A stretch of DNA of 64,000 nucleotides from Candidatus Kaiserbacteria bacterium (lineage in GTDB: Bacteria > Patescibacteriota > Minisyncoccia > Phycocordibacterales > SBAW01), in assembly GCA_009691465.1 (NCBI GenBank), contig SICK01000001.1, positions 24,705-88,704 on the forward strand, written 5' to 3'. Both the position numbers and the translations under genes were made by a program. The notes beneath the pieces were generated by a model, which did no database searches, was not told where the DNA came from, and worked only from the letters and a program-made list of their open reading frames with translations. Shown here in pieces: positions 1-64,000 of the stretch. How positions within the stretch are numbered: position 1 is the stretch's first letter; each line of letters opens with the position of its first letter.

Positions 1-2
1 AA

Positions 3-104
3 GTCACCATACTGATTTCCGGCGCGGTGCAGGTGACCGGCACCCAGCAGTCGCAATTTAATCTGCAAACCTCGGTGACCCAGCGCCTCTACGACGAACT
101 ATGA
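3..104 (+). CDS. 3' end of an ORF truncated by the window edge (unknown, probably part of the pilin-like cluster)
   Basis: Frame 3 is open from the window start (..VTILISGAVQVTGTQQSQFNLQTSVTQRLYDEL*). TGA at 102-104 overlaps the next start (ATGA coupling). Confidence 0.3.
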   Translation, partial: VTILISGAVQVTGTQQSQFNLQTSVTQRLYDEL

Positions 105-667
105 TACAGAAAATACAACAGGGATTTACGCTGATAGAGACGCTCATCGCGGTGCTTATACTCACCACCGCAATAACCGGGCCGCTCACCATTGCCTCCA
201 AAGGGTTGACCGCAACGCTCATCGCCAAGGACCAGATCTCCGCCTTTTATCTCGCCCAGGACGCGGTCGAGTATGTGCGCTTTTTGCGCGACAGCGCCTG
301 CCTTGCCGCCGGCGCGCCGGTCGGCGGTTGTGCGGCAGAGGTCTGGCTCTCAAGTTTGACCGCGTGCACCAGCGCCGGTGGTGGCACGGCCTGCTACTTC
401 GACTCCCTCGCCCAGAACCCGGCTACCCCGGCAACCTGTGCGGGCGATTGCCCCGTTATGCGCTACGACACTGCGTCGCACGCATTCAACTACAACGGCT
501 CGGCCACACCAACACCGCAAAAGTTTACCCGCACGGTGACGATCAACAACGACCCGTCCGGTCCCGCTCCGGACGAGGCTATACTGACCGTGACGGTGAC
601 CTGGGCCAACTTGGCGGGGATAACCCACACCGCAGTAGTGCGCGAAAATATACTCCGATGGCAATAA
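101..667 (+). CDS. Pseudopilin / type IV pilin-like protein with prepilin-type N-terminal cleavage/methylation motif
   Basis: N-terminus MIQKIQQG|FTLIETLIAVLILT is a class III signal (G/FTLIE plus hydrophobic helix). The stop overlaps the next gene. Confidence 0.75.
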   Translation: MIQKIQQGFTLIETLIAVLILTTAITGPLTIASKGLTATLIAKDQISAFYLAQDAVEYVRFLRDSACLAAGAPVGGCAAEVWLSSLTACTSAGGGTACYFDSLAQNPATPATCAGDCPVMRYDTASHAFNYNGSATPTPQKFTRTVTINNDPSGPAPDEAILTVTVTWANLAGITHTAVVRENILRWQ

Positions 668-1206
668 AAAAACACAACAGAGGGTTTACGATTTTCTTTG
701 CGATGCTGGCCGGGGGACTCGCACTCTCTATCGGTGTCGCCATATATGACCTGACGGTCCGCGAGCTCGAGCTCTCGGCCACCGCCACCCAGTCGCAATA
801 TGCAATCTACGCCGCCGACACGGGGGTCGAGTGCGCGCTGTATTGGGACTACAAGTGCGCCGGTGGGGGATGCATGGACGGCAGTGCGTTTGCAACCTCC
901 AGCGCCTATCTCGGAGCGGGTTCCGGGGTGCTGTGCAACGGCCAGGACGTGGCCGCGGCGGGGACTCCACCGACTCCGTTTAATGCTCCGCCGGCAAACT
1001 GGATCCCGTGGAGCATAGAAAACAGCACCTCTGCGGCGACCACCACCTTTTATATTTCGTTTGCGCCGGCGCAACCCTACTGCGCCAAAGTCGAGGTGAT
1101 GAAAAGTGGCGATCCCATCCAGACCACCGTTATCTCCCATGGCTTTAATACTTGTGCCCCGGGCAGTACCAACCAACTGGAGCGCGCGCTGTACGTGAGC
1201 TACTAG
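658..1206 (+). CDS. Minor-pilin-like protein (PilX-N-like hydrophobic N-terminus)
   Basis: Internal ATG at 658 of track ORF 328..1206 gives MAIKKHNRGFTIFFAMLAGGLALSIGVAIYDL. The longer version overlaps the upstream pilin gene out of frame. Confidence 0.55.
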   Translation: MAIKKHNRGFTIFFAMLAGGLALSIGVAIYDLTVRELELSATATQSQYAIYAADTGVECALYWDYKCAGGGCMDGSAFATSSAYLGAGSGVLCNGQDVAAAGTPPTPFNAPPANWIPWSIENSTSAATTTFYISFAPAQPYCAKVEVMKSGDPIQTTVISHGFNTCAPGSTNQLERALYVSY

Positions 1207-1215
1207 GGGCTATAG

Positions 1216-3255
<2,040 letters not shown>

Positions 3256-3269
3256 TGTAGTATTAGCCC

Positions 3270-3608
3270 ATGATTTCGAAGGAGGAGGTACTCAAACTCG
3301 CCGAGCTGGCGCGGCTCAAGATTGGGGATGGGGAGGTTGAGGGACTGCAAAAAGATATTTCGAGCATTTTGGAGTACGTGGGACAAGTGAGCGCCGTCCA
3401 GCCGCAAGGAGAGACCTTTCTGTCGGACAGCAAGGACTCACCTTTCGGCCTACACACCGTGATGCGCGAGGACCTGCCTCGACTTGCGTCGGGCAAGGCG
3501 GGTGTGCCCACCCCGGTGCTCGGCGAGCGCGAAGCGCTTTTGAATGCGTTCCCCACGCGCGAGGGCGACTTCAACGTGGTCCGGAAGATAATCCAAAAAG
3601 ATGAATAA
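3270..3608 (+). CDS. gatC: Asp/Glu-tRNA(Asn/Gln) amidotransferase subunit C
   Basis: ISKEEVLKLAELARLKI...LQKDISSILEYVGQV is typical GatC. It overlaps gatA by 8 nt. Confidence 0.85.
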   Translation: MISKEEVLKLAELARLKIGDGEVEGLQKDISSILEYVGQVSAVQPQGETFLSDSKDSPFGLHTVMREDLPRLASGKAGVPTPVLGEREALLNAFPTREGDFNVVRKIIQKDE

Positions 3609-5010
3609 ACTGAACGAGCTCACTATCGCAGAAGCATCAAAAAAACTCGCTGCGGGCGAGATAACCGCCGTGCAGTTGGCGCAGGCGTGTCTGGATGAGA
3701 TTGCAAAAAGAAATCCGGAGCTGAACGCTTATCTGGAAGTGTTTGATGATGTGCTAGAGCAAGCCAAGAAAGCCGACGAACGCCGCGCCGCGGGGGAGAG
3801 TCATCCTCTGTTGGGAATTCCGCTCGCTGTAAAAGACAATATTTTGATACAGGGGCGTGTCGCGTCGGCCGCGAGCAAGATGCTCGAACAGTATGTCGCG
3901 ACCTATGACGCAACGGTGATAAAAAAACTCAAAGAAGCCGGGGCAGTATTCCTCGGTCGCACCAACATGGACGAATTTGCGATGGGCGGCAGTAACGAAA
4001 ATTCGGCTTTTGGTCCTGCAAAAAATCCGCATGATGAAAGTCGAGTGACCGGCGGCTCATCGGGCGGTTCGGCGGCGGCGGTTGCTGCGCACCTCTGTTT
4101 GGGAGCATTGGGGAGCGATACGGGCGGCTCGGTGCGCGAGCCAAGCAGTTTTTGCGGTGTGGTCGGGTTTAAGCCGACCTACGGCGCAGTGTCGCGCTCG
4201 GGGTTGATGGCGATGGGCTCGTCTCTCGACCAAGTAGGCCCTATTACTAAAACGCTGGAAGATGCGGAGATATTGTTTGACACTATCCGCGGCAAAGACC
4301 CGTTGGACAGTACATCCGTAGACCCGGAAGATCTCAAATCACAAACCTCAAATAACAAACGCATCGGCGTGCCGCGCCACTTATTTAAAGAGGGGATAGA
4401 CCAAGACGTGCTTGAGCGGTTTGAAGCGTCGCTCAAAAAATTGGAGGGGCAGGGCTACGAGCTGGTTGATATCACCCTGCCATCCTCGCCGCTGGCGCTC
4501 GCCCTGTACTACATCATCATGCCCGCCGAAGCATCGAGCAACCTGGCGCGTTTCGACGGGGTGCGTTACGGATTGTCGCTCAAAGGCTCGTCGCTAATCG
4601 AAGATTATGCAAAAACGAGAGGGGAAGGTTTTGGCCCCGAGGTGCGCCGCCGCATCATGCTCGGCACCTATGTGCTTTCGGCCGGCTACTACGACGCCTA
4701 CTACGGCAAGGCCATCGCCGCACGCGCGCTTTTGCGCAAAGAATACAATGATGCGCTCAAGACGCTTGCGTGCATTGCAACACCCACGGTGCCCTCGCCC
4801 GCATTTGCTTTGGGAGAAAAGTCCGACCCGCTGGCTATGTATCTCGCCGATATTTTTACCGTTTCGGCAAACCTTACCGGCAATCCGGCCGTCTCGGTCC
4901 CGATGGGGACCGTAGAACGCGGAGGAAAAGCCCTGCCGGCAGGGTTGCAACTCACCGCTGCGCATGGGGATGAAGCGGCGCTCTTTGTGGTAGGAAAGGC
5001 GTTAGAATAG
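3601..5010 (+). CDS. gatA: Asp/Glu-tRNA(Asn/Gln) amidotransferase subunit A
   Basis: 469 aa. Amidase signature GGSSGGSAAAVAA and GSDTGGSVREPSSFCGVVGFKPTYG. Confidence 0.95.
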   Translation: MNKLNELTIAEASKKLAAGEITAVQLAQACLDEIAKRNPELNAYLEVFDDVLEQAKKADERRAAGESHPLLGIPLAVKDNILIQGRVASAASKMLEQYVATYDATVIKKLKEAGAVFLGRTNMDEFAMGGSNENSAFGPAKNPHDESRVTGGSSGGSAAAVAAHLCLGALGSDTGGSVREPSSFCGVVGFKPTYGAVSRSGLMAMGSSLDQVGPITKTLEDAEILFDTIRGKDPLDSTSVDPEDLKSQTSNNKRIGVPRHLFKEGIDQDVLERFEASLKKLEGQGYELVDITLPSSPLALALYYIIMPAEASSNLARFDGVRYGLSLKGSSLIEDYAKTRGEGFGPEVRRRIMLGTYVLSAGYYDAYYGKAIAARALLRKEYNDALKTLACIATPTVPSPAFALGEKSDPLAMYLADIFTVSANLTGNPAVSVPMGTVERGGKALPAGLQLTAAHGDEAALFVVGKALE

Positions 5011-5015
5011 AGGTG

Positions 5016-5603
5016 ATGCAAAACGGCGTCGATTTTTTGAACCTCGAGTATCTGCTCGTGCGCTCGTACGAGTTTGTAGCGAGCTTCCATGGGACACTAG
5101 GGCAATTCCCAGAGTGGGTAGGGGGAGTGGTATATTTTGTACTTGTGTTAGGCATGGTGCTGTCGTTTATACTCCTGATTTTTATTGTCTACTCCCAGAT
5201 CAAGCTTCTGCAGACCGAGCATGCCGGGTTCCACGCGATGGAGGCCGAGAGCCACGAAGCGCACGACCCCGAAGTAGAGTCGACCGGCAAGAACGACCGG
5301 TGGGAGCGCATTGTCGAGCTTGCCGCCTCGGCAAACGAAAGCGAGTGGCGCCGCGCGATACTGGAGGCCGACATCATGCTCGGGGACGTGTTGTCAGACC
5401 AGGGCTATGAGGGAGCGAGCGTCGGCGAGCAGCTGAAGATGGCCAACCCGATACAAATGACCACGCTCGACTTGGCATGGAAGGCGCACAAAGTGCGCAA
5501 CGACATCGCGCACGGGGGCGAGCGCTACAAGCTTGAGGAACGCGAGGTCCGCGTGGCCATAGACTACTTTAAACGCGTGTTTGAAGAATTCGCTGCGATT
5601 TAG
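5016..5603 (+). CDS. Membrane-anchored hypothetical protein with C-terminal helical domain carrying an RNDIAH (R-x4-H) motif
   Basis: TM helix VVYFVLVLGMVLSFILLIFIV. C-terminal AWKAHKVRNDIAHG. TAGAAT at 5003-5008 lies 7 nt before ATG 5016. Confidence 0.6.
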   Translation: MQNGVDFLNLEYLLVRSYEFVASFHGTLGQFPEWVGGVVYFVLVLGMVLSFILLIFIVYSQIKLLQTEHAGFHAMEAESHEAHDPEVESTGKNDRWERIVELAASANESEWRRAILEADIMLGDVLSDQGYEGASVGEQLKMANPIQMTTLDLAWKAHKVRNDIAHGGERYKLEEREVRVAIDYFKRVFEEFAAI

Positions 5604-5606
5604 CCA

Positions 5607-5642
5607 AACGAAAAGGCACCCTACTGGGTGCCTTTTCGTTAT
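5607..5642 (+). terminator. Rho-independent terminator
   Basis: AACGAAAAGGCACCC-TACT-GGGTGCCTTTTCGTT perfect hairpin directly after the stop at 5603. Confidence 0.65.
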
Positions 5643-5643
5643 C

Positions 5644-5718
5644 TGGTTGCGGGGGCGGGAATTGCACCCGCGACCTCAAGGTTATGAGCCTTGTGAGCTA
5701 CTACTGCTCCACCCCGCT
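5644..5718 (-). tRNA. tRNA-fMet (CAT), initiator-like
   Basis: AGCGGGGTGGAGCAG...CTCATAA...CCCCCGCAACCA. 1:72 is unpaired (A:A), A11:T24 is present, and the acceptor arm closely resembles the E. coli initiator. CCA is encoded. D-loop and T-loop are atypical. Confidence 0.85.
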
Positions 5719-5745
5719 ATAAAAGGTATTCTAGCACAGTGCGGG

Positions 5746-5819
5746 TGTCGGCGGAAGGACTTGCACCTTCGACCTTGGGTTTATGAGTCCCATGCTCTAA
5801 CTACCTGAGCTACGCCGAC
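5746..5819 (-). tRNA. tRNA with CAT anticodon (elongator Met or Ile2)
   Basis: GTCGGCGTAGCTCAGGTAGTTAGAGC..CTCATAA..GAAGGTGCAAGTCCTTCCGCCGACA cloverleaf. G1:C72 is paired. CCA is not encoded. Confidence 0.85.
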
Positions 5820-5856
5820 GTGAGCTTAGGCTAGCATTTTTACCGTCGCTCTTCAA

Positions 5857-5994
5857 TTACGATACGGTCCCGACAATCGTCCGCGCAAAGTCGAGGATGA
5901 GATTGAGGACGGAAATGAAGAACGTGATGATGAGCGTCAAAAACGCCAGCAAAAAGTTGAGGATGGTGTTGAGCAGGGAGGTGATAGCGTCCAT
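5857..5994 (-). CDS. Small hydrophobic protein (45 aa), below the track cutoff
   Basis: MDAITSLLNTILNFLLAFLTLIITFFISVLNLILDFARTIVGTVS*. TATACT (6001-6006, minus strand) lies 6 nt upstream of the ATG. Confidence 0.35.
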   Translation of the reverse strand: MDAITSLLNTILNFLLAFLTLIITFFISVLNLILDFARTIVGTVS

Positions 5995-6016
5995 GCAGAT
6001 AGTATAGCAAACGTTG

Positions 6017-6090
6017 CGCGAGAGACGGGACTTGAACCCGCAACCTCTGCCGTGACAGGGCAGCGCTCTAACCAGTTGAGCTACTCCCGC
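6017..6090 (-). tRNA. tRNA-Asp (GTC)
   Basis: GCGGGAGTAGCTCAACTGGTTAGAGC..CTGTCAC..TTCAAGT cloverleaf. Confidence 0.9.
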
Positions 6091-6128
6091 AACTGCGGGT
6101 CGAACAAGGCGATTTTAGCGCAAAAACG

Positions 6129-6512
6129 CTATTTTTCCAACGAGGAGGGCAGGACACCCTTTTGTTCGCAGAAATTACGGAACTCGACTTTAAGACGGTC
6201 GAGCTCCTCGTCGGTCATGTCCTCGGCATCAATAAGGATGTTGCGTGCAGCATCGTTGGCCTTGATAAGTTCGTCGAGCTTAAGGTGTATCGCATGCGCA
6301 TCGCGGTTCTGGGTGTTTTGTATCAAAAACACCATCAAGAAGGTCAGCACGGTGGTGCCCGTGTTGATGATGAGCTGCCACGTGTCAGAGAAGTGGAATA
6401 TCGGTCCGCACAGCGCCCAGATGACGATGATAAAAAACGCCCATGCAAACGCCCACGAACTCCCCATCAACTGACTTGCTTTATGCGCCGCCTTCCGGAA
6501 CACGTCGTTCAT
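6129..6512 (-). CDS. Low-affinity iron permease family protein
   Basis: FSDTWQLIINTGTTVLTFLMVFLIQNTQNRDAHAIHLKLDELI matches the family signature as I remember it. Confidence 0.75.
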   Translation of the reverse strand: MNDVFRKAAHKASQLMGSSWAFAWAFFIIVIWALCGPIFHFSDTWQLIINTGTTVLTFLMVFLIQNTQNRDAHAIHLKLDELIKANDAARNILIDAEDMTDEELDRLKVEFRNFCEQKGVLPSSLEK

Positions 6513-7029
6513 ATACCGGTAGTGTAACCCGGAACTTCAGTGCCCGTATAGCCGGCAGTGGGGGGAGCGCAGGGAGGCTCGGCAGGTGGATACTAATCGC
6601 GACACGAGCCGAAGTGTAGGCCAGGTAGGAGAGGAAGAGTACATAGGGCAGCGACATCGCCACAAAGAATATCCACAGCCGTGTCGTCGGGGCGGCAAAC
6701 ATGTACAGTGCGCTGCTTATGAGCAGGGGCACAAAGGTCCGGTAGAGGGCATTGGTGTCAAACAGGGGAGTAACGCCGGCCTTATCCTCTGCGTAGAGCC
6801 AATAGAGAAAGGCAAATCCTCTCCACGTGGCATATACAGCGCTTACGAGGCATAGGGTCCACAGTGGCGTGTGGTACGAGCGCAGGACCAACAGCGCCGC
6901 AAAAAGCTGTGCGGCCGCCAGACCGCCGGCGAGCGGCAAGAACAGCGCAAGACGCGACGCGCGATAGGTCTCGCGCATCCAAGCAATAGGAGTGAATCGG
7001 GCTTCCATAAAAACATATCGTACCGCCAT
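6481..7029 (-). CDS. Hypothetical polytopic membrane protein
   Basis: 182-aa ORF with several hydrophobic helices. It overlaps the downstream gene by 32 nt. No recognised motif. Confidence 0.5.
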   Translation of the reverse strand: MAVRYVFMEARFTPIAWMRETYRASRLALFLPLAGGLAAAQLFAALLVLRSYHTPLWTLCLVSAVYATWRGFAFLYWLYAEDKAGVTPLFDTNALYRTFVPLLISSALYMFAAPTTRLWIFFVAMSLPYVLFLSYLAYTSARVAISIHLPSLPALPPLPAIRALKFRVTLPVYERRVPEGGA

Positions 7030-7050
7030 GAGTATGGAGACGCTGTGTGA

Positions 7051-7079
7051 TTGAAAATCTTGCTAAAATGGGCTACTCT
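7051..7079 (+). promoter_or_regulatory. Sigma70-like promoter for the tRNA-Thr pair (and possibly prfB)
   Basis: TTGAAA (7051-7056), 17-nt spacer, TACTCT (7074-7079). The tRNA starts at 7090. Confidence 0.45.
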
Positions 7080-7089
7080 CGCTTGGTAA

Positions 7090-7162
7090 GCCGAAGTAGC
7101 TCAGATGGTAGAGCAGCTCCATGGTAAGGAGCAGGTCGCCGGTTCGATCCCGGCCTTCGGCT
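7090..7162 (+). tRNA. tRNA-Thr (GGT)
   Basis: GCCGAAGTAGCTCAGATGGTAGAGC, anticodon loop ATGGTAA, T-arm GCCGGTTCGATCCCGGC. Confidence 0.9.
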
Positions 7163-7180
7163 CCCGATGTAGTGTCGGAA

Positions 7181-7256
7181 GCCAGCGTAGCTCAGTTGGT
7201 AGAGCATCTCACTCGTAACGAGAAGGTCGTCGGTTCAATCCCGACCGCTGGCTCCA
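7181..7256 (+). tRNA. tRNA-Thr (CGT)
   Basis: GCCAGCGTAGCTCAGTTGGTAGAGC, anticodon loop CTCGTAA, CCA encoded. Confidence 0.9.
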
Positions 7257-7281
7257 CGTTCAACAGGTTCAGTGTAAACAA

Positions 7282-8148
7282 GTGGAAAAGGAACAAAAAG
7301 AGGAAAGAATAAAAGAGATAGAGGCGGCTATGCAAACCGCCGACTTTTGGAGTAATCCGGCGGAGGCCCAGCAACTGATTAAAGAGCTGCAGGATCTGAA
7401 GACGGAGGCCGAAGGCGGTTCGGCGTATGACCGCGGCGGGGCGATACTGTCTATGGTTGCGGGCGCCGGGGGTGACGATGCCGAGGACTTTGCCCGCATG
7501 CTTTTTGAGATGTACCGGAAGTATTTTGAAAAGCGGGGATGGAGCGCAAAGGTGTTGCACGAAAACCGCAACGACCACGGCGGATTTCGCAACCTTTCGG
7601 TAGAAGTGGATGCAAAGGGCGCCTACCGCACGCTTAAAAACGAGTACGGCGTCCACCGCTTGGTGCGCCTTTCTCCCTATAATGCCTCACAAAAGCGCCA
7701 CACCTCGTTTGTGTTGGTCGAGGTCTTGCCGGTCATCGACAAAGTCGCCGCTATTGAGCTCGACGAAAAGGAGTTGGAGATCACGGTGGCGCGCAGTAGC
7801 GGCCCCGGCGGGCAGAACGTCAACAAGCGCGAGACCGCGGTGCGCATCGTGCATACGCCGACCGGTATCAGTGCCCACGTCGACGGCGAGCGCACGCAGG
7901 GCGCCAACAAAGAAAAAGCACTCGCTATCGTGAAGGCAAAATTACTCCGCCGGCTCGAAGAAGAGCGTAAGGAAAAGATATCCGACCTGTCAGTCGCCAC
8001 GGGCAAGATAGAGTGGGGGAGCCAGATACGCTCCTATGTCCTGCACCCCTACAAATTGGTCAAAGACCACCGCAGTGGCGTAGAGGTCCGCGATGCCGAA
8101 GGCGTACTCGACGGCAACCTCGAACCCTTTTTGGAAAAATCAGAATAA
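7282..8148 (+). CDS. prfB: Peptide chain release factor 2 (compact form)
   Basis: GGQ motif [22 protein letters not shown]2-type region [22 protein letters not shown] start 25 nt after the tRNA. Only 288 aa. Confidence 0.85.
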
Positions 8149-8170
8149 GGTACAATAAGGAGCGTTAAAA

Positions 8171-8851
8171 ATGATCTACTACGACCGCGTATCCAAAATA
8201 TACGCTGACAACTCTGTTGCACTCGAAGACGTCAGCTTCTCCGTAGAGCCGGGAGAGTTCGTCTCCATCGTCGGGCACTCCGGCGCGGGCAAGACGACGC
8301 TGGTCAAGATGCTCCTGGCCGAAGAAAAGCCCTCCAGCGGCGCGGTCTTTTTTGAGTCCATCAATATCCACGAGGTGCCGCTGTCCAAAATGGGCGCTCT
8401 GCGGCGCAAGATAGGCACGGTCTTTCAGGACTTCCGGTTGCTCCCCAACAAAACCGCGTACGAAAACATCGCCTTTGCGATGGAGGCGGCGGGCCGCAAT
8501 GAAGAAGAAATACACTCCGACGTGCCGCACGTGCTCGAGTTGGTCGACCTGGGCGACAAGATGAACAATTTTCCCGACGAGCTCTCCGGCGGCGAGCAGC
8601 AGCGCGTTGCTATCGCACGCGCCATCGTCAACCAGCCCGACGTCATCGTGGCCGACGAGCCGACGGGCAACCTCGACCCGGTCAACACGTTCGAAATCGT
8701 GCAAATCCTCAAAAAAATCAACGACCTCGGCACCACCATCATTTTGACCACCCATAACAAAGGCGTCATCGACGCACTCAAAAAACGCGTCATCACCATG
8801 GACCGCGGCAAGGTCATCCGCGACGATAGGGAAGGAAAGTATATACTGTAA
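8171..8851 (+). CDS. ftsE: Cell division ATP-binding protein FtsE
   Basis: Walker [10 protein letters not shown], signature [14 protein letters not shown], Walker [21 protein letters not shown] upstream. Confidence 0.9.
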
Positions 8852-8853
8852 CT

Positions 8854-9783
8854 ATGTTCAACTGGGTACTACTCAAGCGGGTGTTTCGGGCGGGGATACT
8901 CGACTTCTCGCGCAATGCGTTTGTCTCCTTTGCCTCCATCCTTGTCATGACCGTGACGCTCTTTGTGGTGGGGCTCACCGTCTTTGCCGGCGTGATACTC
9001 GGCTCGGCTCTGCAGGAGTTGCGCGACAAAGCAGACATCAACGTCTACTTCGTCCAGTCTGTCGCCGAGGACCGCATCCTCGAGATGAAGGCCTCGCTCG
9101 AAGCCCTGCCCGAGGTCTCCTCCGTGCAGTACCTTTCGCATGACGAGGCGCTCGCCGCGTTCCGTGAGCGGCACAAAAACGACCAGCTGACACTCAACGC
9201 TCTGGAAGAGTTGGGGGACAACCCGTTCGGCGCGGTACTCAACGTCAAGGCGAAAGACCTCTCCCAGTACGAGTCCATCGCGGCGTTCTTGCAGGACCAG
9301 CAGTCGCAGGACAGTGGCTCGGTCATCGACAAGATCAACTTCTATGACGAACAGCATCGCGCGGCGCTCGCCCGGCTCGAGCTCATCACCGACTCCTCAC
9401 AGCGGCTTGGGTTTATCATCATCGCTCTGCTTATCATCACCACCATCGCCATATCCTTTAATACCCTGCGGCTCGCCATATACACCAGCCGCGACGAGAT
9501 ACAAGTGATGCGGCTCGTCGGCGCGGGCTCCTTTTATATCCGCGCGCCCTTTATGGTCGAGGGTGTGCTCTACGGACTGGTTGCCGGCATCGTAACCCTG
9601 CTCCTCTTCTACCCGCTTGCGTACTGGCTCGGCACCTCGACCGGCAACTTCTTCGGCGGCGTCAATATATTTACCTACTACACCGGGCACTTCCTCTTCT
9701 TTTTCGCGCTTATTCTTGGCACCGGCGCGCTCATCGGCGCCATCGCCAGTTGGCTTGCGGTCAGGCGGTATCTCAAGATATAA
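8854..9783 (+). CDS. ftsX: Cell division permease-like protein FtsX
   Basis: Directly follows ftsE. N-terminal TM, periplasmic domain and three C-terminal TM helices (MRLVGA motif). Confidence 0.85.
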
Positions 9784-9795
9784 CAGAGTACGTAC

Positions 9796-11424
9796 ATGGC
9801 GAGCCCTAAATACATTTTTGTTGTAGGCGGTGTGATGTCGGGCATCGGCAAAGGGGTCGCCTCCTCCGCGATAGGGCGGATTATGCAGAGCAAGGGTTAC
9901 AAGACGACGGCGATTAAAATCGACCCGTATATCAACGTCGACGCCGGCACGATGAACCCCACCGAGCACGGCGAGGTCTTTGTGCTGGACGACGGCTACG
10001 AGACCGACCAGGACATGGGCAACTATGAGCGCTTTTTGGGCGAGACACTGCCGAGCATCAACTATATGACCACCGGCCGGGTGTATCAGGAGGTCATCCG
10101 GCGCGAGCGCAACCTCGAGTACAAAGGCAAAAACGTCGAGGTCGTGCCCGACATCCCGCTCGAGGTCATCCGGCGCATTACCGAGGCACAAAAAGCGGCC
10201 AACGCGGATGTAACGCTCATCGAGGTGGGCGGCACCATCGGCGAGTATCAAAACATCATTTTTTTGGAGGCGGCGCGCATGCTCAAGCAAAAGTATCCGC
10301 ACGACGTGGGTGTCGTTATGCTCTCCTACGTCCCTATCCCGGGCAACATCGGCGAGATGAAGACCAAGCCCACGCAGTACGCGGCGAGGAGTCTCAACTC
10401 GGTGGGGTTGCAGGCCGACGTCATTTTGGCCCGCGCAGCCGTACCCATCGATGAGAAGCGCAAAGAAAAGATAGCTATTTTTTGCAACATACTGCCCGAG
10501 CGGGTTATTTCGGCCCCCGACGTCGAGTCGATTTATGACGTACCTATTAATTATGAAAAGGACGGTCTCGGCGACATACTCTGCGACGTGTTGGGGCTCG
10601 AGCGCCGGCCTACCGACCTCTCTGCCTGGGAGGCGTTTGTCAAAAAATCCAAAAACGGTTCAAAAAAAATCAACATCGCCGTGGTGGGGAAGTATTTCGA
10701 GTCCGGCGAGTACGTGCTTGCCGACGCGTACATCTCGGTGTTAGAGGCGCTCAAACACGCGGCCTACAGCCAAGACCTCGGGGTCAAACTTTCCTATCTG
10801 GACTCCGAAGGGTACGAGCAGGACCCCGCCAAACTTTCCGAACTCAAGAACTATGACGGTGTGTTGGTACCGGGCGGGTTTGGGAGTCGTGGTGTCGAGG
10901 GCATTATCGCGGCGATACAGTTTGCACGCGAGCAGAAGATCCCGTATTTCGGACTTTGCTACGGCATGCAGCTCTTAACCATCGAGTACGCGCGCAACGT
11001 TGCCGGGCTCGCCGGGGCCAACACCGCCGAAATAAACAAAGACGCTCCGCACCCCATCATCGACGTGATGCCCGGTCAGGAAGACCTGCTGACCAAACAA
11101 GACTACGGCGGGACCATGCGCTTGGGCACGTATCCGTGCGTGCTTAAAGAGGGTACGATCGCGCACGGCGCGTATGGTAGCGGCGAGGTCGCCGAGCGCC
11201 ACCGCCACCGCTACGAGGTTAATCCGGAATATATACAAAAGCTCTCCGACGCGGGGCTGGTCTTTTCGGGCACGTCCCCCGATGGTCGTCTGATGGAGAT
11301 AGCCGAACTCTCTAAAGACGTACATCCTTTTATGCTCGGGACGCAGTTCCATCCGGAGTTTCTCTCGCGCCCGCTCTCGCCGCATCCGCTTTTTGTCGCT
11401 TTTATCAAAGCCGCTTCCAAATAA
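9796..11424 (+). CDS. pyrG: CTP synthase
   Basis: KYIFVVGGVMSGIGKG N-terminus. GATase domain GLCYGMQ...QFHPEF. Confidence 0.95.
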   Translation: MASPKYIFVVGGVMSGIGKGVASSAIGRIMQSKGYKTTAIKIDPYINVDAGTMNPTEHGEVFVLDDGYETDQDMGNYERFLGETLPSINYMTTGRVYQEVIRRERNLEYKGKNVEVVPDIPLEVIRRITEAQKAANADVTLIEVGGTIGEYQNIIFLEAARMLKQKYPHDVGVVMLSYVPIPGNIGEMKTKPTQYAARSLNSVGLQADVILARAAVPIDEKRKEKIAIFCNILPERVISAPDVESIYDVPINYEKDGLGDILCDVLGLERRPTDLSAWEAFVKKSKNGSKKINIAVVGKYFESGEYVLADAYISVLEALKHAAYSQDLGVKLSYLDSEGYEQDPAKLSELKNYDGVLVPGGFGSRGVEGIIAAIQFAREQKIPYFGLCYGMQLLTIEYARNVAGLAGANTAEINKDAPHPIIDVMPGQEDLLTKQDYGGTMRLGTYPCVLKEGTIAHGAYGSGEVAERHRHRYEVNPEYIQKLSDAGLVFSGTSPDGRLMEIAELSKDVHPFMLGTQFHPEFLSRPLSPHPLFVAFIKAASK

Positions 11425-11453
11425 GACTGATTTTTGCTATCGTTGCCGTGTAT

Positions 11454-11524
11454 TGCCAGATCGTCTAATGGTAGGACAACGGACTCTGAATCCGTTTATC
11501 TTGGTTCGAATCCAAGTCTGGCAG
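11454..11524 (+). tRNA. tRNA-Gln (CTG)
   Basis: TGCCAGATCGTCTAATGGTAGGAC, anticodon loop CTCTGAA, T-arm CTTGGTTCGAATCCAAG. Confidence 0.9.
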
Positions 11525-11617
11525 CTCGAATTTTTAAGAAGCGTAGCGCCTATAAAAATTCAGAGTCCCGAACAAGCTTGCTTGGAGGGGCCGAATTTTT
11601 AAGCGTATTATATATCC

Positions 11618-11854
11618 ATGTATTTGGTCTATATCCTAGAGTGTAGCGACCGAACCTTATACACAGGTATAACAAATAATTTGGAACGCCGATTTTATCA
11701 ACACCAGAAAGGGGCTGGCGGTCATTACACAAGCTCCAAACAAGTAGTTAGAATTGTTTATACTGAAGAACACCCCGACCGCTCGTCGGCTTTAAAACGC
11801 GAAGCCGAAATAAAAAGCTGGCGCAGAGAAAAGAAACTAGCTTTATTTGAGTAA
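11618..11854 (+). CDS. GIY-YIG nuclease family protein (small, UPF0213/YhbQ-like)
   Basis: MYLVYILECSDRTLYTGITNNLERRFYQH...REAEIKSW is the GIY-YIG core. Confidence 0.85.
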   Translation: MYLVYILECSDRTLYTGITNNLERRFYQHQKGAGGHYTSSKQVVRIVYTEEHPDRSSALKREAEIKSWRREKKLALFE

Positions 11855-11964
11855 AATAAAAAAGACCAGAGCGAATTGTTCTGATCCTTGTTCGAATTCA
11901 GTCGTAATGCTTTTTTATAGAACTTAGTGTAATGTCCTGCTAGACACAAAGCGGGAGATTACCG

Positions 11965-12324
11965 ATGGACAAGTCGGCAAGCCGATTTGCTCTGAAGTTG
12001 CGGGAGCTTGGCTTCGAGAGGGTCGAGGGTGCAGACAAGGAATATCATGTCCGTACCACTACCGCTCGTATCGAGCGGACGCTCGGTAAGTCCTCAAGAC
12101 ACGAACGTCGAAAGTTAAGAAGCCTGATTCTGAGAATGCTGAAAGAGCAACCCTCCTACACCGTTACAGTGTTCCGGGATGGGACGGCATTGACAGAGGC
12201 GTCCGACGACACGGGCCAAATGTGGAAAGCCGAGGGAAATATCGACCTCCGTCCTTTTGGTTTTCTCAACAACGCCGAGTGGATCATCAACCACCACAAG
12301 GCGAAGGCTTCAACAGTTCACTAA
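11965..12324 (+). CDS. Hypothetical protein
   Basis: 119-aa ORF in the AT-richer region, followed by a strong terminator. No recognised motif. Confidence 0.55.
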   Translation: MDKSASRFALKLRELGFERVEGADKEYHVRTTTARIERTLGKSSRHERRKLRSLILRMLKEQPSYTVTVFRDGTALTEASDDTGQMWKAEGNIDLRPFGFLNNAEWIINHHKAKASTVH

Positions 12325-12358
12325 CCGCCCCTGTAAGTGGGGCGGCTTTTTCTTTTTC
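12325..12358 (+). terminator. Rho-independent terminator
   Basis: CCGCCCC-TGTAAGT-GGGGCGG followed by CTTTTTCTTTTT. Confidence 0.7.
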
Positions 12359-12470
12359 CTAATTGTTCTGAACGCATCCAACTGAGGCAGCCAGTGTGCA
12401 AAGCCAATAAAAAAGGGAGGTGTTTCGGAGTGCTACAATAGGAGTGTAGAAATTCATCTAAATCAACCCC

Positions 12471-12746
12471 ATGAAAAAGAGGATAGTAAGCAAAAAAACG
12501 GCCAAGAAAATAAAATCGGCCGGTAAAAGTGTAGCGAAGAAAACAGGATCGTTTGTGAGGAAAGCAAACAAAGAAGTAGGCAAAACGGCAAGGGCGCTTC
12601 AGAAGGAGTGGAAAAGAGAGCAGCCACAGCGTGAAGAATATATAAGAAATTTCAAGAAAATTGGCGGTGATGTTATTGAAACTATAAAAAAAGACGTAAG
12701 GGAAATTCGCAATAATAAAACGAAAGGCAAGAATAAAAAGAAATAA
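12471..12746 (+). CDS. Hypothetical lysine-rich basic protein
   Basis: 91-aa ORF, very K-rich (MKKRIVSKKTAKKIKSAGKSVAKK...KGKNKKK). TACAAT box about 30 nt upstream. Confidence 0.5.
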   Translation: MKKRIVSKKTAKKIKSAGKSVAKKTGSFVRKANKEVGKTARALQKEWKREQPQREEYIRNFKKIGGDVIETIKKDVREIRNNKTKGKNKKK

Positions 12747-12791
12747 CTAGTCAATTAGTTTATCAATTTATTAAGTAATAAAAATACGATT

Positions 12792-12953
12792 ATGCTAAAA
12801 AATACTCCCATGGTGGTCGGAATTGTTTTGTTGATTCTAGGATTAGTTGGTCTCGTTTCCAATTTCTCGGTGTTCCTGATGTGGACTCTCGTCGTCTTGG
12901 GCATCCTCGGCATACTGTGGGGCTGGTTGGATAAAGGCCAGAGTAGCAAATAA
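12792..12953 (+). CDS. Small membrane protein (53 aa), below the track cutoff
   Basis: MLKNTPMVVGIVLLILGLVGLVSNFSVFLMWTLVVLGILGILWGWLDKGQSSK* has two hydrophobic helices. The overlapping minus-strand track ORFs look spurious. Confidence 0.4.
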   Translation: MLKNTPMVVGIVLLILGLVGLVSNFSVFLMWTLVVLGILGILWGWLDKGQSSK

Positions 12954-13126
12954 TAAAAAAATAAGTGCGAATTCTTTTGCTACAGCAGAGGCAGGGCTGG
13001 TAGGGGTGGCTCTTTTGCCCGTGGCGGTGGTGCTTATAGGTGGCTTCGGGATACTCTGCCTCATCTCGATGATAGTGTGGATGATTGTTGCTAAATAAGC
13101 ATTTTCGGCGTACTATATAAAACATC

Positions 13127-13147
13127 GCGGGAGGGGCCCGCCTTTTT
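13127..13147 (+). terminator. Possible terminator closing the AT-rich region
   Basis: GCGGG-AGGGG-CCCGC followed by CTTTTT, just upstream of typA. Confidence 0.45.
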
Positions 13148-13153
13148 AATTGT

Positions 13154-14917
13154 ATGGACATCCGCAACATCGCCATCATCGCGCACGTCGACCACGGCAA
13201 GACCACCTTGACTGATGCCTTGCTGCGCCAGGCGGGGGTGGCGGTCGAAGGGGCCACGATGGATAGCAACGACCTCGAGCGCGAGCGCGGCATCACTATT
13301 TATGCAAAAAACGCGGCTCTTGAATACAAAGGCACCAAGATAAACATCGTCGACACGCCGGGCCACGCCGACTTCGGCTCCGAGGTCGAGCGCGTACTGC
13401 GTTCTATCGACTCGGTGCTGTTGGTCGTTGACGCGCAGGAGGGCCCGATGCCGCAGACGCGCTTTGTACTTAAAAAATCTTTGGAGCTGGGACTCAAACC
13501 CATCGTTGTCATCAATAAAATTGACAAGCCCGCCGCCGACCCTGCCGCGACCGAAGAAGGCGTGCTTGAACTCTTCTTGGAGCTCGGTGCCAACGACGAC
13601 CAAAGCAACTTCCCCGTGGTGTACTCCATCGGCCGGCAGGGGATTGCAAAAAAGAAACTGGAGGATGAATCTAAAGACCTCACACCGCTTTTGGAAACCA
13701 TTTTGGAGCACGTGCCCGCCGCATCCTCACCCGAGCTTGCCGCGCGTCCGCTACGCGCACAACCCTTTAACCTCGGCTACGACAACTTTCTTGGCCGGCT
13801 CGCAGTCGTGCGCATCTACGATGGCGTGCTCAAGGCCGGCCAGCCGGTATTTGTAAAGAACGCGCAAGGGGTGCCCCGCGCCGGCAAAGTGCTTAAAATT
13901 TTTTCGTTCAAAGGGCTCGAGCGTGTCGAGGTGCCTGAAGCGGCGGCGGGGGACATCGTGTTGGTGGCGGGCCTCCCCGACATCTATATCGGTGAGACCG
14001 TGTGCGAGAGCGAGGCCGCAGAGATGCTGCCCACAATCGCCGTTGATGAACCCACGATAGGACTGAACTTTCTCGTCAACAACTCGCCGTTTGCCGGGCG
14101 CGAGGGTAAGTTTGTGACCGGTCGGCAGATACGCGCGCGGCTCGAGAAGGAGCTCGAGATAAACGTCGGGCTCAAGATCGATTTTTCTTCCAGCGAATTT
14201 TTTAAGGTGTACGGCCGCGGCGAGCTCCACGTCGCCATCCTGCTCGAAAACATGCGCCGCGAAGGTTTTGAGCTGCAAGTATCCCAACCGCAGGTAATCT
14301 TCCACGAAGAGGGCGGGGTCAAGATGGAGCCATACGAAGAGGTCATCATCGATATCCCCGCCGCCTACCAAGGTGCCATCATCGAGCGCCTTGGCCAGCG
14401 CAAAGTAATAATCAAAGACATGCGCACGCACGAAAATTCTGTGCGCCTGATTTTGGAGGGCCCCACGCGCGGACTCTTGGGCTATCGCACGCAGTTTACG
14501 CTCGACACGCGCGGCGAGGGTATCTTCTCGTCTCGCTTCGTCGAGTTCCGCCCCTACGCCGGCGAGATAAGCAAGCGCGCGGTGGGCTCGATGATATCGA
14601 TGGCCGCCGGAAAAGCGCTGGGCTTTTCGTTGTGGAACCTGCAGGACCGCGGCGTCCTTTATATAAAAGCGGCAGTCGAGGTGTACGAAGGCCAGGTCAT
14701 CGGCAACACCTCCAAGGGCGAGCAGATGTTTGTAAACCCCACCAAGGGCAAGGCTCTCACCAACATGCGCGCCTCCGGCACCGACGAGGCCATGCACCTG
14801 GTGCCTCCGTATGAACTTACTATCGAGCGCGGGCTCGAGGTGATGGGCGAGGACGAGTATCTCGAAATAACTCCCTCCTCGGTCCGCCTGCGCAAACAAC
14901 CCGGCGCCAAGTTTTAG
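13154..14917 (+). CDS. typA: Translational GTPase TypA/BipA
   Basis: IRNIAIIAHVDHGKTTL, DTPGHADF, NKID. 587 aa with EF-G-like domains. Confidence 0.95.
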   Translation: MDIRNIAIIAHVDHGKTTLTDALLRQAGVAVEGATMDSNDLERERGITIYAKNAALEYKGTKINIVDTPGHADFGSEVERVLRSIDSVLLVVDAQEGPMPQTRFVLKKSLELGLKPIVVINKIDKPAADPAATEEGVLELFLELGANDDQSNFPVVYSIGRQGIAKKKLEDESKDLTPLLETILEHVPAASSPELAARPLRAQPFNLGYDNFLGRLAVVRIYDGVLKAGQPVFVKNAQGVPRAGKVLKIFSFKGLERVEVPEAAAGDIVLVAGLPDIYIGETVCESEAAEMLPTIAVDEPTIGLNFLVNNSPFAGREGKFVTGRQIRARLEKELEINVGLKIDFSSSEFFKVYGRGELHVAILLENMRREGFELQVSQPQVIFHEEGGVKMEPYEEVIIDIPAAYQGAIIERLGQRKVIIKDMRTHENSVRLILEGPTRGLLGYRTQFTLDTRGEGIFSSRFVEFRPYAGEISKRAVGSMISMAAGKALGFSLWNLQDRGVLYIKAAVEVYEGQVIGNTSKGEQMFVNPTKGKALTNMRASGTDEAMHLVPPYELTIERGLEVMGEDEYLEITPSSVRLRKQPGAKF

Positions 14918-14957
14918 CGGTTGACCTAGGGGCGCATTTTGACTAGGCTATACTCCC

Positions 14958-15707
14958 ATGCCCGATTCTATCTACGTATCCGACATATATAAGTCCTTTG
15001 GCGAGGTGCAGGCCCTCCGCGGGGTCTCTCTGCGCGTCCCCAAAGGCAAAGTGGTGGGCTTGCTGGGCCCCAACGGCGCGGGCAAAACTACTCTAGTGCG
15101 GATTTTGGCGACCTTGATGTACCCCGACAAAGGGGAGGCAAAAGTAGAGGGGATAGACGTCGTCGCGCGCCCCGACGATGTGCGCCGGCTCATCGGACTT
15201 ACGGGGCAGTATGCCGCTGTGGACGAGAACCTGACCGGCCGCGAAAACCTCATCATGATAGGCCGGCTCTATCATATGTCTATCGACGCCGCACGCAGCA
15301 AGGCGCAAGAACTCCTCAACCGGTTTCAGTTGGCCGACGCCGCCGACCGCACGCTCAAAACATACTCCGGCGGTATGCGCCGCCTGCTCGACATCGCGGC
15401 GAGCATCATCAACTCGCCGACCGTGCTCTTTTTGGACGAGCCGACCACCGGGCTCGACCCCAAGAGCCGGCTTGAGCTGTGGACAATAATCCGCGAGCTC
15501 GTTGCCGGCGGCACTACGCTGCTGCTGACTACACAATATCTTGAGGAGGCCGACCGCTTGGCCGACACCATCGTCGTCATCGACCACGGCCGTGTCGTGG
15601 CCGAAGGTACGTCAGAGGACCTTAAACGCCGCACCGGCAAAACCACGCTCGACGAAGTGTTTCTTACTCTCACCGGCCACTCGATAGAGGAGACCCCGAC
15701 CGTATGA
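14958..15707 (+). CDS. ABC transporter ATP-binding protein (DrrA/ABC-2 type)
   Basis: Walker [10 protein letters not shown], signature [12 protein letters not shown], Walker [12 protein letters not shown]. Confidence 0.9.
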
Positions 15708-16492
15708 ACAACCCCGCACTACATAGAATAAAGTGGTTCGTCTCCGACCTGTTGGTGATGCTTGAGCGCAACATCGTCAAGTATGTCCGCCTGCCGCAGT
15801 TGATGGTGTTCTCCTCTATCCAACCCATCATGTTTCTTCTGCTGTTTACCTACGTATTCGGCGGCGCTATCAGCCGCGGGGGCAACTACATCGACTACCT
15901 CCTGCCGGGCATTTTGGCGCAGACGGTCATCTTCGGCGCGATGATGACGGGGGTGGGGTTGGCCGAGGACCTGCAAAAAGGTATCATCGACCGCTTTAAG
16001 TCGCTCCCGATGGCGCACAGCGCTTTTCTGCTCGGCCGCACTATCACCGACATGATACGCAACATTTTTGTTATCTTCCTCATGCTCGGCATCGGCTACC
16101 TTATCGGCTTTCGTACCCACACCGGTTTGAGTGACTTCTTTACCGCGGTTGCGCTGTTGCTGTTCTTTGGGTTTGCGTTCTCCTGGATATCGGCCACCAT
16201 CGGCATGCTGGTCAAAAACGTTGAGACCGCGCAGGTGTCGGGCTTTATCTGGATATTCCCGCTGGTCTTCGCCTCTTCCATCTTTGTCCCGACGGAGACC
16301 ATGCCGGACTGGCTCCGAGCCTTCGCCGACATCAACCCCGTTTCAGCCGTCGTCAACGCAGTGCGCGGGCTCATGTTGGGTAATTTGAGCGACTACAATC
16401 TTGCAAAAAACACCGTGCTCGCTTTTGTGTGGATAGTGGGCATCCTGACGGTTTTTATCCCGTTGGCGGTGCGTCTCTACCGCCGCAGCTAA
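15704..16492 (+). CDS. ABC-2 type transporter permease
   Basis: 4-nt overlap with the ATPase gene. Six predicted TM helices typical of ABC-2 permeases. Confidence 0.85.
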
Positions 16493-16535
16493 ACCCCGTG
16501 AGATGGCCGGGAGGCCTATCTCACTGGGGTAGAAT
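16493..16535 (+). promoter_or_regulatory. Conserved hairpin (ACCCCGTGAGAT / ATCTCACTGGGGT) fused to a TAGAAT -10 box
   Basis: Arm 1 at 16493-16504, inner GGCC-GGGA-GGCC hairpin, arm 2 at 16518-30, TAGAAT at 16530-35. The same arms recur at 23345-23407. Confidence 0.45.
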
Positions 16536-16541
16536 GTAGTG

Positions 16542-17093
16542 ATGCGCAAGCGGCAGCACCTCCTGCAGGATTTTTTTATTATTGCCGCGAGTATTGCACT
16601 CGCGGTCGCTATTGTGCGCTACGACTTGGTGCAACTGTTGCTCTTGCACCTGGGCGGAGGCAAAACGCTCGTCGCGTTTGTTGCAGGACTCTTTTTTACT
16701 TCTATCGCGACCACCGCGCCCGCAATGGCGGTCTTAGGCGAGCTGTCACTCAACAATAACCTGTTCTTTGTGGCGGTGGTCGGCGGCGCGGGCGCGGTCA
16801 TCGGCGACTACATCCTGTTTGTATTCGTACGCGACCGCGTGTCGGATGACATTGCCTATCTGTTGGCGCGCACGGGCACGCCGCGCTTCTTTAAAATATT
16901 CCACCGCCGCAGTTTTAAGCGTGTGCTACCGTTCCTCGGCGGGCTCATTATCGCCAGCCCCCTGCCCGATGAGTTGGGGTTGGCCCTGCTCGGCATATCC
17001 AAAATGCCCACGAGCCGCTTTCTGGCGATTTCTTTTGCTTTTAATACCGTCGGTATACTCTTGATAGGTTTGGTGGCGCGTTCGCTGGTCTAA
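16542..17093 (+). CDS. Hypothetical membrane protein
   Basis: Multi-TM ORF. ATG 16542 lies 6 nt after TAGAAT (the track uses GTG 16539). Confidence 0.55.
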   Translation: MRKRQHLLQDFFIIAASIALAVAIVRYDLVQLLLLHLGGGKTLVAFVAGLFFTSIATTAPAMAVLGELSLNNNLFFVAVVGGAGAVIGDYILFVFVRDRVSDDIAYLLARTGTPRFFKIFHRRSFKRVLPFLGGLIIASPLPDELGLALLGISKMPTSRFLAISFAFNTVGILLIGLVARSLV

Positions 17094-17113
17094 TCGCATG
17101 CTACACTTTTTGT

Positions 17114-18886
17114 ATGATAGATAAGTCGGCACTCGACTACATCCGCGCCGAGCTCAAAAGCGGAAAAAATAGAGAGGAGATAGGTCGCACCATGATGACG
17201 GGCGGCTGGTCGGTGGTTGATGTCAATAAAGCGTTTGCAGAGCTCGACGCACCTGCGGCACCTGCAACAGCGCTCACACCTCTCCCGGTTGCTCCGGTTG
17301 TCCCCGTGGTTGCAAAACCCGCGACCTCGCCGCTACCACCCGTTGCGACCCCTGCTCCGGCTCCCTTGGCATCGCAGGCGGCTCCAACTCCAACTCCAAC
17401 TCCCGCGCCCGTTGCCGTTTCTGCTCCTGCTCCTGCTCCCGCGAAGCACCCGCGGCATGTACTCAAATATATTTTTGCAGTCATCGGTGTTTTGGTACTG
17501 CTTTGCGGCGGCACCGTCGGCTATGCTTATGCCGCAGAGCAGTTTGTTTTTCTGCCGCCCCTGCCGTTTACACTGCCGCTCCCGTTCCTTTCCTCGGCGC
17601 CTTACAACAGCAATCAGGTGCTGCAGGATATGGCGCTGGGCTTTACGCATATCTCCCAGGCCTCGTTTGATTCCAACGTAAGCATCATGGCCGAGCCGCG
17701 CGACGCAGGTGTAACACCACTCGTGCTCGATGCATCTAACAAACAAACACTGCAATCTTTGGCCGACTATGTGCCGTCCGAGTTCAAACTAAGTCTCTCC
17801 TTCGGCGGTGCGGCCGAAAAGACGGATGGCGCGGGCAATGCGCGCATTACCGCAGCCGGCTCGCTCCAATCGACCGACTTCTCGATGGAGGCGGCACTCG
17901 AGGCCCGCAAAGTGGGGGACACAGTATATATTCTTTTGAGCAAATTTCCGTCGGTCTTCTTTGATGTGTCAGCCATCAGTGACAAGTGGATAGCCATCAC
18001 GCCCGAAGATCAAAAAACGTACGGAGGAGGCACCGGTCTCTCGTCGGTACTTGCAAGCACGACTCCGGATGACCAGGCAAAAGCCCGCGCGCGGCTTACT
18101 AATCTCCTGTCGCTCGCCGACCAGTACCGCGTCTTCGTGTTTTCTACCGGTCTTGAGCGCGTGGACCTCGGCGGGGCACCACTCTACCACTACACGCTCG
18201 CGCTTAACCCCGAAGGGGTGGGTCCGTTTTATGAGGCGGCGCTTGCGGCTTATGGCAGCGACCCCGGCTACGGCTTTACCCAAACAGAACTCGACTATCT
18301 GCAGAGCCCGGACGGCAAGCAGTTACTCGACTATCTCGGCAAAAATATGACGCTCGAGGTGTGGGCCGACGGCACAGGCATCCCGCATGAGCTGAAGCTG
18401 TCTATGCGGCTGGTCCCGAGCGACGATATAGTGCGGATGAAGGACAAACAGGTGCGGCTGACCGTCGATGTGCGCCTCAATGACATCAATACGCCGGTGA
18501 CCATCGCTGTGCCTACTCCTACTATCACCGCGCAGGAAGCCGAAAAGCTCATCTTCGGTTCTGCGTTGAGCGATGCACGCGCAAAAGCGCGTGATGCTCG
18601 TCGCATCGCCGACACAAAATCAATACAGCTTGCATTCGAGCTCTACTACAACGACAATAAACAGTATCCAGCAACGCTTGCGGCTATTGCTCCCACCTAC
18701 TTGCCCGTAGTACCTACAGACCCGCTCGACCATATGCCGTATCTCTACGTGGTCGGCACTAGCGGGGAGACGTACAAACTCAGCGCCAACCTCGAGAACT
18801 CAAAAAATACTGCAATCAAAAAGGGTGTAAGTACCAAGGCGTGCGACGGCAGTGCCGGCCGCTACTGCTACACGGTGAGTCAGTAG
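17114..18886 (+). CDS. Membrane-anchored extracellular protein with Pro/Ala-rich linker and C-terminal pilin-like globular domain
   Basis: PA/PT-rich tract, a single TM (VLKYIFAVIGVLVLLCGG), and a C-terminus ARDARRIADTKSIQLAFELYYNDNKQYP...C...C resembling the post-helix part of type IV pilins. Confidence 0.6.
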   Translation: MIDKSALDYIRAELKSGKNREEIGRTMMTGGWSVVDVNKAFAELDAPAAPATALTPLPVAPVVPVVAKPATSPLPPVATPAPAPLASQAAPTPTPTPAPVAVSAPAPAPAKHPRHVLKYIFAVIGVLVLLCGGTVGYAYAAEQFVFLPPLPFTLPLPFLSSAPYNSNQVLQDMALGFTHISQASFDSNVSIMAEPRDAGVTPLVLDASNKQTLQSLADYVPSEFKLSLSFGGAAEKTDGAGNARITAAGSLQSTDFSMEAALEARKVGDTVYILLSKFPSVFFDVSAISDKWIAITPEDQKTYGGGTGLSSVLASTTPDDQAKARARLTNLLSLADQYRVFVFSTGLERVDLGGAPLYHYTLALNPEGVGPFYEAALAAYGSDPGYGFTQTELDYLQSPDGKQLLDYLGKNMTLEVWADGTGIPHELKLSMRLVPSDDIVRMKDKQVRLTVDVRLNDINTPVTIAVPTPTITAQEAEKLIFGSALSDARAKARDARRIADTKSIQLAFELYYNDNKQYPATLAAIAPTYLPVVPTDPLDHMPYLYVVGTSGETYKLSANLENSKNTAIKKGVSTKACDGSAGRYCYTVSQ

Positions 18887-18953
18887 CCTTCACCTGCGCT
18901 ACAGCCGGGGTGCGTAATCATAGGCCCGCGAGGCCGTCTGGTATATTGAGATT

Positions 18954-20168
18954 ATGCGGAAATTTTTTCTATTATTTTTGGTATGCGTAGCTGCTAGTGC
19001 GGCTGGGTTTCCTGCCGCGTCGGCGCGCGCGGCGGCGTTCGAATACTCGGGCTGGCTCCCGTATTGGAAGGAGGCTTCTTCGACCATGGATGCGCTCGCG
19101 CACATCGACCAGCTCCACGAAATCAACCCCTTTGTCTACGTGGTCCAAAACGACGGCACGGTGGCCGACCGGGCCGGCATTGCCGATGAGCCGTGGCGCT
19201 CGCTGTTTGTGGTCGCCAAGGCAAAAAAGGTCCGCGTCATCCCGACGGTCATGTGGAGCAACACTGCCGCGATACACACCATATTGAGCAACCAAAAATC
19301 TCGCATCAAGCTCGAGGACGATATCACGGCGCTCGCGTACAACGAGGGCTTCGACGGCGTCGACATCGACTTTGAAGGGAAGTCGGCTGATGACAAAGCA
19401 TATTTTTCTACCTTTCTGAAAGGTTTGTATCAACGCATGGGCAAAAAGTGGGTGATGTGCACCATCGAGTCGCGTACGCCGCTCGCCGACCGCTACTACG
19501 GAGAGACTCCGCCGAAAGACGCGGGTATGTATGCCAACGACTTTGTACAAATCAACAAATACTGCGACCGCGTGCGCTTTATGACCTACGACCAGCAGAA
19601 CATCGACCTCAAACTAGCCGCCGCGGCAGCAGCAGCGGGGCAGATATATGCGCCGGTTGCCGACACCGCTTGGGTAGAAAAAGCAATCCGCGAGGCGATG
19701 AAAACCATCCCAAAAAGTAAAATCATCATCGGCGTAGCGACCTACGGCTACGAGTGGGATGTCACCGCGTACTCCGACGGCTATGTCTACGACCTGCTGT
19801 GGTCGTTCGGCATCAACTACGCGACCCCGATTGCCGCGCAATACAACATCACCCCTACGCGGCAAGCCTCCGGAGAAATGGGCTTTAGCTACACCCCTGT
19901 AGGCGGGCTCTCGGCCGCGCCAACGGGGATGGTCGAGCTGGCGCCGGACGCGCCGCAAGGTACCTCGTCGGCCGATATAGCCTCGGTGAGCGCCTTGGCG
20001 GCAGCCAAAGCCAACAACTCACACTCGTCCTTCCGCTACATGGTCTGGCAAGACGCGACCGCAATAAAAGCAAAGATAGACCTTGCCAAAAAACTGGGAG
20101 TCCGCGGCGTAGCCGTCTTCCGCCTCGACGGCGGGGAAGACCAAGCCATGTGGAACTATTTTAGGTAA
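18954..20168 (+). CDS. Secreted glycoside hydrolase family 18 (chitinase-like) protein
   Basis: Signal peptide MRKFFLLFLVCVAASAAG. Catalytic GH18 motif FDGVDIDFE (DxxDxDxE). Confidence 0.75.
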   Translation: MRKFFLLFLVCVAASAAGFPAASARAAAFEYSGWLPYWKEASSTMDALAHIDQLHEINPFVYVVQNDGTVADRAGIADEPWRSLFVVAKAKKVRVIPTVMWSNTAAIHTILSNQKSRIKLEDDITALAYNEGFDGVDIDFEGKSADDKAYFSTFLKGLYQRMGKKWVMCTIESRTPLADRYYGETPPKDAGMYANDFVQINKYCDRVRFMTYDQQNIDLKLAAAAAAAGQIYAPVADTAWVEKAIREAMKTIPKSKIIIGVATYGYEWDVTAYSDGYVYDLLWSFGINYATPIAAQYNITPTRQASGEMGFSYTPVGGLSAAPTGMVELAPDAPQGTSSADIASVSALAAAKANNSHSSFRYMVWQDATAIKAKIDLAKKLGVRGVAVFRLDGGEDQAMWNYFR

Positions 20169-20194
20169 GTGGAGCCTGTCCGCCAGCAGGCGGG

Positions 20195-20223
20195 TTGACA
20201 AAATCCCCTTATTTTGCTACAAT
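20195..20223 (+). promoter_or_regulatory. Consensus sigma70-type promoter of the DEAD-box helicase gene
   Basis: TTGACA (20195-20200), 17 nt, TACAAT (20218-20223). ATG at 20234. Confidence 0.65.
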
Positions 20224-20233
20224 AGTTCCTTCA

Positions 20234-21493
<1,260 letters not shown>

Positions 21494-21503
21494 ACAAAAA
21501 CGT

Positions 21504-21707
21504 ATGGCCAACAACACTCAAAACCAAAAAAAGCCGGTCCATGTACCTAAGCTCAAGGGCCCGCCCAAGCAATACCAGCAGGACGGCCACTGGATTGTAA
21601 AGCCGGGCAAAACCCAGGTCCTTTTGTGCACCTGCGGCAACCGCTACATCAAAACCCGCCCGGGCCAGACCGTGTGCGTCCGCTGCCTCTTTAGCGCCAA
21701 GAAATAA
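21504..21707 (+). CDS. Small zinc-ribbon-like protein
   Basis: 67 aa with CTCG...CVRC cysteine pairs. Basic N-terminus. Confidence 0.5.
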   Translation: MANNTQNQKKPVHVPKLKGPPKQYQQDGHWIVKPGKTQVLLCTCGNRYIKTRPGQTVCVRCLFSAKK

Positions 21708-21728
21708 CCCTTTGCTATACTGTGGGGT

Positions 21729-22253
21729 ATGAACTCCACCGGATGGGCAGTCATTGTCATTATCATAATTATTATAGGAGGTGCGTGGTGGTTTATGACG
21801 CAGCAGACTCCCGCTGCAGCACCGGCCGGGCAAACGCAGACTAACCAAAATGCGGATGGCGCCGACGTTACGCCGCCCGCCGCTACCGACACGCAAGGCA
21901 GCAGTGCGTCGGTCGATGCGGGTGCCACCGTGGGGGTGCGCAAGACGGTCACCGTCATCTATAACGGCGACAGTTTTTCCCCGTCGAACATAACCATTTC
22001 TAAGGGAGACACGGTCACCTTTGAAAACGAGGGCGGCGGGTCTATGTGGGTCGCCTCCAACGAGCACCCCAACCACACCGCCTACGACGGCAGCAGCCGC
22101 TCGGCGCACTGTGCTGCGGGCTATACCGGGGAGAAGCCCTTCGACCAGTGCGGCAACGGCGCCTCGTTCAGCTTTACCTTTACCAAAACGGGGTCGTTCG
22201 GCTATCACAATCACTCCCAAGCCCAGCTCGGCGGTACTGTTGTGGTAAAATAG
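21729..22253 (+). CDS. Membrane-anchored cupredoxin-like domain protein
   Basis: N-terminal TM. ITISKGDTVTFENEGGGSMWVASNEHPNH...FGYHNHSQ resembles cupredoxin/EfeO-type folds. Confidence 0.55.
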   Translation: MNSTGWAVIVIIIIIIGGAWWFMTQQTPAAAPAGQTQTNQNADGADVTPPAATDTQGSSASVDAGATVGVRKTVTVIYNGDSFSPSNITISKGDTVTFENEGGGSMWVASNEHPNHTAYDGSSRSAHCAAGYTGEKPFDQCGNGASFSFTFTKTGSFGYHNHSQAQLGGTVVVK

Positions 22254-22293
22254 CCCCGACGCCTTGGTCGGGGTCCCGACCTAAGCGTCGGGA
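22254..22293 (+). terminator. Two tandem near-identical hairpins
   Basis: CCCCGAC-gccttg-GTCGGGG (22254-73) followed immediately by TCCCGAC-ctaagc-GTCGGGA (22274-93). No T-run. Confidence 0.4.
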
Positions 22294-22303
22294 TTAAGTA
22301 ATC

Positions 22304-22699
22304 ATGATAGACAACCGTGCACGCACCGCCTACCTTTTCCTGCGAGTCGGGGTGGCGTTTGCATTCCTCTACCCGCCGCTCTCGGCAATCTTCGGCGACC
22401 CGTACACGTGGCTGGGGTACTTCCCACAATCGGTACGCGGCCTTGCCCTGAGCTTGTCGAATGGGTTTGTAGACGACCTGCTCCTCCTGCACGCCTTCGG
22501 CGTAGTCGAGATACTCATCGCCCTGTGGATACTCTCCGGGTACAAAATCTTCCTCCCTGCGCTCGGGGCGACCGTTTTGTTGCTTGCTATCGTGGTGTTT
22601 AACTTCTCCCAGATGGATGTCGTCTTCCGCGACCTCTCAATCGCGGCCGCCGCGCTCTCACTTGCGCTTATCAACTGGCCCCGTACACTACCCGTATGA
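22304..22699 (+). CDS. Hypothetical membrane protein
   Basis: 131 aa with four hydrophobic helices. Confidence 0.5.
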   Translation: MIDNRARTAYLFLRVGVAFAFLYPPLSAIFGDPYTWLGYFPQSVRGLALSLSNGFVDDLLLLHAFGVVEILIALWILSGYKIFLPALGATVLLLAIVVFNFSQMDVVFRDLSIAAAALSLALINWPRTLPV

Positions 22700-23337
22700 C
22701 TAAAAGCACCTGGGCGGTCATTGTCGTAGTCGTGCTCATGATAGGGGTGGGGTTGGCGGTGGTATACCGCGCTCCGCTGTCACAGCTCTTTAGCCCGGGA
22801 CAGGATGCTACTCCGGCGCACGAGACTCCGCCGATTACCCAAGCCCAAACCTACTCGACTAGCACCTATGCCGTGCAATATCCGTCCGAGTATCTGCTCA
22901 ACGAGGAGTATGCATACGACCAGTTCGGCCCCAAAAAACTTATACACGGCATCTCGCTCACCATACCGGCCAACGTCGCCACCGGCACCAACCTTTCTGC
23001 CGACACGCGCATCAGTGTCGAGCAATTGCCGCGCGCCAAAAAGTGCACGGGCGATATCTTTATCCCCGACAACGTCGCCGCTCGCACCATAACCGAGGGC
23101 GGCACCGACTACTCGCTTGCTACCACCAGCGGCGCCGCTGCCGGCAACCGGTACGAGGAGACGGTCTTTGCGCTTGCAACCTCGAGCCCCTGCACCGCGG
23201 TGCGCTACTTTGTACACTACGCGGCTATAGAAAACTTTCCCCAAGGAGCGGTCCGCGAGTTCGACCGCACCGCGTTGTTGAACGGCTTCGACACCATCCG
23301 TCGAACGCTGGTGATAAAAGGCATTGCGGCGCAATAG
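22696..23337 (+). CDS. Hypothetical membrane-anchored/secreted protein
   Basis: 4-nt overlap with the upstream gene. N-terminal TM WAVIVVVVLMIGVGLAVV. Confidence 0.5.
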   Translation: MTKSTWAVIVVVVLMIGVGLAVVYRAPLSQLFSPGQDATPAHETPPITQAQTYSTSTYAVQYPSEYLLNEEYAYDQFGPKKLIHGISLTIPANVATGTNLSADTRISVEQLPRAKKCTGDIFIPDNVAARTITEGGTDYSLATTSGAAAGNRYEETVFALATSSPCTAVRYFVHYAAIENFPQGAVREFDRTALLNGFDTIRRTLVIKGIAAQ

Positions 23338-23338
23338 C

Positions 23339-23411
23339 GGGTATACCCCGTGAGATAGTTTATAGAATACCCACAGATAGTGTTTGGAGGGTATCTCATG
23401 GGGTATATAAT
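23339..23411 (+). promoter_or_regulatory. Second copy of the ACCCCGTGAGAT hairpin family, fused to a TATAAT box
   Basis: TATACCCCGTGAGATA (23342-57) pairs with TATCTCATGGGGTATA (23392-407), 16 bp with one G.U. TATAAT at 23406-11. Confidence 0.45.
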
Positions 23412-23456
23412 TGTAAGCAGGTCTTTTAATTAGTATTAATTGTAATTGTTTTAGAC

Positions 23457-23876
23457 ATGATCAAGCATCTTACGCACATGCGCTACCACAAGGCGTTGGG
23501 TCTCCTCGTCTTGCGGCTCGCTACCGGTCTTGTGTTTCTTAATCACGGATGGTCCAAGCTCGCCGGCCTTGCCGGGGCGCGGGGCTTTTTCTCCTCTCTT
23601 GGTTTGCCGGCCGAGACCGCAACGCTCATCGCGGTTGTCGAGGTGGTGGGCGGGCTCATGCTCATCTTGGGTGTGGCACCGCGCATCGCGGGCCTCGTCT
23701 TGGGTGCCGAGATGATAGCGGCCATGATATTAGTGGGCCTCCCGGCGTCCGACTGGATGGTGCTCTTTGCCAAGCCGGGCAGTGTCGAGATAGAACTTGT
23801 TTTGGCCGCCGCGGCACTTGCAATATTTGCGGTGGGTGGTGGTCGCTACGCAATCTACAGCGCAGAGCGGGACTAA
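23457..23876 (+). CDS. DoxX family membrane protein
   Basis: LGLLVLRLATGLVFLNHGWSKL plus four TM helices. Confidence 0.8.
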   Translation: MIKHLTHMRYHKALGLLVLRLATGLVFLNHGWSKLAGLAGARGFFSSLGLPAETATLIAVVEVVGGLMLILGVAPRIAGLVLGAEMIAAMILVGLPASDWMVLFAKPGSVEIELVLAAAALAIFAVGGGRYAIYSAERD

Positions 23877-24235
23877 TGTTGCGTCGCAGGTCCAAGCTCC
23901 AATACAAAAAGTACAAAGAGCAGGCGCGCGTGGCTGTCCACGCGCGCCTCTCTTACTTCAACTCCTTCTACAACCACGCCTACCGGCGCGTGTTCATCAA
24001 AAACACCAAGTCGCGCTGGGCCAGCTGCTCCACTCTAGGCAACCTCAACTTCAACTACAAAATAATTTTTTTGCCACCTGCCTTGCAGGACTACTTGGTC
24101 GTGCACGAGCTCTGCCACCTGCGGCACTTCGACCACTCGCCCGCGTTTTGGGCGCTGGTGGGGGAGGCTCTGCCCGCCCACCGCGCGGCGCGGCGCGCCC
24201 TGCGCCGCATCGAGCGCGGTGTTAGAATCACCTAA
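23876..24235 (+). CDS. YgjP-like (DUF45/M48-type) zinc metallopeptidase, short form
   Basis: HELCHLRHFDHSPAFWALV (HExxH...FW). TAATG overlap with doxX. The N-terminal extension in the track ORF was rejected. Confidence 0.75.
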   Translation: MLRRRSKLQYKKYKEQARVAVHARLSYFNSFYNHAYRRVFIKNTKSRWASCSTLGNLNFNYKIIFLPPALQDYLVVHELCHLRHFDHSPAFWALVGEALPAHRAARRALRRIERGVRIT

Positions 24236-24238
24236 TAT

Positions 24239-24556
24239 ATGCGCCTCCTTTCTGCCGCCGGCAAAGCTCTGTTGTGGCTCGAGGCGGCGCTGTTTGACAT
24301 GATATCTACGGCCAAGACCAAAGCCGGCGTGCCGATGGGGACGCGCACCGACTTTGTGGCGCTGCTCGGCGAGGCGTACCACAGCTTCAAGTTCATCGAC
24401 AAAGAAATGTGGCACTACTTCCACGAGCTGCGCAAAGTACGTAACTACGTGCACCTCAAGGCGGCGGACTTCCAAGAGCACACCGCCTACACGGTCGAGG
24501 AGGCCAACGAGGCGCTGACCATGCTCGAGCGGTTCCGACGGCGGTTCGTCGCCTAA
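24239..24556 (+). CDS. Hypothetical helical protein with KVRNYVH motif (weakly HEPN/DUF4145-like)
   Basis: 105-aa ORF 3 nt after the metallopeptidase gene. ELRKVRNYVHL resembles the KVRNDIAH of ORF 5016. Confidence 0.45.
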   Translation: MRLLSAAGKALLWLEAALFDMISTAKTKAGVPMGTRTDFVALLGEAYHSFKFIDKEMWHYFHELRKVRNYVHLKAADFQEHTAYTVEEANEALTMLERFRRRFVA

Positions 24557-24612
24557 CCCCTCTAACCCCCTCCGGATCTCACCCCCGTTTATCCCCACCC
24601 TCCCAATCCTTA

Positions 24613-24641
24613 TTCTAGCTTTTTGCAAAAACACGTAGTAA
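24613..24641 (+). promoter_or_regulatory. Promoter-operator module, copy 1
   Basis: TTCTAG (24613-18), 17-nt spacer containing the 12-bp palindrome TTTTTGCAAAAA (24620-31), TAGTAA (24636-41). Confidence 0.55.
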
Positions 24642-24725
24642 CGAGGTGAGTAGTAGCTAGTGGCGAGGCCGCGGCATTTTGCTATACTCCGACTAGATCT
24701 TCGACGGCTCGCAAAGGAGAAGCAC

Positions 24726-24953
24726 ATGCTCAAATGGATTCTGACCCTAATAGTCATGGCCGGCGACTTGGCACTCTTTGGGGCGGCCGGCACTATCCTG
24801 TATTTGATGCCGCACCATCCGCTCACCTGGATCGTTGTGGCTGCCGGCGGCTGGGAGTGGGCTACGACCGGCGGTTTTCTTGCATGGAGAGTTATGTTCA
24901 TCAGGCGCGAGCGGGACGCCTTCCGCAAGAGTGCCCAAAAGATAGGGTTTTGA
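24726..24953 (+). CDS. Small two-TM membrane protein
   Basis: AAGGAG SD 6 nt before ATG 24726. MLKWILTLIVMAGDLALFGAAG... Confidence 0.55.
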   Translation: MLKWILTLIVMAGDLALFGAAGTILYLMPHHPLTWIVVAAGGWEWATTGGFLAWRVMFIRRERDAFRKSAQKIGF

Positions 24954-24975
24954 CTCCGCCATGCGGAGTCTTTTT
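24952..24975 (+). terminator. Rho-independent terminator
   Basis: GACTCCGC-CAT-GCGGAGTC followed by TTTTT. Confidence 0.7.
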
Positions 24976-24990
24976 ATATCCACAATCTTG

Positions 24991-25019
24991 TTCTAGCTTT
25001 TTGCAAAAACACGTAATAG
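24991..25019 (+). promoter_or_regulatory. Promoter-operator module, copy 2 (arsR-family gene promoter)
   Basis: TTCTAG (24991-96), 17-nt spacer with TTTTTGCAAAAA (24998-25009), TAATAG (25014-19). ATG at 25029. Confidence 0.6.
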
Positions 25020-25028
25020 ACTTTTGGT

Positions 25029-25307
25029 ATGGCAAGTACACCTGCGGATTATCGGCGGATGGAGCGCGTGGTAAAGGGCTTCGCCAATCACCGCCGGCTC
25101 CAAATGCTCGACCTTTTGCGCAAGGAGCCCGAGCTTACGCTCGAGCAGATCGCCGAGCGGCTCAACATCGGCTACATGAACGCCTCCGACCACGTCCGGC
25201 GCATGGCCCTGGCGGGTCTGGTGATGAAGCGCAACGACGGCCCGCGCGTGCATCACAAACTCACGCCCCGCGCCGAGTCTATTCTAGCTTTTTGCAAAAA
25301 GCTGTAA
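25029..25307 (+). CDS. ArsR/SmtB-family winged-helix transcriptional regulator
   Basis: FANHRRLQMLDLLRKEPELTLEQIAERLNIGYMNASDHVRRMALAGLV is a typical ArsR HTH. Confidence 0.85.
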   Translation: MASTPADYRRMERVVKGFANHRRLQMLDLLRKEPELTLEQIAERLNIGYMNASDHVRRMALAGLVMKRNDGPRVHHKLTPRAESILAFCKKL

Positions 25308-25310
25308 TAA
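25282..25310 (+). promoter_or_regulatory. Promoter-operator module, copy 3 (inside the 3' end of the regulator gene)
   Basis: TTCTAG (25282-87), 17-nt spacer with TTTTTGCAAAAA (25289-300), TAATAA (25305-10). Confidence 0.45.
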
Positions 25311-25379
25311 GGCCCCGCGTTGCGGGGCTCCAATATCGCTTCAACCCCGCTACAGGGGGAGGGGGTGTATAGTTGGGAC

Positions 25380-25508
25380 ATGAGTAAAAAACAATTTGGG
25401 CCGGCGGGGACGAACTTTAACGCTCGGCGGCCGCAGGCCGCGCGGATGCAACCGGTGGTGCGGATGAAAGGGCTGCGCAGTACAAAGAAGCCCAAGGGTG
25501 GCAGGTAG
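25380..25508 (+). CDS. Possible small basic protein (42 aa)
   Basis: MSKKQFGPAGTNFNARRPQAARMQPVVRMKGLRSTKKPKGGR*. TATAGT (25368-73) lies 6 nt before the ATG. Confidence 0.3.
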   Translation: MSKKQFGPAGTNFNARRPQAARMQPVVRMKGLRSTKKPKGGR

Positions 25509-25529
25509 TCTGCGTTGTATACTTGAGGA

Positions 25530-25766
25530 ATGTCTCTTGAGAATCAACGCGACCAGATTATAGAAAATTTGGAGTTGCTCAACCGGCAGGTAGCCAAGCA
25601 AAACTCGCTGTCGCGGATGTTGTGGGTCGGCGTTATATACGGCATCGGCTTTTTTATCGGGTCGGTCATTATTGCGACCATTGCTTTTGGAATCTTAGGC
25701 CCGTGGTTTGGCCAAATCGGCTGGATACGCTCTGCGTTTGAAACAGGCTACGGACTTTTGCATTAA
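25530..25766 (+). CDS. Small coiled-coil plus TM protein
   Basis: TATACT (25518-23) lies 6 nt before the ATG. N-terminal helix followed by WVGVIYGIGFFIGSVIIATIAFGILGPW. Confidence 0.55.
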   Translation: MSLENQRDQIIENLELLNRQVAKQNSLSRMLWVGVIYGIGFFIGSVIIATIAFGILGPWFGQIGWIRSAFETGYGLLH

Positions 25767-26323
25767 TGACTCTCCGGCGCACCCTACTGGTCGGTCTGCT
25801 CCTGCTTTCTGCGCAGGCGCTCGTGCTGGTTATCTTTGGTCAGCCGCTGATTGCCGCTGACGGTACGGTCAAACTGTGGGAGGGGGTCGTGTCGGGGCCG
25901 GGGAACTCGCAACACCTAACCGACTGGTACACCTTTTCGCACATCATCCACGGATTTATTTTTTATTGGTTGCTCGGGCTCATCTTCCCCCGGTTGGGGG
26001 TCGGGGCACGGTTTGCGCTTGCGGTGGGGGTGGAGGTTGCCTGGGAGATAGCAGAAAACACGCCCATGGTCATACAGCACTACCGCGAGCAGGCACTCGC
26101 GGCCGGCTACTCGGGCGATAGCGTCATCAACTCGGTCTGCGACACAGTCGCGATGGGAGTGGGGTTCCTCCTTGCGTGGCGCTTGCCGATACTCACCACC
26201 GTGCTCATTGCGGTTGGGCTCGAGGCGTTTGTCGGCTATGCTATCCGCGACAACCTTACGCTCAACGTACTCAACCTTATATACCAATTTGATTTTATCC
26301 ACGCCTGGCAAAGCGGCGGATAA
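25766..26323 (+). CDS. DUF2585/UPF0314-like membrane protein
   Basis: NSQHLTDWYTFSHIIHGFIFYWLL matches the family motif as I remember it. TAATG coupling. Confidence 0.65.
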   Translation: MTLRRTLLVGLLLLSAQALVLVIFGQPLIAADGTVKLWEGVVSGPGNSQHLTDWYTFSHIIHGFIFYWLLGLIFPRLGVGARFALAVGVEVAWEIAENTPMVIQHYREQALAAGYSGDSVINSVCDTVAMGVGFLLAWRLPILTTVLIAVGLEAFVGYAIRDNLTLNVLNLIYQFDFIHAWQSGG

Positions 26324-26370
26324 CCTCAGGTGCTCAATGGTAGGAAAGAGTCTTTTGTTATACTAGAGCT

Positions 26371-26943
26371 ATGTTCGATTTTAAGCAGTCATGGATAGCG
26401 GCAGCGGCGGTACTCGTGCTCCTGGGGGCCGGTATCTGGTATGTCTCTGCGCAGCCAAAAAGCGATGAACAAGTCTTCTGCACCGCCGATGCGATGCAAT
26501 GTCCTGACGGCTCGTATGTGGGTCGCTCGGGTCCCCATTGCGAGTTTGTTTGCCCCGCAGCTACCTCGACCAGTGGCGGGGGCACCACGGGCGGTGGTAC
26601 GGGCGGCGGTGGAGGCATACTGCCGTATAACTCCGGCATCCGCGGCGTGGTGATGGCGGGCCCCACCTGCCCGGTAGAGCGCGACCCGCCCGACCCCGCT
26701 TGCGCCGACAAACCCGTCGAGACTAACATCACCGTCGTCCGCGCCGTCGACCCCACCCGCGTCGTGGTAGTCACAACAAGCAATAAGCAAGGCATGTTCG
26801 AAGCCCCGCTCCCTCCGGGCGAGTATGTTATACAAGCGGGCCCTTATGGCGTGCCGTATCCGCGTTGCAGTGACACGCGTGTCAGTGTGCAGCCCAACAC
26901 CTACGCACGCGTAGCCGTGTCATGCGACACGGGGATACGATAA
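26371..26943 (+). CDS. Hypothetical membrane-anchored secreted protein (Cys motif, Gly-rich linker, beta-rich domain)
   Basis: N-terminal TM, CTADAMQCPDGSYVGRSGPHCEFVCP, G/T-rich linker. Confidence 0.55.
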   Translation: MFDFKQSWIAAAAVLVLLGAGIWYVSAQPKSDEQVFCTADAMQCPDGSYVGRSGPHCEFVCPAATSTSGGGTTGGGTGGGGGILPYNSGIRGVVMAGPTCPVERDPPDPACADKPVETNITVVRAVDPTRVVVVTTSNKQGMFEAPLPPGEYVIQAGPYGVPYPRCSDTRVSVQPNTYARVAVSCDTGIR

Positions 26944-26977
26944 AAAGACAGAAAAAACTGCCTGTATACTTATGTAC

Positions 26978-27343
26978 ATGGACTCCCCGGTGCTATTTCA
27001 GCGGCTCGAGGGCGCGCTCATGTTTTTGGTCGCGCTCACGCTCTACTTTTGGTTTGACTTCCCCGGCTATATCTTTTTTGTTTTGCTGTTTGTGTTTGAC
27101 CTCTCGATGCTCGGCTACTTTGTCGACAACCGCGTCGGCGCCCTGCTGTACAACCTGGGGCACTCGTTGGTGTGGCCGCTGGGGCTCTTTTGGTACTCGG
27201 TGTTTTTTGACAACGGGGTCGCGTTTGCACTGGCACTCATTTGGCTTGCACACATCGGGATGGACCGCGCGTTCGGCTTTGGGCTTAAATGCTCGACCGG
27301 TTTCAACGATACGCACCTGGGCCCCATCGGAGGCAAAAAGTAG
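26978..27343 (+). CDS. DUF4260-like membrane protein
   Basis: WLAHIGMDRAFGFGLK. TATACT (26965-70) lies 7 nt before ATG 26978 (the track start is 26972). Confidence 0.6.
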   Translation: MDSPVLFQRLEGALMFLVALTLYFWFDFPGYIFFVLLFVFDLSMLGYFVDNRVGALLYNLGHSLVWPLGLFWYSVFFDNGVAFALALIWLAHIGMDRAFGFGLKCSTGFNDTHLGPIGGKK

Positions 27344-27355
27344 TATACTGCTTAT

Positions 27356-27646
27356 ATGATGCAAAATTACAACGGGTGGAGAGGCGAGGATCATATGTGG
27401 ATTCTTAATTCGCCGCATATGCTTTGGCTGTTGCCGATTGCGGGTGTGTTGTTGGTACTGTGCATTGTGTGGTCGGTGTTGTGGAAGGGGCTCGCGCTCT
27501 GGCACAGCGCGCGGCGTGCAGAACCGGCGTGGTTTATCGCACTCCTGCTCATAAACACCCTCGGGATTTTAGAAATTGTCTACCTGTTCTACTTTGCCAA
27601 ACTTTCTTTTAAGGAACTGTTTTCGCGGCACGAGCACCGCACCTAA
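27356..27646 (+). CDS. DUF5652-like small membrane protein
   Basis: LWKGLALWHSARRAEPAWFIALLLINTLGILEIVYLFYF. Confidence 0.55.
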   Translation: MMQNYNGWRGEDHMWILNSPHMLWLLPIAGVLLVLCIVWSVLWKGLALWHSARRAEPAWFIALLLINTLGILEIVYLFYFAKLSFKELFSRHEHRT

Positions 27647-27649
27647 GGT

Positions 27650-28267
27650 ATGGGGAAGGCACTCTTAGCCGCCGCGATACTCGCGGGCATCTTCGGCGCA
27701 GGATACTGGCTTTTATTTATGCGCGGTGCACCGGCTCCTGCAGAGCCCGCAGCCGAGGTACCACTGACCACTAACGCACCTACTACACCTATGCAAGCGA
27801 CACTCCACACTAACAAAGGCGATATCACGATTGAGTTTTTTGACGCTGATGCTCCCAACACGGTGGCGAACTTTACCAAACTTGCGCAGGCCGGGTTCTA
27901 TGACGGGACCAAGTTCCACCGCGTCATCAGCAACTTTATGATCCAAGGCGGCGACCCGCTGTCCAAAGACGACTCTGCGGCCGCGCGATGGGGGACCGGC
28001 GGCCCGGGGTACCAGTTTGCCGACGAAATCCGCGCCAACAATCACAACGTGGTGGGCACTATATCGATGGCCAACGCAGGGCCCAACACCAACGGCTCGC
28101 AGTTCTTTATCAACGTGGCGGACAACAGCTTTTTGGACACCAAACACACCACCTTTGGCAAGGTAGTGGCGGGGATGGAGGTGGTCAATGCTATCGCCCA
28201 GACCCCCACCGGGGCTAACGACCGCCCCGTTTCGCCTATAATAATCAACAGTATTAGCCTCAAATAG
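27650..28267 (+). CDS. Peptidyl-prolyl cis-trans isomerase (cyclophilin type), membrane-anchored
   Basis: GFYDGTKFHRVISNFMIQGGDP and SMANAGPNTNGSQFFI. Confidence 0.9.
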   Translation: MGKALLAAAILAGIFGAGYWLLFMRGAPAPAEPAAEVPLTTNAPTTPMQATLHTNKGDITIEFFDADAPNTVANFTKLAQAGFYDGTKFHRVISNFMIQGGDPLSKDDSAAARWGTGGPGYQFADEIRANNHNVVGTISMANAGPNTNGSQFFINVADNSFLDTKHTTFGKVVAGMEVVNAIAQTPTGANDRPVSPIIINSISLK

Positions 28268-28365
28268 GGGAGATTCGCCTCCCTTGTCGGCATAAGTGTT
28301 CCCTTATCCACAGACTTGTGTATCTTGTGTACTTGCAGGGGTAATTTGTGCCCTATACTGTACAC

Positions 28366-29052
28366 ATGCGTTACTACAATCAGTCACTAACGGGCAAGCA
28401 AAAGAGGGTGTTGGACAACATCAGCCTCTACATCAAGGCCAAGGGCGAGCCGCCCACGCTCGACGAACTGCGGCAAAACCTGGGGTTTAAGTCTATACGC
28501 ACCGTCACGCAGTACCTCGAGGCGTTGGAAAAGAAGGGCCACATCATCCGCCGCAAGCATATGCGGCGCAATATTGAGTTGCGTGCGGTAGACGCCGAAG
28601 GTCGCACCGCCATGCTGGTCTCTGTCCCGGTGGTGGCCAACGTGGGGTGCGACGACTTGTCGGTGTTTGCGCAAGAGCAGAACGACGAGTTTTTGCAGGT
28701 GGACAAACAAATTGTCGACGAAGCCTCGGGCGAAATTGTTGCCGTACGCGCCGTGGGCGACTCGATGGCCGACGCGGGGGTCAAAAGCGGCGATTATATT
28801 TTGGTGCAGTTTACCGACAAGGTCAAAAGCGGTGACCGCGTGGCGGCCATCATCGGCGACATGGTCACGGTCAAGCGGCTTGAGCGCCGGCAAGGGGTCA
28901 CTATTTTGTATCCCGAAAGCAAGGACCCCAAGTACAAACCGATTGTATTGAGCGAAAACTTTAAAATCGCCGGGCGTGTGCTCTGCATAATCCCGGCCGC
29001 GGTGGCCGAGCTGGAGGATGTGGTCGCGGTCCCCGACGAAGAATGGCGATGA
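28366..29052 (+). CDS. lexA: LexA-like repressor (S24 peptidase)
   Basis: N-terminal wHTH (TLDELRQNLGFKSIRTVTQYLEALEKKGHI). Ser/Lys dyad context RAVGDSMADAG...VTVKRL. TATACT lies 6 nt before ATG 28366. Confidence 0.85.
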   Translation: MRYYNQSLTGKQKRVLDNISLYIKAKGEPPTLDELRQNLGFKSIRTVTQYLEALEKKGHIIRRKHMRRNIELRAVDAEGRTAMLVSVPVVANVGCDDLSVFAQEQNDEFLQVDKQIVDEASGEIVAVRAVGDSMADAGVKSGDYILVQFTDKVKSGDRVAAIIGDMVTVKRLERRQGVTILYPESKDPKYKPIVLSENFKIAGRVLCIIPAAVAELEDVVAVPDEEWR

Positions 29053-29414
29053 CCGACGAATGGAAAAATAAATTAACCCCGGCACAGTACAAAGTATTGC
29101 GAGAGAAGGGGACCGAGGCCCCGTTTACGGGCGCACTGCTCAAAGAAGCGCGTGACGGCATGTACAAGTGTGTCGCGTGCGGCAACCCGCTTTTTGCATC
29201 GGACACCAAGTTTGACTCGGGGACCGGGTGGCCGAGTTTCGACGAAGCGCTGCCGGGTGCGGTCAAATTTTTGGATGATAGAGGTCAGACAGAAGTAGTG
29301 TGCGCGCAGTGTGGCGGACACTTGGGTCACCTGTTCGACGACGGCCCTACCAAAACCGGCAAGCGGTATTGTCTAAATTCGGTTTGTTTAGAATTTGGAG
29401 AAGGAGAGAAATAG
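29043..29414 (+). CDS. msrB: Peptide-methionine (R)-S-oxide reductase
   Basis: CVACGNPLF...GWPSF...CAQCGGHLGHLFDDGP...RYCLNS. Overlaps lexA by 10 nt. Confidence 0.95.
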   Translation: MAMTDEWKNKLTPAQYKVLREKGTEAPFTGALLKEARDGMYKCVACGNPLFASDTKFDSGTGWPSFDEALPGAVKFLDDRGQTEVVCAQCGGHLGHLFDDGPTKTGKRYCLNSVCLEFGEGEK

Positions 29415-29420
29415 GAGGAA

Positions 29421-29490
29421 AATTTGAAAAGTTCTTTTCTCTGGAGAGATGAACGGGAGCCCTACTCCGACGAAAAGAACTTTTCAAATT
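29421..29490 (+). promoter_or_regulatory. 19-bp perfect inverted repeat in the msrB-helicase intergenic region
   Basis: AATTTGAAAAGTTCTTTTC (29421-39) and its exact reverse complement GAAAAGAACTTTTCAAATT (29472-90), with a 32-nt loop. Confidence 0.6.
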
Positions 29491-29501
29491 TTCCTAAGAT
29501 C

Positions 29502-31106
29502 ATGACACAAGAACAAGCATTACAAATTCTCAAAAGCGGGGCGAATGTCTTTTTGACCGGCGAGCCGGGGGCGGGCAAGACGTATACCATCAACCAGTAC
29601 GTCGCGTGGCTCCGCGAGCGCGGGGTCGAACCCGCTATCACCGCCAGCACCGGCATCGCCGCCACACACGTGGGCGGGATGACCATCCACGCCTGGAGCG
29701 GGATAGGCATACGGCGCGACCTCACCGACTGGGACCTCGAAGCCATGTTGGAGCGCGAGCCTTTGGTGCGCCGGGTGCGCGGCACGCACGTGCTTATCAT
29801 CGATGAGATATCGATGCTCAATGCGCACTTGCTGACCATGGTCGACCGCGCGACGCGCACCCTGCGGGGCAGTGAGCGCCCCTTCGGCGGCCTGCAGGTT
29901 ATTTTTGTGGGAGATTTTTTCCAGCTGCCGCCAATCACGCCTCGTGACCCTGAGCGAAGTCGAGAGGGTACGCTGGATTTTGAACAAGACAGTAAAACCG
30001 GATTTGCATTCGAATCACCCAGCTGGGAGGAAGCCAATCCGCTCTACTGCTATCTCTCCGAGCAACACCGGCAGGAGGATGACGCGTTTTTGGACGTACT
30101 TGGTGCCTTGCGTAGCGGGACCTTTGATATCGCGCACCAGGAGGCACTGCGCAAGCGCGCCTCCGCCAAGCCCCGCGGCGACGAAACCCAACTCTATCCG
30201 CACAACAAAGACGTCGACCGCATCAACGACGAACGGCTTTCAAAGCTCGACGCTCCGGCAAAAGTCTATGCGATGCGCGCCGAGGGCAACAAAAATATTG
30301 TCGAGGCACTGAAGCGCGGTTGCCTTTCGCCCGAGACCCTTGCGCTCAAGGTGGGTGCGTCGGTCATTTTTACGCGCAACAATTTTGACACCGGCTACGT
30401 CAACGGGACGCTGGGGGTGATAGAGGGCTTTGCCGAAAGCGGCTTCCCCCTGGTGCGGACAAGGCAAGGGGCGCTGATAGAGGCGACGCCCGAGGAGTGG
30501 CGCGTCGAGGACCGCGGCCGCGTGCTTGCAAAAATTGTGCAGGTGCCACTCCGGCTTGCGTGGGCTATCACCGTGCACAAAAGCCAGGGGATGAGCCTTG
30601 ATGCGGCAGTGATGGACTTATCGCAGGCGTTCGAATATGGCCAGGGTTACGTCGCGCTCTCGCGGGTGCGCACGCTCGACGGATTGTATCTGTCTGGATT
30701 TAATGAGCGCGCATTGCAGGTGCACCCGGCGATACTGGAGCGCGATGCGCAGTTCCGCGGTGCATCGACCGCGGCACAAGCGGCGTTTGCGCAGATGCCT
30801 GTGCCCGAGCTTGCGGAGCTGCACAAAAAGTTTGTCACCGCTATCGGCGGCAAAGAACCCGTGCCCGGGCAAGCATCAAATTTCAAAGATGCAAATAACA
30901 AACAAGACGGACAAAACCGGCTCGAAAAGATTCGAGAGAAGCACCCCAACGCCTACAAACCCTGGAGCGCCGAGGACGATGCACGACTGACCGAACTCTT
31001 TCGCAATTCCACCAAGACCTCGGCATTGATTAAAGAATTTGGCCGCCACAAAGGCGCGATAGAGTCGCGCTTGATGCGCCTGGGCCTTGTCGAACCGGAT
31101 TTATAA
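29502..31106 (+). CDS. Pif1/RecD-family ATP-dependent DNA helicase with C-terminal HTH-like tail
   Basis: GEPGAGKTY, LIIDEISML, VGDFFQLPPI, ITVHKSQGMSLD. Start set to ATG 29502 because the track TTG 29424 would encode the inverted repeat. Confidence 0.85.
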   Translation: MTQEQALQILKSGANVFLTGEPGAGKTYTINQYVAWLRERGVEPAITASTGIAATHVGGMTIHAWSGIGIRRDLTDWDLEAMLEREPLVRRVRGTHVLIIDEISMLNAHLLTMVDRATRTLRGSERPFGGLQVIFVGDFFQLPPITPRDPERSREGTLDFEQDSKTGFAFESPSWEEANPLYCYLSEQHRQEDDAFLDVLGALRSGTFDIAHQEALRKRASAKPRGDETQLYPHNKDVDRINDERLSKLDAPAKVYAMRAEGNKNIVEALKRGCLSPETLALKVGASVIFTRNNFDTGYVNGTLGVIEGFAESGFPLVRTRQGALIEATPEEWRVEDRGRVLAKIVQVPLRLAWAITVHKSQGMSLDAAVMDLSQAFEYGQGYVALSRVRTLDGLYLSGFNERALQVHPAILERDAQFRGASTAAQAAFAQMPVPELAELHKKFVTAIGGKEPVPGQASNFKDANNKQDGQNRLEKIREKHPNAYKPWSAEDDARLTELFRNSTKTSALIKEFGRHKGAIESRLMRLGLVEPDL

Positions 31107-31192
31107 CTACAACACTAGTTTTGATGAAAGGGGAGTAGGAGGTGTGCGTCATAAGGCATGTGCGAGTGTATTAACCATATCCTTATGTATCT

Positions 31193-31732
31193 ATGAAAAA
31201 CCTTATTAAATTCATCACCGGCGGGGCGTTGGTTGCCTTGATGCTCCCGACACTCGCCCTTGCCAATGAAAACGGGTCTAATGCGGTAAAAGTCCGTGCA
31301 GACCTCCAGACGCGGATAGAGAAGCAGTTCAATCGTATCGAGAAGGGCGACAAGCATGACGTCAAAAAGGACGAGAAAAAGTTTGACCGCGCCACGACCA
31401 CCGCGGCCAACATCACCAAACAAGCCGTGCGCATACAAGGCGCGGTAGACGTGCTTGCGTCGTTTGACGCTCGTCTGCAGACCAACATCGCCAGCTCGAG
31501 CAACGCGGCGGCGCTGACGCTCAAGTACAACGACTACAAGACCGCCGCTACCGGTGCCAAAACAAAGGCCGGCACGGCAATCAGCGGCGCCGCGCAGGTC
31601 AACGCGACAAACAGCACTACGACCAACGCCGCGCTCTTGGCGACTGCCAAGGTAGACCTCAAAGAGTCTAAAGGGTTCTTCCATGATGCCCAGAAGCTGT
31701 TTATGCAGATTCTGCACTCGCTCTGGAACTAA
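31193..31732 (+). CDS. Secreted helical hypothetical protein
   Basis: Signal peptide MKNLIKFITGGALVALMLPTLALA. Low-complexity A/T/K-rich helical body. Confidence 0.55.
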   Translation: MKNLIKFITGGALVALMLPTLALANENGSNAVKVRADLQTRIEKQFNRIEKGDKHDVKKDEKKFDRATTTAANITKQAVRIQGAVDVLASFDARLQTNIASSSNAAALTLKYNDYKTAATGAKTKAGTAISGAAQVNATNSTTTNAALLATAKVDLKESKGFFHDAQKLFMQILHSLWN

Positions 31733-31752
31733 CTTCCCCTCCGCAGTGCATC

Positions 31753-31780
31753 AAAACCCCGCCTTAGGCGGGGTTTTGCG
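31753..31780 (+). terminator. Rho-independent terminator
   Basis: AAAACCCCGCC-TTA-GGCGGGGTTTT. Confidence 0.75.
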
Positions 31781-31795
31781 TTGTATCATAAACAC

Positions 31796-32779
31796 ATGCG
31801 CCCGTTGCTGTATGTGTTTGTGGCCGTAGCTTTTTTTGTGTCTGTCGTGCCCGCGGGCGCGCACGAAGTGTATGTACTCTCGCCGGACACTATTGCGCAC
31901 GACCTCTCTACCCCCTCACCCAACCCCTTCGACTCCTTTGCCACCAACCGATTTCAGTTTTTCTTTTGGGGATTTCTTGCTTTTGTGCTGGTGACCACGG
32001 TCTTCTTTGCCTCTATCACGCACCGGTTCGAGATTTTTTTTGAGCCGTATCTTACGCGTCTGCGGCCGATGGCGCCTGTCGTGGCACGGGTTACGCTGGG
32101 CCTGTGCCTACTTGCAAGCGCCTACAATCACGCACTTTTCGGGCCGGAGCTCCCAATTGAGCAGCTGCAACTCTTTGGGCTTTTTGCATTTTGGGGTTTG
32201 TGGCTCTCGGGTGTGCTTATAGTGCTCGGCATATTTCCGCGCCTCGCGGCGCTGGTCGCGGTCGGTATCTTTGCGGTCGGAACCCTGCAGTGGGGGAGCT
32301 ATATGCTCAACTACGCCAACTATCTCGGCGAGATGGCGGTGGTGTTGCTGCTGGGCTCTGCGGCTATCAGCACCAAACGGCTCGAGCCGTATGCTTTCTT
32401 AATCCTCCGCATCGCCTTTGGCATCTCGGTCATTTTTGCCTCGGTGTATGGCAAGTTTATCCACAGCAACCTTGCACTCTCGACCGTGTCGCAGTACCAC
32501 CTGACAAATTTCTTCCCCTTTGACCCGCTGTTTATTGTGCTCGGCGCATGCATCATCGAGGTAATCATGGGTATCTTCTTTATCATCGGGTTTGAGGTCC
32601 GGCACACGGCGCTGTTCTTTTTGTTTTGGATATTCCTCTCGCTGCTCTACTTCGGCGAGTCGGTCTGGCCGCACATGGTGCTGGTCGGCGTCAACATCGC
32701 GTTGTTTATGTACGGCTACGACCGGTGGACGGTCGAAGGCCGCCTCTTTAACCGCGGCAAGCTTCAACCCTTCTTATGA
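31796..32779 (+). CDS. Hypothetical polytopic membrane protein with signal peptide
   Basis: MRPLLYVFVAVAFFVSVVPAGAHEVYVL followed by about 8 TM helices. ATG 31796 chosen over track TTG 31781. Confidence 0.55.
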   Translation: MRPLLYVFVAVAFFVSVVPAGAHEVYVLSPDTIAHDLSTPSPNPFDSFATNRFQFFFWGFLAFVLVTTVFFASITHRFEIFFEPYLTRLRPMAPVVARVTLGLCLLASAYNHALFGPELPIEQLQLFGLFAFWGLWLSGVLIVLGIFPRLAALVAVGIFAVGTLQWGSYMLNYANYLGEMAVVLLLGSAAISTKRLEPYAFLILRIAFGISVIFASVYGKFIHSNLALSTVSQYHLTNFFPFDPLFIVLGACIIEVIMGIFFIIGFEVRHTALFFLFWIFLSLLYFGESVWPHMVLVGVNIALFMYGYDRWTVEGRLFNRGKLQPFL

Positions 32780-32807
32780 ACAAAGAAAGATATGCTATAG
32801 TCCGCCC

Positions 32808-33527
32808 ATGTTAGTTGCTGTCGCCATAGCCGCATTTTGCTCCACCCTGCTCGGAGGTTTTTTTGCCCTGCGGTTGCGCGACCGCCTGCATTTGATACTC
32901 GGATTTTCTGCCGGCGCGGTGGTGGCGGTCGCATTTTTTGACTTGATACCGGAGGCGCTCGACCTAGGCGCCGGGACATACGAGCCGTCCTCGGTGCTTT
33001 CTGTGGTGGCGCTCGGATTTTTAATCTACCTGGTGCTCGACCGGATGTTACTGATGCACTCGCACGCGGGCGAGGAGCACGGCGCCCATGCCGACCGCGG
33101 GGCGGTGGGGGCGGGGACATTGTCATTGCACAGCTTTTTGGACGGCGTGGGCATTGGGCTCGCGTTTGAGATCAGCACTGCGGTCGGTGTTGTGGTCGCG
33201 GTGGCGGTGCTTGCGCACGACTTTTCTGACGGGATAAACACGGTCAACTTCGTGCTCAAAAACGGCGGCTCGTGGCACAAGGCGTTTCGCTGGCTCTTGC
33301 TCGACGCGCTCGCACCGGTGCTCGGCATCCTCTCCACGCTTTTTTTTGTATTGAGCGCTCCGCAGTTGGCGCTCGCGCTCGCGCTCTTCGGCGGCTTCTT
33401 CCTCTATATCGGCGCGTCCGACCTTATACCCGAAAGTCACCACGCACACCCCACTATCCTTACCACTGCGCTTACCGTCGCCGGTGCGTTGGTGCTCTAC
33501 GTCGTTATCCGTTTGGCCGGGATATAA
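32808..33527 (+). CDS. ZIP family metal (zinc) transporter
   Basis: HSFLDGVGIGLAFE and AHDFSDGINT motifs. TATAGT (32796-801) lies 6 nt before ATG 32808. Confidence 0.85.
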   Translation: MLVAVAIAAFCSTLLGGFFALRLRDRLHLILGFSAGAVVAVAFFDLIPEALDLGAGTYEPSSVLSVVALGFLIYLVLDRMLLMHSHAGEEHGAHADRGAVGAGTLSLHSFLDGVGIGLAFEISTAVGVVVAVAVLAHDFSDGINTVNFVLKNGGSWHKAFRWLLLDALAPVLGILSTLFFVLSAPQLALALALFGGFFLYIGASDLIPESHHAHPTILTTALTVAGALVLYVVIRLAGI

Positions 33528-33534
33528 TAGCAGT

Positions 33535-33741
33535 ATGCAAGAACAACTTGACCGGATGGAGCTAAAGCTGATCGCGCTCGAGGGCAAGCTCGACGCGGTG
33601 TATCAATCGTCCGAAAAGATGCGCAAATACTTTATGTGGACGCTCATCATCACGGTGGGAGCTATCGCTATACCGCTCCTTATACTCCCCGCGGTGATCC
33701 CCGGATTTCTGGCCTCGCAAGGGGTTGGGCTTGGTTTTTAG
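33535..33741 (+). CDS. Small coiled-coil plus TM protein
   Basis: TATAAT (33523-28) lies 6 nt before the ATG. MQEQLDRMELKLIALEGKLDAV...WTLIITVGAIAIPLLILPAVI. Confidence 0.5.
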   Translation: MQEQLDRMELKLIALEGKLDAVYQSSEKMRKYFMWTLIITVGAIAIPLLILPAVIPGFLASQGVGLGF

Positions 33742-33786
33742 GCCGGCGCTTGCACTATTTACAGGGCCGTTATAGGATGGCGCTCT

Positions 33787-34617
33787 ATGAAAAAAACGCT
33801 TATTTTTGGGGCAATTATCGGTATCTTGGCGCCGGCTATGGCTTTGGCCCAGACTGCTAGCACTGGCCTCCTTAGCGTATACGTACAAGTCAGCAACCCG
33901 GTGGGGTCGAGCTACTCGCCGTCTAACTTTCAGGTATTTGTCTCGGGCGGCAACCCCAGCCTCAACAATTTCTCCGGCTCGGTCTCCGGCACACTCGTCA
34001 CGGTAACCCCCGGTCCTTACGCGGTCACTGTCGCCAACCAAAACGGCTTTACTCCGTCGTACTCGGTCGGTTGCAACAGCACCATGTTTGCCGGCGGCAC
34101 CCAGCTGTGTGTCATCACCATGACCGGCGGCACCTATAACCCCGTCATCACATCGTTTCCTATCACCGCGCTCCCGGCGCCGCTTTCGTGCCGCGCCGAG
34201 ACCCCGACCGTCTCTCTCGGACAGACGGCGCGCTTTAGTGTCGTGGGCGGATTGGGCGGCACCTACAACTGGAGCACCGCCTCGCAGAACTTCCCCAACA
34301 TCGGTCCGGTACTCACCACCACCTTCCCCTCGAGCGGGACGCAGACGGTCACGGTGACCAACGCCGGCCAGACCGCCGTCTGTGTCGTTACGGTGCTTAC
34401 GACCTACGCTCCGGTGCAGACCAGCGGCTACAACTACAACGGCTATCAGGGCTACACCAACTACACCTCCACCTACACCGCGGCGCCGTACTTCCCCAAC
34501 ACGGGTTTTGCTCCGGGCAACGGCGCGCAGATGGCTTTTGCAACCGTGCTTCTTATGGGTGCGGCCATCATGAGCTACCCCTATGCACGAAAAGCATTTG
34601 CTATTGCCGTCCGCTAA
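33787..34617 (+). CDS. Secreted surface protein with C-terminal sortase sorting signal (FPNTG)
   Basis: Signal peptide. C-terminus YFPNTG-FAPGNGAQ, a hydrophobic helix, then ARKAFAIAVR. A sortase gene follows. Confidence 0.6.
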   Translation: MKKTLIFGAIIGILAPAMALAQTASTGLLSVYVQVSNPVGSSYSPSNFQVFVSGGNPSLNNFSGSVSGTLVTVTPGPYAVTVANQNGFTPSYSVGCNSTMFAGGTQLCVITMTGGTYNPVITSFPITALPAPLSCRAETPTVSLGQTARFSVVGGLGGTYNWSTASQNFPNIGPVLTTTFPSSGTQTVTVTNAGQTAVCVVTVLTTYAPVQTSGYNYNGYQGYTNYTSTYTAAPYFPNTGFAPGNGAQMAFATVLLMGAAIMSYPYARKAFAIAVR

Positions 34618-35281
34618 GACGGTTGTGCTGGTACAGCGCCCCTCACCCCGATCGGGCGGGCGCTACCTGCGTTACTTTGTAATCGGCGTTGGGTTGCTGT
34701 GCGTCATCGCCGGCGCCGCCGATGTGAGCTCGCGCTTTGCGCGTGCCACCTTCGGCGAGGATGCGGCGTTTGTCGCCTTTGCACCCGCCGTTGCGCTCGA
34801 CAACCGGGTTGCTCCCACAGCAACTTCCACCCCCGGAGTATTGGTGCCTGCGCGTCTGCGCATCCCCGCGCTGGGGGTCAGTGCGGGGGTCGAGGTGGTC
34901 GGCAAAAAGGCCGACGGCAGTATGGGCACGCCAAAAAATTTTGATAACGTTTCGTGGTACTCGCTCGGTTCTAAACCGGGGCAAGCGGGGAGTGCGGTCT
35001 TTGCCGGGCATGTCAATAATGCGCTTATGAAGCCGGGCGTCTTTGAGCACCTCTCCCAGCTGAAGAAAGGGGACTATGTCACGGTGGATGATGCCGAAGG
35101 CCACTCCAAGGTGTACCGCGTCTACTCGGTAGAAACCTACGAGCAGGGCGCTGATACCGCCGCCCTCTTTGCCACTACGGGGGCCGAGCAGCTGGTGCTT
35201 ATCACCTGTGACGGCGATTGGGTGCCCGCCGCAAAGACCTTTGACCGCCGACTGGTGATCGTTGCCCGCCCCGCATACTAG
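34583..35281 (+). CDS. Sortase family transpeptidase
   Basis: N-terminal TM. LRIPALGVSAGV, AVFAGHVN (His), LVLITCDG (TLxTC-type Cys), RLVIVARP (Arg). Confidence 0.85.
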   Translation: MHEKHLLLPSAKTVVLVQRPSPRSGGRYLRYFVIGVGLLCVIAGAADVSSRFARATFGEDAAFVAFAPAVALDNRVAPTATSTPGVLVPARLRIPALGVSAGVEVVGKKADGSMGTPKNFDNVSWYSLGSKPGQAGSAVFAGHVNNALMKPGVFEHLSQLKKGDYVTVDDAEGHSKVYRVYSVETYEQGADTAALFATTGAEQLVLITCDGDWVPAAKTFDRRLVIVARPAY

Positions 35282-35375
35282 TGCTACACTATTTTTGTTC
35301 GAGTAAGTCTCCATGTGCCTTCGGCCGGGAGGGTCGCCTTACGGAGAACAGTAAGTAATTTTGTTTCTCGTAATC

Positions 35376-35627
35376 ATGGCACGCAAACTCTTTGTCGGCG
35401 GACTTCCGTACCGCACGACGGGTGATGAACTCCGCGACGCCTTCGCCCAAGCGGGCGAGGTCGCCACGGCGAGCATCGTGACTGATCGCGAGACCGGCCG
35501 CTCCCGGGGCTTCGGCTTTGTGGAGATGGCAGATGATGCAGGTGCCGACGGAGCCATTGCCATGTGGAATGGCAAAGAGTTCGGCGGACGCATGCTCACG
35601 GTCTCCGACGCCCGCCCGAAAGCATAG
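35376..35627 (+). CDS. RNA-binding protein (single RRM)
   Basis: RNP2 KLFVGGL and RNP1 RGFGFVEM. Confidence 0.9.
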   Translation: MARKLFVGGLPYRTTGDELRDAFAQAGEVATASIVTDRETGRSRGFGFVEMADDAGADGAIAMWNGKEFGGRMLTVSDARPKA

Positions 35628-35641
35628 CTTTCGCGCAGTCC

Positions 35642-35676
35642 AAAAGCCCCGCCTCCCGGCGGGGCTTTTGCTTTTT
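35642..35676 (+). terminator. Rho-independent terminator
   Basis: AAAAGCCCCGCC-TCCC-GGCGGGGCTTTT followed by GCTTTTT. Confidence 0.75.
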
Positions 35677-35694
35677 GCATGGTAAAATTTTTTT

Positions 35695-36513
35695 ATGCGG
35701 CAGAAAAAAGCCGACCTCACAACACTGGTTTGGGAAGCGCGCCGGCACTACCGCGAAGAGGTGCGGGCACATTTGCCTTGGCGTGCCACCCGCGACCCCT
35801 ACAAAATCCTCGTCTCCGAGGTGATGCTCCAACAGACCCAGGTAGAGCGGGTCATACCGTATTACAAAAAGTTTGTGCGCACCTTCCCCAGCGCGCGCGT
35901 ACTCGCCCGGGTGTCACTGCTCAACGTCTTGCACGTCTGGCAGGGGTTGGGCTATAACCGCCGGGCCAAGTTCTTACACCAGGCGGCAAAAATTCTCGCG
36001 ACTAAAAAAACCATCGACCTTACTACCGGGTTTTTAGAGAGCCTACCGGGGGTAGGGCACTACACCGCGCGGGCGGTGGCGGTCTTTGCGTTTAATCGCC
36101 CCGAAGTGTTTGTCGAGACCAATATCCGCACGGTGTTTTTTTATCATCTCGGTCCCAAGCGCAAGCTATCCGACAAGCAGCTCTTGCCGCTCGTGGAACG
36201 CGCACTCCAGGAGTCGGGGATGGAGCCGCGGGAGTTCTACTCGGCGATGATGGACTATGGTGCGCACCTCAAGCGGCAAGGTATCCGGCTCAACCAAAAA
36301 AGCACGCACTATACTAAGCAATCGAAGTTCGAGGGCTCGACGCGCCAGTTGCGCGGGGTGATACTGCGCGAGCTCCTAAAGCATCACGCGACACTGAGCG
36401 TGCTTGCGCACCAAATCCCGCGCAGCCGAGAGGACCTGACCAACGAGCTGGCGCGCCTAACAGCCGAGGGCTTGGTGTCGCTCCACGGCCGCTATTTTGC
36501 AATCAAAAGTTAG
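35695..36513 (+). CDS. MutY-like HhH-GPD adenine glycosylase lacking Fe-S cysteines, with wHTH-like C-terminus
   Basis: LPWRATRDPYKILVSEVMLQQTQVERVIPYY and LPGVGHYTARAV. There is no Cys in the whole protein. TAAAAT lies 6 nt before the ATG. Confidence 0.8.
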   Translation: MRQKKADLTTLVWEARRHYREEVRAHLPWRATRDPYKILVSEVMLQQTQVERVIPYYKKFVRTFPSARVLARVSLLNVLHVWQGLGYNRRAKFLHQAAKILATKKTIDLTTGFLESLPGVGHYTARAVAVFAFNRPEVFVETNIRTVFFYHLGPKRKLSDKQLLPLVERALQESGMEPREFYSAMMDYGAHLKRQGIRLNQKSTHYTKQSKFEGSTRQLRGVILRELLKHHATLSVLAHQIPRSREDLTNELARLTAEGLVSLHGRYFAIKS

Positions 36514-38366
36514 ACGCCGAGTACCACGGGGATGACAATGGGGCGCTTGTTGGTCTTTTCGAAGAGGAAGCGGGCCACGGCGTCGGTGACCTCGTTTTTA
36601 ATCATGTCGAAGTTGATAGGGTTTTGGTTTTTGGCCGTGTCCTCGATGGTCTTTTTGACAATAATGCGCGCCTGCTGGAGGAGCTCCTGGCTTTCGCGCA
36701 GGTACACGAACCCGCGGCTGATGATGTCGGGCGACTTGCGCAGACGGCCGTTCTTGGGGTTGACCGTCGCGATGATAACAAACATCCCTTCTTGCGAGAG
36801 CACGGTGCGGTCGCGGATGACCACTTCTTGGATGTCACCGATAGAGAAGCCGTCTACCAACCGCAAGCCGGCGGGCGCCATTTCTTTGAGCCGGACGATT
36901 TTTTGTCCCTCGTTCTGTATCTCGATGACGCAGGAGTTGTCGGGGACCACTATCTCGTCTTCTTGCCGGCCGCAGGCTTTGGCGATGTCGGCGTGGACCC
37001 GGAGCATGTAGTGGTAGCCGTGGAGCGGCATAAAGAAGCGCGGATTTATTTTTTGATGGATCCAGAACGTCTCGTCGCGATTGGCGTGACCCGAGGCGTG
37101 CACCTCCATAGTGTCGCGGTGGATAATCTTGGCACCCTGCCTGGAGAGGTTGTCCTTGAGCTTCTGCACCGAGCGCTCGTTGCCGGGGATGACCGAAGAG
37201 GAGAGCACGACCGTGTCGCCTTTTTTTATCTTGACCGCTTTGTGGGTCTTCATCGCGATGCGCATCAGCGCGGCAAACTCGTCGCCCTGGGCGCCCGTGC
37301 CGAGTATGACGATTTTGTTGTCGGGCAGGTGCTCGAGCTGGCCCTGGTCGATAAAGGTCTTCTCCGCGACTTTGAGTAACCCGAGTTGTTTTACTATCTC
37401 GATGTTGACCTTCATTGAGCGACCCTCGACCAGCACTTTTTTGCCGGCGCGCTCTGCCGCCTCGAGCATGCGCATGATGCGCTCGAGCTGGGATGAGAAG
37501 GTCCCGATGATGAGCCGGCCGGTAGACTTGGTGATGATCTCGTCGAGATTTTTTTGTACGGTCTTCTCCGGGATAGAGAAGCCCGGACGCTCGCAGTTGG
37601 TCGAGTCGGCGGCCAAGAAGAGGACTTTTTTGTCTTTAAAATAGGCAAACTCCTTTTCCTCTCCCTCGCTCGGGATGCCGTCCATGTGGTCGAGGCGCAG
37701 GTCGCCGGTAAAGACCAACTCACCGTACGGGGTCTCGATGATGATGCCCATGGCGTCGGGGATGGTGTGCGAGACCGAGAAGAAGCGTACGCGAAAAGCA
37801 CCCACTTTGACCGTGTCCGTTTTTTCTACCTCGTGGATGTCCAGCGGTTTAAGATTGGGGAACTCTTCTTGCCGCTTGCGTATCATCACCGAGGTGAGTG
37901 TGCGCGTGTAGATCGGCGGGTAGCCGATGCGGTCGATGACGTAGGGGATGGCGCCGATGTGGTCGAGGTGGCCGTGCGTGATAAAGAGCCCGCGGATTTT
38001 CTCCCGGCGGTCTTCGAGGTATTTGGTGTTGGGGAGGATGTAGTCGATGCCGGGGGTGTCATCCTCGCGGAATTGGAACCCCGCGTCGACGATGATGATA
38101 TCGTCGCCCATTTCTACTACGGTCATGTTGCGGCCGATTTCTTCTACACCCCCCAGCGGGATGATGCGGATGTTGCCCTCGGCAAGAGGGGGGATGGGCT
38201 TTTCGTCTCCGTTGAGCATCGGCGTGTGCTCGGGGATCTCGCGCATAGGGTGCGGCTGGTGGGGTTTGGGACCTCCGTGGCGCAGGCGGCCGCGCCCGCC
38301 GCCGCGGCGGCTGCCTGCCCCCGCGGGCCGCGGGCCACCTCTACCTCTGTTTCTTTGTGGTTCCAT
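36510..38366 (-). CDS. rnj: Ribonuclease J
   Basis: Metallo-beta-lactamase motif ITHGHLDHIGAIPY, beta-CASP region, 618 aa. Arg/Gly-rich N-terminal extension. Confidence 0.9.
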   Translation of the reverse strand: MEPQRNRGRGGPRPAGAGSRRGGGRGRLRHGGPKPHQPHPMREIPEHTPMLNGDEKPIPPLAEGNIRIIPLGGVEEIGRNMTVVEMGDDIIIVDAGFQFREDDTPGIDYILPNTKYLEDRREKIRGLFITHGHLDHIGAIPYVIDRIGYPPIYTRTLTSVMIRKRQEEFPNLKPLDIHEVEKTDTVKVGAFRVRFFSVSHTIPDAMGIIIETPYGELVFTGDLRLDHMDGIPSEGEEKEFAYFKDKKVLFLAADSTNCERPGFSIPEKTVQKNLDEIITKSTGRLIIGTFSSQLERIMRMLEAAERAGKKVLVEGRSMKVNIEIVKQLGLLKVAEKTFIDQGQLEHLPDNKIVILGTGAQGDEFAALMRIAMKTHKAVKIKKGDTVVLSSSVIPGNERSVQKLKDNLSRQGAKIIHRDTMEVHASGHANRDETFWIHQKINPRFFMPLHGYHYMLRVHADIAKACGRQEDEIVVPDNSCVIEIQNEGQKIVRLKEMAPAGLRLVDGFSIGDIQEVVIRDRTVLSQEGMFVIIATVNPKNGRLRKSPDIISRGFVYLRESQELLQQARIIVKKTIEDTAKNQNPINFDMIKNEVTDAVARFLFEKTNKRPIVIPVVLGV

Positions 38367-38424
38367 GATTCTGAACTTAGTAATTAATTTTTTTCAAATA
38401 AGATTTTTCGCTTTGTAATCTTTC

Positions 38425-40185
38425 TTAATTTTTTCGTGTTACGAAGAAAGGCCAGACTCTGTCCGTCTCGCGGTGCCACTGCGGCAAGCTCAAGAATCGG
38501 TCGCTCGGCGTTTCTATAAATCCAAGGTGTACCCCCTGGATGTCGTTAGGCACACTATACACGAAATCCGGCGCATACAAAAATACGGCGGGGATATCGC
38601 GCCCAAGCTCGGCGAGGAACACCTCCAACAAGGCCTGCCGCTTGTCGGTTTGAGCAGTCTGCCGCAGGTCGGAGAGCGCCTTGTCGGCCTTTTGGTTGGC
38701 GTATAGGGCGACGTTGAGCCCCGGGTCGTTGCGCTGGCTGGAGTGCCAAAAAGCAAAGAGATCGAGCTCGCGGCCGATGACTTCGCCAAAAAGGAGCGCG
38801 TCGTACTTGCGCGGGCGGATAACGTTTTGAGACAGGTCGCCCTGCTCAAATATTTTGACGTTGACGCGCGCTCCGGCAGCCTCCCAGGCAATCCGCAGAT
38901 ACTCGGCCGCGGCACGCAGCTCCGGCACGTTGGCGGTGGCGAGGTCAAACTCAAGCACGGTGGTCTGCGCGGTTTTGCCGGTGCCGGTGGTTTTGCGCAG
39001 GACACCGTCGTCGCCGGCCTTCCATCCCGCCGCAACAAGCCGCGCGCGCGCGGCGGCGGCGAGCGCCTTGGTCGTACTGGTGGAAGTGGTCTGCGCCCCG
39101 CCGATAAGTGTCGGCGGCACCGGGCCATACAGCGCCGTGCCATAGCCCCCCAACACCTCCTGCACCAGCTCGTCGCGGTTTACGGCGTCGTTGAGTGCCG
39201 ATCGGACCGCCTTGTCGCGCAGGACGACCGACTGGTTTTGATTAAAGAAGACGCCGAACACGCGGTTTAAGGGCGAGGTGCGGATGTCCGCCGCCGAGAG
39301 GTCCTTAAGGTTGCCGGGAGATATACTGCTCGCCGAGTCTATCTCGCCGGCATTAAGCGCGGTCAACAGCGACCCCTCACTCTGGAAAAACCGCAGCGTG
39401 ACGGAGCCGATATACGGCTCGCCGAGTGCATAGCCGCCGAAGGCTTGCAGAGTATAGGTGGACGGGATGCCCGAGGAGGAGCGCGATACCGAGTCGAGTT
39501 TGTACGGCCCGGAGCCGATGGGCTCCTGGTTGAGCTCGCTAAAAGGGAACTCTTCGTCGCTCACGCCTATCCACCGCGCTTTAGGCAAAATCCCAAGCGT
39601 CAGGTTTTCGATAAAAGGAGCATAAGCGCTCTTGAGTATAAAGCGCACGGTCTTGGCATCGGGTGCTTCGGCAACGACGCCGTCCCAGTTGGCGCGCAGC
39701 GGGGACTTGAGCGCCGGGTCCTGCGCCTTCATCACCGTGTAGACCACGTCGTCGGCGGTGACCTTGGAGCCGTCGTGGAAGGTGAGGTCTTGCCGCAGGG
39801 TAAACGTGTAGGTCTTGCCGTCCGGGGAGACCTCGTAGCCCTCTGCGAGGTCGGGTGTAAAGCCTCCTTCCGGCGTGGCGCGCAGGAGGCCCGAGTACAG
39901 CAGGGCGGTCAGGTCGCGGTCGGCGTCGGATATGGCGAGGAGGGGGTTGATAAAGCGCGGTGTGCCGATGATGCCCTCGTGCAAGCTCCCGCCGTAGGAG
40001 GGCACCTCGACCACCAGCGCCTCTTTGACCATATACAACAGAGCGGCACTGCTGACGGTCAGCAAGACGGCAAAGCACAAGAAAAGTGCGCGGCCGCCAC
40101 GCCCGAGGCCCTCAACGGTGTCTCCCGCCCGGTCTAAGACGGGCAGATGTACGGCAGTCTGCGCAATGCGCCAGAGGTTTTTCAT
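38425..40185 (-). CDS. ABC transporter substrate-binding protein (family 5, peptide/nickel type)
   Basis: N-terminal TM anchor. Family-5 SBP-like regions (TFTLRQDLTFHDGSKVTADDVVYT). No adjacent permease genes. Confidence 0.7.
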   Translation of the reverse strand: MKNLWRIAQTAVHLPVLDRAGDTVEGLGRGGRALFLCFAVLLTVSSAALLYMVKEALVVEVPSYGGSLHEGIIGTPRFINPLLAISDADRDLTALLYSGLLRATPEGGFTPDLAEGYEVSPDGKTYTFTLRQDLTFHDGSKVTADDVVYTVMKAQDPALKSPLRANWDGVVAEAPDAKTVRFILKSAYAPFIENLTLGILPKARWIGVSDEEFPFSELNQEPIGSGPYKLDSVSRSSSGIPSTYTLQAFGGYALGEPYIGSVTLRFFQSEGSLLTALNAGEIDSASSISPGNLKDLSAADIRTSPLNRVFGVFFNQNQSVVLRDKAVRSALNDAVNRDELVQEVLGGYGTALYGPVPPTLIGGAQTTSTSTTKALAAAARARLVAAGWKAGDDGVLRKTTGTGKTAQTTVLEFDLATANVPELRAAAEYLRIAWEAAGARVNVKIFEQGDLSQNVIRPRKYDALLFGEVIGRELDLFAFWHSSQRNDPGLNVALYANQKADKALSDLRQTAQTDKRQALLEVFLAELGRDIPAVFLYAPDFVYSVPNDIQGVHLGFIETPSDRFLSLPQWHRETDRVWPFFVTRKN

Positions 40186-40236
40186 AACAACAAACAAAAG
40201 ACAAAAAGCGCGCGGCTTCCGGGCTTGTGTTTGGCG

Positions 40237-40467
40237 TTAGCGGATGAGGAGCGCGGCGAAGGCGCTCACGCAAAAGAGGATACCGATGATAATGGCGGTG
40301 TAAAAGAGGTACTTTTCCGAGCCGCGGCGCGTGTGATAGCCGGCAGAGAAGTTGTCGCCCCCGAACGCCCCGCCCAACGACGCGCCCGTCTGCTGCAATA
40401 GGATGCAGACGACAAGCAATACCGACAGCACTATTTGTATGTAGGGGAGCACCCCCGCTATAGACAT
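40237..40467 (-). CDS. secG: Preprotein translocase subunit SecG
   Basis: VLLVVCILLQQTGASLGGAFGG plus a second TM. Start set to the internal ATG (MSIAGVLPY...). Confidence 0.75.
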   Translation of the reverse strand: MSIAGVLPYIQIVLSVLLVVCILLQQTGASLGGAFGGDNFSAGYHTRRGSEKYLFYTAIIIGILFCVSAFAALLIR

Positions 40468-40517
40468 TACTAAGTAGGCTACCACAGCATCACACCACGT
40501 GCAAACCTTGTATAGAC

Positions 40518-40546
40518 TTGACCCCACCCGTTCTTTTACTTATAGT
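40518..40546 (+). promoter_or_regulatory. groES-groEL promoter
   Basis: TTGACC (40518-23), 17 nt, TATAGT (40541-46). ATG at 40557. No CIRCE element seen. Confidence 0.55.
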
Positions 40547-40556
40547 GCGTCCACGT

Positions 40557-40895
40557 ATGAAGAAGAAAAAAGCTAAGAAGGCACAAAAAAAGCCCTCTAC
40601 TATCATCAAATTTCCCGTCTCTCCCGCGGGCGACCGCGTGTTGGTACGGCGCATCCCGCCGGAGGAGGTAACCAGCTTCGGTATCATCATCCCCGACACC
40701 AATAAAGAAAAATCGGAGGAAGGCGTCATCATCGCGGTCGGCCCGGGCAAAAAGAACGAGGACGGCAAGCTGATACCGGTCTCGTATACGGTGGGGACTC
40801 GGGTGCGGTTCTCCTACGGCGATGAAATAAAAATAAACGGCATCGACCACATTTTGGTCCACGAGGAAAACATCACTGCAATCATCAATAAGTAA
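40557..40895 (+). CDS. groES: Co-chaperonin GroES with Lys-rich N-terminal extension
   Basis: [19 protein letters not shown]...GIIIPDT...GVIIAVGPG, preceded by [15 protein letters not shown]. Confidence 0.9.
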
Positions 40896-40896
40896 T

Positions 40897-42549
40897 ATGG
40901 CAAAACAAATACTTTTTAACGAAAAGGCCCGCCGCGCGCTTAAAAGCGGCATCGACAAGGCCAGCAATGCGGTCAAGGTGACGCTCGGCCCCCGCGGTCG
41001 CAACGTCGCGCTTGCAAAGAGCTATGGCGGCCCGACTATCACCAACGACGGCGTTTCTATTGCTAAAGAAATTTCGCTTAAAGACCCGTTTGAGAACATG
41101 GGTGCAGAAATAGTAAAAGAGGTCGCGAGCAAAACCAACGATATCGCGGGCGACGGTACCACGACCTCGGTCGTGCTTCTGCAAGCACTGATTGATGAGG
41201 GGATGAAGCACACCGAAGCGGGACTTTCGGCCATGGCCGTGCGGCACGGGATAGAGCAGGCCACGGCAGAGGCGGTGGTGGCTCTAAAGTCGCTCGCCAA
41301 AAAAATCGTGAGCGACGAAGAGGTGCGCCAAGTGGCGACCATATCGGCCGAGTCGGTTGAAATAGGCCAGATCATTGCCGACACGATCAAAGAGGTGGGC
41401 AAGGACGGTGTTGTCACGGTCGAAGAGTCGCAGTCTTTGGGTATTGAAAAAGAAGTAGTTGAGGGATTGGAATTCGACAAGGGCTACGTGAGCGCCTACA
41501 TGGTGACCGACTCGTCCCGGATGGAGGCGGTGTACAAAGACCCGCTGATACTTATTACCGACAAAAAAATCTCGAGCGTGCAGGAGGTACTGCCGATGCT
41601 GCAGAAAATTGCTGAGTCCGGCAAGAAGGACTTGGTGATTATTGCCGAGGACGTAGACGGCGAGGCGCTGACCACGTTTGTGCTCAACAAGCTGCGCGGC
41701 ACGTTTAATGTGCTGGCGGTCAAAGCGCCGGGCTATGGCGATCGCAAAAAGGAGATGCTGCAGGACATTGCGGTGATGACTGGCGGGCAGGTGATATCTG
41801 AAGAGGTGGGAGTCAAGTTTGAAAACGCCACACTGGACATGCTCGGCCGCGCACAGAAAGTGATTGCGACCAAAGACAAAACTGTGTTGGTGGGCGGCAA
41901 GGGTGCCAAAAAGGACATCACCGCGCGCATAGCGCAGATACGCAAGCAGATAGAGGACACGACGAGCAAATTTGATAAAGAAAAGCTGGGCGAGCGTCTT
42001 GCTAAGTTGGTCGGCGGGGTCGCCATTATACGCGTGGGTGCGGCGACCGAGACCGAGATGAAGTATCTCAAACTCAAGATTGAGGACGCGGTCAACGCGA
42101 CCAAAGCCGCGATTGAGGAGGGCATCGTTGCCGGTGGTGGTGTAGCGCTCGTTAAGGCTGCACAAAAAGTGTCTGAAAGCTTTGCAAAGGCCAAAGACAA
42201 AATGGACACCGCCGGCAGGGTGGGCTACGAGGTGGTGCTGAAAGCTTTGGAGATGCCCCTGCGGCAGATTGCGTTTAATGCCGGCACCGACGCGGGGGTG
42301 GTGGTAGACAAAGTCAAAAACGCCAAAGGCAACGCCGGCTATGATGCGGTCAAAGATGAGATAGTCACCGACGTCATCGCCGCAGGCATTGTCGACCCGG
42401 TCAAAGTGACCCGCACCGCGCTCGAGCGCGCCGCATCCGCCGCCGCGATACTCTTGACCACCGAAGCGGCCGTCGCCGAGGAGCCCAAAGAAGAAAAAGA
42501 AGGCGCAGGCGGCGGAATGCCGGGAGGCATGGGCGACATGGACTACTAA
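40897..42549 (+). CDS. groEL: Chaperonin GroEL
   Basis: [14 protein letters not shown]...DGTTT...C-terminal [12 protein letters not shown]. Confidence 0.97.
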
Positions 42550-42616
42550 AATATCAAGGAGAGTCCTTGATATTTGGGGCCCTTGCAATCTGCACAGACT
42601 TGCTATACTTAGGGCC

Positions 42617-43177
42617 ATGACACTTATCTATATCCTCGCGGGGGTAGCGGTCTTGGCGCTCCTGTGGATTATTGCGGTGTACAACCGTTTTATCCGCCTC
42701 GTCCAGCGCACCAAGGAGGCATGGGCGGACATCGACGTACAGCTTAAACGCCGCTACGACCTGATCCCCAACCTGATTGAGTCGGTCAAAGGGTACATGC
42801 AACACGAGGCCGGCACGCTGGAAAAGGTGACCGCCGCACGCGCGGCAGCGATGGACGCCGGCGGACTCGAGGCTAAGGCCAAGGCCGAGAACATGTTGAC
42901 CGGAGCGCTCAAGAGCCTCTTTGCGGTTGCAGAGAGCTACCCGGACCTTAAGGCCAACACCAACTTTTTGGAGCTGCAGCGCGAACTGTCGGACACCGAA
43001 AACAAAATCCAGGCGGCGCGCCGCTTCTACAACACCAACGTGCGCGATCTGAACACGGCCGTACAGTCGTTCCCCGGCAACGTCATCGCAAACTCCTTCC
43101 GCTTTGAGCCTAGAGAGTTCTTTGAGCTCGGCGAGTCCGATGCGGAAGCCCGCCAACCGGTCAAAGTAGGGTTTTAG
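42617..43177 (+). CDS. lemA: LemA family protein
   Basis: N-terminal TM. YNRFIRL...AWADIDVQLKRRYDLIPNL...RRFYNTNVRDLN. Confidence 0.9.
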   Translation: MTLIYILAGVAVLALLWIIAVYNRFIRLVQRTKEAWADIDVQLKRRYDLIPNLIESVKGYMQHEAGTLEKVTAARAAAMDAGGLEAKAKAENMLTGALKSLFAVAESYPDLKANTNFLELQRELSDTENKIQAARRFYNTNVRDLNTAVQSFPGNVIANSFRFEPREFFELGESDAEARQPVKVGF

Positions 43178-43293
43178 CAAAAACGAAGTTTTCTGGAGGG
43201 CAGAAAATTTCCTGCTGATAAATTTTCCTACTGCACGGCCCCGTCGGGCCTGCAGACCCTCCGAAAAACTTGTTTTTGCTACACTAATTACGT

Positions 43294-44193
43294 ATGGCAT
43301 CCAATCTCTATACGCACCAAGACAGCAATATCGCTAAGACCTGGGTCTTGATGGGCTCCTTTTTGGTGGTCGTGATAGCGGTCGGGTGGGCGATCAGCTA
43401 CTACTTTAACAATCCGGGCATACTCTTTTTTGCCGTGCTCTTTGCGCTGGCGACGAACATTTTTGCGTACTGGAACTCTGACAAGGTCGCGATAGCGATG
43501 AGCGGCGCCAAGCCCGCAGAAGAGGCACAGTACGGCGACTTGCATAACATCGTCGAAAATCTTGCTATCACCGCCGGGCTCCCCAAACCGCGCGTCTACA
43601 TCATCGACGACCCGGCGCCTAACGCTTTTGCCACCGGGCGCAACAAGGAGCACGCGGCCATAGCCGTGACGACCGGGCTTTTGGGTATGATGGACCGCAC
43701 CGAGCTCGAGGGGGTGTTGGCGCACGAACTATCCCACGTGGGCAACCGCGACATTTTGGTGTCGACCGTTGCGGTGGTGTTGGTGGGGTTTGTCTCGCTC
43801 GCGTCTGACTTCTTTTTGCGCACCACCATGTGGGGCGGGCGGGGGAGCGACAAGGACAGCAAAAGCAATCCTTTTTTGGCGATTCTTGCCGTGGCGCTTA
43901 TTGTGCTCGCGCCTATTGTGGCGACCCTGATGCAGCTTGCTATATCGCGCAAGCGCGAGTTTTTGGCCGATGCCTCCGGCGCGCTCCTGACCCGCTACCC
44001 CGAAGGGCTTGCCAATGCACTACGCAAGATAGGCGCGTATGCCTCCCCGATGAAGCGCGCCAACACTGCTACCGCACACCTCTTTATCTCAAACCCCTTC
44101 GGTGCGGCTGCCGCCCGCAGTGGCCTAGCGAAGCTCTTTATGACCCACCCGCCGATAGCTGACCGCATCAAAGCGCTGGTCGGAAACGAATAA
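43294..44193 (+). CDS. htpX: Zinc metalloprotease HtpX (M48)
   Basis: HELSHVGNRD. TM topology typical of HtpX. THPPIADRI. Confidence 0.9.
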   Translation: MASNLYTHQDSNIAKTWVLMGSFLVVVIAVGWAISYYFNNPGILFFAVLFALATNIFAYWNSDKVAIAMSGAKPAEEAQYGDLHNIVENLAITAGLPKPRVYIIDDPAPNAFATGRNKEHAAIAVTTGLLGMMDRTELEGVLAHELSHVGNRDILVSTVAVVLVGFVSLASDFFLRTTMWGGRGSDKDSKSNPFLAILAVALIVLAPIVATLMQLAISRKREFLADASGALLTRYPEGLANALRKIGAYASPMKRANTATAHLFISNPFGAAAARSGLAKLFMTHPPIADRIKALVGNE

Positions 44194-44216
44194 ATAGGGT
44201 ATTTTTGTTAAGCATT

Positions 44217-44304
44217 GGAGGCGTCGCATAGCGGTCTAGTGCACCGCCTTGGAAAGGCGGCATACCGAAAGGTATCGTGAGTTCGAATCTCACCGCCTCC
44301 GCCA
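44217..44304 (+). tRNA. tRNA-Ser (GGA)
   Basis: GGAGGCGTCGCATAGCGGTCTAGTGC, anticodon loop TTGGAAA, long variable arm, CCA encoded. Confidence 0.9.
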
Positions 44305-44661
44305 TTACTCTGCCGCACAAGCCTGACTTGCGGCAGCCGCTCGCTCTTGAAAACCGGGAGGGATTGAGCCGTCCTTGGGGAACGAGGCTATCTCTTCATT
44401 TGTCATAGAATCTGCCACTTTGGTCGACACACAAGCACAGTACGAAACTATCGTCTCGTGCGAGACACCTTCATTTGCAGGATTACTGCTCTGAGCACTA
44501 ATACAGCTTTCATTTGACCCCTCAATAAAACCTTCACGCACGTCTCCAGCTATAGCCTCGTTACCATGCTGACTAAACCAAACCGTTTTTATCACGCCGC
44601 CAATACCTCCGAGAACAACGACAACGACTAATGCAATACCCAACCATTTTAGAATTTTCAT
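44305..44661 (-). CDS. Hypothetical membrane-anchored protein
   Basis: MKILKWLGIALVVVVVLGGIGGVI TM. Visibly AT-richer. The stop abuts the tRNA-Ser 3' end. Confidence 0.5.
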   Translation of the reverse strand: MKILKWLGIALVVVVVLGGIGGVIKTVWFSQHGNEAIAGDVREGFIEGSNESCISAQSSNPANEGVSHETIVSYCACVSTKVADSMTNEEIASFPKDGSIPPGFQERAAAASQACAAE

Positions 44662-44692
44662 AATTGAAGTCTATCCGTTCTACACCCTACGT

Positions 44693-45355
44693 CTACCGAA
44701 CTGTCCCCAGTCGGCTTTTTATTAACTCCAACGTTTCTGCGCCTGACTTGTCGCGCATTTCGGCGGTGGGCACAGTGATATGCGAGAGCGCTTTATACTT
44801 TTCGCGGCGCTCCTTAAGCAGGGCCGGGTAGCAGCGGCGCAGGGAGTCTTGCTCACTCTCGCCGTTTTGCATACTAAAATAGTTGCCCCAGGCCACCGGC
44901 TTCGGCTCTTTGAAAAACCGTTCTACCATGTGCTCGATAGAGCCTTCGTCGACATCCAAGTGGACCACCAAACAGTTCTCTCTCAAAATCTGGAGTGTCT
45001 CGGGTTGGAGCTGCACGACGCTCCCCGTGGTGTCAAAAACAAAATTTTTGCCGCCGGTCTTCATCGATGCCTCGCGGGTAAAAGTGTTTTCTAGCTCCAA
45101 ATATTTTTGCTCGCGTTCTTTATAGCCCTCGCTGGTGGGGTAGCCCAGCCACGACGATATGTCGTCCATGCCGGCAAACCCGAGCGCCTTTTGTATCTCC
45201 TCGTCTACCTGGTACCACAAAAACCCCTTGTCTCTCTCGAGTACTTTGGAGCGGTAGCTTTTGCCGGCGTTGGACATCCCCACAAAAGAAAGGCGCAGGG
45301 TGCCCGCGGCGAGGTGTGCGTCAAACTCCTCGGGTCGGAGCTGCTGGGACTGCAT
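44693..45355 (-). CDS. P-loop NTPase/kinase-like protein
   Basis: Walker A GMSNAGKS. 220 aa. No further family assignment possible. Confidence 0.55.
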   Translation of the reverse strand: MQSQQLRPEEFDAHLAAGTLRLSFVGMSNAGKSYRSKVLERDKGFLWYQVDEEIQKALGFAGMDDISSWLGYPTSEGYKEREQKYLELENTFTREASMKTGGKNFVFDTTGSVVQLQPETLQILRENCLVVHLDVDEGSIEHMVERFFKEPKPVAWGNYFSMQNGESEQDSLRRCYPALLKERREKYKALSHITVPTAEMRDKSGAETLELIKSRLGTVR

Positions 45356-45404
45356 TTTGGTATACTATAGCGGTTCGTTTTATAAGTAAAACAACTCTTT
45401 GCCT

Positions 45405-45818
45405 ATGGACATTACCATCAATTATTTGGCGGTTATCGCGGCGGCCGTCGTCGCCTACGCCGTCGGTGCGCTGTGGCACAGCCCGGCGGGGTTCGGCAAG
45501 TATTGGATGCACCTGATGGGCTTTACCGAGGGCCACATGAAGTCGATGCCGCTCTCACCTGCGCAGGCCATGTCTATCGGGTTTGTAGTAACGCTCCTGA
45601 TGGCCTACGTGTTGGCGCACTTTGTCGTGCTGGTGGGCGCCACAACGTGGCAGGTAGCGCTCCAGCTGGGCTTTTGGCTGTGGCTGGGCCTCGTGGCCCC
45701 CACGCTCGCCAACGGCTGGCTGTGGGAGGGCAAGTCGCCGAAGCTTTTTGTGTTTAATGCGGCCTATGCGTTGGTCAACGTAGAGGTGATGGTGCTCATA
45801 CTCGGCTTGTGGCACTAA
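45405..45818 (+). CDS. DUF1761-like membrane protein
   Basis: INYLAVIAAAVVAYAVGALWHSPAGFGKYWM. Confidence 0.65.
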   Translation: MDITINYLAVIAAAVVAYAVGALWHSPAGFGKYWMHLMGFTEGHMKSMPLSPAQAMSIGFVVTLLMAYVLAHFVVLVGATTWQVALQLGFWLWLGLVAPTLANGWLWEGKSPKLFVFNAAYALVNVEVMVLILGLWH

Positions 45819-46252
45819 AGCACACTATCCTCGCGCTTATCGTACTGGCCGCGGTTGCGGCGGCTGTGGCGGTCGCGGTGCGTCCGGATACCACAAACAC
45901 CATGCGCACCATACTCATTGGATCAACAAAAGTTGCGGTCGATGTCGCCGATACCGAAAGCTTGCGCGAGCAGGGGCTCTCGGGTCGCGCCGGCCTTGCC
46001 GAGGGGGAGGGAATGTTGTTTGTGTTCGAGCGCGACGGCCTGTGGGCTTTTTGGATGAAGGACATGCTCTTCCCCCTAGACATGATATGGGCCGACGCCG
46101 AGGGCCGTGTGGTCACCGTCGCGGCTGATGTGTCCCCCGACACCTACCCGCAGACCTTTGCCCCGTCGGCGCCCGCACTCTATGTCCTCGAAGTGCCGGC
46201 CGGGTTTGCCGCGCAGCACGGGGTTGCCCTTGGTACCAAACTTGTGATATAA
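45809..46252 (+). CDS. DUF192 domain protein
   Basis: GLSGRAGLAEGEGMLFVFERDGLWAFWMKDMLFPLDMIW. Confidence 0.8.
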   Translation: MALKHTILALIVLAAVAAAVAVAVRPDTTNTMRTILIGSTKVAVDVADTESLREQGLSGRAGLAEGEGMLFVFERDGLWAFWMKDMLFPLDMIWADAEGRVVTVAADVSPDTYPQTFAPSAPALYVLEVPAGFAAQHGVALGTKLVI

Positions 46253-46254
46253 TG

Positions 46255-46556
46255 CTAGGAGCGCGTTGAACAGTAGCCTCACCCGCAAGGGTGGGGAGGA
46301 AAGTCCGAGCTCTCATCCGCCTTCGGGCGAGATAACAAGGTAGCAGGTAACCCCTGTCGTACGCTTTTTGCGGGCGTAAGAGGTGCGAACAGAGACGAGT
46401 CCCGCCGCAAGGCGGGAGTGAAACGGCAAAATCCTTACCCGGGAGCAAGGCCGTGCCGTGTCGCAAGACATGGAGTGCCGCTAGAGCCCCACAGCGATGT
46501 GTGGCCCAGATAAATTACTGTTTACAACAGAACTCGGCTTACAGACGCGCGCGCAG
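46255..46556 (+). ncRNA. rnpB: RNase P RNA (bacterial type A)
   Basis: Conserved GGAGGAAAGTCCGAGC (about 46296-46310), GTGAAACGG, GGAGCAAGGCC and ACAGAACTCGGCTTACAG (about 46527-46544). Ends are approximate. Confidence 0.88.
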
Positions 46557-46562
46557 TATGTG

Positions 46563-46590
46563 AAAACCCCGGCTAACCGCCGGGGTTTTT
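46563..46590 (+). terminator. Rho-independent terminator after rnpB
   Basis: AAAACCCCGGC-TAACC-GCCGGGGTTTTT. Confidence 0.75.
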
Positions 46591-46670
46591 GCGTGTATAC
46601 TTATGGAAGACAGGTCCATTATTACTAGCGCGGGGACATCGCGTCTCCGTCAATAATTGTTATTCGCTGT

Positions 46671-48998
46671 ATGCACACACGTCTTGTTTCGTGGTCGCGC
46701 TACGCGCTCCTGGCGGGTATGGTTCTCGCTTTGGTGCTCATAGTCCCGGCCGCATGGTTCCCCTTCCAATTACTTAAAATAGCCGCGTTTGCCGCATGTC
46801 TGGCGGCGGCGGTACTCCTGTTTATCTTCGGCGGTGGCGCGCGGGCGCTTTTGCGTACGCACGGCTTTTATGCCGCGCTCGCCGTGCTCGCTATCCCCGC
46901 CGCGTACGGGCTTTCTGCGTTTTTTTCCGCGGACAACTCTATCGCGCTTGCAGGGTATAGCATCGAGACAGATACCATACTCTTTGCGTTGCTTGCCTCG
47001 TTGGCGTACCTGATGTCCTTTACGCTCTTCCGCACCCTGCGCACCGCGCGGCTCCTTACCACGGTTGTCTTTTGGTCGCTCGCGGCCGCGGCAATATTCC
47101 AGCTTGTCTCCGTCACCTTCGGCTCCTACGCGATACCGCTCGAGGCCTTTACCGACCGGTCGGTCAACCTGATAGGCAAGTGGAATGACCTCGGGCTCAC
47201 CGCGGCGCTGTTGGCGCTGTTGTTGTTGGTACGCCTCGAGCTCGGCGCCTTGCCAAAATTGTGGACCGTCGTCTCTTCAGTTGCGTTGGTGTTCTTGATA
47301 GCTCTGCTCGCGCTGGTCAACTTTTCTCTCTCCTGGGCATTGTTACTTGCGGGTTGTATCATCGTCGGCCTCTTGTCGCTGTTGCGACAGCGTCAAGAGC
47401 AGTCCGCCGAGACGCCCCGCGCGCGGGTGCAACTGCCGCGCTACGCGCTTGCGGGCGCCGCGCTCACCATCGCCGCTCTGCTCTACGGTGGGGTCGTCAA
47501 CACATCTCTTACTAAAATTTTCCCCGTCTCCTCGCTTGAGGTGCGGCCGGGCCTCGCCGCGACCATGGGCATCATCGACCATGCCCGGGCCGGCTCTGTC
47601 CAAAAAATAACTATTGGTACGGGGCCGTCGACCTTCGGCCCGGCGTGGCTCAAATACAAACCCGCCGAGGTCAACCGCACGCCGTTCTGGAACCTCGACT
47701 TTAATGTCGGATACTCCGCGCTCGCGACCGCCTTCGGCAGTGTCGGGCTGGTGGGCGCTCTGGCGTGGTTGGTGCCGCTCTTCCTGATGCTCGGGGCGGT
47801 GGTCCGCGCCGCGCGGCTCTCGCTCCTCTCGCGCGAGGAACGCACGGTGGCGACGCTGTTGGTGCTGGGGAGCCTCTTCCTGATAGCAACCCTGGTGCTC
47901 TATGTGCCGAGCCAAAACATTATCTTGTTGGGGTGTGTGCTCTCGGGCAGTGCGTTCGGCTTTTTGTGGAGACAGGGCCGGAGTGCCGAGCCCGAACCGG
48001 AGCCCGGTATGTGGCAGGGAATCAGCGTTCTCGTAATCGCCGGAGGGTTTACGGTGTTGGCGCTCTTTGCCTGTGTGGTGACGGAACGGCGCTTTGTATC
48101 GCAGGCCTACACGGGTGCGGGGGTCTACGAGCTTGCGGCCGGGCACGTTGATGCCGCGCTCGCCTATGCCGCGAGCGCGGCAAAAGTCGAGGCGGCCCCC
48201 GACGCACTACGTCTTGCCGCCGACGCCGGTCTGCAAAAAATCACCGCAATAGCCGCCGATACAGCGCTCCCGCGCACACAGGCACAACAGGCTTTTACCG
48301 AACAGGCGCAGGCGGCGGTCCGCGCGGCACAGCGCTCTATCGCCGCCGCTCCGCAGGACTACCGCGGGTTCTTCTCGCTCGCGCGGATATACGCTTACCT
48401 TGCATCGCTTAAGGTTGACCTGGCCTACGCCGGCGCACAGCAAGCCTATACCGCGGCCGCCGCCTTAAACCCGACCTCTCCGGCTATCCCGCTTGCGGTT
48501 GCCCGGCTGGAAGCCGCGCAGGGCAACAGCAAAAACATGGAGGCGGCCGTCACCAAGGCGCTGCAACTGAAGCCCGACTACACCGACGCCATCCTCTTTG
48601 TCGTGCAGGTCAACGTCAACAGCAACGACCTTGCCTCGGCGATACGCAACACCACGCTCGCCGTACAGACGGCGCCCGGCGTGCCGGCGATATGGTTTGA
48701 GCTCGGGTTGCTCTACTACGCCGGGGGAGATACCGCGAGCGCCATCCCGCCGCTCGAGCAGGCCATACGTTTGGTGTCCAACTATGCCAACGCCAAGTAC
48801 TATCTGGGGCTTTCGTACTATGCACAACACCGGACCAAGGAAGCCAAAGCACTCTTCCTGGACCTTCTCTCCACCAACCCCGACAATGTCGAAATCAAAG
48901 CTATCGTCAAAAATATAGAAGCCGGCAAAAAACCGCTCGAGGGGCTCGAGCCCGCGACCCTGCCGCAAGACAGAAAGACCGCACCGGTCACCGAGTAG
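46671..48998 (+). CDS. Large polytopic membrane protein (O-antigen ligase/Wzy-like) with C-terminal TPR repeats
   Basis: About 12 TM helices followed by A/Y/L-rich TPR-like repeats (YYLGLSYYAQHRTKEAKALF). Confidence 0.6.
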   Translation: MHTRLVSWSRYALLAGMVLALVLIVPAAWFPFQLLKIAAFAACLAAAVLLFIFGGGARALLRTHGFYAALAVLAIPAAYGLSAFFSADNSIALAGYSIETDTILFALLASLAYLMSFTLFRTLRTARLLTTVVFWSLAAAAIFQLVSVTFGSYAIPLEAFTDRSVNLIGKWNDLGLTAALLALLLLVRLELGALPKLWTVVSSVALVFLIALLALVNFSLSWALLLAGCIIVGLLSLLRQRQEQSAETPRARVQLPRYALAGAALTIAALLYGGVVNTSLTKIFPVSSLEVRPGLAATMGIIDHARAGSVQKITIGTGPSTFGPAWLKYKPAEVNRTPFWNLDFNVGYSALATAFGSVGLVGALAWLVPLFLMLGAVVRAARLSLLSREERTVATLLVLGSLFLIATLVLYVPSQNIILLGCVLSGSAFGFLWRQGRSAEPEPEPGMWQGISVLVIAGGFTVLALFACVVTERRFVSQAYTGAGVYELAAGHVDAALAYAASAAKVEAAPDALRLAADAGLQKITAIAADTALPRTQAQQAFTEQAQAAVRAAQRSIAAAPQDYRGFFSLARIYAYLASLKVDLAYAGAQQAYTAAAALNPTSPAIPLAVARLEAAQGNSKNMEAAVTKALQLKPDYTDAILFVVQVNVNSNDLASAIRNTTLAVQTAPGVPAIWFELGLLYYAGGDTASAIPPLEQAIRLVSNYANAKYYLGLSYYAQHRTKEAKALFLDLLSTNPDNVEIKAIVKNIEAGKKPLEGLEPATLPQDRKTAPVTE

Positions 48999-49001
48999 AA
49001 A

Positions 49002-50666
49002 ATGGTCCGCGCCTTCCTATCCGCAATGGGACTCGAAGTGCGGGGCATGCACCAGGCGGCATATCTCCTTGCCGCCTTTGCCCTGCTCTCCCAGCTGCTG
49101 GCGCTGGTGCGCGACCGGCTCTTTGCGGCGTCCTTCGGCGCCTCCTCCACACTCGACGTCTACTATGCTGCGTTCCGCGTACCGGACCTGCTGTTTGCGA
49201 CCATCGCCTCACTGTTGTCGCTCTACGCACTCTTGCCGATATTGTCCCGCCTGCAGGAAGAAGGCAGGGGAGCGACCGCGTTTCTCGACAAGGCGCTGGT
49301 GGTTTTTTTCTGCGCGATGGGGGTCGTGGCGGCGGCGCTCTGGCTTGTTATGCCCGCGCTTGCTCCGCTCATTGCTCCCGGGCTCGACCACAGCCAGCTG
49401 GTGTTGCTCGCACGGATACTCCTCTTGCAGCCGATATTCCTCGGGGCCTCAAACATCGTCGCATCGCTGACCCAACTGCGGCACCGCTTTGTCCTCTACG
49501 CCGTTTCGCCGCTCCTCTATAATCTCGGGATAATCTTCGGTGTGCTCGCCTTGTATCCCCGCATGGGCCTTGCGGGGCTGGGCTGGGGTGTCGTAGCGGG
49601 CGCCGTCCTGCACTTGGCGGTCCAACTGCCGTTTTATACCAAAGAGGAGCGCGGAGCGCGGATACGGACGGGCGAGGCTCTGCGGTATGTGCGCGAGGTG
49701 CTTGTGCTTTCTGTCCCGCGTACGCTCGCGCTCGGCGCGGGGCAGTTCTCACTGCTTATACTCACGGCGATGGCGTCGTTCCTTGCCCCCGGCTCTATCG
49801 CGGTGTTTACCTTTGCGTTCAACCTGCAGGCGGTGCCGCTGGCTATCATCGGCGTGTCGTACTCGGTGGCCGCGTTCCCCACACTCTCGCGGCTCCATGC
49901 GGCCGGAGAGCGCGATGAGTTTATAAAACACATCGAGGCGGCTCTGCGGCACATGTTGTTTTGGGCGATACCCGCCACCGTGTTTGTCATAGTCTTGCGC
50001 GCCCAGCTGGTCCGCACCATTTTAGGGGCCGGGATGTTTGACTGGGAGGCCACCCGCCTGGTGGCGGCGGCGCTTGCGCTGTTTATCGTGTCGCTCTCGG
50101 CCCAAAGCGTCACCCTGCTGGTTGCGCGCGGCTACTATGCCGCGGGGCGGGTCGCCCGGCCGCTCCTCTTTGCAACCCTCTCCGTATTGGTAGCGGTGGT
50201 GTCTGCTTCCATTCTTACGGCGGCGTTCCACTCGCATGCGCTGTTGCGCGACTTTCTTGAGTCGCTCCTGCGCGTCGGCGACATCCCCGGCACCACGGTG
50301 CTGATGCTCGCGATGGCCTACGCCGCAGGGGCACTGGCGCAGGCGGGTTTCGGGCTGCGTTATTTTGCTCACGACTTTTCGCTGTCCCTACGCCCGCTCG
50401 GCCGGCTCGTGTTTGAGAGCTCTTCTGCAGCGATCATCGGCGGTGCGGCGGCGTACGCAACGCTTGCCTACGTGGGAAGCCGCGTCGATATAAACACCAC
50501 CGCCGGGATAGTCTCGCAGGGCGCGATAGCGGGAGTCTTGGGACTTGCGGTCACGGCGGCTACGCTCGCGCTCTTGCGCAACCGCGAGTGCATCGAAGCG
50601 TGGGCCGCGCTCCAACGGCGGCTCATCAAAGAACCGCCGGCCGTCGAGGCGACCGAGGTCGCATAA
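49002..50666 (+). CDS. murJ: Lipid II flippase MurJ
   Basis: LLSQLLALVRDRLFAASFGASSTLDVYYAAFRVPDLLF is typical MurJ/MviN. 14 TM helices. Confidence 0.85.
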   Translation: MVRAFLSAMGLEVRGMHQAAYLLAAFALLSQLLALVRDRLFAASFGASSTLDVYYAAFRVPDLLFATIASLLSLYALLPILSRLQEEGRGATAFLDKALVVFFCAMGVVAAALWLVMPALAPLIAPGLDHSQLVLLARILLLQPIFLGASNIVASLTQLRHRFVLYAVSPLLYNLGIIFGVLALYPRMGLAGLGWGVVAGAVLHLAVQLPFYTKEERGARIRTGEALRYVREVLVLSVPRTLALGAGQFSLLILTAMASFLAPGSIAVFTFAFNLQAVPLAIIGVSYSVAAFPTLSRLHAAGERDEFIKHIEAALRHMLFWAIPATVFVIVLRAQLVRTILGAGMFDWEATRLVAAALALFIVSLSAQSVTLLVARGYYAAGRVARPLLFATLSVLVAVVSASILTAAFHSHALLRDFLESLLRVGDIPGTTVLMLAMAYAAGALAQAGFGLRYFAHDFSLSLRPLGRLVFESSSAAIIGGAAAYATLAYVGSRVDINTTAGIVSQGAIAGVLGLAVTAATLALLRNRECIEAWAALQRRLIKEPPAVEATEVA

Positions 50667-50723
50667 AGAGGATAAAAATAGTACAGTACGCCCCAACGCC
50701 CCGTTGCGGGGCGAAAATTCAAA

Positions 50724-52523
50724 ATGAATCAGATACGGAATTTTTCAATCATCGCGCACATCGACCACGGCAAGTCCACTCTTGCCGACCGGTTTTTGGA
50801 AGTTACCCACACGATAGAAAAGCGCAAGATGCGCGAGCAGGTGCTCGACAGCATGGAATTGGAGCGCGAGCGGGGTATCACCATCAAAATGCAGCCGGTG
50901 CGGATGACGTACGGCGAGTACCAGCTCAACCTTATCGATACCCCTGGACATATCGACTTTTCGTACGAGGTGTCGCGTGCACTGACCGCGGTCGAGGGAG
51001 CAATATTGCTTGTGGATGCCACCCAGGGTGTGCAGGCGCAGACGCTGACCACCCTGCGCAGTGCGCGCGAGCAGGGGCTTGTTATCATCCCCGCTATTTC
51101 GAAAATCGATTCGCCGCTGGCGGCGGTAGAGGACACTATCCTGCAGGTCAGCAAGCTCCTCGGTGTTTCGGAGGACAGTATCTTGCTCTGCTCTGGCAGG
51201 ACAGGGGAGGGGGTGGAAGACCTGTTAAAAGCGGTCATCGAGCGCGTACCGCCGCCGCGCCAAGGACTGACCTTAGCTCAGGGCTCTTCAAGGTCAGACC
51301 TTGGCACGGCGGCACTGGTCTTCGACTTTCAGTACTCCGACCATCAGGGCGTCATCGTCTTTTTGCGCATGTTTGCCGGCACGGTAGCAAAAGGCGATGC
51401 GCTCGAGTTTGCCGCAAGCGGGCGGCGCTTCAATGCGCTTGAGGTGGGGACCTTCTCCCCAAGTCCCAAAGCCGCCGCATCGCTTGCGGCGGGCGAGATA
51501 GGCTACATCGTCACCGGCATCAAAGAGCCCGGGTTTGCGCGCGTGGGAGACACAGTACGCACCGGCAAAAGCCAAACCCCGCCGCTCTCCGGCTATGCAG
51601 AGCCCAAGCCGGTGGTGTGGGCCAGCATCTACCCGGAGAGCCAGGACGACTTTACGGCACTGCGACAAGCACTTACGCGGCTACGCTTGAGCGACTCGTC
51701 CCTGTCGTTCGAAGAGGAGTCGTCGGGCGTGTTGGGGCGAGGGTTCCGCTGCGGGATGCTCGGCATGTTGCACCTCGAAATCGTCAGCGAGCGTCTGCGG
51801 AGGGAGGCAAAACTGCGTCTGATAGTAACGACCCCGAGCATTGAGTACGAGGTAGAAACGCGGGACGGCAAGCGCTCTTCGGTGTACTCGGCGTCGATGT
51901 TCCCCGAGTTTGGCGATATCGTCAAAGTATGGGAGCCGTTTGTCGAAGTGGAGATCCTCCTGCCCGCACACTACCTTGGGAGCACGGTGACCTTGCTGTT
52001 TGAGCACGAGGCGGTCACCGAGTCGACGGAAAACTTTTCCGAAGGCCGTATCAAGTTGACGGTCGTGATGCCTCTGCGCGAGTTGATGCGCAACTTTTTT
52101 GACAAAATAAAAAGCGTTACCCAAGGGTACGCTAGTGTGTCCTACCAGATGCGGGAGCTGCGCGTGGCCGATGTTGCGCGGCTCGACATAGTGGTGGCCG
52201 ACGAGCTGGTGCCGGCGTTCTCGCGGGTTATCGCGCGACACCGGGTCGACGAAGAGGCACAGGCCGCTGTGGAGAAGCTGTACGGCATTTTGCCGCGGCA
52301 GATGTTTACTACCAAAATCCAAGGGCAAGCACTGGGGCGCATCATCTCGAGCCGCACACTCTCGGCGCTTAAAAAGGATGTCACCCAACACATGTACGGG
52401 GGTGATATTACCCGCAAGATGAAGCTGCGCGAAAAACAAAAGAAAGGCAAAGCAAAGATGAAAGAGCGCGGCAGAGTAAACATCCCCGAGGAGGTGTTCC
52501 TCAAGATGGTCAAATCAGACTGA
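50724..52523 (+). CDS. lepA: Elongation factor 4 (LepA)
   Basis: IRNFSIIAHIDHGKSTLADR, DTPGHIDF, and a C-terminus typical of LepA. Confidence 0.95.
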   Translation: MNQIRNFSIIAHIDHGKSTLADRFLEVTHTIEKRKMREQVLDSMELERERGITIKMQPVRMTYGEYQLNLIDTPGHIDFSYEVSRALTAVEGAILLVDATQGVQAQTLTTLRSAREQGLVIIPAISKIDSPLAAVEDTILQVSKLLGVSEDSILLCSGRTGEGVEDLLKAVIERVPPPRQGLTLAQGSSRSDLGTAALVFDFQYSDHQGVIVFLRMFAGTVAKGDALEFAASGRRFNALEVGTFSPSPKAAASLAAGEIGYIVTGIKEPGFARVGDTVRTGKSQTPPLSGYAEPKPVVWASIYPESQDDFTALRQALTRLRLSDSSLSFEEESSGVLGRGFRCGMLGMLHLEIVSERLRREAKLRLIVTTPSIEYEVETRDGKRSSVYSASMFPEFGDIVKVWEPFVEVEILLPAHYLGSTVTLLFEHEAVTESTENFSEGRIKLTVVMPLRELMRNFFDKIKSVTQGYASVSYQMRELRVADVARLDIVVADELVPAFSRVIARHRVDEEAQAAVEKLYGILPRQMFTTKIQGQALGRIISSRTLSALKKDVTQHMYGGDITRKMKLREKQKKGKAKMKERGRVNIPEEVFLKMVKSD

Positions 52524-52555
52524 TTTGACCCATACAGGATGTAGAGCGAATAGCC

Positions 52556-52660
52556 CTAAAAACTAAAGGCAAAGGTGGAGACGATCATCGAGACTATCAC
52601 GATACCGCCGATGATTATGGCGCCGATTTTGACGTTGCGGTCTCTGTTTTTTCCGTACAT
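52556..52660 (-). CDS. Small membrane peptide (34 aa), below the track cutoff
   Basis: MYGKNRDRNVKIGAIIIGGIVIVSMIVSTFAFSF*. TATAGT (minus strand, 52668-73) lies 7 nt before the ATG. Confidence 0.35.
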   Translation of the reverse strand: MYGKNRDRNVKIGAIIIGGIVIVSMIVSTFAFSF

Positions 52661-52679
52661 GTGAGGTACTATAGCAAAG

Positions 52680-53069
52680 ATGAGGGAGTTTAAAAAGCGC
52701 CGGACCTACGGGGCAGAAATACTGCGGATTGCGGGGGGTAGCCTGGGTATCGGCCTGCTTGCGGCCGCGGCGGTTATCGCCGGCCGGGGGGCGTATGACA
52801 TGTACGGCAAATTTGCCGAGGCGGCCGCCGCCCGCACCGGGGCCGAGGCACAACTTGCCGAACTGCAGGGTCGCCAAGCGGCTGTCGAGACTGCGGTAGA
52901 GGGGCTCTCGAACGAGCGCGGGGTCGAGGGCGCGGTGCGCGAGCGCTACGGCGTCGCGCGGCCCGGCGAGGGCCAGATAGACATCGTGCGGAGTGCCTCC
53001 AGCAGCGAGGCCCTACGGCAAGAAAAAGGTATGTTTGAGAAGCTGTGGGACCTGCTGTTCGTGTGGTAA
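52680..53069 (+). CDS. FtsB/DivIC-like septum formation initiator family protein
   Basis: TM, coiled coil, then VRERYGVARPGE (compare the FtsB ..G.v.pGE motif). Confidence 0.6.
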   Translation: MREFKKRRTYGAEILRIAGGSLGIGLLAAAAVIAGRGAYDMYGKFAEAAAARTGAEAQLAELQGRQAAVETAVEGLSNERGVEGAVRERYGVARPGEGQIDIVRSASSSEALRQEKGMFEKLWDLLFVW

Positions 53070-53092
53070 AGTGTCTTTCGCGCGGGGTGTAT

Positions 53093-53166
53093 GCGAGTGT
53101 AGTTTAGTGGCAGAACTGGTGCTTCCCAAGCATCGGGCGGGAGTTCGATTCTCCCCACTCGCACCA
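53093..53166 (+). tRNA. tRNA-Gly (CCC)
   Basis: GCGAGTGTAGTTTAGTGGCAGAAC, anticodon loop TTCCCAA, CCA encoded. Confidence 0.9.
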
Positions 53167-53206
53167 AAAGTTGCACAGACTCCCAAATAATTTATACTGG
53201 AGCTAT

Positions 53207-53449
53207 ATGGACAAAACCGTAACCATTTACTCAACGCCGACCTGCCACTTTTGCCAGATGGCCAAAGAGTTCTTTGCCGAAAAGAACGTCCAATTTACCA
53301 ACTTTGATGTGTCGCAAGACGCCGTCAAGCGCGAGGAGATGATTAAGATGACCGGGCAACTTGGGGTGCCGGTGATTGTGGTCGGAGGCGATGTGATGGT
53401 CGGTTTTGACCGTGCCAAACTCGCCGCCAAGCTCGGCATCGAGGCATAA
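53207..53449 (+). CDS. Glutaredoxin/NrdH-like redoxin
   Basis: VTIYSTPTCHFCQMAKEFF...GVPVIVVGG. CxxC thioredoxin fold. Confidence 0.85.
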   Translation: MDKTVTIYSTPTCHFCQMAKEFFAEKNVQFTNFDVSQDAVKREEMIKMTGQLGVPVIVVGGDVMVGFDRAKLAAKLGIEA

Positions 53450-53454
53450 TTTTT

Positions 53455-53529
53455 TGGTGTCCCCGGCAGGAATTGCACCCACATCTACCCCTTAGGACGG
53501 GGCTGTTCTATCTATTGAACTACGGGGAC
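53455..53529 (-). tRNA. tRNA-Arg (CCT)
   Basis: GTCCCCGTAGTTCAATAGATAGAAC, anticodon loop GTCCTAA, T-loop TGCAATT, CCA encoded. Confidence 0.85.
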
Positions 53530-53570
53530 CTGACCGCAAAACTGTACCACGACGGTGCTATAATTTATAC

Positions 53571-53852
53571 ATGGATGCGGATTTGGAGGAGTTAAAGCGG
53601 CAGATTGAGCGGCTCGAGAAGACGACTACCGAAACCAACCGGTCGGTGCACAAAATGCGTCGCTCCCAGCGCCGGCAGACGATACTGCGCGTGCTGTGGT
53701 GGGTGGTAATCTTTGGGATCAGCGCCTATACGTACTTGACCTACGTGCAGCCCTACGTCGACCAGATGATGAGCGCCTATGGCAATGCCAAAGACTTTCA
53801 AGTGCAGGTCCAGGACTTTTTTGCCCAGTTTGGGCACAAGACGGCAAACTAG
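53571..53852 (+). CDS. Small coiled-coil plus TM protein
   Basis: TGcTATAAT (53559-64) lies 6 nt before the ATG. LEELKRQIERLEK...VLWWVVIFGISAYTYLTYV. Confidence 0.55.
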   Translation: MDADLEELKRQIERLEKTTTETNRSVHKMRRSQRRQTILRVLWWVVIFGISAYTYLTYVQPYVDQMMSAYGNAKDFQVQVQDFFAQFGHKTAN

Positions 53853-53853
53853 G

Positions 53854-53926
53854 TGCTTGGGGCCGGGGTCGAACCGGCGACATCTTCCTCTTCAGGGAAG
53901 CGCTCTACCAACTGAGCTACCCAAGC
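53854..53926 (-). tRNA. tRNA-Phe (GAA)
   Basis: GCTTGGGTAGCTCAGTTGGTAGAGC, anticodon loop CTGAAGA. Confidence 0.9.
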
Positions 53927-53943
53927 GGTAGAGGGATTCTAGC

Positions 53944-54441
53944 CTAATTAGACTTAACTTTCAATTTGGCCTGGCGGCCTTTGTCGAGTTTGGGGAGCCG
54001 GATGACGAGGAGCCCGTGCTTTTCTGTGGCCTCGGCCTCTTCTATTTCGACCTCCTGCGGGAGTACGATGGTGCGGGTAAACGAGCCCCAGTACAATTCC
54101 TGAAAGAAGAAGTCGCCCGCCGTGCCCTCGGTGTGGCGCTCGCGCTTGCCGCGGATGGTGACCATGTCGCGGGTGATAGAGACGTCGAGGTCGTCGGGCC
54201 GCACGCCCGCTATCATCGCTTTGATAACGATGTGGCTGGGCGTCTGGTAGACATCTACCGCAAGCTCGCCGGCCTCTTCCTCCTCGATAATTTCTGCCGG
54301 GGAGGACTGGGAGATGGGGATATTTTTACTTTTGGGGGAGAGGGAGTAAGAAGCACCACCCTGTTCGAGCTCGTCGAAGGTGTAGTCGTCGGTCTGACTG
54401 CCGGTCAGCCACTCAAATAAGGATCGTTTTTCTTTAGCCAT
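53944..54441 (-). CDS. Hsp20/alpha-crystallin family small heat-shock protein
   Basis: LAVDVYQTPSHIVIKAMIAGVRPDDLDVSI...GSFTRTIVLPQEVE...GLLVIRLPK. Confidence 0.9.
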   Translation of the reverse strand: MAKEKRSLFEWLTGSQTDDYTFDELEQGGASYSLSPKSKNIPISQSSPAEIIEEEEAGELAVDVYQTPSHIVIKAMIAGVRPDDLDVSITRDMVTIRGKRERHTEGTAGDFFFQELYWGSFTRTIVLPQEVEIEEAEATEKHGLLVIRLPKLDKGRQAKLKVKSN

Positions 54442-54444
54442 ATG

Positions 54445-55158
54445 TTAGCAGTAGTCGCGGGCGGGTTGCTTGACCTGCTCGGTCATAAATAACAATACCA
54501 CGATACCAAACCAGATGCAGAGGAATATCCAGAACGTCGCACCCCCGCTACTGCCCAGTATAAAAAAGTTGAAGAGCGTATGCAATGTAATGGCAAGGAT
54601 AAGTCCCACCAGAGCCGCCACGCGCCTTGCCGCCACCCCTTTGTAGAACGCCAGCGCCAACGCGACCCCGATGGTGGCCGACGAGAGCGAGTGCAGCAAG
54701 GTGGCACCTATAAACCGCAGGTCGCCCGTGATGATGGACTTCAAAACCTCGCCGTCCTGGAGCGGCGTAAGGAGGAAGAGCGCGTTCTCGAACGCAGAAA
54801 AGCCCAGTGCCGCAGTGACCAGATAGATGACTGCGTCAAGCGGCTCGTCAAAGACCCGCAGGCGCAACGCCACCAGGTATGCCGCACCGAACTTTATGAC
54901 CTCTTCTATTGCCGCCCACGAAAAAAGGATGAGTGTGGGGGGATGGGTCGGGCATATGCCTCCTGCAATGAGGTATGAGCAGGCAAGGCGCTCGAGCTGG
55001 AGCGCAAGGTATACGCCCGCGGCGCCGGCCACAAAGCACAAAAAGAGGTAGCGTTTTGGCTCCGGCTGACAACGGTCTTCGAGTAGCCAAAACGTAAGCC
55101 ACAACAGCGCCGGGAGCAGGCCGCCGAGCAGAGCGACAAAAAGAACGGGGGACTCCAT
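54445..55158 (-). CDS. PrsW-family intramembrane protease
   Basis: AAIEEVIKF (EExxK), FSAFENALF, LLHSLSSA, HTLFNFF. Multi-TM. TATAAT (minus strand, 55165-70) lies 6 nt before the ATG. Confidence 0.7.
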   Translation of the reverse strand: MESPVLFVALLGGLLPALLWLTFWLLEDRCQPEPKRYLFLCFVAGAAGVYLALQLERLACSYLIAGGICPTHPPTLILFSWAAIEEVIKFGAAYLVALRLRVFDEPLDAVIYLVTAALGFSAFENALFLLTPLQDGEVLKSIITGDLRFIGATLLHSLSSATIGVALALAFYKGVAARRVAALVGLILAITLHTLFNFFILGSSGGATFWIFLCIWFGIVVLLFMTEQVKQPARDYC

Positions 55159-55170
55159 GAGGAGATTATA

Positions 55171-57297
55171 CTATGCAACCGGCCAGTGCTCGACCATCAG
55201 TAGGTCTTTTTTGCTGGGCATACTGTCCCAAATCTCTTCGGTGACAAACGGCATAAAGGGGTGCAGGAGTTTAAGCGAGTTCTCCAACAAGTAATACAAC
55301 GTCGCACCGTACTCCGGCTTGCCCTTGCTCTCCTCCAAGATCTCGGCGGCAAAGCGGTCCCATACGTAGTGGTAGAGCTTCTCCGCCGCCATATAGATGC
55401 GATACTCCTCCAGGTCTTTGGTGACGTCTTGCGCCATCGTATCAAACTCCGCTTTGAGTTCCGGCTTAATCTCGCCCGTACTATCCTGCGAGAGCACAAA
55501 CCGGGTGATGTTCCAGAGCTTGTTGGCAAAGAGTTTGTAACCCTTTATCTTTTGCTCGTCGAACTTGACGTCGCTCCCCAGCGGCGCCCCCACGATGAGC
55601 CCCATGCGCAAGGCGTCCGCGCCATACTTTTCTATCATCAGAAGCGGGTCAACGCCGTTATTGAGTGACTTGCTGAACTTGCGTCCGTCTTTGGCGCGCA
55701 CAAGCCCGTGGATAAACACGATGTTAAACGGTACCACCCCCAGGTGGAAGGTGCCCATCAGTATCATGCGAGAGACCCATAGCTGGAGTATCTCGTACGC
55801 CGGAGACATAAACGACGTGGGGTAGAACGTCTCCAGGTCTGCCGTCTTCTCGGGCCATCCGAGCGTGGAGAAGGGCCACAGTGCAGAGGAAAACCAGGTG
55901 TCCAGCACATCAGGGTCTTGGCTCCACTCCTCGCCCGGAGAAGTCTCGCTCACGGTGGACTCCTCGCCCCTGTACCACACGGGGATGCGGTGCCCGAACC
56001 AGATCTGCCGGCTGATGCACCAGTCGCGCAGGTTGTCTATCCAGTGGAAGTACGTTTTGCGAAATCCTTCCTGCGGCATATCCACCGCGCCGCTTTCTAC
56101 CGCCGCGCGCATAAGCGCTTTGAGCGTAGTCTCGCTCCCGCTCGCGACACCGGGTATCTCCGAATAGGGGATAGTAAATGGTTTGTTGACGTCTATCCAC
56201 CACTGGAGTTTTGGCAGCGGCTCAATAATCGCGCCCGTGCGCTCGGAGGTCGAAACGTTTTGTTTGATGTCCTCTACTTTTTCCAACAAGCCCTCGCTCT
56301 GCAGCCACTCGGCTACCAGCTCGCGCGCCTCGGCAGTTTTTTTGCCGTGCAGGCGACCTTCTACTTCCATCTTTGCGTACTCGTTGATTACTTGGGGCCG
56401 CGGGAGGTCGTGCCGCTCGGCAATGTCCCAGTCGGTTTGGCTGTGCGCCGGCGTAACCCCCAAGGCGCCGGTACCAAACTCTGGTTCGACCGCAGGGTCC
56501 GCAATTATTTTTATATGCACCGGGACATCACAAAACACCGCATCGTACTCTTGACCCACATATTGTCTGTAGCGCTCATCGTCGGGGTGCACCGCCACTG
56601 CGGTGTCGCCCACTTTTGTCTCGAGCCGTGTGGTGGCTACGGGGATAGGGAAGTCTTTAGAGTAGCGAAACGTGTAGAGTTTGGCGTCACGCTCTTCGTA
56701 CAAGGTCTCATCGTCCGAAATAGTAGTCTGGCCTTTTGGGTCCCAGTTGACGATGCGGTTGCCCCGGTAGATAAGCCCCGCCTCGAACATCCGCTTAAAG
56801 GCGGTAAACACCGCCGTGTTGCGCGCCTCATCCATCGTGTAGGCGTAGCGCGACCAGTCGAGCGACGCGCCCATACGGCGGACCTGGCTCAAAATGGTGC
56901 TCTCGCTGTTTTTTGCAAACTCGGTGACGCGCTTGACCAGCTCATCGCGCCCGATGTCGTAGCGGCTTTTCCCCTCTTCTTTTTGGATATCTTTTTCTAC
57001 CCGAGCTTGGGTGGGGAGTGCTGCCGAGTCGGTGCCCGGGATCCATAGCGCTTTTTTGCCGCGCATCCGCTGAAAGCGGATGACGATATCCTGCAGGGCG
57101 TCTTCGTAGGCGTGGCCCACGTGGAGCGTGCCGGTCACGTTAGGCGGGGGGAGGATTACGGTAAAGGCCTCCGCGCGCTCGCCAGGCAGGTTGTCCGGGT
57201 TAAAGTAGCCCGATTCCTCCCACTTCTTATATATAGCTCCCTCGGTCGCCGTGGGGTCGTAGGGCTTTAGAAACTTCTCGGGGACGTCTGGGGCCAT
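55171..57297 (-). CDS. valS: Valine--tRNA ligase (compact, no C-terminal coiled coil)
   Basis: HIGH region PNVTGTLHVGHA, editing-domain motif TTRLET, KMSKS as KFSKSL. 708 aa. Confidence 0.95.
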   Translation of the reverse strand: MAPDVPEKFLKPYDPTATEGAIYKKWEESGYFNPDNLPGERAEAFTVILPPPNVTGTLHVGHAYEDALQDIVIRFQRMRGKKALWIPGTDSAALPTQARVEKDIQKEEGKSRYDIGRDELVKRVTEFAKNSESTILSQVRRMGASLDWSRYAYTMDEARNTAVFTAFKRMFEAGLIYRGNRIVNWDPKGQTTISDDETLYEERDAKLYTFRYSKDFPIPVATTRLETKVGDTAVAVHPDDERYRQYVGQEYDAVFCDVPVHIKIIADPAVEPEFGTGALGVTPAHSQTDWDIAERHDLPRPQVINEYAKMEVEGRLHGKKTAEARELVAEWLQSEGLLEKVEDIKQNVSTSERTGAIIEPLPKLQWWIDVNKPFTIPYSEIPGVASGSETTLKALMRAAVESGAVDMPQEGFRKTYFHWIDNLRDWCISRQIWFGHRIPVWYRGEESTVSETSPGEEWSQDPDVLDTWFSSALWPFSTLGWPEKTADLETFYPTSFMSPAYEILQLWVSRMILMGTFHLGVVPFNIVFIHGLVRAKDGRKFSKSLNNGVDPLLMIEKYGADALRMGLIVGAPLGSDVKFDEQKIKGYKLFANKLWNITRFVLSQDSTGEIKPELKAEFDTMAQDVTKDLEEYRIYMAAEKLYHYVWDRFAAEILEESKGKPEYGATLYYLLENSLKLLHPFMPFVTEEIWDSMPSKKDLLMVEHWPVA

Positions 57298-57306
57298 TGG
57301 GCCATT

Positions 57307-58416
57307 CTAGCTTGCTATAGAAAGATTTCCAACGGCTCGCAGCTCGGGGCCGGCGGTATCATTTAGCCCCGAGAGGGCGCGGGCGAGGGCGGCTTGGGCT
57401 ATCATGATGGCGTTGTCGCCCGTTATTGAGAGTTGCGGGAGGCGCAGGTCGATGTCGGGAAACTCCTCCAGTACGAGCGCCTGCAGCTTTTCGCGGATGT
57501 AGCGGTTGGCCGCCACCCCGCCGCCTATTACGAACGTCTGCGCGTTGGTCTGCTCCAACGCCTGGCGCGTTTTGGATACCATCACATCGGCGATGGCGTC
57601 CTCAAGCTCGGCAGCAAAGGCTGCGATCTCGTCGTTTGAGAGCTTTTGTATACCGCCGCGGTCGCGCAGCGCGTACAGAGCAGCAGTTTTTAGTCCCGAA
57701 AAAGAAAAATCACAGGTACCGGAGTTGATCATCGGTCGGGGGAGTTTGGGCACGGAAAAAGTTCCGGAAAAGGGAGTTGGGGTCGTGTTCATCTCTCCCT
57801 TTTCCGGAAGCTTTTTCCGTGCCTGTGCAGCCAGCTTAGAAATCTCCGGCCCGCCGGGATAGGGGAGCCCCAGCATGCGCGCGACTTTATCGAACGCCTC
57901 ACCGACGGCGTCATCCAGCGTCTTGCCGATGATCTCGTATTGCAGCCACTCTTTCATCAAAACAAACTCCGTGTGTCCGCCCGAAATCAAAAGCGCAAGC
58001 ACAGACATTCTAACGTTTTGCAAAATGTTTGAATGTTCGCCGCTTGGTTGGGCAAGAGAGGAGATTAAGTGGCCCTCCATGTGATTGGTGGGCAAGAGGG
58101 GGACGTTCTTTTCAGCCGCAACTTTTTTGGCAAACTCGATCCCGGTCCAGAGCGCCGGCTCGAGCCCCGGGCCGTGGGTCACCGCTACGGCGTCGAACTC
58201 CTCGTTTGCAAACTGCTCAAACAGCGCGGGTAGGTTCTTTTGGTGCTCGCGCTTGGCCAGGTTGGGGTATACCCCGCCGTAGGGCGAGTGGAGTAGGGCT
58301 TGCGAAAGCAGAGCGGCCTTTTTGGTCTCAAATGCAAAACCCTCGGAGGTTTTGGTGCCCTCAACTAAAGCAATTCCGGTCTCATCGCAGGAGGTTTCTA
58401 TTGCTAACACTTTCAT
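57307..58416 (-). CDS. tsaD: tRNA N6-adenosine threonylcarbamoyltransferase TsaD
   Basis: MKVLAIETSCDETGIALV, HMEGHL, GGGVAAN. The track N-terminal extension runs into tRNA-Val and was rejected. Confidence 0.9.
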   Translation of the reverse strand: MKVLAIETSCDETGIALVEGTKTSEGFAFETKKAALLSQALLHSPYGGVYPNLAKREHQKNLPALFEQFANEEFDAVAVTHGPGLEPALWTGIEFAKKVAAEKNVPLLPTNHMEGHLISSLAQPSGEHSNILQNVRMSVLALLISGGHTEFVLMKEWLQYEIIGKTLDDAVGEAFDKVARMLGLPYPGGPEISKLAAQARKKLPEKGEMNTTPTPFSGTFSVPKLPRPMINSGTCDFSFSGLKTAALYALRDRGGIQKLSNDEIAAFAAELEDAIADVMVSKTRQALEQTNAQTFVIGGGVAANRYIREKLQALVLEEFPDIDLRLPQLSITGDNAIMIAQAALARALSGLNDTAGPELRAVGNLSIAS

Positions 58417-58554
58417 AAATTTGGTGGTCACAAGTCGAGCTTCGCCGTCGCGCAACTCGCTCGCGACCCCGGCTCGCGGCTCTGCAAATGCAGGGCATCG
58501 CTGCGCCTTGCACAAAGCACAAAGTCTGCCGTGAGGCATACTTTGTGTCTTTTG

Positions 58555-58627
58555 TGCACCCTGAGAGATTCGAACTCCCGGCCTACCCCACGTCAAGGGG
58601 TCGCTCTACCAACTGAGCTAAGGGTGC
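58555..58627 (-). tRNA. tRNA-Val (GAC)
   Basis: GCACCCTTAGCTCAGTTGGTAGAGC, anticodon loop TTGACGT. Confidence 0.9.
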
Positions 58628-58653
58628 GCCATCAAAAAATAGCAGAGAAAGCG

Positions 58654-58908
58654 CTATTTGTCATCGCCCCAGCGCCAGCGCGCGGGCTCGCCGGTCTTGT
58701 GGGCGATATACCAAAGAGCCGCGACCAACAGAGCGGTCTGCGGAATAAAATTTATGAGCGTGTCGCTTACCGAGTGCGAGGAGGAGTCGATGCGATAAAA
58801 GTTGGCGAGCATGAGCACCAAAAATAGCAGCATAATCAGCCACCCCTCCCACGTGGCCGGGTACCAGCCATAGCCGTAGCGTTTGGCTTTGAACCAGTAT
58901 TTTTGCAT
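58654..58908 (-). CDS. Small membrane protein (YGYGWYPATWEGW motif)
   Basis: MQKYWFKAKRYGYGWYPATWEGWLIMLLFLVLML. The track extension overlaps tRNA-Ser. Confidence 0.55.
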   Translation of the reverse strand: MQKYWFKAKRYGYGWYPATWEGWLIMLLFLVLMLANFYRIDSSSHSVSDTLINFIPQTALLVAALWYIAHKTGEPARWRWGDDK

Positions 58909-58933
58909 TACTTCTATGTTAGTTTTTAATGAG

Positions 58934-59020
58934 CGGAGGAGGTGAGATTCGAACTCACGGTGAGGTTTCCCCCACGCCACATTTCGAGTGTGGTGCCTTC
59001 GACCACTCAGCCACTCCTCC
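58934..59020 (-). tRNA. tRNA-Ser (CGA)
   Basis: GGAGGAGTGGCTGAGTGGTCGAAGGC, anticodon loop CTCGAAA, long variable arm. Confidence 0.9.
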
Positions 59021-59078
59021 TTGGTCTAGCCAAAATAAAGTACCATTTTTTAGCGTTTTACGCTATAGTTTGAGCCAA

Positions 59079-59150
59079 GGCCCTATCGTCTAACGGTTAG
59101 GACGCCGGCTTTTCAAGCCGTTAATCCGGGTTCGATTCCCGGTAGGGTCA
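59079..59150 (+). tRNA. tRNA-Glu (TTC)
   Basis: GGCCCTATCGTCTAACGGTTAGGAC, anticodon loop TTTTCAA, T-arm CCGGGTTCGATTCCCGG. Confidence 0.9.
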
Positions 59151-59237
59151 CAATTTTTTTAGCCTTATTCCACAACGCCGTTTGGAGCACCCAAACGGGA
59201 AATTTTCGCGAGTTGGAACCATGCTAGCATTTAAGAC

Positions 59238-59708
59238 ATGGCGCGAATTGGTAATGTCATTTTTTGGATTATTGCTGTGGCCGTGGGGGGTTTCTTCTTA
59301 ATGATGTTTGCGGCTGGAATTATGTCTGGTTTGGGTACACAGAATCAGGCAAACGGAGTCTCAGTGACCGACTCAAATCCTATTGGGCTTCATATAATAA
59401 ACGAACAAGTAAAACTGGGAGACACCATTACGGTTGTATGGGATTCGACGAGAATTCCTCCTAATGCTCGGGGTATGGGCTTGCATATTGTCCGGCCAGA
59501 CCATAATTACGTAAGTGGAGTTGGGGTCGTAGGAATTGACCCAAGACTTGGCTCGTATCAACTGCAAAAGCTCCCCAGCGAACCTTTTTATGGATTTGTT
59601 GACGGCGGAGAGTACTACGTCAGCGCTCTGGTCACCGATACGGCAGACCCTAATGGGAATATACTCATGAAGGCGGATAGTGATTCCTTTCGAATAATCT
59701 CTCAATGA
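59238..59708 (+). CDS. Hypothetical membrane-anchored protein
   Basis: N-terminal TM VIFWIIAVAVGGFFLMMFAAGIM followed by a beta-rich domain. AT-richer codon usage. Confidence 0.5.
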   Translation: MARIGNVIFWIIAVAVGGFFLMMFAAGIMSGLGTQNQANGVSVTDSNPIGLHIINEQVKLGDTITVVWDSTRIPPNARGMGLHIVRPDHNYVSGVGVVGIDPRLGSYQLQKLPSEPFYGFVDGGEYYVSALVTDTADPNGNILMKADSDSFRIISQ

Positions 59709-60082
59709 AAAGACATTTCATATGGTTCTTCATTACAGTCGCCCTGCTCTGGGGGATTGGTGTAGCGGGTAGTATCGTCTTTGAGTGCCAAGGTGCTCTA
59801 GGTTCAGGAGTTCGGTGTGCCAAAGGAGGCCCACTTGGTTTGTTTATGGAAGGCTACTTGCCGAGTATGGAGATAGGTCTGATTTTCGTGATCTTCCTCG
59901 GCATTCCTGTAGCGATAGTTGTCGGTTCGATTATGCTTTTTCGAAGAATTTCAAAGCAAGAGAAAGTACAAAGTGTGTCTGCACCGAATTCAACTCAACA
60001 TACCTCATGGACAAAATACCTCCTGCTAATCCCTACAATAGGGATAGGTATTATATTTTTACTGAATATTCTGTTTGATTAA
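59705..60082 (+). CDS. Hypothetical membrane protein
   Basis: 4-nt overlap with the upstream ORF. Three hydrophobic helices. Confidence 0.5.
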   Translation: MKRHFIWFFITVALLWGIGVAGSIVFECQGALGSGVRCAKGGPLGLFMEGYLPSMEIGLIFVIFLGIPVAIVVGSIMLFRRISKQEKVQSVSAPNSTQHTSWTKYLLLIPTIGIGIIFLLNILFD

Positions 60083-60148
60083 TTCCCTCCCAAACCGCTG
60101 CCACTGATACAGCTCCCATACTAGCTGGTTCCAATTAGCTCCCACTTG

Positions 60149-60200
60149 GGTCAGCGCAGAAAAAGAGCCGCCATAAGGCGGCCTTTTTTGTACGCTGACC
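60149..60200 (+). terminator. Long composite hairpin / bidirectional terminator
   Basis: GGTCAGCG...AAAAAG.GCCGCC-ATAA-GGCGGC.TTTTTT...CGCTGACC. Confidence 0.6.
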
Positions 60201-60355
60201 ACTAAGCAAAGTCTGGGAGACTTTGCGGCCGGGAATCGAAAGCCGGAGCGGGCCCCAGACCAGCAGGTCTGGGAGCGAGGCAGGGTCGTGCGGCCAAAAT
60301 TGCGACGGCAATTTTGGAACGCCTGACCGATCCGTGCTTGCCTGCGGCAAGACAC

Positions 60356-60370
60356 TTCCCGGTAGGGTCA
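60356..60370 (+). repeat. Direct repeat of the tRNA-Glu 3' end (att-like)
   Basis: TTCCCGGTAGGGTCA is identical to 59136-59150. Confidence 0.7.
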
Positions 60371-60394
60371 GCGCAAGGGGAGTATGATAGGGCT

Positions 60395-60799
60395 ATGGCT
60401 AAACGAAAAGCGCCCGGAAGCACGGGCAGGGGGAAATTTTATCGGATAGAGTTGCGGCCCAAAGGGCAGTTTAGCAGCTTCCGCGTACAGGATGTGGGTA
60501 AAAAGGGCGGGCTCGAGCGCCTGGCCGGACACCGCCGTAGCGGTAGTTGGGACACGGTGTCGTGGCTGATATCCAAAGACAAAGCGTCGGTGGTCAAAGG
60601 GCACCTCAAGATTACGGGCAAAAAAGAGCAGAGCGTACTCAAACAAATCAAAGGGCCGATTGTGCACGTCAAAGCCGATATCTTCCGCGCGCATCCGCGC
60701 AACGTCCCGGAGGCCAAAAAGCCCACCCCCGCTATGCGCCGGGCACAGCGCGCCAACATCAAAAAAGCACAGACGGCCCGGGCAAAGAAGCGCCGCTAA
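60395..60799 (+). CDS. Hypothetical basic protein
   Basis: MAKRKAPGSTGRGKFYRIELRPKG... with a K/R-rich tail. TATGAT (60383-88) lies 6 nt before the ATG. Confidence 0.55.
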   Translation: MAKRKAPGSTGRGKFYRIELRPKGQFSSFRVQDVGKKGGLERLAGHRRSGSWDTVSWLISKDKASVVKGHLKITGKKEQSVLKQIKGPIVHVKADIFRAHPRNVPEAKKPTPAMRRAQRANIKKAQTARAKKRR

Positions 60800-60817
60800 A
60801 AACGCTATACTAGAGGT

Positions 60818-61216
60818 ATGGTCAAAAAGATAGTTACCTTCTTCGACAAGCTTGAGGACCGGGTGCGTATACGGCTCTCGCACAACCCCATACTCTATGC
60901 GCTTGTGGGCGCGGTGGGGATCATTTTGCTCTGGAAGGGCGTGTGGGAGGTCGCCGAGCTCATCCCCGCGCTCCATGGGTTCGGCTCGCTCATTGCCGGC
61001 ATCATCATATTGCTGATGAGCGGCCTCTTGGTGTCGTTTTTTATAGGCGACAGCATCATCCTCTCGGGATTTAAAAAAGAAAAGAAATTGGTAGAAAAGA
61101 GCGAGCTCGATATTTTAAAAGCCGAAGAGTCGCAGACCACCGAGATTATGCGCAAGCTCGAGCATTTAGAAAAGGACATCCACGAGCTCAAAGGCGACCA
61201 CCGCCACAACGTATAA
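60818..61216 (+). CDS. Hypothetical membrane protein with C-terminal coiled coil
   Basis: TATACT (60806-11) lies 6 nt before the ATG. Two TM helices followed by a charged helix. Confidence 0.55.
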   Translation: MVKKIVTFFDKLEDRVRIRLSHNPILYALVGAVGIILLWKGVWEVAELIPALHGFGSLIAGIIILLMSGLLVSFFIGDSIILSGFKKEKKLVEKSELDILKAEESQTTEIMRKLEHLEKDIHELKGDHRHNV

Positions 61217-62143
61217 CTATTTAGCCGCTTTCAAAAAGAAGTAGATGTCTTCGAGCGCTTTGACCGCGTCGCCGGCGGCGATGTTGTTTTGGTGATACAG
61301 GCCGTCGGAGCAGTCGCCCGCGGCCCAGATGCCCGCGACACTGGTGCGCTGGGTCTTGCCGTCTACCTTGATCTTGCCCCACTCGTCGAGTGCAACAAGG
61401 CCGCTCACGAGCTCGGTCGCCGGGATCATGCCTATTTCTACAAAGATGCCCGCGACCGGGGTCTCAACCGTCTCGCCGGTCTCTACGTTTTTGGTGACGA
61501 TAGACTTTACAAATTGCTCGCCTTTGACCTCGACGGGCGTGTGGGGGGTGAGCACGCGCATGTTGGGGTGGGCGAGCACCGCATCAACGGTCGCTTTGTC
61601 GGCGCGCAAAAACTCCTCGCGGCGGTGTATCAGTGTGACCGACTTGCAGTAGGCCAACAATTGCGCCGCGGTCTCAAAACCCGCATTGCCGCCGCCTACG
61701 ACCGCCACATCCTGGCCCGTAAAGAGCGGCCCGTCACAGCTGGCGCAGTAGGTGACGCCCTTGTTTTCAAACTCGGCCGCGCCTTTTGCCTCCAACTTTT
61801 TGCGTGAGCCGCCGGTTGCAACCAGCACCGTTTTGGCGGGGTAGATACTGCCGGTCGTTTGTATAGAAAAATGATCGCCTGCGGATTCGACTTTGCTGGC
61901 GCGCTCGCCGAGCTTAATATCGAGCACATCCGAAGCATACTCGCGCAGGTGCTTCTCTAACTGTTTGGCCATCTCCAAACCTTTGATATGCGGCGTGCCT
62001 ATCCAGTTTTGGACATCCTGGCTGTCGACAGACTGGCCGCCTACCGCTTCTGCTATAAAAACCGTGTTGAGCCTCTTGCGTGCCGCGTACACTCCCGCGG
62101 CAACACCTGCGGGCCCGCCGCCGATAATCGCCAAATCATACAT
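61217..62143 (-). CDS. trxB: Thioredoxin-disulfide reductase
   Basis: FAD site IIGGGPAGVAAGVYAARK, redox CASCDG, NADPH site VVGGGNAG. Confidence 0.9.
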   Translation of the reverse strand: MYDLAIIGGGPAGVAAGVYAARKRLNTVFIAEAVGGQSVDSQDVQNWIGTPHIKGLEMAKQLEKHLREYASDVLDIKLGERASKVESAGDHFSIQTTGSIYPAKTVLVATGGSRKKLEAKGAAEFENKGVTYCASCDGPLFTGQDVAVVGGGNAGFETAAQLLAYCKSVTLIHRREEFLRADKATVDAVLAHPNMRVLTPHTPVEVKGEQFVKSIVTKNVETGETVETPVAGIFVEIGMIPATELVSGLVALDEWGKIKVDGKTQRTSVAGIWAAGDCSDGLYHQNNIAAGDAVKALEDIYFFLKAAK

Positions 62144-62152
62144 CCCTGTATC

Positions 62153-63322
62153 TTACTTCATCTTCGGCCTGCGGAGAAACGACGGGACCGCGCCCCACTC
62201 GTCGTCCTCTTCGTCGGCAGGCTTCGGGGTTGCCTTTGTCTCCGCCGGTTTCTCCTCCTTTTCTTTTACGGTGGCGGTGGTGCTAAATATCTTACCCAAC
62301 GGCGCTTCCTCCGTGTCCTTCTCGCGGAAGGCCCCAAAGAGCGGCGTGCCGCGCGGGGCGATACCCGCCGCGGGGAAGCCGGTCGCGATAACAGTCACGC
62401 GCACCTCGCCTTTTTTGAGCTTTTCGTCGCGCACCGCGCCGAAGATTATTTTGGCATTACTGTCCACCGACTCGGTTATTATTTTTGCCGCTTCGTGCAC
62501 CTCGAGCATGCCGAGGTCATCCCCGCCGGCGATGGCAAAGAGCACTCCCTTGGCCCCGTTGATAGAGAGCTCGAGCAGGGGAGACGAGACCGCCGCCTTG
62601 GCCGCGGCCGCGGCGCGGTTTTCTCCCGAAGCGACCCCGATGCCCATCAGGGCGCTTCCGGCGTTTTCCATAACCGCGCGGATGTCGGCAAAGTCGACGT
62701 TGATGATGCCCGGGTTGGTGATGAGGTCGGAGATGCCCTCGACGGCTTGCTTGAGCACATCGTCGCACATAGCAAAGGCGTGTTTGAGCGTAGTGTCCTT
62801 GGCCACGGTGGCCAAGAGCCGGTCGTTGGGGATCACGATGAGCGCATCCACTTCTTTGCGGAGCTCCTCGAGGCCTATCTCGGCGATGCGCATGCGCTGG
62901 GCGCCTTCAAACGAAAATGGCTTGGTGACGACACCCACCGTGAGCGCTCCCATCTCTTTGGCAGTCCGTGCGACCACGGGTGCCGCGCCCGTGCCCGTCC
63001 CACCCCCCATGCCGCAGGCGACAAAGACCATGTCGCTGCCTTTCATCGCCTGTTGTACTTCCTCTTTAGTTTCTTCCGAAGCGCGTTTGCCGATTTCGGG
63101 GTTCATGCCCGCGCCCAAGCCGCGCGTAAGGTTTTTGCCGATGTGGATTTTTTTCTTGGCCTGCGAGTGATGCAAGTCCTGCGCGTCGGTGTTGATGGCG
63201 ATAAAGTCCACGCCGCGTACCTTGGACTCTATCATGTGATTGACGGCATTTTTGCCCGAGCCGCCGACGCCGACGACGCGGATCCGTGCGAACGCTTCTA
63301 CTTCGGGTTGTACTTGCGGCAT
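62153..63322 (-). CDS. ftsZ: Cell division protein FtsZ
   Basis: [10 protein letters not shown], tubulin signature [14 protein letters not shown]-terminal peptide [12 protein letters not shown]. Confidence 0.97.
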
Positions 63323-63426
63323 GAGTAAGTTGGAATTGCGCTGATAAATGTTGCATCAGTGTACCTCTCTGTTTTTGCATGTGCAAGCAACCTGCAATCC
63401 CCAGCACTCTGCTCAAACGCTTAGGC

Positions 63427-63455
63427 ACAAAAAAGCCCCAGTTAAGGGCTTTTTT
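63427..63455 (-). terminator. Bidirectional-looking hairpin between ftsA and ftsZ
   Basis: CAAAAAAGCCC-cagttaa-GGGCTTTTTTG. Confidence 0.65.
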
Positions 63456-63499
63456 GCTGCTTCGACAAAACTCTTGACGCCTTATCCTTTTGTATCCCG

Positions 63500-64000
63500 C
63501 TACGGCAAAAACTTTTTGAACCAGCGCCAGATGTTGGAAAAAAGGTCGGTGATGCTGTGGTGCTCGGCAACCTCGAGGTCATCGCCATTGTTGAACCCCC
63601 ACAACGTCAGTCCGTATGCGACCGCCCACGATGCATCGCGCAACTGCATCTTTTGCGAGGCATCGATGACCGCGGTGCGGCTCGGCAGGCGCAGTACCGC
63701 CTTGGCCAAGTCGGCCGCTGTTTGTATCGAGGAGCCGCCGCCGGTCAAAATCACACCCGCGGGCAGGAGTTCGTCTTTGCCGATTTTGCGCAGGTGCGCT
63801 TCGACCAGTTTAAACATATCGCTGACACGGCGCGCGATGATGTCGTCGATTTTGCGTTTGGGGTACGGGGCGCCTAATACCGCGCCTTGCTTAAGCTGCT
63901 CGGCCTCCTCCGGAGAAATGCGAAGCCCCAGTGCCAGGTCGTTGGTGATGTCGGAGGCGCCGACGGGGAAGACTTTTATAGAAATCGGTACGCTGTCCTC
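63500..64000 (-). CDS. ftsA: Cell division protein FtsA (C-terminal part, 5' end outside the window)
   Basis: Frame open to the window edge (..VGASDITNDLALGLRISPEEAEQLK..VILTGGGS..). C-terminal amphipathic helix LFSNIWRWFKKFL. Confidence 0.85.
   Translation of the reverse strand, partial: EDSVPISIKVFPVGASDITNDLALGLRISPEEAEQLKQGAVLGAPYPKRKIDDIIARRVSDMFKLVEAHLRKIGKDELLPAGVILTGGGSSIQTAADLAKAVLRLPSRTAVIDASQKMQLRDASWAVAYGLTLWGFNNGDDLEVAEHHSITDLFSNIWRWFKKFLP

Follow-up and report, generated by a model that had tools for sequence, protein, structure and literature searches.

The window analysed here is the whole stretch of 64,000 nt from Candidatus Kaiserbacteria. In it, a tRNA-Glu(UUC) gene, identical to the tRNA-Glu genes of genomes L007 (72/72 nt) and L013, is followed directly by 1003 nt of DNA with two small genes (59151-60153, below called the islet) and then by a structured element that ends in a second copy of the tRNA 3' end. 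The features of the locus are as follows (LSR, large serine recombinase):

59079-59151, plus strand: tRNA-Glu(UUC) (ARAGORN; Rfam tRNA, 63.7 bits), the 3' end of which is the left half of attB
59145-59150, plus strand: attL core GGGTCA, the last 6 nt of the tRNA, common to the right junction and the empty site (junction comparison)
59151-59237, minus strand: left end of the islet, what remains of the final ~25 codons of the LSR body (P' side of attP), continuing as a conserved leader to the start codon of ORF1
59238-59708, plus strand: ORF1, a cargo gene of 156 aa with an N-terminal membrane anchor
59705-60082, plus strand: ORF2, a cargo gene of 125 aa with three hydrophobic segments
60059-60153, minus strand: orphan C-terminal tail of an LSR (..TQVGANWNQLVWELYQWQRFGRELIKQNIQ, then a stop codon), the P side of attP and right end of the islet
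60141-60153, plus strand: attR core region CCCACTTGGGTCA, the true right boundary of the insertion; L007 has the DNA beyond it directly after the tRNA
60154-60193, plus strand: hp0, a long terminator-like hairpin normally located directly 3' of the tRNA; inverted repeat with 24-nt arms (terminator scan on both strands)
60193-60240, plus strand: antisense copy of the tRNA-Glu 3' end, split by a hairpin (CGCTGACC(A)CTA at 60193-60204, hairpin at 60206-60226, CCGGGAATCGAA at 60229-60240)
60236-60331, plus strand: structured RNA module, named the tRNA-trailer module (covariance model 36 bits, E = 3.6e-5)
60356-60375, plus strand: sense copy of the tRNA-Glu 3' end with 5 nt of flank (TTCCCGGTAGGGTCAGCGCA), marking the 3' end of the structured element

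The two reading frames, overlapping via ATGA, were correctly recognised as membrane-protein genes in an earlier, sequence-only reading of this DNA: one hydrophobic segment is present in ORF1 and three in ORF2. The T-run and terminator hairpin noticed in the same reading are also at the locus, as seven T residues directly after the tRNA and a terminator-like hairpin at 60159-60190. The GC content of the islet is 45% (0.453) vs 57% (0.571) for the window, which places it in the lowest 1.1% of 1-kb windows, and the GC3 values of ORF1 (0.43) and ORF2 (0.41) are far from those of six neighbouring genes (0.68-0.76). The cargo genes are thus foreign in base composition. The AT-rich interval had been drawn up to 60375, which is right for 59151-60153 and wrong for the last 220 nt, since 60154-60375 contains 60.8% GC; the composition shifts at 60153, not at 60355.

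The same position is marked by an empty site. In L007, tRNA-Glu is followed directly by GCGCAC and by homologues of the hairpin and module, that is, of the window from 60154 onward, and the identity of this locus with the window minus 59151-60153 is 82.5% over 257 aligned nt. The presence/absence polymorphism between L007 and the window therefore falls exactly at the att core. L007 is no close relative of the window genome (TsaD 65% identical); the nearest one, L001 (TsaD 84%), has unrelated DNA at the site and hence no empty site. The left junction, attL, reads ..CCCGGTAGGGTCA followed by CAATTTTT (tRNA..GGGTCA, then CAATTTTT), the right junction, attR, reads ..CCCACTTGGGTCA followed by GCGCAG, and attB in L007 reads ..CCCGGTAGGGTCA followed by GCGCAC (..GGGTCA, then GCGCAC). 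Sites similar to attP were found in L152 and L141 as ..CCCACTTGGGTCA followed by TAAATTTT or CCACTTTC, and the attP of the window, reconstructed by joining 60153 to 59151, would be ..CCCACTTGGGTCA followed by CAATTTTTTT... As is characteristic of LSR elements, the hybrid attL and attR junctions have only the short core GGGTCA in common with attB and attP, the four sites being pieced together from different genomes and sub-families and not forming one matched set. Neither an excision product nor a circular junction was seen.

The repeat that had drawn attention to the locus, TTCCCGGTAGGGTCA, has exact copies at 59136-59150 and 60356-60370; allowing up to 2 mismatches brought up no further copy in the window. 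In shuffled sequences the mean number of such matches was 0.10, with 1 of 100 shuffles reaching 2, and by our arithmetic about 1e-4 second exact 15-mers would be expected by chance in 2 x 64 kb. Counting the 5 nt past the pre-insertion tRNA junction (60154-60158), the identity extends to 20 nt, TTCCCGGTAGGGTCAGCGCA. The partial copy CACTTGGGTCAGCGCA at 60143-60158 also relates to CACTT[CCCGGTA]GGGTCAGCGCA at 60353-60375 in the way described earlier. An exact repeat including a tRNA 3' end is the textbook signature of integration by tyrosine integrases, and the sequence-only reading accordingly saw a single islet of 1.2 kb (59151-60355), with the exact 15-nt repeats as its ends and 60143-60158 as an internal scar. 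The exactness of the repeat, its length of 15 nt (20 nt with GCGCA) and its inclusion of the tRNA 3' end speak for this model, the empty site of which would read tRNA and then directly GCGCAAGGGG, with 1.2 kb absent as one unit. Against it, the unit 60154-60375 is present without the ORF segment in L007, L139 and others; the compositional boundary is that described above; the ORF segment terminates on the right in an LSR tail, the core of which is at 60141-60153; and seven further genomes have the same copies of the tRNA end 150-205 nt after tRNA-Glu, with no ORFs between. We consider the single-islet model very improbable. The 15-nt repeats bound a composite of islet and structured element, and the ORF segment by itself is bounded by the 6-nt core. 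The supposed nested scar CCCACTTGGGTCA (60141-60153) is in fact the right boundary, as the empty site of L007 shows. The footprint of site-specific integration at a tRNA 3' end stands, as does the notion of a layered locus, in which the inner insertion is newer than the outer unit, although the boundaries of the layers had been misassigned. The classic long-repeat pattern does not hold: the recombinase would be of the LSR type, with a core of only ~6 nt (GGGTCA).

Its traces are found at both ends of the islet, where ~25 (left) and 31 (right) integrase codons are kept. Read-through from the left end over the reconstructed circular junction yields ..SRKFPVWVLQTALWNKAKKIV followed by TQVG.., with a stop codon upstream; the in-frame remnant from the left into the right end, ..FPVWVLQTALWNKAKKIV followed by TQVG.., matches ..LPVWVLQTALLNKLKKFM followed by TQVG.. 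in L152. Homologous left ends were found in L152 (copy 2), L026 (cassette 3), L096 (cassette 1) and L090, and the right end matches two cassette ends of L026 at 79-84%. The tail motif TTCCAATTNNNNCCCACTTGGGTCA, in which 21 specified bases recur exactly, was detected in 76 metagenome contigs, with fewer than one chance match estimated on the basis of our guess at the size of the collection; a scan of viral contigs gave no match. The motif is translated from the opposite strand as [VLM]TQVGxNWNQL... Fourteen tails were aligned. The tail is the C-terminus of an LSR, because the same motif ends long LSR reading frames elsewhere: it is continuous with them in L141, L085 and L095, and the product of L141, a partial LSR, contains the Pfam domains PF07508 and PF13408 (Recombinase, Zn_ribbon_recom). 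A full LSR element would encode an enzyme with a Resolvase catalytic domain, a Recombinase domain, a zinc ribbon and a coiled coil, and full-length LSRs are present in L144 and L070. A tblastn search of the 64-kb window with three LSR queries revealed no LSR gene, and since only ~25 and 31 terminal codons remain, the window holds a derivative and not a full member of the LSR-element family. It had been stated that no integrase is left at the locus; a functional one is indeed missing, but each end of the islet is a piece of the 3' end of an integrase gene. Neither a tyrosine recombinase gene nor its remnant was found among ORF1, ORF2 and P134, and the recombinase remnants of the islet are all of the serine type.

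Complete and decayed relatives of the islet were found in other genomes. L144 contains a complete integrated element of 4.1 kb, bordered on one side by an LSR gene reading into tRNA-Glu and on the other by an orphan tail. The LSR (503 aa; Resolvase, Recombinase and Zn-ribbon domains) has the C-terminus ..KKSNL followed by VTPQRIEL and a stop codon, which lies inside the antisense of tRNA-Glu (8499-8573), the cargo genes are at 4754-6800, and the orphan tail with the core is ~4.1 kb away. A decayed example in L020 ends with ..NSNL followed by VTLPGIEPGFRP. The flanks of L001 and L051 resemble those of L020.

Tandem integrase-less cassettes with one ORF each, all terminated by the tail, form arrays in L096 (three cassettes), L026 and L152, and a tandem array of similar integrase-less cassettes with one gene each is also present in L158. 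Hairpin and module come after the tail core in at least 11 metagenome contigs, with a spacing from tail core to module of 42 nt in L108 and L115, which is the usual distance from a tRNA. The array of L096 is located after the trailer module, not directly at the tRNA, which suggests that the insertion point varies or that later rearrangements took place. Several array cassettes have no recognisable P' half-site, and the standard LSR reaction of attP with attB does not explain them.

The segment 59151-60153 is a real insertion at the end of tRNA-Glu. Taking these data together, we put at roughly 0.8 the probability that it is an integrase-less remnant of an LSR mobile element, a non-autonomous derivative of an LSR element family from which the integrase has been deleted. 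In this explanation, an LSR would insert small integrative elements in Paceibacteria (CPR) immediately behind the final base of tRNA-Glu(UUC). The attP site would fall within the terminal 3' part of the integrase gene, and a crossover within or next to GGGTCA would split this gene. After integration, the integrase body would adjoin the tRNA and read into its antisense strand, and the last ~31 codons (..TQVGxNWNQL..) would become an orphan tail at the far end, beside the former downstream flank of the tRNA. In the window, the integrase body would have been lost except for ~25 codons, with both attP halves and the two membrane-protein genes remaining, and the structured element 60154-60375, normally directly after the tRNA, would have been pushed 1 kb downstream by the insertion. 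Catalysis of the insertion by an LSR and the position of the crossover are inferred, and the cassette may still be movable in trans; the earlier wording, a decayed element or small cargo mobilised in trans, describes the islet fairly.

The source genome is a MAG (Candidatus Kaiserbacteria) carrying EXS62_00560/00565, and the composition of the segment is sharply unlike that of its surroundings, so an assembly chimera, with a real chromosome lacking the insertion, was considered. This explanation is hardly credible, as the joint of tRNA-Glu and cassette occurs independently in L158, L159 and L096, the joint of tail core and hairpin with module recurs in the at least 11 contigs mentioned, and the left and right ends of the islet complement each other as halves of a single integrase 3' region.

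ORF1, ORF2 and P134 gave no Pfam or PHROG match. ORF1 is recorded in the source as hypothetical protein EXS62_00560 of Candidatus Kaiserbacteria; the only other homologue found was P0002 (48% identity), and it has no similarity to the 154-aa ORF of an L096 cassette. The homologue of ORF2, P0004 (67% identity), is encoded directly after tRNA-Glu in L158/L159, in a cassette whose neighbouring genes differ from those of the window, and the N-terminus of ORF2 resembles the ORF of cassette 2 of L096 (pairwise E = 4e-8).

Several known systems have features in common with this one. SCCmec and the integrase-less pseudo-SCC elements reside at the 3' end of rlmH (orfX) and are moved by the large serine recombinases CcrAB/CcrC. 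The likeness concerns the type of recombinase, the use of the 3' terminus of a conserved housekeeping gene as integration site, insertion of new elements beside the target gene, which leads to tandem composite arrays, and recombinase-free members that have integration-site repeats on both sides and are probably moved in trans. However, the target here is a tRNA gene, attP would lie inside the recombinase ORF with a coding tail left behind, and the elements are far smaller (0.3-4 kb) and belong to CPR bacteria. In the myxophage Mx8, attP is located within the int coding sequence, and Mx8 Int is a tyrosine recombinase. Both systems combine attP in the integrase gene, a tRNA 3' end as the target and alteration of the integrase C-terminus by integration, whereas the enzyme described here has Resolvase, Recombinase and Zn-ribbon domains. 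CIMEs are cis-mobilisable elements derived from ICEs, with site-specific accretion at tRNA or fda sites. Like the cassettes, they are remnants without autonomy, in which attL and attR persist although the recombination module is gone, and they are found in tandem with relatives; unlike them, they originate from conjugative elements with tyrosine integrases. Conjugation genes are absent here, the cargo being one or two small membrane-protein genes.

The arrays resemble integron cassettes as tandem, mostly single-ORF short units, each ending in a conserved recombination site of ~70-95 nt, with no recombinase within the unit (L096). Unlike integrons, they appear to be free of an IntI tyrosine recombinase, of attI and of attC with R''/L''/L'/R' symmetry, and the conserved site is a fragment of a serine-recombinase gene. 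By eye, no attC-type core (GTTRRRY) was seen in the cassettes, the conserved 3' site of which is the LSR tail with the core CCCACTTGGGTCA.

An ambiguous att scar has thus been replaced by a defined family of small CPR elements of the LSR type, with the tRNA-Glu 3' end as target, a candidate pair of attP and attB and a 6-nt core. The layout is unusual, as attP is placed in the last 30 codons of the integrase gene and integration would alter the C-terminus of the enzyme. A search of the literature on CPR serine recombinases, tRNA integration and CPR RNA motifs gave nothing specific. LSRs with short, defined sites are useful tools of genome engineering. The genomes of CPR bacteria are tiny, and few mobile elements have been described in them; for this reason integrase-less arrays with small membrane or secreted proteins could be a main route of cell-surface variation in these bacteria.

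As to the outer part of the locus, the sequence-only reading had allowed that the repeat might prove to belong to a conserved structured RNA. This is close to what was found: the exact copy at 60356-60370 ends a conserved structured element of ~215 nt, which relatives free of the islet also carry after tRNA-Glu. The 15-nt repeat thus appears to belong to this separate element and not to the insertion. Hairpin hp0 occupies a matching position relative to the tRNA in L007, L016, L079 and L024. The antisense copy is complementary to the T-loop and T-stem (59131-59142) at 12 of 12 positions, and the antisense-hairpin-antisense layout is repeated in L007, L139, L112, L079, L069 and L109. By complementarity, the sense copy at 60356-60375 is predicted to pair with 60193-60204 and 60229-60235; equivalent sense copies are located 150-205 nt after tRNA-Glu in L016, L079 (two), L072 (two), L069, L024 and L054.

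The module covaries strongly, with 92.4% of cells paired, changes on both sides in 27 of 28 pairs and none of 500 shuffles as high, and its covariation was replicated on metagenome loci. It was collected with a covariance model (51 to 52 matches), nhmmer being too insensitive (6 matches). The covarying RNA module follows several tRNA genes and is absent from Rfam: a scan of the window at the gathering thresholds of Rfam 15 revealed only tRNAs and RNase P, and a scan of 58500-61000 at E ≤ 10 revealed nothing on the plus strand in 60154-60375.

Two explanations of the outer unit deserve attention. It may be an older miniature insertion that duplicated 15-26 nt of the target, so that two successive insertions would have occurred at the locus; we regard this as quite possible, at somewhat less than even odds. 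The duplication extends beyond the tRNA end into the flank, by 5 nt here and by 10-11 nt at tRNA-Phe in L015 and L066; units are tandem in L079, L072 and L053; only some of the genomes that share a tRNA have the unit (absent in L013, present in L007 and the window); the copy in L069 matches the tRNA of L079 rather than its own; and sense copies occur within 450 nt downstream of tRNA-Glu, Arg, Ser and Phe in 18 cases and upstream in 0. On the other hand, no recombinase or mechanism was identified for the outer unit, its 3' copies are truncated in L007, L139 and L112, the module is also found 41-44 nt after tRNA-Val and tRNA-Arg with no bracket and, for tRNA-Val, with no downstream sense copy (0 of 73), and the module shows strong covariation of the RNA type on the tRNA strand, as would be expected of a resident functional RNA.

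Such a resident RNA, co-transcribed with the tRNA, is the second explanation, in which the repeat would be the 3' strand of a tRNA-like closing helix of the acceptor/T-stem type, kept by selection. It is a serious candidate, though we would stop short of calling it probable. It agrees with the fold (z = -7.7), with the orientation of the element, which is always that of the tRNA, and with the covariation of the module, where G.U at one pair in 24/30 and 20/21 sequences fits the tRNA-sense strand. L069 keeps its internal complementarity though its tRNA differs, and the T-helix covaries as CCGGGAA/TTCCCGG, CCGGGAG/CTCCCGG, GGGGAAT/ATTCCCC and CGGGAT/ATCCCG. However, closing helices are imperfect or absent in about half of the examples (L007, L139, L112, L105, L024), the antisense copy reaches into the T-loop, which is unneeded in a simple tRNA mimic, and no Rfam family matches. 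Known RNAs of this kind are the tRNA-like mimics mascRNA, the tRNA-like domain of tmRNA and YrlA, as well as sRNAs from tRNA 3' external transcribed spacers. Like them, 60154-60375 is a structured RNA beside or mimicking a tRNA, in tRNA orientation, and its ends could form a helix similar to the acceptor/T-stem. The differences are the lack of an Rfam match, a 5' part antisense to the T-loop besides the stems, the possibility of tandem units and equivalents at several tRNA species with their own cognate sequences.

Some other identities were rejected. ARAGORN finds neither tmRNA nor a permuted tRNA in 60154-60375. The hammerhead-like CUGACGAG in one hairpin is, on inspection of the sequence, a closed hairpin loop with no junction. 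For a group II intron after a terminator the module is too short (~90 nt), and no intron model matched. The TIGR system yields short 36-nt guide RNAs with spacers, whereas the module consists of self-complementary covarying hairpins of ~90 nt. The antisense copy is no primer-binding site of the retroviral type, as its match continues into GCG of the genomic flank instead of CCA. Group I introns in tRNAs of Patescibacteria, which sit in the anticodon loop (PMC13011429), are unrelated to the locus.

A broader picture can be sketched, although in its full extent we hold it to be rather unlikely. An integron-like LSR cassette system might operate at tRNA-Glu in Paceibacteria, in which integrase-less units with one or two membrane-protein genes, each ending in a conserved 70-95-nt integrase tail and attP half, would be captured, stacked and exchanged in trans, and the integrase, with attP in its gene, would change its C-terminus on passing from the free to the integrated state or back. 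The flanking elements bracketed by tRNA ends, found after Glu, Arg, Ser and Phe tRNAs with their own cognate antisense and sense copies, would then be a new non-coding class specific for tRNA 3' ends and possibly mobile. The exact repeat at this locus led to a covarying RNA module and bracketed elements, none of them in Rfam, that follow several tRNA genes.

The host genome of the window belongs to Paceibacteria (CPR), and the relatives retrieved by TsaD are Paceibacteria or Parcubacteria MAGs throughout. The two ORFs following tRNA-Glu are 100% the same as EXS62_00560 and EXS62_00565, hypothetical proteins of a Candidatus Kaiserbacteria MAG. The features concerned are as follows.

58424-58513, minus strand: second copy of a covarying RNA module (covariance model match)
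59079-59151: tRNA-Glu(UUC)
59238-59708: ORF1
59705-60082: ORF2
60154-60375: structured unit
60395-60799: very basic orphan protein of 134 aa, MAKRKAPGSTGRGKF...
60818-61216: membrane protein of 132 aa with a homologue in L096, a related contig

The final 15 nt of tRNA-Glu, TTCCCGGTAGGGTCA, have an exact second copy at 60356-60370 and no third copy in the window with up to 2 mismatches allowed. In the sequence-only reading, this repeat bounded an AT-richer islet of 1.2 kb with a partial nested copy at 60143-60158; all listed features were found in place, namely the repeat, its partial copy, the overlapping ORF pair, the T-run behind the tRNA and the hairpin resembling a terminator. The AT-richness holds for 59151-60153, with a GC of 0.453 vs 0.571 in the window (bottom 1.1% of 1-kb windows), but not for the last 220 nt of that interval (60.8% GC). 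GC3 values were 0.43 for ORF1 and 0.41 for ORF2 vs 0.68-0.76 for six neighbouring genes.

Using TsaD as a query, 80 syntenic loci were retrieved, none of which encoded either ORF or the 134-aa protein lying downstream. An empty site, which had been proposed for comparison in relatives, was found in L007, a related locus having the same tRNA-Glu (72/72 nt) and lacking 59151-60153. Right after its tRNA come GCGCAC and a terminator-like hairpin, then CGCTGACCCTA, another hairpin and CGGCCGGGAATCGAAAG, and lastly two more hairpins; this stretch is homologous to window positions 60154-60365, and identity to the window minus 59151-60153 is 82.5% over 257 aligned nt. The tRNA being joined directly to this homologue in L007, the insertion is therefore 59151-60153, with tRNA..GGGTCA/CAATTTTT as its left junction and ..CCCACTTGGGTCA/GCGCAG as its right one. 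Thus, the partial copy, formerly considered a nested scar, is the true right boundary, and the exact 15-nt repeat is no boundary of the ORF islet, whichever of the two explanations of the structured unit discussed below is adopted.

The ends of the islet point to a large serine recombinase (LSR). The final ~75 nt are 79-84% identical to two sites in the related contig L026, and the pattern TTCCAATTNNNNCCCACTTGGGTCA, with 21 specified bases from the right end, was present in 76 metagenome contigs but in no viral contig; in most motif-bearing contigs the similarity starts exactly at the junction. Read on the other strand, the motif specifies [VLM]TQVGxNWNQL[VI]xEL..W..FG..L and then a stop codon, and it forms the end of a long ORF in six contigs (L141, L085, L095, L084, L148 and L113), of which that of L141 has Recombinase (PF07508) and Zn_ribbon_recom (PF13408) domains; hence, the tail of the islet is an LSR C-terminus, and the LSR gene spans the attachment core. 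When the left end is read into the right end, the window islet gives ..SRKFPVWVLQTALWNKAKKIV/TQVGANWNQLVWELYQWQRFGRELIKQNIQ and a stop, with another stop a few codons upstream; the junction peptide of L152, ..LPVWVLQTALLNKLKKFM/TQVG.., is the same. The left end of ~60-90 nt is conserved in L152, L026 cassette 3, L096 cassette 1 and L090. As the two ends join into an LSR remnant, with about 25 integrase codons on the left and 31 on the right, the islet retains both attP halves and has lost the enzyme; three LSR queries found no LSR elsewhere in the 64 kb.

A complete integrated element occurs in contig L144, where an LSR of 503 aa with Resolvase, Recombinase and Zn-ribbon domains terminates as ..KKSNL/VTPQRIEL and a stop within the antisense of tRNA-Glu (8499-8573); cargo genes lie at 4754-6800, and an orphan tail, VTQVGRNWNQLISELIAWDRLGRDIITARELV, ~4.1 kb away from the tRNA. 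In L020 a decayed integrase C-terminus runs into the tRNA as ..NSNL/VTLPGIEPGFRP, and the flanks of L001 and L051, compared without ORF calls, are similar to those of L020. A DUF5677 domain is joined in frame to the final ~110 aa of an LSR at L020 7470-8411, so the integrase 3' end persists at the site after destruction of the enzyme. A second LSR type (L070 521-2077) uses a different frame but likewise terminates within tRNA-Glu.

ORF1 has one hydrophobic segment (N-terminal) and ORF2 three. Neither these ORFs nor the 134-aa protein matched Pfam or PHROG, and among 5.8 billion cluster representatives ORF1 and ORF2 had one homologue each beyond the source record. The ORF2 homologue (67% identity) directly follows tRNA-Glu in L158 and L159; behind it lie a truncated tail, a membrane ORF of 54 aa, a complete tail with core and then a hairpin. 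L096 has the gene order of the window (tRNA-Val, tRNA-Ser, tRNA-Glu ... 132-aa membrane protein homologue ... TrxB) and carries three tandem cassettes, each comprising a short leader, a single ORF for a small membrane protein and a tail with core of ~70 nt that is almost the same in all three; the final one terminates in CCCACTTGGGGTCA/GCGCAAC, and the second has an ORF similar to the ORF2 N-terminus (pairwise E = 4e-8). Two tails apiece were found in L026, L152, L094 and L134. Differences between tails, read by eye from the alignment, are in many cases silent on the integrase strand (TAT/TAC, CTG/TTG), consistent with descent from functional integrase genes. In L019 and L036 TrxB directly follows tRNA-Glu; therefore, the tRNA-TrxB interval is a variable hotspot.

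One L026 cassette (1244-2097) contains an ORF pair with Gp49 (PF05973, just under the cut-off) and HTH_3 domains, read as a HigB-like toxin-antitoxin, and the next (2750-3070) has a strong sigma-70-like promoter, TTGACA-17-TATTAT, then ~250 nt of non-coding, hairpin-rich sequence with a terminator at its end. The ~25 nt ahead of the 134-aa ORF start, AAGGGGAGTATGATAGGGCTATGG, resemble the leader at L096 7380-7410, preceding an unrelated PNPOx-like gene that closes the cassette array; this stretch may be a common cassette leader.

Summarizing these data, the islet is most probably a tRNA-borne LSR cassette from which the integrase has been deleted. Of the sequence-only interpretation, site-specific integration, a layered locus and loss of the integrase were borne out; the boundaries and the recombinase class were not, the tail being of serine type. 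SCCmec and its recombinase-less pseudo-SCC relatives, stacked by CcrAB at the rlmH 3' end, are the closest functional analogue. Myxophage Mx8 likewise has attP inside its integrase, which, unlike here, is a tyrosine recombinase; CIMEs share the integrase-less state, and integron cassettes form arrays alike in form only, with no IntI, attI or attC seen here. In the literature searched, neither tRNA-Glu-associated LSR elements of CPR bacteria nor the trailer RNA described below were reported. The attP-in-gene design, the CPR cassette arrays and the undescribed post-tRNA RNA elements add to the interest of this locus.

The structured unit downstream of the islet consists, in order, of:

Part 1: long hairpin (hp0)
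Part 2: antisense copy, interrupted by a hairpin, of the tRNA acceptor 3' strand, T-stem and T-loop
Part 3: module of ~95 nt
Part 4: second hairpin
Part 5: sense copy TTCCCGGTAGGGTCA(GCGCA)

It folds far better than shuffled sequences (z = -7.7 and -8.5 for the two strands), and CCGGGAATCGAA in the antisense copy is complementary to 59131-59142 at 12/12 positions. Equivalent units, each terminated by a tRNA-Glu 3'-end copy 150-205 nt past the tRNA, occur in L016, L079 (twice), L072 (twice), L069, L024 and L054; in the window this distance is 1205 nt, or ~203 nt minus the islet. At least 11 metagenome contigs have the LSR tail core followed by hp0 and the module, so LSR elements insert between tRNA and unit.

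Bracketed units also occur at tRNAs other than tRNA-Glu. The last 14 nt of the tRNA recur in sense orientation within 450 nt downstream for tRNA-Arg (5/52), tRNA-Ser (4/46), tRNA-Phe (2/64) and both tRNA-Glu species, with no upstream cases in the same survey, and in every bracketed unit the antisense T-arm matches its own tRNA. Such units, seen at tRNA-Arg (L049, L053, L057, L066), tRNA-Ser (L023, L066, L071), tRNA-Phe (L015, L066) and tRNA-Glu (L109, L128, L124), are 100-250 nt long, begin with antisense acceptor and/or T-arm and end with a sense copy of the final 14-26 nt; some occur in tandem (L053), and cores are interchangeable between units, one type being a hairpin with an anticodon-loop-like 7-nt loop, N-U-GUA-A-N. 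Tentatively, they may be miniature insertions duplicating their target: the duplication extends 5-11 nt beyond the tRNA end, units can be tandem, some genomes with a given tRNA have them and others with the same tRNA lack them, and the L069 copy fits the tRNA of L079, not its own. It is equally possible that they are instead resident structured RNAs with a tRNA-like closing helix, as the module covaries, orientation is constant and L069 keeps internal complementarity despite its differing tRNA; however, roughly half of the examples have degenerate closing helices.

A covariance model of the module gave 52 matches, 51 of them tabulated, and no Rfam family matched. The copy at 58424-58513 fills the gap between tRNA-Val, 41 nt upstream of it, and the tsaD start codon, 7 nt downstream. 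A same-strand tRNA precedes the module by 8-150 nt, most often 41-44 nt, in 28/51 matches, and the 33 matches within 500 nt of a tRNA include Glu-UUC (16), Val-GAC (10) and Arg-CCU (4). Covariation was strong: paired cells reached 92.4% and 92.5% in alignments of two sets of loci, which were fitted to the structure of the model and hence lean towards it, vs 33-46% in slid-partner controls. Pairs changed on both sides were 27/28 and 25/28, and 0/500 shuffles had a covariation score as high as that observed. At one pair, G.U occurs in 24/30 and 20/21 sequences, consistent with an RNA on the tRNA-sense strand. The ~90-nt module, lying on the same strand 41-44 nt past tRNA-Val, tRNA-Glu and tRNA-Arg genes, has a conserved layout of ..GCCGGAGC, hairpin 1, GCGAGGCGGGG and a helix GGUCGCGAG/CUUGUGACC around hairpin 2 (UGACGA loop); it is also present in L015, L016, L023, L009, L096, L154, L001, L040, L068 and L077.

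An inverted repeat of 27 nt (20/27 complementary) connects 59061-59087, the tRNA-Glu 5' end with its upstream flank, to 60386-60412, the start of the 134-aa ORF past the structured unit; it could be due to chance or be a further tRNA-derived fragment. RNase P RNA (46258-46557) is shortened to 300 nt vs the 367-position model, with several helices absent, and scores 109.5 bits, just over the gathering score of 100. Elsewhere in the window, AT-richness equal to that of the islet is confined to 11050-12600 (GC 0.43-0.49), a patch that begins right after tRNA-Gln (11454-11525). Besides small basic ORFs, it contains a 78-aa ORF (11618-11854), GIY-YIG nuclease-like by eye; this patch may represent another tRNA-flanking islet.
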